Assembly: GCF_036588685.1 (NCBI RefSeq)
Contig: NC_086377.1
Coordinates: forward strand, 13,268,001 to 13,332,000
Length of the DNA stretch: 64,000 nt
Source of the DNA: Mytilus trossulus
Lineage: Eukaryota
Direction: 5' to 3'
Every line of letters begins with the position of its first letter. The first letter of the stretch is position 1. The translations under genes and the position numbers were made by a program. Of the stretch, positions 1 to 64,000 are shown piece by piece. The notes below the pieces were generated by a model that was given only the letters and a program-made list of their open reading frames with translations, was not told the origin of the DNA and did no database searches.

Positions 1-48
1 ATGTAAATAAAAATAAATAGATATACAGAAAGAAGGAAAGAACATCGG

Positions 49-614
49 TTAAGGTGGCTCGGGCCTATTCGTAATTTCTATCAGAAGTGCCGTATTTTTG
101 GTTATTTTATTCTTTAAAGAAAAAGAATCAAATTGGTCGCAAAAAAATAGGGGGTCACGGGCCATTTAAGCTAAAAAAAATTACTTTTAAACAGTTATGT
201 AAAAGGGACCATTTTTCAATGAAATGATAGGGAAAATAGAGGTGTTGACATATTTTTATCGGAATATCAAAAAAACGTTCTATGACATTTGGTCCAAAAC
301 TATAATATGAAAAGCTTGAATATAGCTTCAAAGAATGAGTCAATAAAAAACATAGGTCACCGATAAGGAAAAAAAAATATTTTGCCTTAAAACCCAAATT
401 TTTGCGCAAAAATGGTGAAAATGGGTGAAATGTCATTTTGACCCTTTAACAAGTACGGATAATAACGAAAATATTCTATTAGTCACATAACTACAATGAT
501 TTAACATTTCTAATCAATCAAAATATTTAAAAAAATTATATCGAATATACGACAAATACTTTTGTAATTCATGCGTGAAATTATGCGCAGTCGAATAGTC
601 CCGAGCCACCTTAA
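49..614. mobile_element. Non-autonomous TIR element (MITE) with TTAA flanks, Kolobok-like termini
   Basis: TTAA-GGTGGCTCGGGCCTATTCG at 49 and CGAATAGTCCCGAGCCACC-TTAA ending 614: ~19-bp TIRs, TTAA on both sides, no coding capacity. Confidence 0.8.
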
Positions 615-3206
615 AAAAATCAAGCATGTAAAACATAGAATATTGGAGCTCTCATAGGCAAAATATGTGTCATTGCCATGAAAGATAATTCAAATCGACC
701 ATATGATATGTAAGGGATAGTGTTCCATGTATAGGAATTCTTGAAAGGAGTTCTTGTGTGAGTGAAATTTAAGATTTGAATTTTAAGAAATAACATGCTT
801 AATAAATACATGATTTTTATCATTCTTCATCAAGTTAAAATTATTTAATATGAGCGAGAAATTCTAGTGAAGGAGTAATACAATGATTGTGTTCTGTTGA
901 AGTATTTGTGAAAATGTTAATTTTGTCCAGTACGACAGTGAAATTTTTACATAACATGTCATTTCAAAGACCTTAATTGTCAGCGTATATCAGGACGTAA
1001 ACCAAACAAATTTACATCCCCTTTTTGTTTCGTACCAGCTTAAGTAACCATGTTGTCTGAATTTTCCAAAGTATTTCATAAAATGAACGAACAAAATCAG
1101 GGTGGTACGTTGAAACACAAAAGATACTGTTAATTCAGAAATTATTGGGTGACTTTTATTATTGCTAATAAAGCAACTGGTTGGTAACTATAATAAGAAC
1201 TGTCATTTTGATATATGATAGAGATATCTCAATGTAGATTTTTTTTAAATCGTAATAATGAATATCGCTTTTTTTATTTTTCAAATATCGTAATAATCAA
1301 TGTACGTAATAATTTCTCATTTGAGAGTATATCTGTATCAATCAGAAGATTGTTTTATCTAATGCTTCCTCAACTGGCAAATTCAAGGGAACATTCTTGT
1401 AGTGGGCAATTTTCCTTTGTATGAAACCGGATAGGACGTTCTTTGATTTGGTGGCATTACTACTAAAGAAGAAAATCTGTTTGTATGCATATCTGTTTAA
1501 CTATTATTTATAGATAACTTTACACATTTGTGTGAGTAATGTGATATTAAATGAAAATTCGAGTATCCAAGCTGAAACAACTATTACTGACTCCATTTGT
1601 TTGATTGCAAATGAGAAAACTCTCCAAAAAGAGTACATATGACACATAAATTAACAGCCATAGTTCTTCGTACGGCATTCAATGAGCTTATCCTATACCG
1701 CATAGTCCGCTATTAAGGGCCCGAATAATGCATAATATGGCATTGAAAAAGCATCACACTTAAAAAATATTTGTCTATACATGTTTCAATGTGTATTTGT
1801 AACTTCTTTAACGAGGTGCATATCACCATTGCTTTTTCTCAATTAAGGTTTTTGTCAAATTGGCGTTTTAAAGTTATTGTTCAAAATTTATCTTTATTTT
1901 AAAAAAAGGCATTTTCATCCTGTCTAGTAATTCTAGGAAGATTTCACAACCAACACATTGCATAAAAGATCATAACCATCACCTTGAGTACACCAATCAA
2001 TAAGCTATTTCAAATGTCTTCTTTTCTGAAACTATCGAATCAAACAATTTCATATGAACTGAAGCTGAATGATCCTTAGCGTATCTAGAAAAAAACATAG
2101 TGTTTAATTCATTTTCGGTCCAAACACGTGGTCACCATGGCTAAAATAGAAGTTGGTGTAATATGCTGTGTTTGGTTTGTATCTCAAAAACAACACCATT
2201 GAGAGCAAATCAGACACAAAGTGAAAGTATTCATTAGATCTACCTGCCCCGAATCATCGAAATCGGATTTTTAGGTGAGTGCCCCTTAAAAGGTGATTTT
2301 AATGAAAGTTTGCAGTTTTCGGTTATCAACATGACTATTATTATAGATTAGGATTACCTGTTAACAGCAAAAATGTTCAGAAAAGATCTACAAATAAGAT
2401 TAATGACCAAAATTTTCATTTGACCCCTGAAGGCGGTATTGTCCTTTAGAGAACATTTTTTTCACACAATTTGTTCATCTAGTTTGCTTTCTTTTAAAAT
2501 TCTTTCTTTTGTAACTGCTGAATAAGTTTGAGATTATTTAGTATAAATTTTGTAATGTATTTCCTTTTGCGTCAAGAAACATTGCCACTATAGCTAAAAT
2601 AGAACATGGAGGTGACCAATTTAGGCTTTGGAAATACTTGTTTATTAATTTCTGTGTCATATATATTCATTGGTTGATTTCGTTTAAGAACATGGGAGTG
2701 GGTCTAGTACACGGAAAATAGTATGTTTAATTCCAACTATTAGATTGAACGAGAAGTTAAAAGTGTTATTTGAGTGCATAAGTGATTAGGGCAAGCCTCT
2801 CGCTCTATATGTCATAGTATATTCACTTGTATATACTAGCTATTTTTTTGACATGGAAACATCAAATACATGTAATTACGCATAAAAATCCGACTGCAGA
2901 TGAATCATGAATTACGAATAAAAAAGATGTCATCCAACAGGGAATTTCCAAATTCATCCTATCGACCAAAGTACAATTGTTCACTTCAATATATGTTACA
3001 AAGTTAATTCGCACACTGCATAAATAAGTATATAATTATTTGGAAACTTAGTCTCGTGCTACTTAATAACAATTTAAAACTTGAGGTGAAATTTAAGTGT
3101 TTTGTAATATCTGTGGTTAATATCTAATCAAGCTTTGTGAATGCAATATCTTCAAAAATAGTGTGCACATTTAAACATGGTTTAGAATACATGTTTGTTT
3201 CAAACC

Positions 3207-6200
3207 ATGGACAATCCGCTTTATAGAGAAAATATTGATTCTGAACTTGAGGAACCACATGGTAATAACACTGTAGAATCTATGACCATGTTCGACCGTG
3301 TGCTTAAAAAGGAATCATTCTGTTCTAAATATCGTTCGTTTCTGTGCGTTGTTGGTGGTTTGATAGTTGGTTGTTTTCTTACTGTTGGATTTTGTTATCT
3401 CTTCTTTAATCTAGGAAATAAACAAAACTGCAGTAATGTTCAATCAAGTGGTAAGTATTTTAGTACCTTACATAACATATATATCCATCCAATTACACAT
3501 GTATTAATTATGACTGTATGGAAATTTCGAAAAGTCTCTTGAACATTGAAGTCACTGGCGTTTACTCCATTTTTTCTTGTATTCCCAATCTTGAATCTTT
3601 GGCAGAATATCGGTAAAAAACAGCAGCAACCGACAACAAGATTGCAGGATAAAAAAACAGATTTGACTTTTATCAGAAAATGAAACTTGACATTTGCTTA
3701 GGGACTGTAAATATAACCATTATCAAATTTACCACTTTATACCAGCTTATAATAACACACAATATATTTTGAACACACACATAGTTATAAGTGAACTCGG
3801 TGATTATCAACAAAATGTCAACCTCGTGTAAAATAGATTACTCCAGAGCTAAAACGGTAATGCAAATCTGGATTGATGTTAATTATATACATGTAATTTT
3901 ATTTGTATATGTCATGGTTTGTACATTGTTTAAATGTCGTAAAATGTCACGATTTTAGTTTTATTTGACATGGATTAAATATAAAACTAAAGTAAGGTTT
4001 TCCCTTCGGTCAAAAGTACACTAAAGTAATCTTCGGTCATCACATTGAAAAACAGTGGACGATGATTGTTTTTATTATTATTATAAATTGTAAAAAAGGT
4101 TACGATTTTGAATTTTTAATGATATGGGATCTAATTATCAATTACCTACTATAATGATATATTTTGTCTCCTAAAGCCGTATATATTGTGGCATATAATA
4201 TGTAAATAACATGTGAAAATAAACGTTTTTTACAATAACATTTTTTTTTTCTATAGTTGGTGCAAGTAAACAGGACGACAATCAAATTTCCCGAATGGTT
4301 GAAGACGTGAACAAGACTAAAGAAGGTAATGTTGACATAAAATCAACTAAAATACAATAAACCTTATATTTCATGTTGACCCTTTGGCTAAAATCGCTGC
4401 ATTTTCACCTAAAAATTAACTTTTTAGTACAGACAAACCTGTGCATCTTGAAATATTTAGATGCATAACATGCTCTAGATAACTAGAATTCAAATGCATT
4501 GTTTGATTCAGAAAAATCATAACTTAACTGGATTGTGCTGTGCACTTTTTTTCGTCCCTGCTAAAATGATAAAATTAACAAACAGTTTTTCTTGATACGG
4601 CCCTTTAAACTTTTCAAGATGCATAGGTTTGACTGCAGTAAATTTTAAGGTGAAAATATGTCCATTTTAGCCAAAGGGTCCACATGAACCTTAACAATAA
4701 CGTGCATTCAGGTGATTTTTTGTGTCATAGTACATTTAATAAAATCCGGCCCTTATGTTGTATAGATTAATTGACTACCAACATTTGCCTTTTTTCCCAT
4801 TAATGATCCAAGGACAAGTTCTTTAATTAACATTTCTATTACACCTCCATGTATGCGGGTGCATTCGACTCCAATCTAAATTGACTAGGAATGTAATTTT
4901 TTCTATTGAAGGTCAGTAGTTTTCTCCGGGCACCCCGTCTTCCTCCACCAATAAAATCTGTCCGCCACAAAAAGCCAAAAATGCAGTGCATAAAAGTAAC
5001 TTTGAAACACAAAAAATCAAAATCAAATCATCTACATGTATATTTCCATGTTTAAAAAAGCATATTTGAGGGTTCATAGTGCATGTTAATCATCAAAAAG
5101 CGCTTACAACGCATATCATTTTTTACTGTTTATTTCATTTATTTACCAAACAATGATGTCCCTAAAATATTTATTCTGATATCATGTATACATAGATATA
5201 AGAAATAAATGTGTTCTGATTGTTGTGACTTTGTTTGTTTGTTATACATTTTAATTGACATTAATTCACGTTCATGATTTGCTTTTCCTTCTAGATCTCA
5301 TGGTTATTCACGATATGAGAAAAGAATTGGTAGACTATCTCAAGGATATTAAAAACACTACTCGTAAAGGTATTTTTATATAGTAGTACTCATATACAAG
5401 TTTTAAGTGTTTGAAAAGCCAGAAACCGAAATGAAAACTGATGATTGAAATCAGTTACCCCGGAAAGAGCAGAATTACATGTCACATTTTGCAACCATTG
5501 AATTTGACAGAATTTGTTCATTTGTTATACTAAGGTTTATCTACCTCAGGCATAGATTACCTTAGCTATATTTAGCAAACATGTTGGTCCTCAATGCTTT
5601 TCAACTTCGTACTTTGGACTTTTGACTTTGTATTATTCGAGCCTCATTGATGAGTCTTTTGTAGACGAAACGCGTATCTGGCGTATATACAAAATTTAGT
5701 CCTGGTTTCTATGATGAGTTTATTGATAACACATAATAGCATGACTATTCAACTGATGAGTGTGTATTGCAGAAAAAAAAATCATTTTTTTTTAAAAGGA
5801 CATCTGAATATATTATTTAGGTAATTTGACGCTACAATTCGGTACAAAAACGTAATTACGTAAGTACTTGCACATCTAGATGAGGGGCATCAATTATCAA
5901 AGATATAAAGCAACCAAAAAAATCTCGAAACATTACTTTTTGTTTTATAATGCTCTTTTTTATCTCTTCACTTGTAGAACTTTTGATAGTGAAGACGTCT
6001 TTTGATTCGACTTTGGATCTACTTAATGAGATACGTCAGACAAGTGAACAGGGTAAGCTTTCATTCTGTGGTTTTATTCTGTATTTATACATCCCGTCAT
6101 TGTGGTATTTTGCCCTGGGTAATGTTTGTTAGTATATTTGTTTGTTTTTAGAGTAATTCAGATAATAACACAATGATGACTGCTCTACATCTATTATCAA

Positions 6201-9200
6201 CTTTTTCATCTATTATGTCTGTTGGTTTTGTTCACACGTTTTTATCAATATTATGGAATTTTATGCAAATGTCATACAAGTGAGGGGTTTGGCTAGCTAC
6301 GCAACCAGGTTAAATTCACCATTTCCTAAATAAAAAAATTCCTTAGAAAGTCAGCAACTAGAAAGTTGTTTACCATTCGTTTAATATGTTTGCGCTTTTG
6401 ATTTTGTCATTTGAGACTTTCCTTTTTGAATTTCCCTCGTATTCATTTTTTATGTATTTATAGTCACTACTTGATCTATTTTATGAACAATCAAATGAAT
6501 ATGGAACATATACTATAGCGTATAAACGATCTATAAATATACATGCAAGTAAAGTTGGAGACGAAAATCGTTGATACAAATTTCAGGCAATGTGTAGGTT
6601 ATTAATAATAATAAAGGGCATTATGAGACAAGCTATAAATTTACATTACTTATTTTTCAGAGCTTTCAAAAATAAAGGAAACTAGAAACATAGCGTGGGA
6701 ATTTTATGCAGAATTCCGAAATAAAAGTAAAAATGGTAAGTAAGTGTTGAAATGGATGTTTCATGACGTTTTAAAAAAAAATTAAATGAAGTTATACGGA
6801 CCATAACTGATTGGGTATTTTATAGGGCATACACTAGTAAACAAAGGTAATTTTAAACATTATTTGCTTGCAATATGTCTAGTTTTTGAATGAGTTGTTG
6901 ATATAAATATAACATTTTATTTTAACATTGATTGATCGATTTATTTATGTTTTAGAGCAATTAAGCAAGACACAATCAACAAACCAGTTGTTGGAATTTC
7001 GTACAGAAATGCGAAACATGAATTTTAATGGTAAGTAAAATTAACCTGTTCGGCAGTCTCCTGAAAGTTGACATGGTTAATTAAGCTACACTTGTTGTTG
7101 AAATGTGTTTAACCTTATCTGCATTATGTTATTATTATTATGTATTCAGTAATTGTAAATGTCAAAAGATATCGTGTAATGTTGGTGTATATTAATAAAA
7201 CAAAATTTAAAATATTGTCCAAGCATACCACAATTATTTCTCCCTAAATCGATGCTATTTGCTACAGTATAATTTCATTTTATCAAATCTCATCAGCACG
7301 AACGTGTAATTTTAATTCTATATTTTTTTATCAAAGCTATTAAAGTATTACATGTAGTTGATTTTTTGTTTGATTTCTTTTTTAAAACACAAAATTGGGG
7401 AAAATATAAACAACAAATATGCCTATTACTATGAATATAGATTACAGGTACCATTCAAAACATATATTATTGCATAACAGTACGTATCAGTACAGAGGAG
7501 AATCAGACAATAAAGCATAGTATTGATGATGGAAATTAAAATGAATTATTCGCGTAATTGAATTTGAAAACACTATAAATGATGATCTTTTTAGAATTAC
7601 ATGTGTATGTAGCACACATAATTGAAAAATAGAAAAAAATTGTACGTAAACGTGTCGGACATGAAATAATTTTGGGGCTCTTTATAGCTTGTTGTTCGGT
7701 GTACATGGTGTAAGCTCCGCGTTGAAGCCCGTACATTGACCATAAATGGTTTACTTTTTTCAGTTGTTTTTTTGGATGGAGAGTTGTCTCGTTGGCACTC
7801 ACACGACATCTTCCTATATCTATATATAGATTTAGCAAAACATTTGTTTATCAAATCGTATCTTTTTAATTATAATAGCCACATGTACATGTAACTGAAA
7901 GATATAGTTCTTCAAATATTTCGCTTATTTCTTTTCTTTAAAAAAATCTTTTTTTTTTGGCTTGTTTTCTGTTGTTGCTTTAGTTATAGAAATTTATTTA
8001 TAATTTTAGTTTTGATACCACTTTATTTTGTCAACATTCCATTTTTACAGAAACAAGAATCCTACAAGAGTGGAGAAATGAAAGTAAGATACACTATCAA
8101 GAGTTTCGGAGAAAAAGTAAACAAGGTATTTAGACGTTTTATGAATATGAAATGTACATGTCAACTCTTTGATAACGATATTCAACAATTAAAATGATAG
8201 CAACTAACTATTCAAATGTTTTGCCGAACATTTTTTAATGAAAATTAAATTCAAATGACCTTGAAAGTAAACATCTGTTATAAATGATAAGCTGTTTCTG
8301 TATTGAACATGTTTAGATAAGATTTACATTTTTATGCCCCACCTACGATAGTAGAGGGGCATTATTTTTTCTGGTCTGTGCGTCCGTTCGTCCGTTCGTC
8401 TGTTCGTCCGTCTGTCCCGCCTCAGATTAGAGTTTTTGGTCAAGGTAGTTTTTGATGAAGTTGAAGTCCAATCACCTTGAAACTTAGTATATATGTGCCC
8501 TATGATAAGATATTTCTAATTTTAATGCCAAATTAGAGTTTTGACCCTAATTTCACGTTCCCTGAACATAGAAAATGATAGTGCAAATTTCAGGTTAAAG
8601 TTTTTGGTCAAAGTAGTTTTTGATAAAGTAGAAGTCCAATCAACTTACAACTTAGTATACTTGTTCCCTTTGATAAGATTATTCTAATTTTAATGCCAAA
8701 TTAGAGATTTTACCCCAATTTCACGGTCCAATGAACATAGAAAATGATAGTGCGAGTGGGGCATTCGTGTACTGAGGACGCATTCTTGTTTAAATATATA
8801 TAATCACTGACGTATGTATGTCCACAAAAACAAACAGTCACATTAAAAGACTTATAACATTTTTTTAACAAGTTTATTATGTACACTTGTAATTGTTGGA
8901 ACCTTTAATATAGCTTGTTGTTCGGGTGAGCCAAGGTTCAATGTTGAAGGCCGTACCTTGACATATAATGGTTTACTTTTATGAATTGTTATTTGAATGG
9001 AGAGTTGTCTTATTGGCACTCATGTCACATCTTCCTATACCTATGCACTTAAACAGTATAGCAATGTTACATAAAATGTATGTTGATATATCAGTCAATG
9101 AGAGTAAGGAATACTTCGATTTGACAGCAGCCAATACAAAACCAAAGAACAATCACAAAAAAGACATGTATTTATCAACCTGATCAGGATCCACTACAAA

Positions 9201-12200
9201 CATTACCTTCTCAAATACTTCAAAACATTCATATGTGACAAAAGACTATTACTGGGAGGGTTTATAGTCTTAAACATTCACATGACCATATTGTAGAGTT
9301 GAGCTATACGGTTTTATAGTCTTAAACATTCACATGACCATATTGTAGAGTAGAACTATACGGTTTTGTATTCTTAAACATTCACATGACCATAATGTAG
9401 AGTTGAGCTATACGGTTTTATATTCTTAAACATTCACATGACCATATTGTAGAGTTGAGCTATACGGTTATATATTCTTAAACATTCACATGACCATATT
9501 GTAGAGTAGAGCTATACGGTTTTGTATTCTTAAACATTCACATGACCATATTGTAGAGTTGAGCTATACGGTTTTATATTCTTAAACATTCACATGACCA
9601 TATTGTAGAGTTGAGCTATACGGTTTTATATTCTTAAACATTCACATGACCATATTGTAGAGTAGAACTATACGGTTTTGTATTCTTAAACATTCACATG
9701 ACCATATTGTAGAGTTGAGCTATACGGTTTTATATTCTTAAACATTCACATGACCATATTGTAGAGTTGAGCTATACGGTTTTATATTCTTAAACATTCA
9801 CATGACCATATTGTAGAGTAGAGCTATACGGTTTTGTATTCTTAAACATTCACATGACAATATTGTAGAGTTGAGCTATACGGTTTTATAGTCTTAAACA
9901 TTCACATGACCATATTGTAGAGTAGAGCTATACGGTTTTGTATTCTTAAACATTCACATGACCATATTGTAGAGTTGAGCTATACGGTTTTATATTCTTA
10001 AACATTAACATGACCATATTGTAGAGTTGAGCTATACGGTTTTATATTCTTAAACATTCACATGACCATATTGTAGAGTAGAGCTATACGGTTTTGTATT
10101 CTTAAATATTCACATGACCATATTGTAGAGTTGAGCTATACGGTTTTATATTCTTAAACATTCACATGACCATATTGTATAGTTGAGCTATACGGTTGTA
10201 TATTTTAAGTTACAGTTAAACTATGAAAATATTTAGTGTCACCCCTTTATAAATCAATATTTTCCTTTCAGATCTTATGTCCTTTCAGAAAATGAGATAC
10301 GAAATATTGAAAGTCCTAGCAGCTACTGACATGTGTGTGCGAAACGAAACTTTCAATATGACAGGTAATAACTATCGATTGTGTTTACCTCTTTATTGAT
10401 ACATAACTGTGTCTTTGAAGTGAGTAAAAAAAAGGGGCAACACCTTTTTGTCTAACTTTTTCTACAAATTTTGACTTGGATGGAAAGTTGTATCATGGAC
10501 ACTTTAAATCTACCTGAATTATGAAAAAGTCAAAACCTTAATATATCGTGGCATGCATGGTGGTAACACTGTCCCGTTTTCAGACTTTTTTTCTCATGTA
10601 TCCATCTAGAAAATTTGTCATTTTCATATTTATTAAGCAGTCATTATGATTCCATACACAACACTAACCGTCTGCATGAAATATGTTCAATATTTCAAAC
10701 GTTATATTTTGGTTATGTTGATTGATAATTTATGAGAAAATAATAGCAGACCCAAATGATTTGACCATTAATTTATACTTACTAGATCTTAACAATTGTC
10801 AAATTGTGTTATCACGGTTGAAGTTCCAGATAGATGACTTTTGTTAAAGAAAGCTAATTAAATATTATATTTCCTTACTTGTTGTGAATAAGAAACAATT
10901 TCAAAGAAAATGTAGCAATACACGCAATATTATCATCAGTTTGATCAATTGATTTCCAGAGCCAACACAACCAACAGATATTGTAAACACGCGGCGGGAT
11001 TGTCTAGCATGGAAACAGAATGGTAGCCTGACCGATGGGGTATATAGTATTAGTCCTGATGATAATACGATACTAGATGTATACTGTGACATGACAACAG
11101 ACGGCGGTGGTTGGGTTGTAAGTATAATAATTTACAAATATTTTTTTCAACATAGGATATTATTTTTGACAAATGTGTTATGGTTGGTAAGTTTTGATTT
11201 GATGATTTCTCGCGCTGTCCCACTTATAACTTTGTGTATGTACATAGACGAAAAGTTATTATGTATACCTAATGTTTGTTTTTTTAGTAAACTTTAAGAA
11301 TGATTTTGCATATGCGTAATTTGGACCTTCGAAAATCTGATATATATTGGGTAACTACGTGACATTTTTGGTATAAGTGAAAAACAGTTAATGAAGATCA
11401 CACACTCAATCTTCACCATAAGTTGTAAAAACAACACTCCCGATTATTATCATCAACTTGAAATACTTAAGAACGATTCTACAGGATCAAAGGTTTTACA
11501 ATTAGAAATTATCTACAAGTATGTTGTACTTGAACTACATGTCACTGACATGTGAATTTTGTGAATTAAAGATTACAATCTGTACAGTATAAGTGATATC
11601 TATTTTTATCGGCATTAAACGAAAACAATGATAATGATTAAAATAAAATGGCAATGCAAACAACGACTCATCTTTATGCCCAATTTATGGGCATTATGTT
11701 TTCTGATCTGTGCGTCCTTTCGTCCGTTCATTCGTCGTGCCGTCCGTCTGTCCCGCTTCAGGTCCAGGTAGTTTCTTATGAAGTTGAAGTCCAATCAGCT
11801 TGAAAGTTATAAATATGTTCCCAATGATATTATCTTTTTGAATTTTAATGCCATATTGGATTTTATCTCATTTTCACGGTCCACTGAACATAGAAAACGA
11901 TCGTGCGGATGGGGCATCCGTGTACTTGAGACACATCCTTGTTATTTTTATTTGTACAAATAGGTGTTCCAGAGGCGAATTGATGGCAGCGAAAATTTCT
12001 TCAGGAACTGGCAGGCGTATGAAGATGGTTTTGGAACCATCCACGGAGAATTGTGGATAGGTTATATTTGATTGATTTGTTTTAAATTCATAACTTAGTA
12101 ATTCACTCGGATTGGACATGAATTAATTTTAGAAGACCATTTATCATGTTTGTATTTTTATATTTATCGAATTATTTTTACGAAGAACACTTATTGTAAG

Positions 12201-14921
12201 TACTAGCATATGGTGATGAAAATTTAATACTTTACATTCTAAGGACATCTATACATATTATTCAAAATAAGATTTGCAATAAAGTTAGAGCAGTCCCTGA
12301 CATATTTAGCATATCTTGTGAACATGATTAATAAAACAGATGAAAATCTTAACCTTGCAACATCAACATAACGATAAGGTACAACACAATGATATATATT
12401 GTTCAATATAGGGACTGGGTAACTACCCCTCAAAGAGGATGTTTTACCCTCGTTTGTTGTGAGCAAAAATTAAAGAAGAGAGAAACTTAACAGACTTAAT
12501 TTTGGGCACTAAATTGCTCCGAATCGATAAAAAAAAAAGTTGAGTATATTTAACATACAGGTATCAAGTGAAATAATTTTTCGGTTATATTTTGCAAACA
12601 TAAAAGCAATACTTGTTACAGATCAGTAAAATATCTTCTTTTTGTCTCAAATTTCAGGGAATAAATACCTGCATATCTTAACACAAGTTGATACAGAGCT
12701 GCGCATCGACTTAGAGGCATGGGATGGCCAGAAGAGATATGCAAAGTACCCCTCATTCGAAATAGGTGATGCTGAATCAAAGTATACTCTATCTGTTGGT
12801 GTATGCCGTGGAAATGCTGGTAACTACAACTATATTACTGTAACTGTTACAATTTTATTTTATGGTCCTATGATAGTTGAGGAGCGTAATGATTTTCTTG
12901 TATGTGCGTTCAATCGTTCGTCTCTCCGTCCGTTCGTCTGTCCCGCTTCAGGTTTCAGTTTTTGGTCTAGGTATTTTTTTGATTAAATGAGTCTTATGGA
13001 ATGTTCTTCCTCATATTAATGCCAAATTAGATTTCTGATCCCCAATTTCACGGTCCAATTATGAGAGTAAGGCATCCGTGTACTGGGGAAACAAACTTAT
13101 TTACAAATCAATCGCCAGTACAATGATTGGATATTAAGTAATTAATTTTCGCCATCTTTGATAAAACCAAGGTTACCTTTTCGACGATTTCTTTTTCACG
13201 ACTCGGATCATTTCGAGGGCTTGCATATTTCTTAAATGGTGGATTAAATGTATGATCACATAAGCAACACGACGGTTGCCACATGTGGAGTAGGATCTGC
13301 TTACCCTTCCGGATCACTTGATATAACCCCTATTGTTTTGTGGGTTCGTGTTGCTAATTCTTTAGTTTTCTATGTTGTGTCATGTGTACTTTTAATTGTC
13401 TGTTTGTCTTTTTTAATTTTTAGCCATGTCGTTGTCAGTTTATTTTCGATTAATGAGTTTGACTGTCCCTCTAGTATCTTATGCCCCCTTTTAAAGATGT
13501 TTGAAATAAGCATTCGCTCAACTGTTTTATGCTTTACTTAAAAGAGCCAATCTTTAAATGGGGAATTTTTTTCTATATGACGGGAGAAATTTTGAGTAAT
13601 TCGTATTTTTATGGCCCCGAAACGAAGCTGTCAGTGTCATAAAATTTTACCTTTGTCCGAAATTCCGAAATTTCTAAATTCCGAAGTTCCGTACTTCTGT
13701 CATTCCACAACAAACCATTTTACGTAATTTTATCTAAACGCCTTCAGATATTAGGCTGCTTTTTGGTATGTGAGTTAACCATGATGAGTTACAGATCAGG
13801 TTTGAGTTTCGTTCCGCTTCGCTGATTTTTGCCGAAAAAAAGGGCTTTGGACTTAGATTAATTGTTGAAAATCGCAGTTATATGGATTTTTTTCTAAACG
13901 CGTTCAGATATTGGGATGATTTTTGGCATGTGAATAACCATGATGAGTTAGAGATCAGGGATAAGTTTTGTTTCGCTCGGCTCATTTATGCAGAAATTAC
14001 GAGCTATGGACTTGGATAGATTGTTGAAAATCACAGTTATACAGAGGTTTTTTTTCTAAACGCTTTCAGACATTGGGCCGATTGTGGTATTGAAGGCCGT
14101 ACTTTAACCTATAATGGTTTAATTTTTAAATTGTTATTTGGATGGAGAGTTGTCTCATTGGCACTCACACCACATCTTCCTATATCTATATGTTAGTTAT
14201 TCATGATGAGTTAAAGATCAAGTTAAAGTTTCGTTCCGCTCCGCTAATTATAGCAAAAATTAAGGCTTTACAACTTTGAAACTTGTTGAAAATCACAGTT
14301 ATACGGACCTATTTGCTATACGCATCCATATTTTGAGCTGATATTTTTTATAAGTGAGACTACCATCCTGTTTGTGTTCGCATGTGTTATTCGAATTGCA
14401 GATTTTTGAACTTTTCGGTAGGGGGCCAGTCGTGTCGATTTGACACATCTAGTTTATGAACAAAAATCTGCATTCGCTATGTTTTGCACTCTAAAGGCCT
14501 GGCCTATTATATCTTTTGATTTGTCTAAATAATACAAATCTTTTAACGCTAAGAAATGTTAAAAAACAATCATCAGAACAAATTTAAAAAGAAGGCGTTG
14601 TCAGTTTTATACGAAAGTAGCTCGAATGTAGGATATGCTTTCATTTATTTTGACAATTTTGTTTCAGGTGATGGTTTAGCTTATCATCATGGACTCAAGT
14701 TCAGTACATTTGATCAGGATAATACACGAACAGGCAGCACATGCGCTAACAGAAACAAGGGAGCATGGTGGTATAAATCTTGTAGTCACTCATCTCTGAA
14801 TGGGGAATATCTCAAGACCAATGGTGTAGCAGATCAAAATATGGGAATCAACTGGGAAAAATTCAAAGGAGACCACTACTCATTAAAAGGAAGCTCTATG
14901 ATGCTTCGTAGGAAGACATAA
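3207..14921 (+). CDS. Type II transmembrane fibrinogen-related domain protein (FReD/FREP, FIBCD1-like architecture), 483 aa
   Basis: GT-AG exons that join in frame: 3207-3450, 4257-4325, 5295-5369, 5978-6052, 6661-6735, 6956-7030, 8051-8125, 10272-10364, 10960-11117, 11964-12060, 12658-12819, 14668-14921 (1452 nt). N-terminal tail, hydrophobic TM (FLCVVGGLIVGCFLTVGFCYLFF), helical stalk, then FBG motifs RDC..GVY, VYCDMTTDGGGW, VFQRRIDGSENF.R.W..YEDGFG, ELRIDLE, FSTFDQDN, GAWWY, LNGEY. AATAAA near 15051. Stalk exons are less certain than FBG exons. Confidence 0.88.
4369..4690. mobile_element. Foldback/MITE with long imperfect inverted repeats (intronic)
   Basis: TTCATGTTGACCCTTTGGCTAAAAT...CATCTTGAAA mirrored by TTTCAAGATG...ATTTTAGCCAAAGGGTCCACATGAA. 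Confidence 0.65.
4850..5030 (+). mobile_element. SINE fragment with a conserved central-domain motif
   Basis: TTTTCTCCGGGCACCCCGTCTTCCTCCACCAATAAAATCTGTCCGCCAC resembles the central domain of mollusc tRNA-derived SINEs; recognised from memory, not aligned. Confidence 0.5.
5526..5724 (+). mobile_element. Retrozyme-family fragment with degenerate hammerhead (5641-5684)
   Basis: GCCTCA-TTGATGA-GTCT-TTTGT-AGAC-GAAA-CGCGTA-TC-TGGCGT: core C3 mutated, stem III broken. Reverse-complement homologue of 16435-16807. Confidence 0.65.
7675..7822. repeat. Abundant dispersed short repeat (SINE-like), representative copy
   Basis: Motif GGATGGAGAGTTGTCTC..TGGCACTCACAC.ACATCTTCCTATATC (or reverse complement) recurs near 8900-9040, 14090-14190, 26465-26725, 41272-41462 plus 42537-42690, 46375-46560, 47005-47200, 48585-48880 and 51945-52110. 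Confidence 0.8.
8330..8791 (+). mobile_element. Helentron-associated (HINE/DINE-1-like) non-autonomous element
   Basis: T-run start, short 5' hairpin (ATGCCCC...GGGGCAT), (GTCC/GTTC)n microsatellite, two ~170-bp internal tandem units, 3' GGGGCAT plus short palindrome, T-run end. Related copies at ~11672-11946 and ~12858-13100. Confidence 0.7.
9257..10205. repeat. 52-bp minisatellite, ~18 copies, in a FReD intron
   Basis: Unit ACGGTTTTATATTCTTAAACATTCACATGACCATATTGTAGAGTTGAGCTAT, period 52 (e.g. 9309, 9361); no spacers. Confidence 0.95.
13250..13490 (+). mobile_element. 3' non-coding segment of a Penelope-like retroelement family
   Basis: CACATAAGCAACACGACGG.TGCCACATGTGGAG.AGGATCTGCTTACCCTTCCGG matches the element at 29881-30345 (reverse complement) and the copy at ~32714-32928. 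Confidence 0.55.
13606..14453 (+). mobile_element. HINE-like element with ~160-bp internal tandem repeats, interrupted by a short repeat
   Basis: T-run/ATGGCCCC start, TTCCGAAA microrepeats, repeated CATGATGAGTTA.AGATCA..TT...TTTCGTTCCGCT units, GGGGCCA plus hairpin at the end; SINE-like insert at ~14090-14190. Confidence 0.6.
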
Positions 14922-15390
14922 AAGGCGATATTTGACCTTGAGGTCCTGCAGTCATGCAAACTGTGTGTGTGATTAAATTAATTACATTGTTTCAATCTTG
15001 TAAACCTATATTGTTCCTTTTACAATGTTTTATAACGTTATAAGTTATGCAATAAAAAATCGTCATTTTCATACCCATTGTTTAAACATAGTTAGAGCAG
15101 TGCAACATATGTAGAGGACTATACATTTATTTACATAACTTTTGATTACACATTGGTGCTTTTGAAATAATATACAATTTACCCTGGTGGATCCACATGT
15201 TTGTTTATGTTCCGGGCCATATGAGTATTTTGACCATACGCGAATGGTCATGACCATATGGGTATATACGCATATGGTCGGGGTAACAAACACTCTGTTT
15301 CACGGATGTGGCTATACTTTTTGGACCTTTTGGATTATAGCTCTTCGTCTTTTATATAAGCTTTGAATTTCAAATATATTTTGGCCACGA

Positions 15391-15434
15391 GCATCACTGA
15401 AGAGACATGTATTGTCGAAATGCGCATCTGGTGC
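15391..15434 (+). ncRNA. Minimal type I hammerhead ribozyme, intact core
   Basis: Stem I GCATCA/TGGTGC, core CTGAAGA, stem II GACA-TGTAT-TGTC, GAAA, stem III T-GCGC-A, AUC cleavage triplet. Confidence 0.8.
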
Positions 15435-16309
15435 AAGTAAATTGGTACTGCTGTTTTTTTTTACAGTTTACTTTTAATACTTCTTAACTCTTCATAAGGT
15501 ATGACCGTTCATTAAAATACGCTATCATATAGGTAATTGTATTATTATATTATAATAACAAGATCAGCTAAATAAAAATTAGAAGTTTCACATTGTTAAT
15601 TTTTCAGTTTGTCATGTGGTTTGTTTTCATTTTTTTTTGTCATGGCGTTGGCACTTTTTTCAAATCTGCTCAGTCTTCGTCGTCTTCACTTAAAAGCAAA
15701 CATCAGAAGAAAAGGCTGCGTCAATGAAGAATGGAAATGGGGAGTGGCAAAGAGACAACAACCCGACCATAGAGCAGACAACAGAAAAAGGTCACCAATA
15801 GGTCTTCAATGCAACGAGAAATTCCCGCACCCGGAGGCGTCCTTCAGCTGTCCTTACTTATGTAAAAGACCGCTGCGGTAGTAACTGGTTTTAAATAAAG
15901 TTTCTTTGATTATAGTTGATGTTTTGTTGACTCTATGCAATAAATGTATACCTTGCATATGTTTCAAAGTAATTATAAGATACATGTATGATATAAATCA
16001 AAAGTTTACACATGCGTGAACATTCTTGGATAATTTTGTTTATATTAATCGTTCATTTCACATTGTTTCTTTTTTTTTTAGGTTATATCTTGAAACAAAC
16101 GAAAAAGATAAAAGGCATTTGTTTGTTCCTCAGCGCTCTTCAACTTAATATTTTATTCGGCTATTTTTAATTGTTGAAAAGTATATAATATCATACTTGG
16201 TATATAATTCAGTTTATAGACAAATTAATATAATTAAACAAAAGTAGAAAAAAAGGATAACACAGACCATACAACGCTAACAGTATCGTATTTTCAGTTT
16301 TATAACTAT

Positions 16310-23634
<7,325 letters not shown>

Positions 23635-24812
23635 CTACAAAATAAAACAAAAATAGCTAAATCCTTTAAAGGTTATCATTTATTTCAAAGGAAAATTTAG
23701 GACAGTTGTTGTCGGTTCGTTGGATGTATTTTATCATTTGATTTTGTCGTATGATTAGGGTCTTTCTGTTTATAGTTTTCTCGAAGTTCAGAGTTTGTGC
23801 TTTCACTTTATTTGTAACTGCATAAACAATTTGAGTTGTAGCTTTATACCATGAATTCATTAAAACAATTTCAAATGTACTACTTAAGAAAATTATCTCA
23901 AAAGATTTAAGTATTTATCTGAACTAGTACATGTAGTATTTGTGTTGATATATGAATTTAATAGGAAGAATGGAAGCCATAACTACAATGTTACGTGTGT
24001 ACATGGTGTGCTGTTTATTCCTGTAGATTAATTGGTTAGTCTAGTTTTGATATATATAAACAACTTATGACCATTGGTCTAATATTTTATGTATCTATTT
24101 ATTTTTATTGCAACCTTCAAAGTAGTGTTTTAAAAGAATCTGCTGTCCTAGTTGATTACTTAATTTAAATAATCTTAAAACTGGAAGGTATGTGATGTCG
24201 AAATGTCTCTATGTATATACATCATACCATGTGATAAAATCCTAATCTGTGTGTGAATTTATTAGTGTTTTTTTGGTTGCCTTTTCAATGAAGTATACAC
24301 CTATTATATATTCCTATATATTTTGTTCATGATGGAAGTATATGTTTAAAGAGATTATCAAAACCGTTTTCTATCTTTAATAATTGCATATTTTATACAC
24401 TTAGACACAGAACTGTTTAGCAGGAAAGGTTTCTTACTTCATTGTTATAACACGAAAACAACAAACATTAAAACATATGTTCCGTTACATTTTCCGTTTA
24501 TTAGAACAAATTTTTGGAACGTCAATAAATGATATACATCTAACTTTAGGTTATAACGAATGACAAAACGATATTTCATTCAGATTTAAATATACTTTTC
24601 ACTTAAAATTGTATTCTTCTTTCATAAAGTAAAATTTAAAAAATCAGAACTCCTCCGAAAATTCAAAATGGAGAGTCCGTAATCAAATGGCAAAATCACA
24701 AACTCAAACACATCAAACAAATGGATAGCAACTGTCATACAATGTATTCCTGACTTGGTACAGGCATTAAATTTTATCAATTTTAGATCAAACATACACA
24801 TGATATGCTTAC

Positions 24813-24866
24813 CTTCGTACTAAAGATAAATTGGTTTGTCAGATCTAGTTTGACGTCTATTTTTAC
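24813..24866 (-). promoter_or_regulatory. Probable non-coding first exon and weak TATA-like box of paralogue A
   Basis: The ATG at 23634 directly follows an AG acceptor, so an upstream exon is needed. Donor AAG|GTAAGC at 24812; local similarity to the paralogue B promoter. Confidence 0.5.
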
Positions 24867-27023
24867 TACAGGTATACAATATGAAGTGTTAAAAACGTCG
24901 TTCTACATAGTTGTAACATTGAAATGATTTAAAGTGCAACATGCATGTACATGTATATGTTTCGTGAGACAAAGTTTTTCAAGTTTGTCAAGGCTTGTTT
25001 ACTTAGATATAAAAGATCAAATACCAGTAAGTCTTAGGTTAGTAATGTTATGTCGCTTAAGGACAGACGGTACATATACATGGGAGATAATGACATTGCG
25101 TATTAAATTATAATCCTGGTACCTTTGATAACTATTGCTAACGTAAAACTGTATTTTTCGCGACGTCAAACTATTACCTATTGGGAAAAGATTTTCAATT
25201 TTTCAAATGGTTTTTACAATCGGATTGATCGAAAACAAGTAAAGGGAACCCTCTTATTGACAAAAAAATGTATTTGGCCTGGTTAATTACTAGTGATTTT
25301 ATTTTATCAATGTATAGAACCACACTATATATGATTGTGTTTCTTAATTGGATAAATATACAGTACTAATTTTTCTAACATTTAATATTAATTAATTATT
25401 TTCGAAGAGTTGTAACACAGACTTCAACCATAATAAGATTAGCGTGTAGGTTGATTCCTCTTAAAACTTTAAAACCCGAAGCATTTGTTTGCACCTGTCC
25501 TAAGTCAGGAACCCGATGTTTAATTGTTGTCGTTTGTTGTCGTTTGTGATTCATACGTGTTTCTTGTAATTAGTTCTTTGTATAGATTAGACCGTTGTTT
25601 TTCACGTTTGAATTGTTTTACACTAGTAATTTTGTGGGCGTTTTAACCTTTTTGTTCAGTGTGAATCTTTTACTGCATCAGATGCGCGTATTGACAATCA
25701 ATGTCTCTTCAGCGCTGAAAGCAATAAAAGTAAGAATGAAAATGGGGAACGTGTCAAAAAGACAACAAACCGACCAAAAAGCATAATACAGACGAAGGCC
25801 ATCAATGGGTCTTCAACAGGGCGAAAAATCCCCCACCTGGAGTCGAGCTCGAGCTGGCCCCTAAACAAAAGTGTATACTAGGACTGAGATATAGTTTATG
25901 CCATATTTAACTCCAAATTAGATAAACTAAACGCTAAACTTTTAATCATACAAGACTCACAAAGAGGCCAGAATATCAAGTACAATTTCAGTCGTCAGGG
26001 GTTTAGTATCATACGATCATAAACTACATGAGAAGAACATAACTCGTAACATGTCAACAACTGGTTTTAGCTGAAATGTGTTTATATCCGACGCAAAGAT
26101 CATATTAGTGAATCAATTTTAAAACAAAAATATGCCATCTTTAATGACATGAGGAAAACAATGTCTTGACTCGAAATGATTTCAAAAAGTGTTACAGCAA
26201 TATCTAAATGATACCCTCGATGATAAGCAACACATTTACAGAGAAACACAAATGTCAGCATTTGAATGTAATAATAAGTCTTAATAAATCCTGAAACTAA
26301 GATAACTTTTAAAAATACACTGCAAATACATTTTGTGACAGGACAGGAACAGTTAGTTTGTGTAGTGGAAAAAGGGTTCGTACTAATGGTAAGTTATGTT
26401 TATCAATGTGAGCATTTACGTCCATTATAATTTTATAGTTGATTTCGATAATCAACTATAACTATGCCTGTCCTAAGTCAGTAGCCTGTAATTCAGAGGT
26501 TGTCGTTTGTTTATGTGTTATATTTTTTCATATAAATAAGGCCGTTAGTTTTCTCGTTTGAATTGTTTTACATTGTCTTAACGGGGCCTTTTATAGCTGA
26601 CTATGCGGTATGGACTTTGCTCATTGTTGAAGGCCATACGGTGACCTATAACTGTAAATGTCTGTGTCATTTTGGTTTCTTGATGACAGTTATCTCATTG
26701 GCAATTATACCACATCTTCTTTTTTAAATATAACTGCTGGCATCCACTTTATTTCAAATTGGGGTATAGTTGTCGCATTGGCAATAATATCTCATAATTC
26801 TTATTCTGATATTGATGTAAAGCAAGGCGAACCCTCACCTCCCTGATTTTTCTTATTTATCGTAAATTATTTTATCCGATTCATGTCAATAGACGTCAAC
26901 CATGATGCCGTATTTCTAAATGGACTTAAATCCCATAATAGACGATACCGTTTTATTTGGAAAATATCGACTTTGACAATAATGGATTCATTTGTTTATT
27001 CATATGTGCAGTACCTTGTTGTA

Positions 27024-27205
27024 TTAAGGTGGTACCCAACACTTTCACTAAAATTATTTTTGCTCGTTTAATTTTATCAAAGCAATTTGACAAACACCAA
27101 CTTTGACAATTGAGAAGATTAATAGACCTTCTACAACACAAGGTAATTAAAATGTTTAACTGGCATTACATAGTTATCTCCTTGTAGTGTTAGGTACCAC
27201 CTTAG
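27024..27205. mobile_element. TTAA-type MITE, same family as 21871-22117
   Basis: TTAA-GGTGGTACCCAACACT...AGTGTTAGGTACCACC-TTAG. Confidence 0.75.
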
Positions 27206-27287
27206 TACACTACAACTTAAAAGTTTTTGTATACTCCAAAAAGTTAAAAACAACAAGAATCTATGAGCCATGTCATCTTTAATAAAT

Positions 27288-28073
27288 TCACCTCAGAAAC
27301 TTACAAAACCTTTGACATGTTTGAATAGACTTATCAAGAAGGGATATAATTACGATACTGTTGTCAAGTCATTAAAGATTGCATATGTTGGCGTTAATAT
27401 TGAGTCACTGATAAGCTCTTTGCTTCGGAACTAAACACATTTATTCTAAAAACAGTTGTTGGCATGACACGGGTTATGTTCTTCTCATATTTGTTATGAT
27501 GGTATGATACTAAACCCTTAACGGGAAGGATTGTGCCTGATGTTCATATGATGAAATCATAATCTTTCAGTCAGTTTAATTGAAGTCTGGAGCTGGCATG
27601 TCTGTTAACTGCTAGTAGTCTGTTGTTATTTATGTATTATTGTCATTTTGTTTATTTTCTTTGGTTACATCTTCTGACATCAGACTCGGACTTCTCTTGA
27701 ACTGAATTTGAATGTGCGTTTTGTTATGCGTTTACTTTTCTGCATTGGTTGGAGGTGTAGGGGGAGAGTTGAGATCTCACGGACATGTTTGGCCCCGCCG
27801 CATTTTTGCGCCTGTCCCAAGTCAGGAGCCTCTGGCCTTTGTTAGTCTTGTATTATTTTAATTTTAGTTTCTTGTGTACAATTTGGAAATAAGTATGGCG
27901 TTCATTATCACTGTACTAGTATATATTTCTTTAGGGGCCAGCTGAAGGACGCCTCCGGGTGCGGGAATTTCTTGCTACATTTAAGACCTGTTTGTGACCT
28001 TCTGCTGTTGTTTTTTTTATTTGGTCGGGTTGTTGTCTCTGTGACACAATCCCCATTTCCATTCTCAATTTTA
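27288..28073 (+). mobile_element. Long copy of an abundant retroelement-derived repeat (ORF tail plus 3' region)
   Basis: Short peptide tail SPQKLTKPL..LNRLIKKGYNYDTVVKSLKIAY...RN-stop, then a region ending CCCCATTTCCATTCTCAATTTTA. Reverse-complement partial copies at ~15720-15850, 18565-18940, 25725-26140, 31665-32056, 55926-56280. Assignment to Penelope-like elements is tentative. Confidence 0.6.
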
Positions 28074-28615
28074 CTAAACAATTATGTGTTTTAGCAGCAG
28101 AACACGTGTTTCACTTCGATAGTATTTTTGGATCCGTTTTAAAGCTTTCAATCGAAATATAAAATTTCCATCGTGCTTGATCAAATTATGCATTATTACT
28201 TAATTTGTAGATGTGTATTAAATTTAGATAAACCTGATTAACAAATGTCACCTTATTTGTCAAAGCCGATGTCTGTGTTCCTATTGGTCCTTTCGGTTTT
28301 TTTTTTATCGGAATAAGTAAAAGTGTGTGTCTTTCTTTTCGGTAGAAGTTTGATGTGTTCGAGCTTTTGATTTTGACATTTTATTACGAACTTTCGTTTT
28401 GCATTTTCTTCGAAATAACTTTTTAGAGCATGTAGTACAACTTAGCATAAAATATGACAAAATCACAGGGATCATCGAACATAAAACATGACAAAATCTC
28501 AGGGAACATAGAACATAAAATATGACAAAATCTCAGGGAACATGGAACAAAATTAAAATAGTTGTGTTTAATAAAGAGATACGTTTAAATTTAATATATA
28601 TATATATATTATAGA

Positions 28616-28725
28616 AGCCCAGGTTGTCATGTGGTCTATCACGCCGGTTATAGTGCAGGCGATTTGGTGTCACGATATCTCAGTAGCATGGGTTCGAATC
28701 CCGGTGAGGAAAGGACAAAAGATTT
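28616..28725 (+). mobile_element. tRNA-derived SINE head
   Basis: A-box-like GTGGTCTA and perfect B box GGTTCGAATCC (28691-28701), but no complete cloverleaf. Confidence 0.6.
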
Positions 28726-28893
28726 GAGAAATTGTTCACAGCCATGTATCACTATAACTGCTGGTGATCCGATTGATAAATCTGTTGTAGAGTTGTCAGT
28801 GACTGACTCACTAACTCAGACGTACTTATATTATAAAGGCTATACACACATTTGAAAATATACTTTATTCAAAAGGTTAAAACTAATAATTAA

Positions 28894-29078
28894 TTATCAA
28901 AGGTACCAGGTATAATTTAGTACGCCAGATGCGCGTTTCGTCTACATAAGATTCATCAGAGACGTTCATATCAAAATATTTATAAAACCAAACAAGTACA
29001 AAGTTGAAGAGCATTGAGGATCCCAAATTCCAAAACGTTGTGCCAAATACAGCTAAGCTAGGTAATTATCTATGCCTT
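28894..29078 (-). mobile_element. Retrozyme-family fragment, degenerate hammerhead at 28922-28965
   Basis: Homologous to the start of the 354-bp unit; CTGATGA and GAAA kept but stems I-III carry mismatches. Confidence 0.7.
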
Positions 29079-29454
29079 AGAATCGTTTTCAATGAATTAA
29101 GACAAGACAAACAGAATTCATCGTACCTTAAGAACCACTCATTAGATTATGTTTCCTCTAGTAGTATCTGCATTTTACTTAAACTACTAAAGATCTGTCT
29201 ACTTGTTTTTTACTCGAATTGTTAGATTGCAAGTGACAGAAATATTGTTTCCACTTTTTTAATTCAAATTAAATAAACAAACAACATTTCATTTCATTTC
29301 AATAAATTTTATTTCTTCGTCATATATTAATATATAAAAATATGTTCGTTTGATCCTTTTCAAGATAACACTATTTGTTCCTGCTCTAAACAGAATGGCA
29401 CTTATATTCGTCCTATTGATATGTATGCCGTTGTGTATCGCACTAACTAGTCCT

Positions 29455-35053
<5,599 letters not shown>

Positions 35054-36002
35054 CTAGAATAAAAAGCAAATCTTACTTACATGTATATAAAACGTTGCTT
35101 CAAGTTGTGAGGGGTAACACGGTGTTTTTATTTCTAATATCCCAACATTTTTCCCTTTATTTGAATTCCGCTTGTTCAACCCCGTATATCACACATCCCA
35201 AATGGATTGTATCTAAGCCCCCTCCCCCTGCTATCTCATATTAAAAAAAGTGTCATCCCCCTCTATTGTGTGTATATATTCCAATAGCGATATATGTATG
35301 TACCACGTCTTTTGTCAGGCATTACAAGGAGCATGTTTAAATATAGGATCTTTGTTTTACAACCGACATGCCCTATGTATTATTTAAACTCCATATGTAC
35401 TCTTTGAAAGTAATTTGTTTTACCCAGCAGGCTTCATAAAAATAACCATGGAAGAATCAAATATAGACCTTGATTATTATTTTATGATAATGATGAAATT
35501 CAAGGTCATCATTTGACAAATGCAAACGTTCGTTTTAAGTAAACATAACTTCAGAAAACAACTTTTTTTTTTAAAGCGGCATTACATGTTGCAATAATAA
35601 ATAGTCAAATAAAACAATTTAACATGCAAAATAAATCCTGTATTTTCACTGCTTTGATATCTTATGTCCTGTATGTATATTCAATCGTCAATTTAATGAA
35701 AAGAATAACTTATCTGAAAATTGAAAAATCGAAACTGCACGACAAAACAACATTGTTTTAACAAAATGCTAAATGTGCTACGTGTATTTACAAAATAATT
35801 TGTTTTCAGTCACAGGTCTTATATTTTTTTACTATTTCTTTAAATATTTTGAAAACTATGTTTGGAGCATAGTTGGAAAATTGACAAAATCAGAGAAAAA
35901 ATATAATAAGAAAAACTGCTGAATTGCAAAACTAAATATTAAACATAAAAACTACATGTATCTAACATTTTAGTTAACCTTAACTAAAGTTGAACCACTC
36001 AC

Positions 36003-36095
36003 CTTGGTTGTTTGGAGATACAGTAATGTCAGATAACTTTGTTTATCTTTTTATATCATAGGCTATAGGTGGTGAATCCCGAGGTATTCCACGTG
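36003..36095 (-). promoter_or_regulatory. Paralogue B core promoter and short non-coding first exon
   Basis: TATAAAAA at 36055-36048, donor AAG|GTGAGT at 36002, CACGTG E-box at 36090-36095; the ATG at 35053 directly follows an acceptor AG. Confidence 0.6.
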
Positions 36096-36183
36096 GTTCA
36101 AAAATTCGATTACTAGTAGTTAATATTGTCATAGATTATGGACAATGTTATGTAATGTTTAAACAATGGTTTGAGTAGATGAT

Positions 36184-36359
36184 AATTTGAACTGTACTAT
36201 CAGAAAGGCTATATAAAACTGAAGTCTGTGCTGGCATTCAAAGGTGGTGTTTAATAAATCAAATGCAAATACGCATACAAAATATAAATATGCAAACACG
36301 CATAAAGAAACAATGTTATTTCACCAATTGTCATATAAAAAATGAACACCACAATTACC
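36184..36359 (-). repeat. Split direct repeat B2 (176 bp)
   Basis: Identical by eye to 36661-36836 (offset 477). Confidence 0.95.
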
Positions 36360-36525
36360 TATAAAGGTAAAATAATTTTAAATTTATACAACAAAAAAAT
36401 AATACAAAAAAAAATATTGCAAACAACATTTCACTAAAGTTGCAAGCTAAATCATGTCGAGAAAAAAAATTTCAACATAATGCATATGAAATAAGACAAT
36501 AATTCTGATAGGGTGGGCGGGAGGG

Positions 36526-36836
36526 ATAAAAACGTGGTTTCAAATTGGATCGATAATTGATGTGCTAAACATATCTCTTTTAGGAAAGAGCTATATTGGT
36601 GAATCTAAAACATGGAGTACGCCCCGACAAATTAAACAAAATGACTAGCCATTTTTAACCAATTTGAACTGTACTATCAGAAAGGCTATATAAAACTGAA
36701 GTCTGTGCTGGCATTCAAAGGTGGTGTTTAATAAATCAAATGCAAATACGCATACAAAATATAAATATGCAAACACGCATAAAGAAACAATGTTATTTCA
36801 CCAATTGTCATATAAAAAATGAACACCACAATTACC
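36526..36836 (-). repeat. Internal B1-A2 junction of the split direct repeats
   Basis: A2 36526-36664 equals 40984-41122; B1 36661-36836 equals 36184-36359; the two overlap at AATT 36661-36664. Confidence 0.95.
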
Positions 36837-36900
36837 AAGGCAACGCAATGCCAAGCACAGAAATCAGAGGGAAGGACAAAATAATTATCATGGATGTTTA

Positions 36901-37895
36901 TCAGTTGGAAAGTTTGCAAAAAAGTCCCATCTTGCTTGAAATGTAATAAAGTTTGTCAGTAGAGTGTTTGATGTAGCCCTTGTAGCAAGAGGAAGTCCAA
37001 TTGCCTATTGTACAAATTTCTGAGTCTGAGCATCCAGCAGCTGATGCACAAGTTGCACCGCCTCTACGCAAGCTGTGAAACGAGTATTGTGAAGTGTCTA
37101 TTCCACAACGCACTAAGAGTTTGTGAAGAATTTTGTCTATGTCTGACTTTGAAAAGGCACAAATCTTTCCCTTACTATCACTAAGACCAAAAGCGGGTTC
37201 TCCTGGTAGTGCAGGCAACATTGTTACCATTCTAGAATAAGCCAGTACCGGGCATAGAGTACAATCCTCGACTCTTTTAAGAGGAATCTGGTGAATATTT
37301 TTATGTTTTTGACTAGTTTTTGACCACTGTATATCGATAATTAATCCTTCCTCAGTAATTTGAATATCACCTCTGGTTAACTGCTCCTTAGGGTTAAACG
37401 TTGTCCTTGAATTGTTAGCGAATTGTGATTTTCTAAGCATAGCATAAAAGCTTATCATAATAACAGCCCACATCACAGCATCCTGTACACTTGTCATATC
37501 TAGGACTTCAAACATGCGGTTCAAATGATATGGTTCAAATGGTAATTTTATATTTGGAATATTAGTATTAAGCTTGTCAATACCTGACAAGGTTAGCCTG
37601 AGCGACGGTGAATTAAACTCCTCAGTATCAAAATTTAACAGAATGGCCCACGTTTTAACACCTGATAAGTAATTTCTAACGGATCCACTATTCTTAAAGT
37701 TATCTGACAAAAAACACACATATCCGCAGAGTGTCTCTTGATCAACAGGAAATGCTGATCTACAAAATTTTTCACAAAACAAAAGGTATGTATTTAGCTG
37801 AGTCCTCAAATTTTTAAAAGTTCCCGGTCTGAAGGCTGCTTTTAAAACTGTTCTTGCTTTCCGACGAAGTGATAGCCATTCGTCTGATCTGGTTT
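36901..37895 (-). CDS. Tyrosine recombinase (YR) of the Ngaro element; 5' end probably supplied by splicing
   Basis: Catalytic motifs AMLRKS (R), WSKT (K), HSLRRGGA (H-x-x-R), GNW, YKGY (Y). Frame open from 37920 with no N-terminal ATG; acceptor TTTCAG with AG at 37897-37896. Confidence 0.9.
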
Positions 37896-37901
37896 CTGAA
37901 A

Positions 37902-39830
37902 TTAAATTGAAAAGTCTAACTTAAATAATTTGTCCAGCACTTCAATATCTAACATACAATTGTCATCTAAAGCAGTTGACAGTTTTGCATAAGGGTTTTC
38001 AATTGATGTCCAACGCGACAAAATATCTGCTGCTCGATTGTTTATTCCTTGAATATGTATCGCTTTGATTTGAATGTTATATTGCGCACAAATTAACCAA
38101 ATGTTTCTTGCTATGCTAAGCATGATTTTATCACGACATCTACCTGTATTAAGTAGACTGACTGAAGATGAATTGTCACATTGCAACACAATACGTTTAT
38201 TTTGCAGTTTTTTACCCCACACTTTAAAACTGATCAGGACAGCCAAAAGTTCATAAACACTAATATGGTGGCCTGACCAAGATGTATGTATATCACTATG
38301 AAAGTACTCAGTGATGCCACTATTATAAAAAATACCACCTATTCCTGATAAAGACGCATCAGTTTGTATTAATTGGTCCGGTGTGGTCCAGATATGCTCT
38401 GGAATTGTGGTTTTTCCATTGAACCTTGTCATGAATTTTAAAAACCATTTCAAGTCTTTTTTGGCTTCGCCATTCAAATTAATATGATGACCTTTGCGTG
38501 ATACAGTTCTGAGTAGAGCAAGCAAGCGTGCAATGAATAACCTTGCAGATCTAATACAATCAGCTATGTAGGACAACTTTCCAATAATTGATTCAAGCTT
38601 TTTTCTTGTGATAGTTTTCTTAGTCAATAATTTCTCAATAACTCCTTTTATTTCACATAATTTGTCCATGGGAATAGAAATTGTCATATTTACAGTGTCA
38701 AATTGTTTTCCAAGAAATACCATATTTGTGTTGGGTGCACAACATTTTTGCTCTGCAACTTTAAAACCAAGATCATCAATTAAATTTTTGAGAATGTGAA
38801 AACCATTCCCCGCAAATTCTGTCGTTTCAGCTGAACCTATATCATCAATATAGTTAACACCATTGTAACCCATGTTTCTGTACATGTACATTATAGCATT
38901 TGTGGTCCTTTGTGCTGCCATAGCCCCTGTACGCAAACCGAAGGGAATTTTAGTGTCAAAGTATAACTGGTCATTCCAGACTAGTCCTAATAAATGATAA
39001 TCATAGGGATCAACCGGTAACCAACGGTAACATCTCTTTATGTCCACTTTGTACAATAGACAGTTGGGACCCTTTTCGTTTATAAGCTGTACTAAGTGAT
39101 CAGTGGCAGGGTAGTGTAATGTGAATGGGTCACCCATGTAAGTATGTTTTGGTATGCCATCATTGACTGAAGTACCTATGGGAAAGGACAAGTCCATGAT
39201 AGTTCTTCTCTCTATTGTATCTTTTTTGGGAACAGAAGACAAAGGTGAGGTAGCTAAAGGAACTTGAAAAGGGTTGACCTTAAAAGGGCCAACTAAAGCA
39301 TTATATGATAATTCTTTGTTTATGTATTCGTCTATGTGCTCACTAAAAAACAATGCTGACTTGTGATTTCTAACAATAGTCTCTGGAAATTCATGTTTGC
39401 TATAGCCAACAGGCCAACCAAATTCTAAAAAATCAACAATTTTATAGTCATGATAACCATCTAACAATTTTCTCCATATAGGAATGTTCATTGTTGAAGG
39501 AACATGTATTTGTGATCCAATATAATTTGGAACCCCTGATTTAAAAACAATATCATGAAGAACAACAGGATTTTGACACACCTGATTAATATCATCATTA
39601 ACATTATTATCTACCAGTGTAAAGTCATTTACAATTTTTCTACATGTACGATCTACACAAGTACCAATAACAGTACTTTTAAAAAATTTATCTACATTTG
39701 ATCTGCTTTGAAATTTTGAAGGCATAATAAATGGTTTTGATTTTACATTGATTTCATTATGTGTGTAAGAATTGTCAGTTTGTGTTGATACATCAATAGT
39801 TATAGCTGAATTACCACATACTTTTCCTAG
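37902..39830 (-). CDS. Reverse transcriptase-RNase H (pol) of the Ngaro element
   Basis: KVDIKRCY, PFGLRTG, NYIDD, FLG; RNase H TDAS, ELLA, CDN, NRAADILSR. First ATG at 39725, but the frame is open back to the gag stop at 39831. Confidence 0.95.
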   Translation of the reverse strand, partial: LGKVCGNSAITIDVSTQTDNSYTHNEINVKSKPFIMPSKFQSRSNVDKFFKSTVIGTCVDRTCRKIVNDFTLVDNNVNDDINQVCQNPVVLHDIVFKSGVPNYIGSQIHVPSTMNIPIWRKLLDGYHDYKIVDFLEFGWPVGYSKHEFPETIVRNHKSALFFSEHIDEYINKELSYNALVGPFKVNPFQVPLATSPLSSVPKKDTIERRTIMDLSFPIGTSVNDGIPKHTYMGDPFTLHYPATDHLVQLINEKGPNCLLYKVDIKRCYRWLPVDPYDYHLLGLVWNDQLYFDTKIPFGLRTGAMAAQRTTNAIMYMYRNMGYNGVNYIDDIGSAETTEFAGNGFHILKNLIDDLGFKVAEQKCCAPNTNMVFLGKQFDTVNMTISIPMDKLCEIKGVIEKLLTKKTITRKKLESIIGKLSYIADCIRSARLFIARLLALLRTVSRKGHHINLNGEAKKDLKWFLKFMTRFNGKTTIPEHIWTTPDQLIQTDASLSGIGGIFYNSGITEYFHSDIHTSWSGHHISVYELLAVLISFKVWGKKLQNKRIVLQCDNSSSVSLLNTGRCRDKIMLSIARNIWLICAQYNIQIKAIHIQGINNRAADILSRWTSIENPYAKLSTALDDNCMLDIEVLDKLFKLDFSI

Positions 39831-40985
39831 TCATCTGTGTGCAGGAAAGTCATGTTGCCAATTTTGGACATAGTCTGAACCTCGACCTCGACCTGCATTA
39901 CCCTGGAACTGTTTTTGACTTTGACAGTCTTTAGCAGCATGATTCATTATAGTTTTTCGTTTAATCCAGCATGAACTACAGAAATGTTCCTCCAATAAAC
40001 CCAGAGTATTTTTGTGTAATTCTTTTTTGTTGCATGAACCTTTGTTGTAAGCTGAACAATAAAACCTAGGGTGAGACTGATGCAAGCGACGTGCTTTGCA
40101 AAATTCAAAATTGTCATTCCATGAAGCACGACCAGTTTCTATTTCTCGTAGTACATCTTTGTGAAATGCAAGCACATCAGACCATATAAATTGTTCACTA
40201 TAAAACATAAGCTGTGTCAGATGTTCAGCACGTTTGTCTCTATATTCTGCGGGTTCAATATTATGTATAATGTAATTTTCTCCTCTGACAAGAGCAGGCA
40301 TACTTAAGGACATGAATTCGATATCGTCACTCCCGGCAAACTCATGAGGCCATGCGATATGAAAAATTGCCTTATCACTAGATTTTCTAGATGAACCAGA
40401 TTTTGAAAGGTTTTTATTCTTTTTGAGTTTGAATTTAGGATAGTTAAGTGTTTTGAATGTTTGTGTGAAATGAATCTCACCTTCTGATTCTGTATCACTA
40501 TCGGAATCATCAGATATGAATAATTTGCTCACTAATCCTTTCTGTTTTTCTGTTATTTTCTGTTTCAAGTCTTCGTCTTTTCTCAAGGATTTTAAATCAA
40601 TTTTGTTAGTTTGGTCCTGTTTTTGTTTCACGTTAAAGTCCGTTTGCTTAAGTTTCTTTTTCAGAGTTTTGTTCTTTTCGACAAGTTCACGCAATTTAAT
40701 TTCTTCTAAAAGTTTTTCATTCTCTTGCTCTAGAGCTGACAAAGTCTCGTCAAGGCTTTGTTTCGGGGTTTTGGGTACATTACCCGCCATGGTTTCCAGC
40801 GCGCCATTTTCACTTTTATCGGGGGTGGAAGAAAGATTTTCTACAGACATAGCATTAGCACCCTGTCCCTGATTACGTGTATCAAAAGAAAAGTCATAAG
40901 ATATGTTCTTTGGACATCTGATCCCCGTTGGTCCTCTATGATCAACAACTTTGGTCCCACAAAAGCTACAAATCCTTTGGGACAT
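39831..40985 (-). CDS. Gag-like ORF1 of the Ngaro element (384 aa)
   Basis: N-terminal CxxC-x6-H-x7-C, coiled coil, acidic patch, C-terminal C..YNKG.C...H / H.CSSC...H....C zinc-finger cluster and RG-rich tail; the ATG overlaps the end of repeat A1. Confidence 0.85.
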   Translation of the reverse strand: MSQRICSFCGTKVVDHRGPTGIRCPKNISYDFSFDTRNQGQGANAMSVENLSSTPDKSENGALETMAGNVPKTPKQSLDETLSALEQENEKLLEEIKLRELVEKNKTLKKKLKQTDFNVKQKQDQTNKIDLKSLRKDEDLKQKITEKQKGLVSKLFISDDSDSDTESEGEIHFTQTFKTLNYPKFKLKKNKNLSKSGSSRKSSDKAIFHIAWPHEFAGSDDIEFMSLSMPALVRGENYIIHNIEPAEYRDKRAEHLTQLMFYSEQFIWSDVLAFHKDVLREIETGRASWNDNFEFCKARRLHQSHPRFYCSAYNKGSCNKKELHKNTLGLLEEHFCSSCWIKRKTIMNHAAKDCQSQKQFQGNAGRGRGSDYVQNWQHDFPAHR

Positions 40986-41122
40986 AAAAACGTGGTTTCA
41001 AATTGGATCGATAATTGATGTGCTAAACATATCTCTTTTAGGAAAGAGCTATATTGGTGAATCTAAAACATGGAGTACGCCCCGACAAATTAAACAAAAT
41101 GACTAGCCATTTTTAACCAATT
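40984..41122 (-). repeat. Split direct repeat A1 (139 bp), 5' end of the element
   Basis: Identical by eye to 36526-36664 (offset 4458). Confidence 0.95.
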
Positions 41123-41462
41123 CACTTTTTTTCGTTCGAAAATTAGAGTGTACTATATTGTACTTATTTGTTGTACTGTGGTTTTATATTTGTTTATGCC
41201 CGATTTTTTCACCAGTACCGTATACTATCTTGTCAATCCATTGTTCTGGAAGATCATATAGTCATTACATATATAAAAAAAGAAGATGTGGTATGATTGC
41301 CAATGAGACAACTATCCACAAAAGACCAAAATGAAACAAACATCAAACCATATAGGTCACCGTACGGCCTTCAACAATGAGCAAAGCCCATACCGCATAG
41401 TCAGCTATAAAAGGCCCGATAAGACAATGTAAAACAGTTCAAACAAGAGAACTAACGGCCTT

Positions 41463-42536
41463 CCCAGATAGCAATACTTTGTTTGGCCAACATTGGTGAT
41501 TAGTTGGCACAGTTGGTAAACAGTTGGCGTTGGAAGGACAACAAGAGACCAGCGTTGGTCCAACAACATTGAGCCAACAGTTATTTTGACACTGTTGGCC
41601 CCTCGTTGGCCCAACAACTTAGCAGTTGGTGCGCACCAACTGTCATTTTTGTATGGTTGGCCAAATGTTGGCCCAACATTTTCTTACCAACTGTTATTTA
41701 AGTAGTTGGTCCAATGATATTTGACTTATGTCGTCCATTGGTTCAGTGTAAGATCTTCTGACTGAACCCACTGAACCAATTTTAAACAAACTCTATTTGA
41801 ATGCTCATTCTTAGGATATATTGCATGACAATATTGAAATATAAGCCAACATTGTGCCAACAATATGCCAACGTATTAAGTACTTATCTCCCCATTTTAT
41901 ACCACAGATTTTTTTAATTTTTTTTAAATATTATTCCAAAGTGCAAACAAAAAGATGTGCTCTTCGTTCTCTTTATCATATATTTTCAAATCTGTGTAGT
42001 CATCTAAATGTATTTATCTTAATGTTTGAATATTTTTTTGCGCAAATAAAAAATATTTAAAACCAGCCCAAACAAATAAATTAAATTTGAATATAGTTTC
42101 ATTGGAAAAATAACCTATATATTCTTCTGATGAATTGACACGAGTGGATTTCTCACTTTTCAAATGATAGGCGGTTGTATATTCTATATCAATATACAAT
42201 ACAGTATAGACCATAAAATACTGATTACTAAAATTATAATAAGGGAAGCTTATAAAACGTTGGCAAACTGTAGTACAACCAACAATGGCCCAACATAATT
42301 CCAAAACTAGACTACGTTGGTAGACTGTTGGCAAACAGTTAACATTGTTGGCAGATTGTTGGCAAATAGTTAACTTTGTTGGCATACTGATGTTGGCCCA
42401 ACAAAGACCCAACATGTTGGGCCAACGAAGGGCCGATGAGCAAAATGACGGTGGCCCAACATAGTTTTCCAACGTTGGCCCAACAATGTTGCCAACAAAA
42501 TGCCAACGTGGGCCCAACACATGTTTGCTATCTGGG
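41463..42536. mobile_element. Non-autonomous CMC/EnSpm-like DNA transposon nested in a SINE-like repeat
   Basis: CCCAGATAGCAA...TTGCTATCTGGG termini, 2-bp TT duplication, many subterminal GTTGG/CCAAC repeats; the host repeat resumes after 42538. Confidence 0.75.
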
Positions 42537-43924
42537 TTATTTATGTAAAAAAATGAACGAAAAACAAATATGTAACACATAAACAAACGACAACCACTGA
42601 ATTACAGGCTTCTGACTTGACTTGACATACATAAATAATGTGGCGGGGTGAAACATGTTAGCGGGATTTCAACCCTCCCCCTAACCTAGATCACCAGTAT
42701 ATATTTTTTGAGACAGATTTTTTTTATAATTTGCCAAAATGAAGATTTAACTATGCTCTTTTCAAAAATTTAATAAAAGTATGGGTCACCGTGCTATTTT
42801 TCAAGCAATGAGACGTTGAAAATTGCAAAAATTTGGTTAGTTTGTTCATGAAAAAACCGATTAGTGTGCATGAAAAAAATTCTATGAGATAGAATTTTGA
42901 AATAAATTGTGAGAAGAAAGGTTTCATAATATGTTTAAGACAATAAAAAGAAAACATGGTGTCATCGAACTTGTTTTCCTGTTACAAGTAAAAATAAAAA
43001 AATTCCCAATTAGCCCAGTATAAATTTTGTATTGAAAGAGTTATCTCCCCTTAAATGGCTTATTTGAAAAAAATAGTTTAAAACCAAAAAAAATGATATT
43101 TGTTAAAATATTTTGTATAGTACGATTAATAAACAGGTTTTCTTCAAATAGAAGAAACAGTTTATCTATTGAATTGCAACTCCGTCTCTAAATTTGCAGA
43201 TTTAGGCAAATAACTAGACCGATTTTGTACTGTGATTGTACAATTCAAGATGGCGGTATACCATTAATCTACGACATAAGAACGAACTATAAAAATCAGT
43301 TGAAAAAGCCTTAACTCATCAGATAGACAAAAAATATGTATTTAATCTGTCCACATTCCAACATATCTTAGATATTCACCTTACATAAGCGTTTGTTTAT
43401 AAACTAAGTTATGTCTTATTTTAAAGTTCCACCAGAGACAATACTGTTCTGCTTTTGTATAATGGTAAAGAGTGCTTAGATAGGGATCACTCACTTGCTC
43501 TTGATTGGTAATATAACTTAATCTGTATCTTATGCCATTATTCTCTTTTTTTTTTTCCCCCAAAGTTATTCTTTATTCTTTTTATTACAGCATAGTTTAT
43601 TCTTTATTCTGGACATTTTATGTTTATAAATCTTCAACGTTTTCAGTTCTTAAAATGTATACATATTTGGCTTTCTGATAGTTGGCTTTAAGTGTTCAAG
43701 ATGAAGGTAAATCCAGAAAAGCTCATTGAACACATGAAACCAATAACGAGTTGTTTTCAATATTGTTTTTGCCCAATAATCTGTGTTCTGTAAACCCCTT
43801 CCAGACCTTCGTTTATTACTGGAAAAGACTTATCGGCGGATGTCACTATAGCTAGTGGAGAAAGAACTGCTTACCTGTCCGGAGCACCTGTTTCAAACTC
43901 TTGCTCTTGATTGGTAATATAACT

Positions 43925-44399
43925 TAATCTGTATTTTAAAGTGTAGATTTTTGCGGATTGCAGTATGTCTCTGCACCGTTTTTCATTAATTTGATCATAG
44001 ATCTTTTTAATTCCGCTTATGGCCTCCTTTATGATGCTTCAGTTTTTTGGTTTTTTTTTTTCAATTCTCACGCGACCATACCATACCATTCAATCCTATA
44101 TATTTGCATGAATGAAACTCTAACTATCTTAAATTGTTAATTCTACAATAATGTAGTTATCGTTTATTATAAATGGCCTTGATCCCCTCCTATACTTTTA
44201 TAATCATTCAATTTAAAAATATTTTATATTCAAAAATAACATTCAAATACTACACTGAAAAGTGTATTTGACATTTAGGAAGGGCAAAGTTATTTCTACG
44301 AGGCGAAATATACATAAATAATTTAATTTGCTCTCCCCTGATTTAGTCGGTCAATCCATTTCTGACGTACATTAGTTCTAGTTGGTATTTGGAAATAGG
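43925..44399. repeat. ~475-bp direct repeat, left copy (right copy 45446-45918)
   Basis: TAATCTGTATTTTAAAGTG...TTGGAAATAGG on both sides of the LINE fragment; about 5 substitutions plus a T-run difference. Confidence 0.92.
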
Positions 44400-45445
44400 C
44401 TTCTCAAATAAATTAGAAAATTTACAATTAGAGGCCGCAAGAATAGTAACAGGTCTACCAATATTTACAAAAACTGAAACTTTTTATTCTGAGGTTGGCT
44501 GGGAATCTCTTTTTGAAAGAAGAAGGAGAAGAAAATTACAGATGTTTTATAACATGAACCAAAAGCATGCACCAGAATATTTATGTAATCTTGTACCTCC
44601 TTGTGTACAAAGTACAACCAACTACCCGTTGCGAAATGGTCATGATATTATTGTTCCATTTTGTAGACTTTCTCTTACTACTGAATCGTTCATTCCCTCT
44701 ACCATACGTGAATGGAATAAACTTGATCCAAAAATTCGCAGTGTCGACTCTATTTCTAAATTTAAGAAAGAATTAAAAAACGATAGTCAAGTATGTAAAA
44801 TTGAAACGTTTTATTTGTACGGCCCAAGGAAATTAAATATTATCTTAACGCAATTGCGATGTTCCGCTTCATCCTTAAACAATGACCTATTTAGAGCTAA
44901 CATTATAAATGATCCTTCTTGTCATTGTGGGTCCAATATTGAGGATGTCTACCATTACTTCTTCGTTTGCCCAAAATACACATTATGTAGGAAAAACTTA
45001 TTCGATAACCTTAACTGGCTATCTGAAAACTTTGTTTTAGATACAAAACTATTAATTTGCGGACACTTGGAACTTTCGAACGAACAAAATATTCAAATTT
45101 TCAAACATGTTCAGAATTACATAAAAAGGTCAAACAGATTTCTTATGCCTTGATAGAGCGTTATTATTGCTGACACAGGACGTCATCGTTGTCATCAATC
45201 CACAAGTCATCATCACAGAAGTATACGATTTTTCAAACTTTCTTTTTCCTTTTTTCCTTTGTCTCCTCTTTGTTCACCTATGAAAGCTAGTATTATATTG
45301 TATAAACTGTTTGTTTTATATGCATGTCCATTATATTATACTGTTATTGTAACTTTATATTGTATTATGGAGAAGACTTCATAAGTATGATTTACTTGTG
45401 TCTAATCCATTTTGCCTTAATTCAGCAAATAAAATATGTTTAAAC
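44400..45445 (+). mobile_element. 5'-truncated non-LTR retrotransposon (CR1-like ORF2 C-terminus plus 3' UTR)
   Basis: Open frame to 45153: LE.LQLEAARIVTGLP, GWESL..RR, APEYL, SFIPST..EWN.L, C.CG..ED..HYFF.CP.Y; ends AATAAAATATGTTTAAAC. Confidence 0.88.
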
Positions 45446-48380
45446 TAATCTGTATTTTAAAGTGTAGATTTTTGCGGATTGCAGTATGTCTCTTCACCGT
45501 TTTTCATTAATTTGATCATAGATCTTTTTAATTCCGCTTATGGTCTCCTTTATGATGCTTCAGTTTTTTGGGTTTTTTTTCAATTCTCACGCGACCATAC
45601 CATACCATTCAATCCTATATATTTGCATGAATGAAACTCTAACTATCTTAAATTGTTAATTCTACAATAATGTAGTTATCGTTTATTATAAATGGCCTTG
45701 ATCCCCTCCTATACTTTTATAATCATTCAATTTAAAAATATTTTATATTCAAAAATAACATTCAAGTACTACACTGAAAAGTGTAGTTGACATTTAGGAA
45801 GGGCAAAGTTATTTCTACGAGGCGAAATTTACATAAATAATTTAATTTGCTCTCCCCTGATTTAGTCGGTCAATCCATTTCTGACGTACATTAGTTCTAG
45901 TTGGTATTTGGAAATAGGACTGAAGTGTGGTGTTATCTTGAAGTACCAACTTTCAGAACATTCGTGAAACAAACAATATATAATGTAACTTAAATGGCTG
46001 ATATATACAAAATGTACATGGGAAAGGAATTTTTAATATGTCTTACAAGTTTAGGAAAAACCCGAAAATATGTGACCTAGGTGTTTGCAAATGTCCAATT
46101 TGATTCAAAACTATTTCGATAACATATACACGAATTCTCTATGAAATGATTTACTCAATCCATTTGTTTATATCTTCACTTACTTATTGCTAATATTACG
46201 TCACGTGTAAAAAGTATAAGTCGAACGCTGCATTTGTTCAATTTGACTTTGCTTAAATCATAGTTTGTATTAATGGACTATTTTTAAATGTTCATATATT
46301 TTACATGCACCAAACATATATGGTCTTTATAATTTACACACAGCGATGCACATTCGTACTTATATCGAGACTATATGAAAAAAGAAGTTGTGGTATGATT
46401 GACAATGAGACAACTATCCATAAAAGACCAAAATGTCACACATTAACAACTATATGTCACCGTACTGCCTTCAACAATGAACAAAGGCCATACCGCATAG
46501 CCAGCTATAAAAAGCCCCGATAAGACAATGTAAAAAAATTCTAACAAGAAAAATAACGGATCTCGAATCAATAAAACTTTGGACTCTTTTGAAACGTGTT
46601 TGTCCGCGTAGTAATATGTTTGACTTTGTTAAATTGCCGTATTTACAATCTTGAAAAGAAATATCACATTAACAAAAAGATACTAAAATCAACACTCGTT
46701 ATCATTAAATGCTGAGGGTTATCAATTTGTTTGTATATGTCGTCTCAATAACTCATCTTATTCATGAAAATTGATCCCAAAGCCTTTTGAATTAAACAAA
46801 TAAAGGGTTCGTATAGTTAAATATCCTTAACCAAGAAACGTACAACGTGCAAGTATCTACCCTGTAGTACACGTGCACTAACATAAAGCAAAATCCTCTT
46901 TATTAACTAAATACTTGGGACCCCCTCCTTTTCCATCGGGCACCTACCCCTCCATCGCCCCACCAATATTAAAAACAAAAACGAATCGAATACCCCTTCA
47001 AAATGAATTAGACCGTTGGTTTTCCCGTTTTAATGGTTTTACACTAGTAATTGAGAGGCCCTTTATAGCTTGTTCTTCGGTGTGAGCCAAGGCTCCGTGT
47101 TGAAGGCCGTACTTTAACCTGTAATGGTTTACTTTTTAAATTGTTACTTGGATGGAGAGTTGTCTCATTGGCACTCACACCACATCTTCCTATATCTATT
47201 CTCATAAAATCAAATATGAATAAAGACAATTCAAGTAAAAACAAACAACTAGAGAACCCTTTTTTATTAATCAAACACATCAATTTCTAAACATAACAAA
47301 AAATCTTATTAAACACTTACCTGACAACTAAAACTTAAGAATCCTCAAACAATAACGAAACCCGAAAACATTTTAAACGCATCAGTAATAAAATCCATGA
47401 AATGTTTTACAAAACACAACACTATCGAAATCAAAGAAACTTTATCCTACAGTACAAAAAAAACAAAAAAAAACAAAAAAACGAATACAAAAAAAAAATA
47501 TAAAAAAATATAAAAAAAAACAAAATATAAAAATTTGTGGAATTGCTTAATAAAAACATTACAAAATAGATACATAGGAACTTTTATAAAACGTACACAG
47601 CTACTTTTGAATAGGTACTATTTCTGTACCAAAAATCTGTAATACTGGAAATCTACTTTTAATATTCAGTACTATTTTGTTACTAAAGAATTATTGTAAT
47701 ATTTAGGTACTTGTATTTTACAGTACTTTGGTCCCGATATCCCGAGCTTAAAAACATGAAATCCAGAGGTTCCAAGTTTAAAGAAATTTAAATCCCGACA
47801 AACCGATATTCGAAAAAAGAATTCTCGGATCCCGAAAGGATCAATTCCGAAAGGATCAATCCCGAAATCTCGAGCTTACAAACACCAGATCCCAACGTTC
47901 AGAAAAAAAGTCCTTCCCCCTCAATAAGGCCATTAACCAGGAAGTCAAATGACAAAACAATTGCCACTTCAAACCAATGTGTTGGGTAATTGACTATCCC
48001 CAATAAACGTGACCTTCACAATCCACAATAATTGACCTTTACAATTCACACAATTCTGCATATCGAATATACTTATCAGATCTAGACTTAATAATACAGA
48101 AAATTGTGGGCATTAAAAGTAATTTTATTTACTACATGTAACCTTTAACCTGGTATTTAAGTAGTATGATGAAGTCAATTTTAGTATATTTTATGGGGTG
48201 AACTGTAACGAATAGGAATGAATGTGGTATTATAGAAGCTAAGTTGACAGGAAACAAGCGATAGCGGAGAGCGTGTAGCTGGTATAAATAGAAGCTAAGT
48301 TGAAAGGGGACAAAAGAGAGTGGAAAGCGTGTAGCTGGTAAATAGGCCGTTGTTTAAACAAGACATAAAACATATATATA

Positions 48381-51195
48381 ATGGAGAGAATATACATGTT
48401 TATCTGCGTATACCTCCTTTTGGGTAAGACTTATTTTTTTTTAATTCTTTTTGCATATAATATGACAAAAATATTATACTGTAGGACGTGGTATTATTGC
48501 CAATGAGACAATTATCAATGTATATGTTACCTCCAACAATGAGACAAGCAGATACAGTATTGCATAGTACTCTATAAAAAGCCTTGCATTTGTCCTAAGT
48601 CAGGAATCTGATGTACAGTAGTTGTCGTTTGTTTATGTAATATAATGTATATACGTGTTTCTCGTTGATCGTTTTTGTATTAGATTGTTGGTTTTCCCGT
48701 TTGAATGGTTTTACACTAGTCTAATAGTTTTGGGGCCCTTTATAGCTTGTTGTTCGGTCTGAGCCAAGGCTCCGTGTTGAAGGCCGTACATTGACCTATT
48801 ATAATGGTTTACTTTTTTTAAATTGTTATTTGGATGGAGGGTTGTCCCATTGGCACTCACACCACATCTTCCTATATCTAATGATATGATACATTGTGAA
48901 ACATGTGTTGGCTTCATCGGACGACTAATCCTTTTCTGAAGGATTACAGAAGTTAAAAGGACACAGACTGGCTGTTAACAGTTAAAATTCATTCAATATA
49001 TCAATTAATGCCAACAACATGCATACAAAAAAAATCATTGATGTTCTTCATCTCAAAAATCACAGTGATGCCTTCAACCTAAGTATACTTCTACAACTTT
49101 GGAAGCATGACGAAATAATTTACTAATAATCCAAAGACTCTAAACAACAACAACAACAACATTTGCATGTTTACCGATCAGATTTCGTACAAGTGTCAGT
49201 AGTTTTAAAAGATTTCGTACAAGTGTCAGTAGTTTTAAAAGAAATATGAATAGCCTACATATATTATTTTCTTTATTGTACTATTTATGTTGTAGTTTTC
49301 TCTGATAGTGTTTGCTCAGTTCAGATTATTTTCTTTATTGTATTATTTATGTTGTAGTTTTCTCTGATAGTGTTTGCTCAGTTCAGTGGGTAGATGTTTC
49401 ACAGCGTATTTCACAAAGACTCTCTGTTTCTATGAATCTACGAGATAGACGATCCTTACATCTGTTGTCACCACGTGATCTTGTTGGATTGAAACCGTCT
49501 GAAGAACTCGAACAGGTTGATAAAGAAGTTACTTCCGAAGGGACTATCATAGTAAAGTACCGAGAAAAATTTAACGGAATCCCTGTTTATGATGCTTACG
49601 CTTCGATTGAAACAGATAAAACTACCAACGAATATACAGGACAGGCAGACGGCAAATTACTCCACGAGATTCCGGATGATATAACGAAGAATAAAATAGT
49701 TTCTGAAAGTCAGGCATTAAAAATAGCAGTGGAAAATGCTACCCGTTTTCATAAAGAGGCTGTAGTTGATAGCGAGAAAATTCGAATATTTATTTACACT
49801 TTAGATAAAAGGGCAATGTTAGTCTACGATGTTTCCTTTCGTTTGAAAATAAACAATCATGCGTCACTTCCGGGATTTTTTATTTCAGCAGAAACAGGAC
49901 AAATAATTAAACAAATACCCAAACTAAAATCCTACAATCTTAAATCAGTCGGAGGTAATATAAAGACTGGAAAACATAAATACGGAGAGGATATGCCATT
50001 TCTTCACGTTCAGAAAAACGGAAACCAGTGTTCACTCCAGAACGAGGATGTGCGTGTGTTTCATTTACATAACAAACTAGACAAGCCAGATTTACCCTTT
50101 ACATTTCAATGTTCTGATGGATTTCATGATGAAGTAAACGATGCTTATTCTCCACTGAGTGATGTTTTCTACTATAGTACAAGGATATTTCAAATGTTTA
50201 GAGACTGGATACATATGCCCCCAGTAGCGAAAACACCAGTCAAAGTGTATGTACACTATGGAAAAAATGAAACTGCGCACTTTGACCCGAATAACGAAGC
50301 TGTTGAAATCGGTGACGGAATACCATTTATCCTTTATCCGTACGCCGTTATTGACGTCATAGGACATGAAATTGGTCACGCGTTTACGGATGAGCATACA
50401 AATCTGGAATACAGTGGACAATCAGGAGCCATATGTGAATCAATATCTGACATTATTGGCGAGGCAGCAGAATGGTATATAACAAAAACTACAGACTATA
50501 AGGCAGGTGACGGAACCGTAGCACACGAACAACAATGGGTTTCAAGAGATTTGTGTGACCAAGATAAAGATGGCCTTTCAATTGTTCATGTCAAAGACTT
50601 CACTGAAGATTTAAATGTTCACTATTCTAGTGGTATTTTTAACAGAGTTGCTTGTGTTTTGATGGACAATTTAGAATGGAAAGATATTTTTATATTATTT
50701 ACATATGCTAGTAGATTTTTCTGGCATGAAACCTCGGATTTTATTGATGCTGGTTGTGGCCTTATGAAGGCCGCCTACGATCTTAGTTATCAATTAATTC
50801 ATATCGTTCATGCTCTTTCAGATGTTGGAATAGAAATCTGTAGTGTAGAAGACCATGTCCGTATGATCAGTGAATATATGGAGATAAAAGACCTTAAAGT
50901 GAATGCAGCAAATAACGTTCTATTATTTCGGTTAAATTTCGAGAAATTACATAAATTATCTGGTACCGATGTCGAAAGGATCCAAGTAACGACGAGCTGG
51001 GGAGAAGGGGACGTTGATATGTATGTCAGTTATTATCAAACACTATCAAAGAAGGACTATGTGTATCGTTCAATTAGAAAAGGCAACACTGAAGTCCTGT
51101 ATATAGACAAAAAAAACATACAATATGCATATCTTCATTTGGTTCCCAAGCATTCATCATTTTCTGGGGTTACATTAACAACAACTGCGCTCTGA
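48381..51195 (+). CDS. Secreted thermolysin-family (M4) zinc metallopeptidase, vibriolysin/pseudolysin-like, 626 aa, two exons
   Basis: Exon 1 48381-48423 (MERIYMFICVYLLL, donor G|GTAAGA, phase 1) joins exon 2 49358-51195 (acceptor TTGTAG) to give a signal peptide. FTP (KYREKFNGIPVY), PepSY (SESQAL, FISAETGQII), mature start GGNIKTGKHKYG, HEIGH, GAICESISD, VHYSSG, C-terminal PPC-like domain (GEGDVDMYV, GNTE, FSGVTL). TATAAATA at 48283-48290. Confidence 0.92.
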
Positions 51196-54100
51196 TGTTG
51201 GCCTTACATTGTTTGTAAACAACAAACATGCAGAATTGAAATGTGACACGATGATTTAGATAATATATGCATTTGTGCATCCGGCAATTTTGGTGTAAGT
51301 TTTGTAATTATGTGAATATAAATATAATTGTAACAACATTTTTTTAAATTTATTTCATTTCGGCCGAAGTAATTTTGTTAGTACTTATGCCTTATATTTT
51401 GTAGTCCCTAAGACATATTTTCAGGGTGTGCATTACAACTACTTATATGACCAACAAGCTGATGAAAGTAGTTGGACTATCTCCTACACATCAGATGTCA
51501 TGAATGTTAGTAACTAATGTAACGATTTGGTCTTTAACAATGAGCAAAATGCAGAACGTATTGTAAGCTTTAAAGAACGGAAAAGAAGAAATGTAAAAAA
51601 AAAATCACCAGCGAACCATCGGCTTGAATTTTAACAAAACAATAAATGATACCAAAATGAAAGATATCATCCTACACGACCTAACTTACAAACTCTTGAC
51701 TTTGCCCAGGCACACACAGAATGTCGTGGTTTGATATGATGTTTTAAGCGCATAACCCTACTTTTTCCTGGGATAGTTGTGTACACGTACAACATATGAA
51801 CAAACTGTAAAATCAGTTGACACATCAGATTGACTTGAAGTGTCGAACTGGAATACCGTATCGTGAAATCATTAAAACAATATGCAGTATCGTCATTCCA
51901 TTATACGAAATACTTAATCGATAATGCATTCTGTGAATATACATTATAAAAAAGAAGATGTGGTATGATTGCTAATGAAACAACTATCCACAAATGACCA
52001 AAATGACACAAACATTAACAATTATAGGTCACCGTACGGCCTTCAACAATCAGCAAAGCCCATACCGCATAGTCAGCTATAAAAGGCACCGATAGGACAA
52101 TGTAAAACATTACTTAAAGTATCAATTCATAATTCTAGATTGTTTTATTTCATCGAAACACCATTGTAAAAAAAGCAATGAAACGGAAGATACCAAGAGA
52201 CAAGTTAAAATTCATCAAAACTTTAACGCCATTGCAAACGGGCAAGATAGTTGAATAACAATTGTTTTTTTGATACAATGTAGATGCTCGTTCGTTTTCT
52301 TGCTCTATTTTCTTCGCCGATTATTCGCATATAATAGTGACATGCATGTATGTGTAGAAGCACAATTTCTTACTTAAGGAGGAGATTTTCATGTTAAATA
52401 ACCACCACAGACAGTTATTTATACAGATGTTCATTTTTCATATTTTTCAATTTCAATCAAAAGTTAGTGCAAATATGATTAGTATCTTTGTGTGCTTACT
52501 GTGTCTTTTAAGATTGATTGATTGGTGTTTAATGCCACTTTCAAGACTGGTGTTCTATTTCTTGGTATAGAGTGTTTAATTTGCGGCTTCTGTCGTTGAC
52601 AGGCTAGTGATACAATAGTTCTCTGAACACTCTTTACAAAATATTGATATTTCTCTTTAGATATGTTAGAGTAAATATTTATCAAAATGTGTTTGTGTAA
52701 TTTATTTGTTTTGTATAGTTGCTTGCTGTTTCATTGTCATATAGTCCACATCTAATTTTATTAACAAACTTACGCCACATTTAAACAAAAAAGTCATGCT
52801 AAAATGACAGACAAAATTCAATATCATAGGTGCATTTATTTAGATAAGGTCATATGTTCTAGATTGGACCACATGACAGTCACATTACACATCAAAGGAA
52901 GATAAAAACGACAGACTGGAATAAAGAGTGTTATCATAGCGGACCGCTGTACATATTTCCTTTACAGGTAGATCGGAAAGGTAGGTTTTAGTCTGCTCTC
53001 TCTAAATAGATATTTTTGACGGCGCAAATTTTTGCGGAATTTTGAAAAAGGAGTATTTTGATGGTGCAAATTTTTGCTTTACTTTAAAAAGGAGTATTTT
53101 TTTTGGCGCAATTTTTTTTATTTGAAAAGGAGTATAAACGCTGTCGCAGATATTGATTTTTTAATTCATTAGTTGTTTGCTGAAAGCCCAGTGGCAAATG
53201 TTTCATGCAAATTCCGGGCGAGATGTTGCATTGCGAATCTGTTATAATAATATATATCCTCATTCCTATCAACAATGCATCATTCCTTGCATTTGTTTAG
53301 ACAAAAAGGAAAAAATGTTCTGCGTTTTTAAATATCAAATTCTATTTGAAGAGTACATATTCTGTTTCGCTGAAGACGATTTTGCAAGACTAGTCTAAGT
53401 GTACACTAATGCATAGTGATTACTTGGAAGCACCACTTATTGTTTTCGTTACATCAATTGTCGTTTTATTTCGATTGAAACCTTTCGGAAATCCAGTCAA
53501 CTGTGATAGCATTCAATTTGCAGTATTTTTGTTTTATTTTACTTCTAGTTACTTGTTTTATTGAAACATTTTGGGATATGTTTTTGTTTATGTATGTAAT
53601 TTCGGGTTTTTTGGGTTTTTTTTTTGCTAGTTTCTTGGGTTTTTTTTATGTGGGCGGGGAGAGGGGGGTTACTACATTGATTTGTTTATTTTCATAAATA
53701 TATATATGGCGATTTCAATGCAAACGTTCAACGTAGGTTTAACTACTGGTACCTCTAAATAGGGTGTTCTTGTCTATATAAGTATATATTTAAATCAGTA
53801 GTTCTGGTCAACTTTATCTGGAAAGGTGACATAAAACTCGATAGCCATTGGCAAAAATCATCAATATTCATTGATAGAAGAAATAGGATAGCTTACTACT
53901 AAAACACATCGTAACTTTTGAATCCGATATGAATTAGATAGACCTAGGTTAAGGAAGTAGACCCTTAAACATCATGCAGAGTAAATCTTTGGTTAAGCTT
54001 GATTCCTTGCTTGCTTTGTTTACAATCAAATTTCAGACAGTATACATGTTTAACTATGCCTATCTATATTGTTTGCAGATGCAGATGGCAATTTTAATTA

Positions 54101-55564
54101 TACGTTTATAAAAACAAATCGAGCAAGCCAACCACAGATTTACCCTAAATGTACATGCATTATGAAATTGGCTTTAATTCATTCTTATGATAGCATTCGA
54201 AGCTTATAAACATGATAAATGCAAAGTTTCTGTAAATATGCTTGTAGAAATTTAAGACTTTTTGTCCTCTTTCAGTCTTAAATTCAGAAATGCTTTACAA
54301 AGTAAAATCACAAAAATACTGAACTCCAAGGAAAATACAATCGGAAAGTCCCTAATCACATGGCAAAATCAAATGACAAATCACGTCAAACGTATGGACA
54401 ACACCTGTCATATTCCTGACTTGGTACAGGCATTTATAAAATGTATAAAATGGTGGATTGAACCTGGTTTTATAGTGCTAAACCTCTCACTTTTACAACA
54501 GTGTCTTAAATGATTGATTACAGCGGTTTAAATCCAGGTCAAGTTCAAGTTTACCCTTAAATCAAAATATCTTGGACCACCACGACGTGATTATTTACTG
54601 ATAAAAGAATAACCACCTGCTAATACACACAAGATAAATTGTTGTGAAACGACCTTAAAATAAGGAATCTAGGTTAAGATTTGTTTGTTGTGATAAATGG
54701 ATGATAGGTTAACATCAAGTGAACAATCTTCAAAGATAATGTATTATTTTGATTAAAACAAGAAAACAGTTAATCTTTGTACTTGTTCGACTGTGATCCG
54801 GATTTTGGACGTGGTAGCTATCACAATATAGGCTTCACTGAGACATATTTTGCTTGCTTTGCGCGTTATTTCCTTTACTCACATGTATGCCCCTTGCGAG
54901 GCGAAAATTAGCGAATACATGTTGGAAAGGTTTAGGTTCCACTTTTCCCTTTGTGTTTATTATAAGCAGCATGCCACAGTGAATCATATTTTTTTTAGTA
55001 TATCCTTCCAAAGCCCCTGGTATCAACTTCAGTATTTGTCAAATTTGGTGGGGTTAGATTTTCTCAGTCTTAAATGTTTCCTCATGAAGTGTTTTGTGGA
55101 CTTTATTATTCTCTCATCATATTTAGTTTTCCATTGTGTTGTCAGTTTTCTTTCGACTTATGAGTTTTATATGTCACCTTGGTATCTTTTGACCCTTTTG
55201 CTAGACAGCCATGAGTACTGGCGCCGGTCATAACTTTCAAACTCATACATTTTTGTTAAAAGAAGCGCAGATTTTAACTGTAAGGGAAGAATGGACGACA
55301 TAGAATAGATTTAAACATAGAATGAATATAAGTCAGTATAGAAGTCATTTTCTTTTATCAAATTAAATGTTAACTTTGCATAGAAACACGAGTAGGCATA
55401 CTACAAGCAATTAGTTGGTCCCTGAAATGGCAAATTTAAAAAGATTTTCATTTCCATGATTTTGTACATAATATTTTTGAATTGAAGTGTTGACTTTAAT
55501 CCAAATACGAGTGAGTCAGATCTTATTCATTAAAATCTACATCAAATGTTTCGTTTTTTTGCAG

Positions 55565-60562
<4,998 letters not shown>

Positions 60563-61079
60563 TGTATGAACTGTCTTACTATGTAATCAATAATATCAGT
60601 TTGTTATAAAATACTTTGAAGTAGTATATCGTTATAATATATAAAAAAAAATATAAGCAAACTAAACATGAACCCGTTATTGTAAATGGAATGTTATGCG
60701 ACTGTCAAACAAGTGAGAGGTTTATCTAGCTATAAAACCAGATTTAATTCACCATTTTCTACATAAGAAAATGCCTGTACCAAGTCAAGCATGTGACAGT
60801 TGTTATCCATTCGTTTGATATGTTTGAGCTTTGATTTTGTTATTTGACTCCTGGTTATTTTCTTAAAAGACCAGTTGTTTTGAAGAATTTATATTGCACC
60901 TGTACTTTATGTATGCTAATGTTGACCTATAATGGTGTACTTTTTTTAAATTGTTGTTTGTCATTGGCACTGACACCACATCTTCCTATATCTATTTATA
61001 CAATATACCATGCAAATATGTGTTACTTTAACGAATACTAGTAAACTCATCATAGATACTAGGACTAAATTTTGTAAAT

Positions 61080-61123
61080 ACGCCAGACGCGCGTTTCGTC
61101 TTAAAAAGACTCATCAGTGACGC
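61080..61123 (-). ncRNA. Minimal type I hammerhead ribozyme, intact core
   Basis: GCGTCA-CTGATGA-GTCT-TTTTA-AGAC-GAAA-C-GCGC-G-TC-TGGCGT (GUC cleavage triplet). Confidence 0.82.
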
Positions 61124-61310
61124 TCGAATGCATTGTCATGACTGTGAAGTTGATGGATATGAAACTAAAAGATGCATGTCTTTCGCTTGCAGGCTAGTAG
61201 TTATCTCCTTTGAATTGTTTCACATTTGTCATTTCGGGGTCTTCCATAGCTGTGTTATTTGATCTCTCTATGAGAGTTGTCTCATTGGCAATTGTGTATC
61301 ACATCTTCTT

Positions 61311-63068
61311 AACTTAAGCTCACCTGGCCCAAATGAGCTTTTCTCATCACTTGGCGTGTCGTCCGGCGTCAGTCGTCTGTAAACTTTTACAAAAATCTTC
61401 TCCTCTGAAACTACTGGGCCAAATTTAACCAAATAGTTATCAAAGGTACCAGGATTATAATTTAGTACGCCAGACGCGCGTTTCGTCTACACAAGACTCA
61501 TCAGTGACGCTCATATTAAAATATTTATAAACCCAAACAAGTACGAAGTTGAAGAGCATTGAGGATCCAAAATTGCAAAAAGTTGTGCCAAAAACGGCTA
61601 AGGTAATCTATCCCTGGGATAAGAAAATCCTTAGTTTTTCGAAAATTCAAAGTTTTATATTCAGGAAATTTATTAAAATGACCATATAATTGATATTCAT
61701 GTCAACACCGAAGTGCTGACTACTGGGCTGGTGATACCCTCGGGGACGAAACGTCAACCAGCAGTGGCATCGACCCAGTGGTGTAAATAGTTATCAAAGG
61801 TACAAGGATTATAATTTAGTACGCCAGATGCGGGTTTCGTCTACATAAGACTCATCAGTGACGCTCATATCAAAATAGTTATAAAGCCAAACAAGTACGA
61901 TTTTGAAGAGCATTGAGGATCCAAAATTGCAAAAAAGTTGTGCCAAATACGGGTAAGGTAATCTATTCCTGGGATAAGAAAATTCTTAGTTGTTCGAAAA
62001 TTCAAAGTTTTATATTCAGGAAATTTATTAAAATGACCGTACAATTGATATTCATGTCAACAACGAAGTGCTGACTACTTGGCTGGTGATACACTCGGGG
62101 GCGAAACGTCCACCAGCAGTGCATCGACCCAGTGGTGTAAATAGTTATCAAAGGTACCAGGATTATAATTTAGTACACCAGACGCGTGTTTCGTCTACAT
62201 AAGACTAATCAGTGACACTCATATCAAAATATCTATAAAGCCAAACAAGTACGAAGTTGAAGAGCATTAAGGATCCAAAATTCTAAAAAGTTGTGTCAAA
62301 TACGGCTAAGGTTATCTATTCCTGGGATAAGAAAATCCTTAGTTTTTATGGTCTGTAAAATTTTACAAAAATCTTCTCCTCTGAAACTACTTGTCCAAAT
62401 TTAACCAAACATGACCAATCACTATTAGGGAATCTAGTTGAAAATTTTGTCCGGAGACCCGGCCAACCAACCAAGATGGTTGCAATGGCTAAAAATAGAA
62501 CATATGGGTCAAATGCAGTTTTTGGCTTATAACTTAAAAACCACAGCATTAAGAAAAATCTGACATGGGGGTAAAATTGTTTATCAGGTCAAGATCTATC
62601 TGCCCTGAATTTTCAGATGAATCGAACAAACCGTTGTTTATTGCTGCCCCTAAATTGGTAATTTTTATGGAAATTTTGCTGTTTTTGGCTATTATCTTGA
62701 ATATTATTATAGATAGAGATAAACTGTAAAAGTAATAATGTTCAGCAAAGTAAGATTTACAAATAAGTCAGAATAAACGAAATGCTCATTTGACCCCTTT
62801 AGGAGTTATTGCCCTTTATAGTCAATTTTTAACCATTTTTCGTAATTAAATCTTAGTAATCTTTTACAAAAAAAATATCCTCTAAAACTACTGGGTCAAA
62901 TTAATCAAACCTTCGCCACAATCATCTTTTGGATATCTAGTTTAAACAATGTGTCTGGGGGTCCTGGCCATCCAACCAAGATGGCAACCACTGCTAAAAA
63001 TAGAACACAGGGGCGAACGGCAGTATTTGGCTTACAAATCAAAAACCAAAGCATTTAGATCAAATCAG
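61311..63068 (+). mobile_element. HINE-like element hosting the retrozyme array
   Basis: AGCTCACCTGGCCC..TGAGCT 5' motif, GTC microsatellite, repeated TTTTACAAAAA..TCCTCT.AAACTACT units; related degraded copy at ~2040-2620. Confidence 0.6.
61431..62347 (-). mobile_element. Tandem array of 354-bp hammerhead-containing units (non-LTR retrozyme), ~2.6 copies
   Basis: Hammerheads at 61467-61510 (intact), 61821-61864 (stem III mutated) and 62175-62218 (core G8 mutated), spaced exactly 354 bp apart. Confidence 0.88.
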
Positions 63069-63666
63069 TTAAGGTGGTATGGGTGTCTTCCTCCATCTTG
63101 GATTGTAAAAAACAGAGAACAAAAGGTCCAGATTTTCTAACAAGTTAGCAAAATTTGATGCAGGAATGGAGTTTTTAAATTGATTGTTCTTTTAAAAGAA
63201 CCGACTTATAAGAATATAACTTATAATTATTAATATCTCTGCAAATGTTGATTATTTTTGGTGTTTTTTTTTTTTTTTAAATTAACAATTTAAGGGGAAG
63301 TAACTCTTAAACAGTGCATTTTCTGTAGTATTCTACATGGAATTTTCCTATTTTGTATTTTAGCCGGAAAAAACGTACAATGATCCTATCTTTTCTTTTG
63401 ATATTCTCAAAGCATTGTCTGAAAGCTATCTTTCCCTTAAGTATTTAACAATTCTATCATTTTGTTTAGTTTCTAGTAACAAAATAGTGGTTTTCCCTGT
63501 ATAATCCATACAAAATGTGTCATTTTGTCACGTCCTGTAGCTTGAAAAAATGCGCGGTGACCTATCATTTTTTTTTATATTTTTCAACATATATGAATAG
63601 ACCCTACGTTTTGGCAAAGTATGAACAAATTCTATCATTTTTTTTTAGACTCCCATACCACCTTAA
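63069..63666. mobile_element. TTAA-flanked MITE (GGTGGTATGGG...CCCATACCACC)
   Basis: TTAA on both sides, inverted termini; related internal fragment at ~42700-43260. Confidence 0.78.
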
Positions 63667-64000
63667 GTATGATGTACCAACACATCACCATCATCAAAAC
63701 ACAATTTTGTCATAAATCTATCTGCGTCCTTTGTTTAATTTTCACATAGACAAAGTTGAGAGACACAGGCTCTTTAGAGCCTCTAGTTTTATTTCTTTTC
63801 AATGAAAATAGTTTATTCAAAATGTAACAAAAACTGTGCAGAGCAGTCTATACAACAGATTTCAAAACATAATGTGAATGTAATTTAAGACAGAGGAGGT
63901 TTAGCTTGATGTAAAGCCAGGTTTAATCCACCATTTTGTATATTAGAAAATGACTTTACCAAGTCTGGAATATTACAGTTGGCATCCATTCGATTGAAGT

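Follow-up and report, generated by a model that had tools for sequence, protein, structure and literature searches.

A conserved UGA-C stop between gag and pol in a Ngaro-type retrotransposon of Mytilus trossulus, and its probable readthrough

The stretch of Mytilus trossulus DNA analysed here (64,000 nucleotides, called the window below) carries a retrotransposon in which gag and pol lie in one reading frame, separated by a single TGA. Among 40 divergent families of elements with this in-frame arrangement (families being less than 70% identical in the reverse transcriptase, RT), the separating stop is TGA followed by C in 38, compared with 3 of 67 control stops. On the strength of this conservation we consider it very probable that the stop is subject to programmed UGA readthrough, and that a Gag-Pol fusion is made in this way. 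The readthrough interpretation of a preliminary description, in which the leaky stop sets the Gag:Pol ratio, is thereby supported; we infer the readthrough, its rate, the ratio and the proteins from sequence.

The element is a Ngaro-type tyrosine-recombinase retrotransposon, an assignment made from its structure. Ngaro elements are characterised, in the relevant passages of PMC9210276 and PMC4157794, by split direct repeats in the order A1...B1 A2 B2 and by the lack of a methyltransferase. The window element has the plan A1...B1 A2...B2, with the two members of each pair 100% identical (Table 1), and gave no Dam match at E <= 0.1, which separates it from PAT-like and DIRS1-like elements. Split direct repeats were also present in five of five relatives tested from the same genome, and were not seen in two metagenome contigs. 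The ORFs follow one another on one strand in the order gag-like, RT/RNase H, tyrosine recombinase (YR). The gag ORF has a heptad-like segment near residues 98-125 and Cys/His zinc-finger-like motifs at its C-terminus; by a crude score, used without a control, such a heptad-like segment precedes the donor region in most gag ORFs. The RT of pol matches RVT_1 (E 8e-8, over the cut-off), while the RNase H match is below the cut-off, as is the Phage_integrase match of the recombinase ORF (E 0.006), in which the catalytic motif is visible and the first Met lies far inside. The window element has no SGNH hydrolase ORF after YR, this being an optional feature of Ngaro elements; the fourth ORFs of relatives gave Lipase_GDSL_2 matches in six of seven cases. 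To judge from the identical repeats and the three open frames, the insertion is recent. Mytilus provides the closest named proteins (96% and 93%), followed by Glandiceps, Branchiostoma and Actinostola at 42-46%, and no relative of the element was found in the viral contigs searched.

Table 1 Features of the retrotransposon, in positions of the window
Feature	Position	Strand	Remark
5' terminal repeat A1	40984..41122	-	139 nt, identical to A2
gag ORF, from ATG 40985	39831..40985 (stop to stop 40997-39831)	-	384 aa
Splice donor AAG/GTGAGA inside gag, exon end 40481	40475..40483	-	after 168 codons + 1 nt
Candidate leaky stop, gag TGA (39833-39831) with CTAG	39827..39833	-	
Spacer from stop to first pol ATG (39725)	39726..39830	-	35 open codons, in the gag/pol frame
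pol ORF	37902..39830	-	642 codons; RT + RNase H
Splice acceptor ...tttcag/AAACC at 37896/37895	37890..37920	-	in phase with recombinase ORF
Tyrosine recombinase (YR) ORF	36901..37920	-	339 codons stop to stop; HSLRRGG...Y motif
Internal repeat B1	36661..36836	-	176 nt, identical to B2
Internal repeat A2	36526..36664	-	139 nt, adjoins B1
3' terminal repeat B2	36184..36359	-	176 nt

On the reverse strand gag ends with CAC AGA TGA, followed by CTA GGA AAA, and the pol ORF opens at the codon right after the TGA, in the same frame as gag. The coordinates confirm what had been described beforehand, namely a single TGA between the two genes, an open in-frame spacer and a hypothetical gag-pol fusion of 1027 aa (384 + 1 + 642). 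The chance of 35 open codons is 0.07 at the base composition of the element, so that the spacer by itself is weak evidence. The signal that rises above chance is the conservation of the junction, not the open spacer alone.

This conservation begins with the close copies. There are nine genomic matches to the element, of which seven, the window's own included, cover the junction at 98% identity or more. All seven (six besides the window copy) have TGACTAG, which excludes a copy-specific nonsense change; a sense codon in related copies, which would have spoken against readthrough, is not found among them. Another match (L008) ends short of the junction, and an 87% copy (L009) has TGA-CAA. In the sister family of the window element (L081-84, L086, L087) the in-frame TGA is followed by T, all copies seen being broken.

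For the wider comparison 121 loci were scored, comprising the window, 40 stretches from the same genome (14 of them refetched after their junctions had been seen) and the 80 best of 276 metagenome loci. Of these, two had no match at the cut-off and eight ran open as far as the end of the contig, which leaves 111 in 66 families at 70% RT identity. A family was counted as in-frame if at least 100 open codons lie upstream of pol in the frame of pol, a criterion that is blind to the identity of the stop. The stops at the ends of pol and YR in the same elements served as controls (TAA 32, TGA 21, TAG 14). Fisher's test for TGA-C at junction as against control stops gives p 6e-23, a value that overstates the independence of the data because the families are related. 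The two exceptions among the 40 families (L040 with TAA, L167 with TAG) have an upstream frame that is not an intact gag end. After TGA-C, again over the 40 families, there is T at +5 in 28, A at +6 in 23 and G at +7 in 18, and the codon following the stop is CTA in 16, CAA in 6, CTC in 4, CTT in 4 and CTG in 3. No conservation was found around the stop at positions -9 to -3 and +8 to +12.

The metagenome set was not selected by junction. Here the first in-frame stop upstream of the RT is TGA-C at 60 of 72 loci and in 36 of 44 families, against a background, in the same loci, of C after any TGA 23% of the time. One of the eight families without TGA-C (L106/111/113/140/173) has a TGATG stop-start overlap, with the pol ATG in frame. 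A profile built from eight related upstream ORFs, the window's among them, matches 30 of 33 other upstream ORFs and none when reversed; on this sequence criterion the upstream ORF is homologous to gag in those 30 test families. A second deep clade, with approximately 28% pol identity to the window element, has in-frame TGA-C at 29 of 30 loci; its relatives with names come from Saccostrea, Pecten and Patella, which are relatives only, their junction DNA being outside the comparison. The preliminary description had expected TGA-CTAG and the in-frame spacer to be conserved among relatives and the pol ATG not to be. TGA-C and the shared frame are indeed conserved, and the first pol ATG is found anywhere from codon 3 to codon 363; CUAG, however, is the commonest form and not the rule.

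The distribution was further analysed using a quick RT tree (LG+G4), with methyltransferase-bearing elements as outgroup. The window element lies outside the methyltransferase-bearing elements of its genome. Readthrough-type junctions form two well-supported clades of 43 and 12 rows, the smaller being sister to a clade of 9 rows with overlapping or separated ORFs, and the same three groups are obtained from a tree without the outgroup. The AU test rejected the grouping of all readthrough families in a single clade (p 0.0175, a value that carries a long-branch warning and concerns a group named after the trees had been seen). The in-frame arrangement is either ancestral, with several losses, or has two origins. 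At 14 methyltransferase-associated loci gag and pol are fused or overlapping where readable, with no in-frame stop; one of the 14 has no long ORF.

The type II readthrough motif consists of UGA with CUA or CGG after it and is usually accompanied by a 3' RNA structure (PMC3159437, in part), and in human cells UGA CUA G gives high basal readthrough (PMC4359377, in part). Both sources agree with the earlier statement that UGA-CUA(G) is a leaky context. The window stop, UGA-CUA-G, has the type II sequence; among the 40 families UGA-CUA occurs in 16 and UGA-CGG in one. The known type II sites (alphavirus nsP3/4 opal, tobravirus, human AQP4 and LDHB) likewise have UGA with CUA, or at least C, before a polymerase or an extension, according to the sections of PMC3159437, PMC4359377 and PMC13517186 that treat them. 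The window junction differs from them in that no 3' stem-loop is detected, only the C at +4 is near invariant, and the host is a retrotransposon.

No 3' stem-loop was found in 12 families at 60, 120 and 200 nt. Folding of the 3' sequence in 48 families gave mean z values of +0.16 at 90 nt and +0.23 at 150 nt, which are not below those of shuffled sequences; three and one of the 48 families, respectively, fall below z -2, as do 4 of 48 in a control region. The result covers pseudoknot-free pairing within 200 nt of the stop. In 12 families, conservation at synonymous sites shows no peak downstream of the stop (0.41 in the first bin, 0.41-0.53 elsewhere). The 3' RNA structure of type II sites, general but not ubiquitous in the account given in the covered part of PMC3159437, was thus not seen here. 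The gammaretroviral type III signature, UAG-G with a compact pseudoknot, is also lacking, the stop being UGA-C and the folding signal absent.

Readthrough from gag into pol is known for MuLV and has been proposed for some LTR elements (PMC2194720, in part), in agreement with the preliminary description. MuLV and Tca2 of Candida likewise use an in-frame gag/pol stop to dose Pol (same source, in part). MuLV is a retrovirus, with UAG, a purine spacer and a pseudoknot, whereas here there is UGA-C without structure, and neither a protease nor an integrase (MuLV features from the same part of PMC2194720). Tca2 is an LTR element with the order gag-UGA-pol, the flanks of which, in a yeast reporter, failed to direct readthrough (PMC2194720, in part). 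By analogy, Tca2 provides the main caution for our interpretation, since it suggests that an in-frame UGA can be bypassed in other ways.

Among the sequencing runs listed for the element none is recorded as RNA, and 18 were guessed to be so. Four runs were aligned to the element, three of them guessed to be RNA and one of unknown type, with sparse contigs of low depth and patchy cover. In run X3, presumed to be RNA, one contig has a GT-AG joint from 40481 to 37895, that is from the middle of gag to the recombinase ORF; 168 codons and 1 nt of gag are thereby joined to the latter in frame. Another X3 contig (39711-40147) crosses the gag stop unspliced. A phase-1 acceptor-like site is present near the start of YR in 30 of 30 families, with at least 12 of 16 pyrimidines in 15 of them. 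The element therefore splices for YR (one contig, presumed RNA run), and there is no sign of splicing for Pol. Donor-like words in gag show an excess of phase 1 (33 of 37); this excess is in part a consequence of the reading frame and is not counted as evidence.

Several other explanations of the junction need to be weighed. The readthrough interpretation has points against it: the Tca2 precedent, the lack of 3' structure, the TGA-T of the sister family and the metagenome families without TGA-C. The explanation that gag and pol form a single ORF, interrupted in this copy or its family by a nonsense mutation, might be suggested by the several methyltransferase-bearing relatives in the genome that have one fused gag-pol ORF; we reject it, as having next to no probability, because all the close copies keep the same stop and dozens of families have it in the corresponding position, downstream of the zinc fingers. 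Recoding of the UGA by selenocysteine, or editing (A to I) into a Trp codon, would fit the predominance of UGA as the stop, but appears very improbable: no Rfam family matched at E <= 1 in 35500-41500, and hence no SECIS, there is no 3' structure, and no T>C change (plus strand) was found in the X3 contig spanning the stop, a single contig of low depth. Pol might also start at its own ATG, on a shorter transcript driven by an internal promoter, or be translated from an RNA in which splicing has removed the stop. The element does splice, in the window family ATG 39725 (codon 36) lies upstream of the conserved start of pol (codon 98), one weak acceptor in phase with the gag donor is present in the window spacer (at 39806, 10 of 16 pyrimidines), and a minor junction promoter is described for Tca2 in the part of PMC2194720 covered. 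Against this, in 21 of the 36 families in the window's clade the first Met comes after the conserved start of pol, so that pol cannot start at its own ATG there without losing conserved RT residues. The second clade shows the same in 8 of 12 families, and of the 40 families, 11 have their first Met past query position 213 and two have it past the YxDD motif. Initiation of pol at its own ATG, named earlier as an observation that would count against readthrough, is thus argued against in most families of the clade, although in the window family the position of the ATG means that the case rests on homology with relatives. As for splicing, there is no conserved acceptor at the gag stop (AG at +6/+7 in 10 of 40 families, and a pyrimidine share of 0.49 before the stop), strong phase-1 acceptors, by the pyrimidine measure applied at the recombinase, occur in only 3 of 36 stop-to-pol spacers as against half of the recombinase sites, and no joint into pol was found among the four runs, the sparse contigs of which cannot show absence. 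Neither route explains TGA-C, and we regard the two together as unlikely.

Marginally more probable, but still unlikely, is termination at the gag stop followed by a restart nearby, through reinitiation or some other non-canonical bypass, giving a separate Pol. Such a route has been argued for Tca2 (PMC2194720, in part), and the TGATG overlap in one related family makes reinitiation plausible in this lineage. It would, however, need neither a shared frame nor a leaky C at +4, the stop is followed by varying codons that are seldom close to a start codon, and in the 21 families noted above the next ATG is inside conserved pol.

Under programmed readthrough, most ribosomes would stop at the UGA and release Gag, and a few would insert an amino acid there and continue, giving Gag-Pol at a low rate. 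The signal would consist of the stop and the next bases (type II, UGA-CUA-like), no 3' RNA structure having been detected. Since these elements encode no protease (PMC3783388, in part), the fusion would stay whole, with RT/RNase H tied to the RNA-binding fingers of Gag. The GT-AG splice from mid-gag into the start-less recombinase ORF would provide a third protein, Gag(1-168)-YR, of 499 aa. All three proteins, arising by stop, readthrough and splice from one gag start, would share the Gag N-terminus, and the heptad-like segment could let them co-assemble.

A broader hypothesis is put forward tentatively, as possible though doubtful. It holds that UGA-C readthrough is the ancestral and prevailing route to Pol in invertebrate YR retrotransposons without a methyltransferase, one RNA giving Gag, Gag-Pol and Gag-YR with a common Gag N-terminus by stop, readthrough and splice, and that in one sub-lineage, in mussels, a PAM2 motif at the start of the readthrough extension binds the poly(A)-binding protein of the host, so tying the new polymerase to its own RNA. 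A PAM2-like motif is present in the stop-to-pol spacer of four mussel families. Its binding to the host MLLE domain receives weak support from values of 0.35 against 0.02, which may reflect memory of solved complexes. We make no such claim for the window family, where the look-alike is weak, with residues changed in two close copies, and Pfam PAM2 does not match the spacer. The pattern has no match in 120 database pol proteins, which begin at the called start codon and may lack the spacer.

The closest comparisons are with DIRS-53_XT of Xenopus and the Ngaro of Cafeteria, which share with the window element the repeat plan, the gag, RT-RH, YR order and the lack of a methyltransferase (from portions of PMC9210276, PMC8547959 and PMC3783388). 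Many relatives have an SGNH hydrolase ORF; the window family has none. The ORFs of Xenopus Ngaro are described as all overlapping (PMC9210276, in part), which bears out the earlier remark that Ngaro ORFs typically overlap, whereas here gag and pol share a frame with a leaky-type stop between them. PAT of Panagrellus redivivus likewise has split direct repeats, but PAT-like elements carry the methyltransferase that the window element lacks (PMC4157794, in part). In the portions covered, gag-pol translation in Ngaro elements is not mentioned in PMC8547959, PMC3783388, PMC6681497, PMC7192593 or bioRxiv 10.1101/2021.04.08.439009, nor a gag-YR splice in PMC9210276, PMC8547959 or PMC3783388, and a 2026 review of viral readthrough (PMC13517186) makes no mention of retrotransposons. 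Our literature search found no description of readthrough in Ngaro or DIRS elements, consistent with the novelty suggested at the outset; the founding Ngaro papers were outside the search, and a passing prior mention is possible. A 1992 sequence paper on PAT reportedly places ORF1 and ORF2 in one frame and suggests readthrough.

In the literature covered, the route by which elements of the DIRS order express their RT and recombinase, often without start codons, is unexplained. A testable scheme, backed by conservation over some fifty families, is that Pol depends on a leaky stop and the recombinase on splicing. The junctions also offer a large set of natural UGA-C contexts, which seem to lack RNA structure, for studies of readthrough in invertebrates. 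It is worth adding that an in-frame TGA-C at a gag/pol junction should not be counted as the sign of a dead copy, and that pol proteins in databases, where called from the first ATG, are probably truncated.

The in-frame TGA-C stop between gag and pol in the readthrough families, at which readthrough is proposed, is accompanied among related elements by several other arrangements. In the sister family of the window element (loci L081–L084, L086, L087 and L040) the in-frame gag stop reads CAA TGA TGT rather than TGA-C, and the copies examined carry internal deletions or frameshifts. The readthrough clade also contains one family (L106, L111, L113, L140 and L173) whose stop and start codons overlap as TGATG (at L111:1253), the ATG being in the pol frame; this suggests that the family may have switched to termination-reinitiation. 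At L242, and at L047, L051, L052, L056 and L074, gag overlaps pol in the -1 frame; the families of this type are a whole sister clade and, in addition, one that sits within the readthrough families. The methyltransferase-bearing tyrosine recombinase (YR) elements L217, L218, L220, L221, L222, L224 and L225 have a single long ORF of 880–952 codons with no separate gag upstream of it, and this ORF appears to be gag and pol fused.

In a mussel sub-lineage, a PAM2-like motif lies directly 3′ of the candidate leaky stop (see table), and in L064 and L042 the first Met comes downstream of it. Pfam PAM2 matches to these spacers (the open codons from gag stop to pol start) fall under the cut-off, with E values of 0.014 and 0.087. 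The pattern, which was derived from these same sequences, occurs in 3 of 40 spacers and in none of 36,455 other residues. A complex predicted for the L064 peptide and a host MLLE domain scored 0.35, against 0.02 for the best control, with a partner pLDDT of about 60 and 91% of contacts agreeing between runs. The prediction gives weak support for binding of the peptide to the host MLLE domain. In the calibration of such predictions, 5 solved pairs out of 78 passed at or below 0.60, as did every one of the four mismatches that passed; for this reason, and because PAM2-MLLE complexes are textbook examples, the score may instead be recall of known complexes. Several copies of the MLLE (PABP C-terminal) exon are clustered in genome G000, on C11 at 7.76–7.86 Mb and C35 at 0.79–0.89 Mb (L090–L094).

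Locations of PAM2-like motif regions and of a further ORF in the window
Feature	Location	Strand	Match
PAM2-like motif region	L064:4607-4756	-	
PAM2-like motif region	L062:2746-2895		
PAM2-like motif region	L042:2782-2931		
PAM2-like motif region	L065:2815-2964		
268-codon ORF	window 44347-45153	+	zf-RVT, weak (E 0.011)

A GT-AG intron of 2585 nt on the minus strand of the window (40481 to 37895), seen in one contig of the presumed RNA run X3, one of four runs compared, joins gag codon 168 to the start-less recombinase ORF with the frame kept. An acceptor-like site in phase 1 is found close to the YR start in all 30 families scored, a count made without a shuffle control. A contig of a further run, X2, leaves the element precisely at the gag splice donor (window 40481) and runs on for 255 nt in sequence unrelated to it, which may reflect splicing to host sequence. 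The 268-codon ORF at window 44347-45153 is probably the 3′ portion of a LINE.
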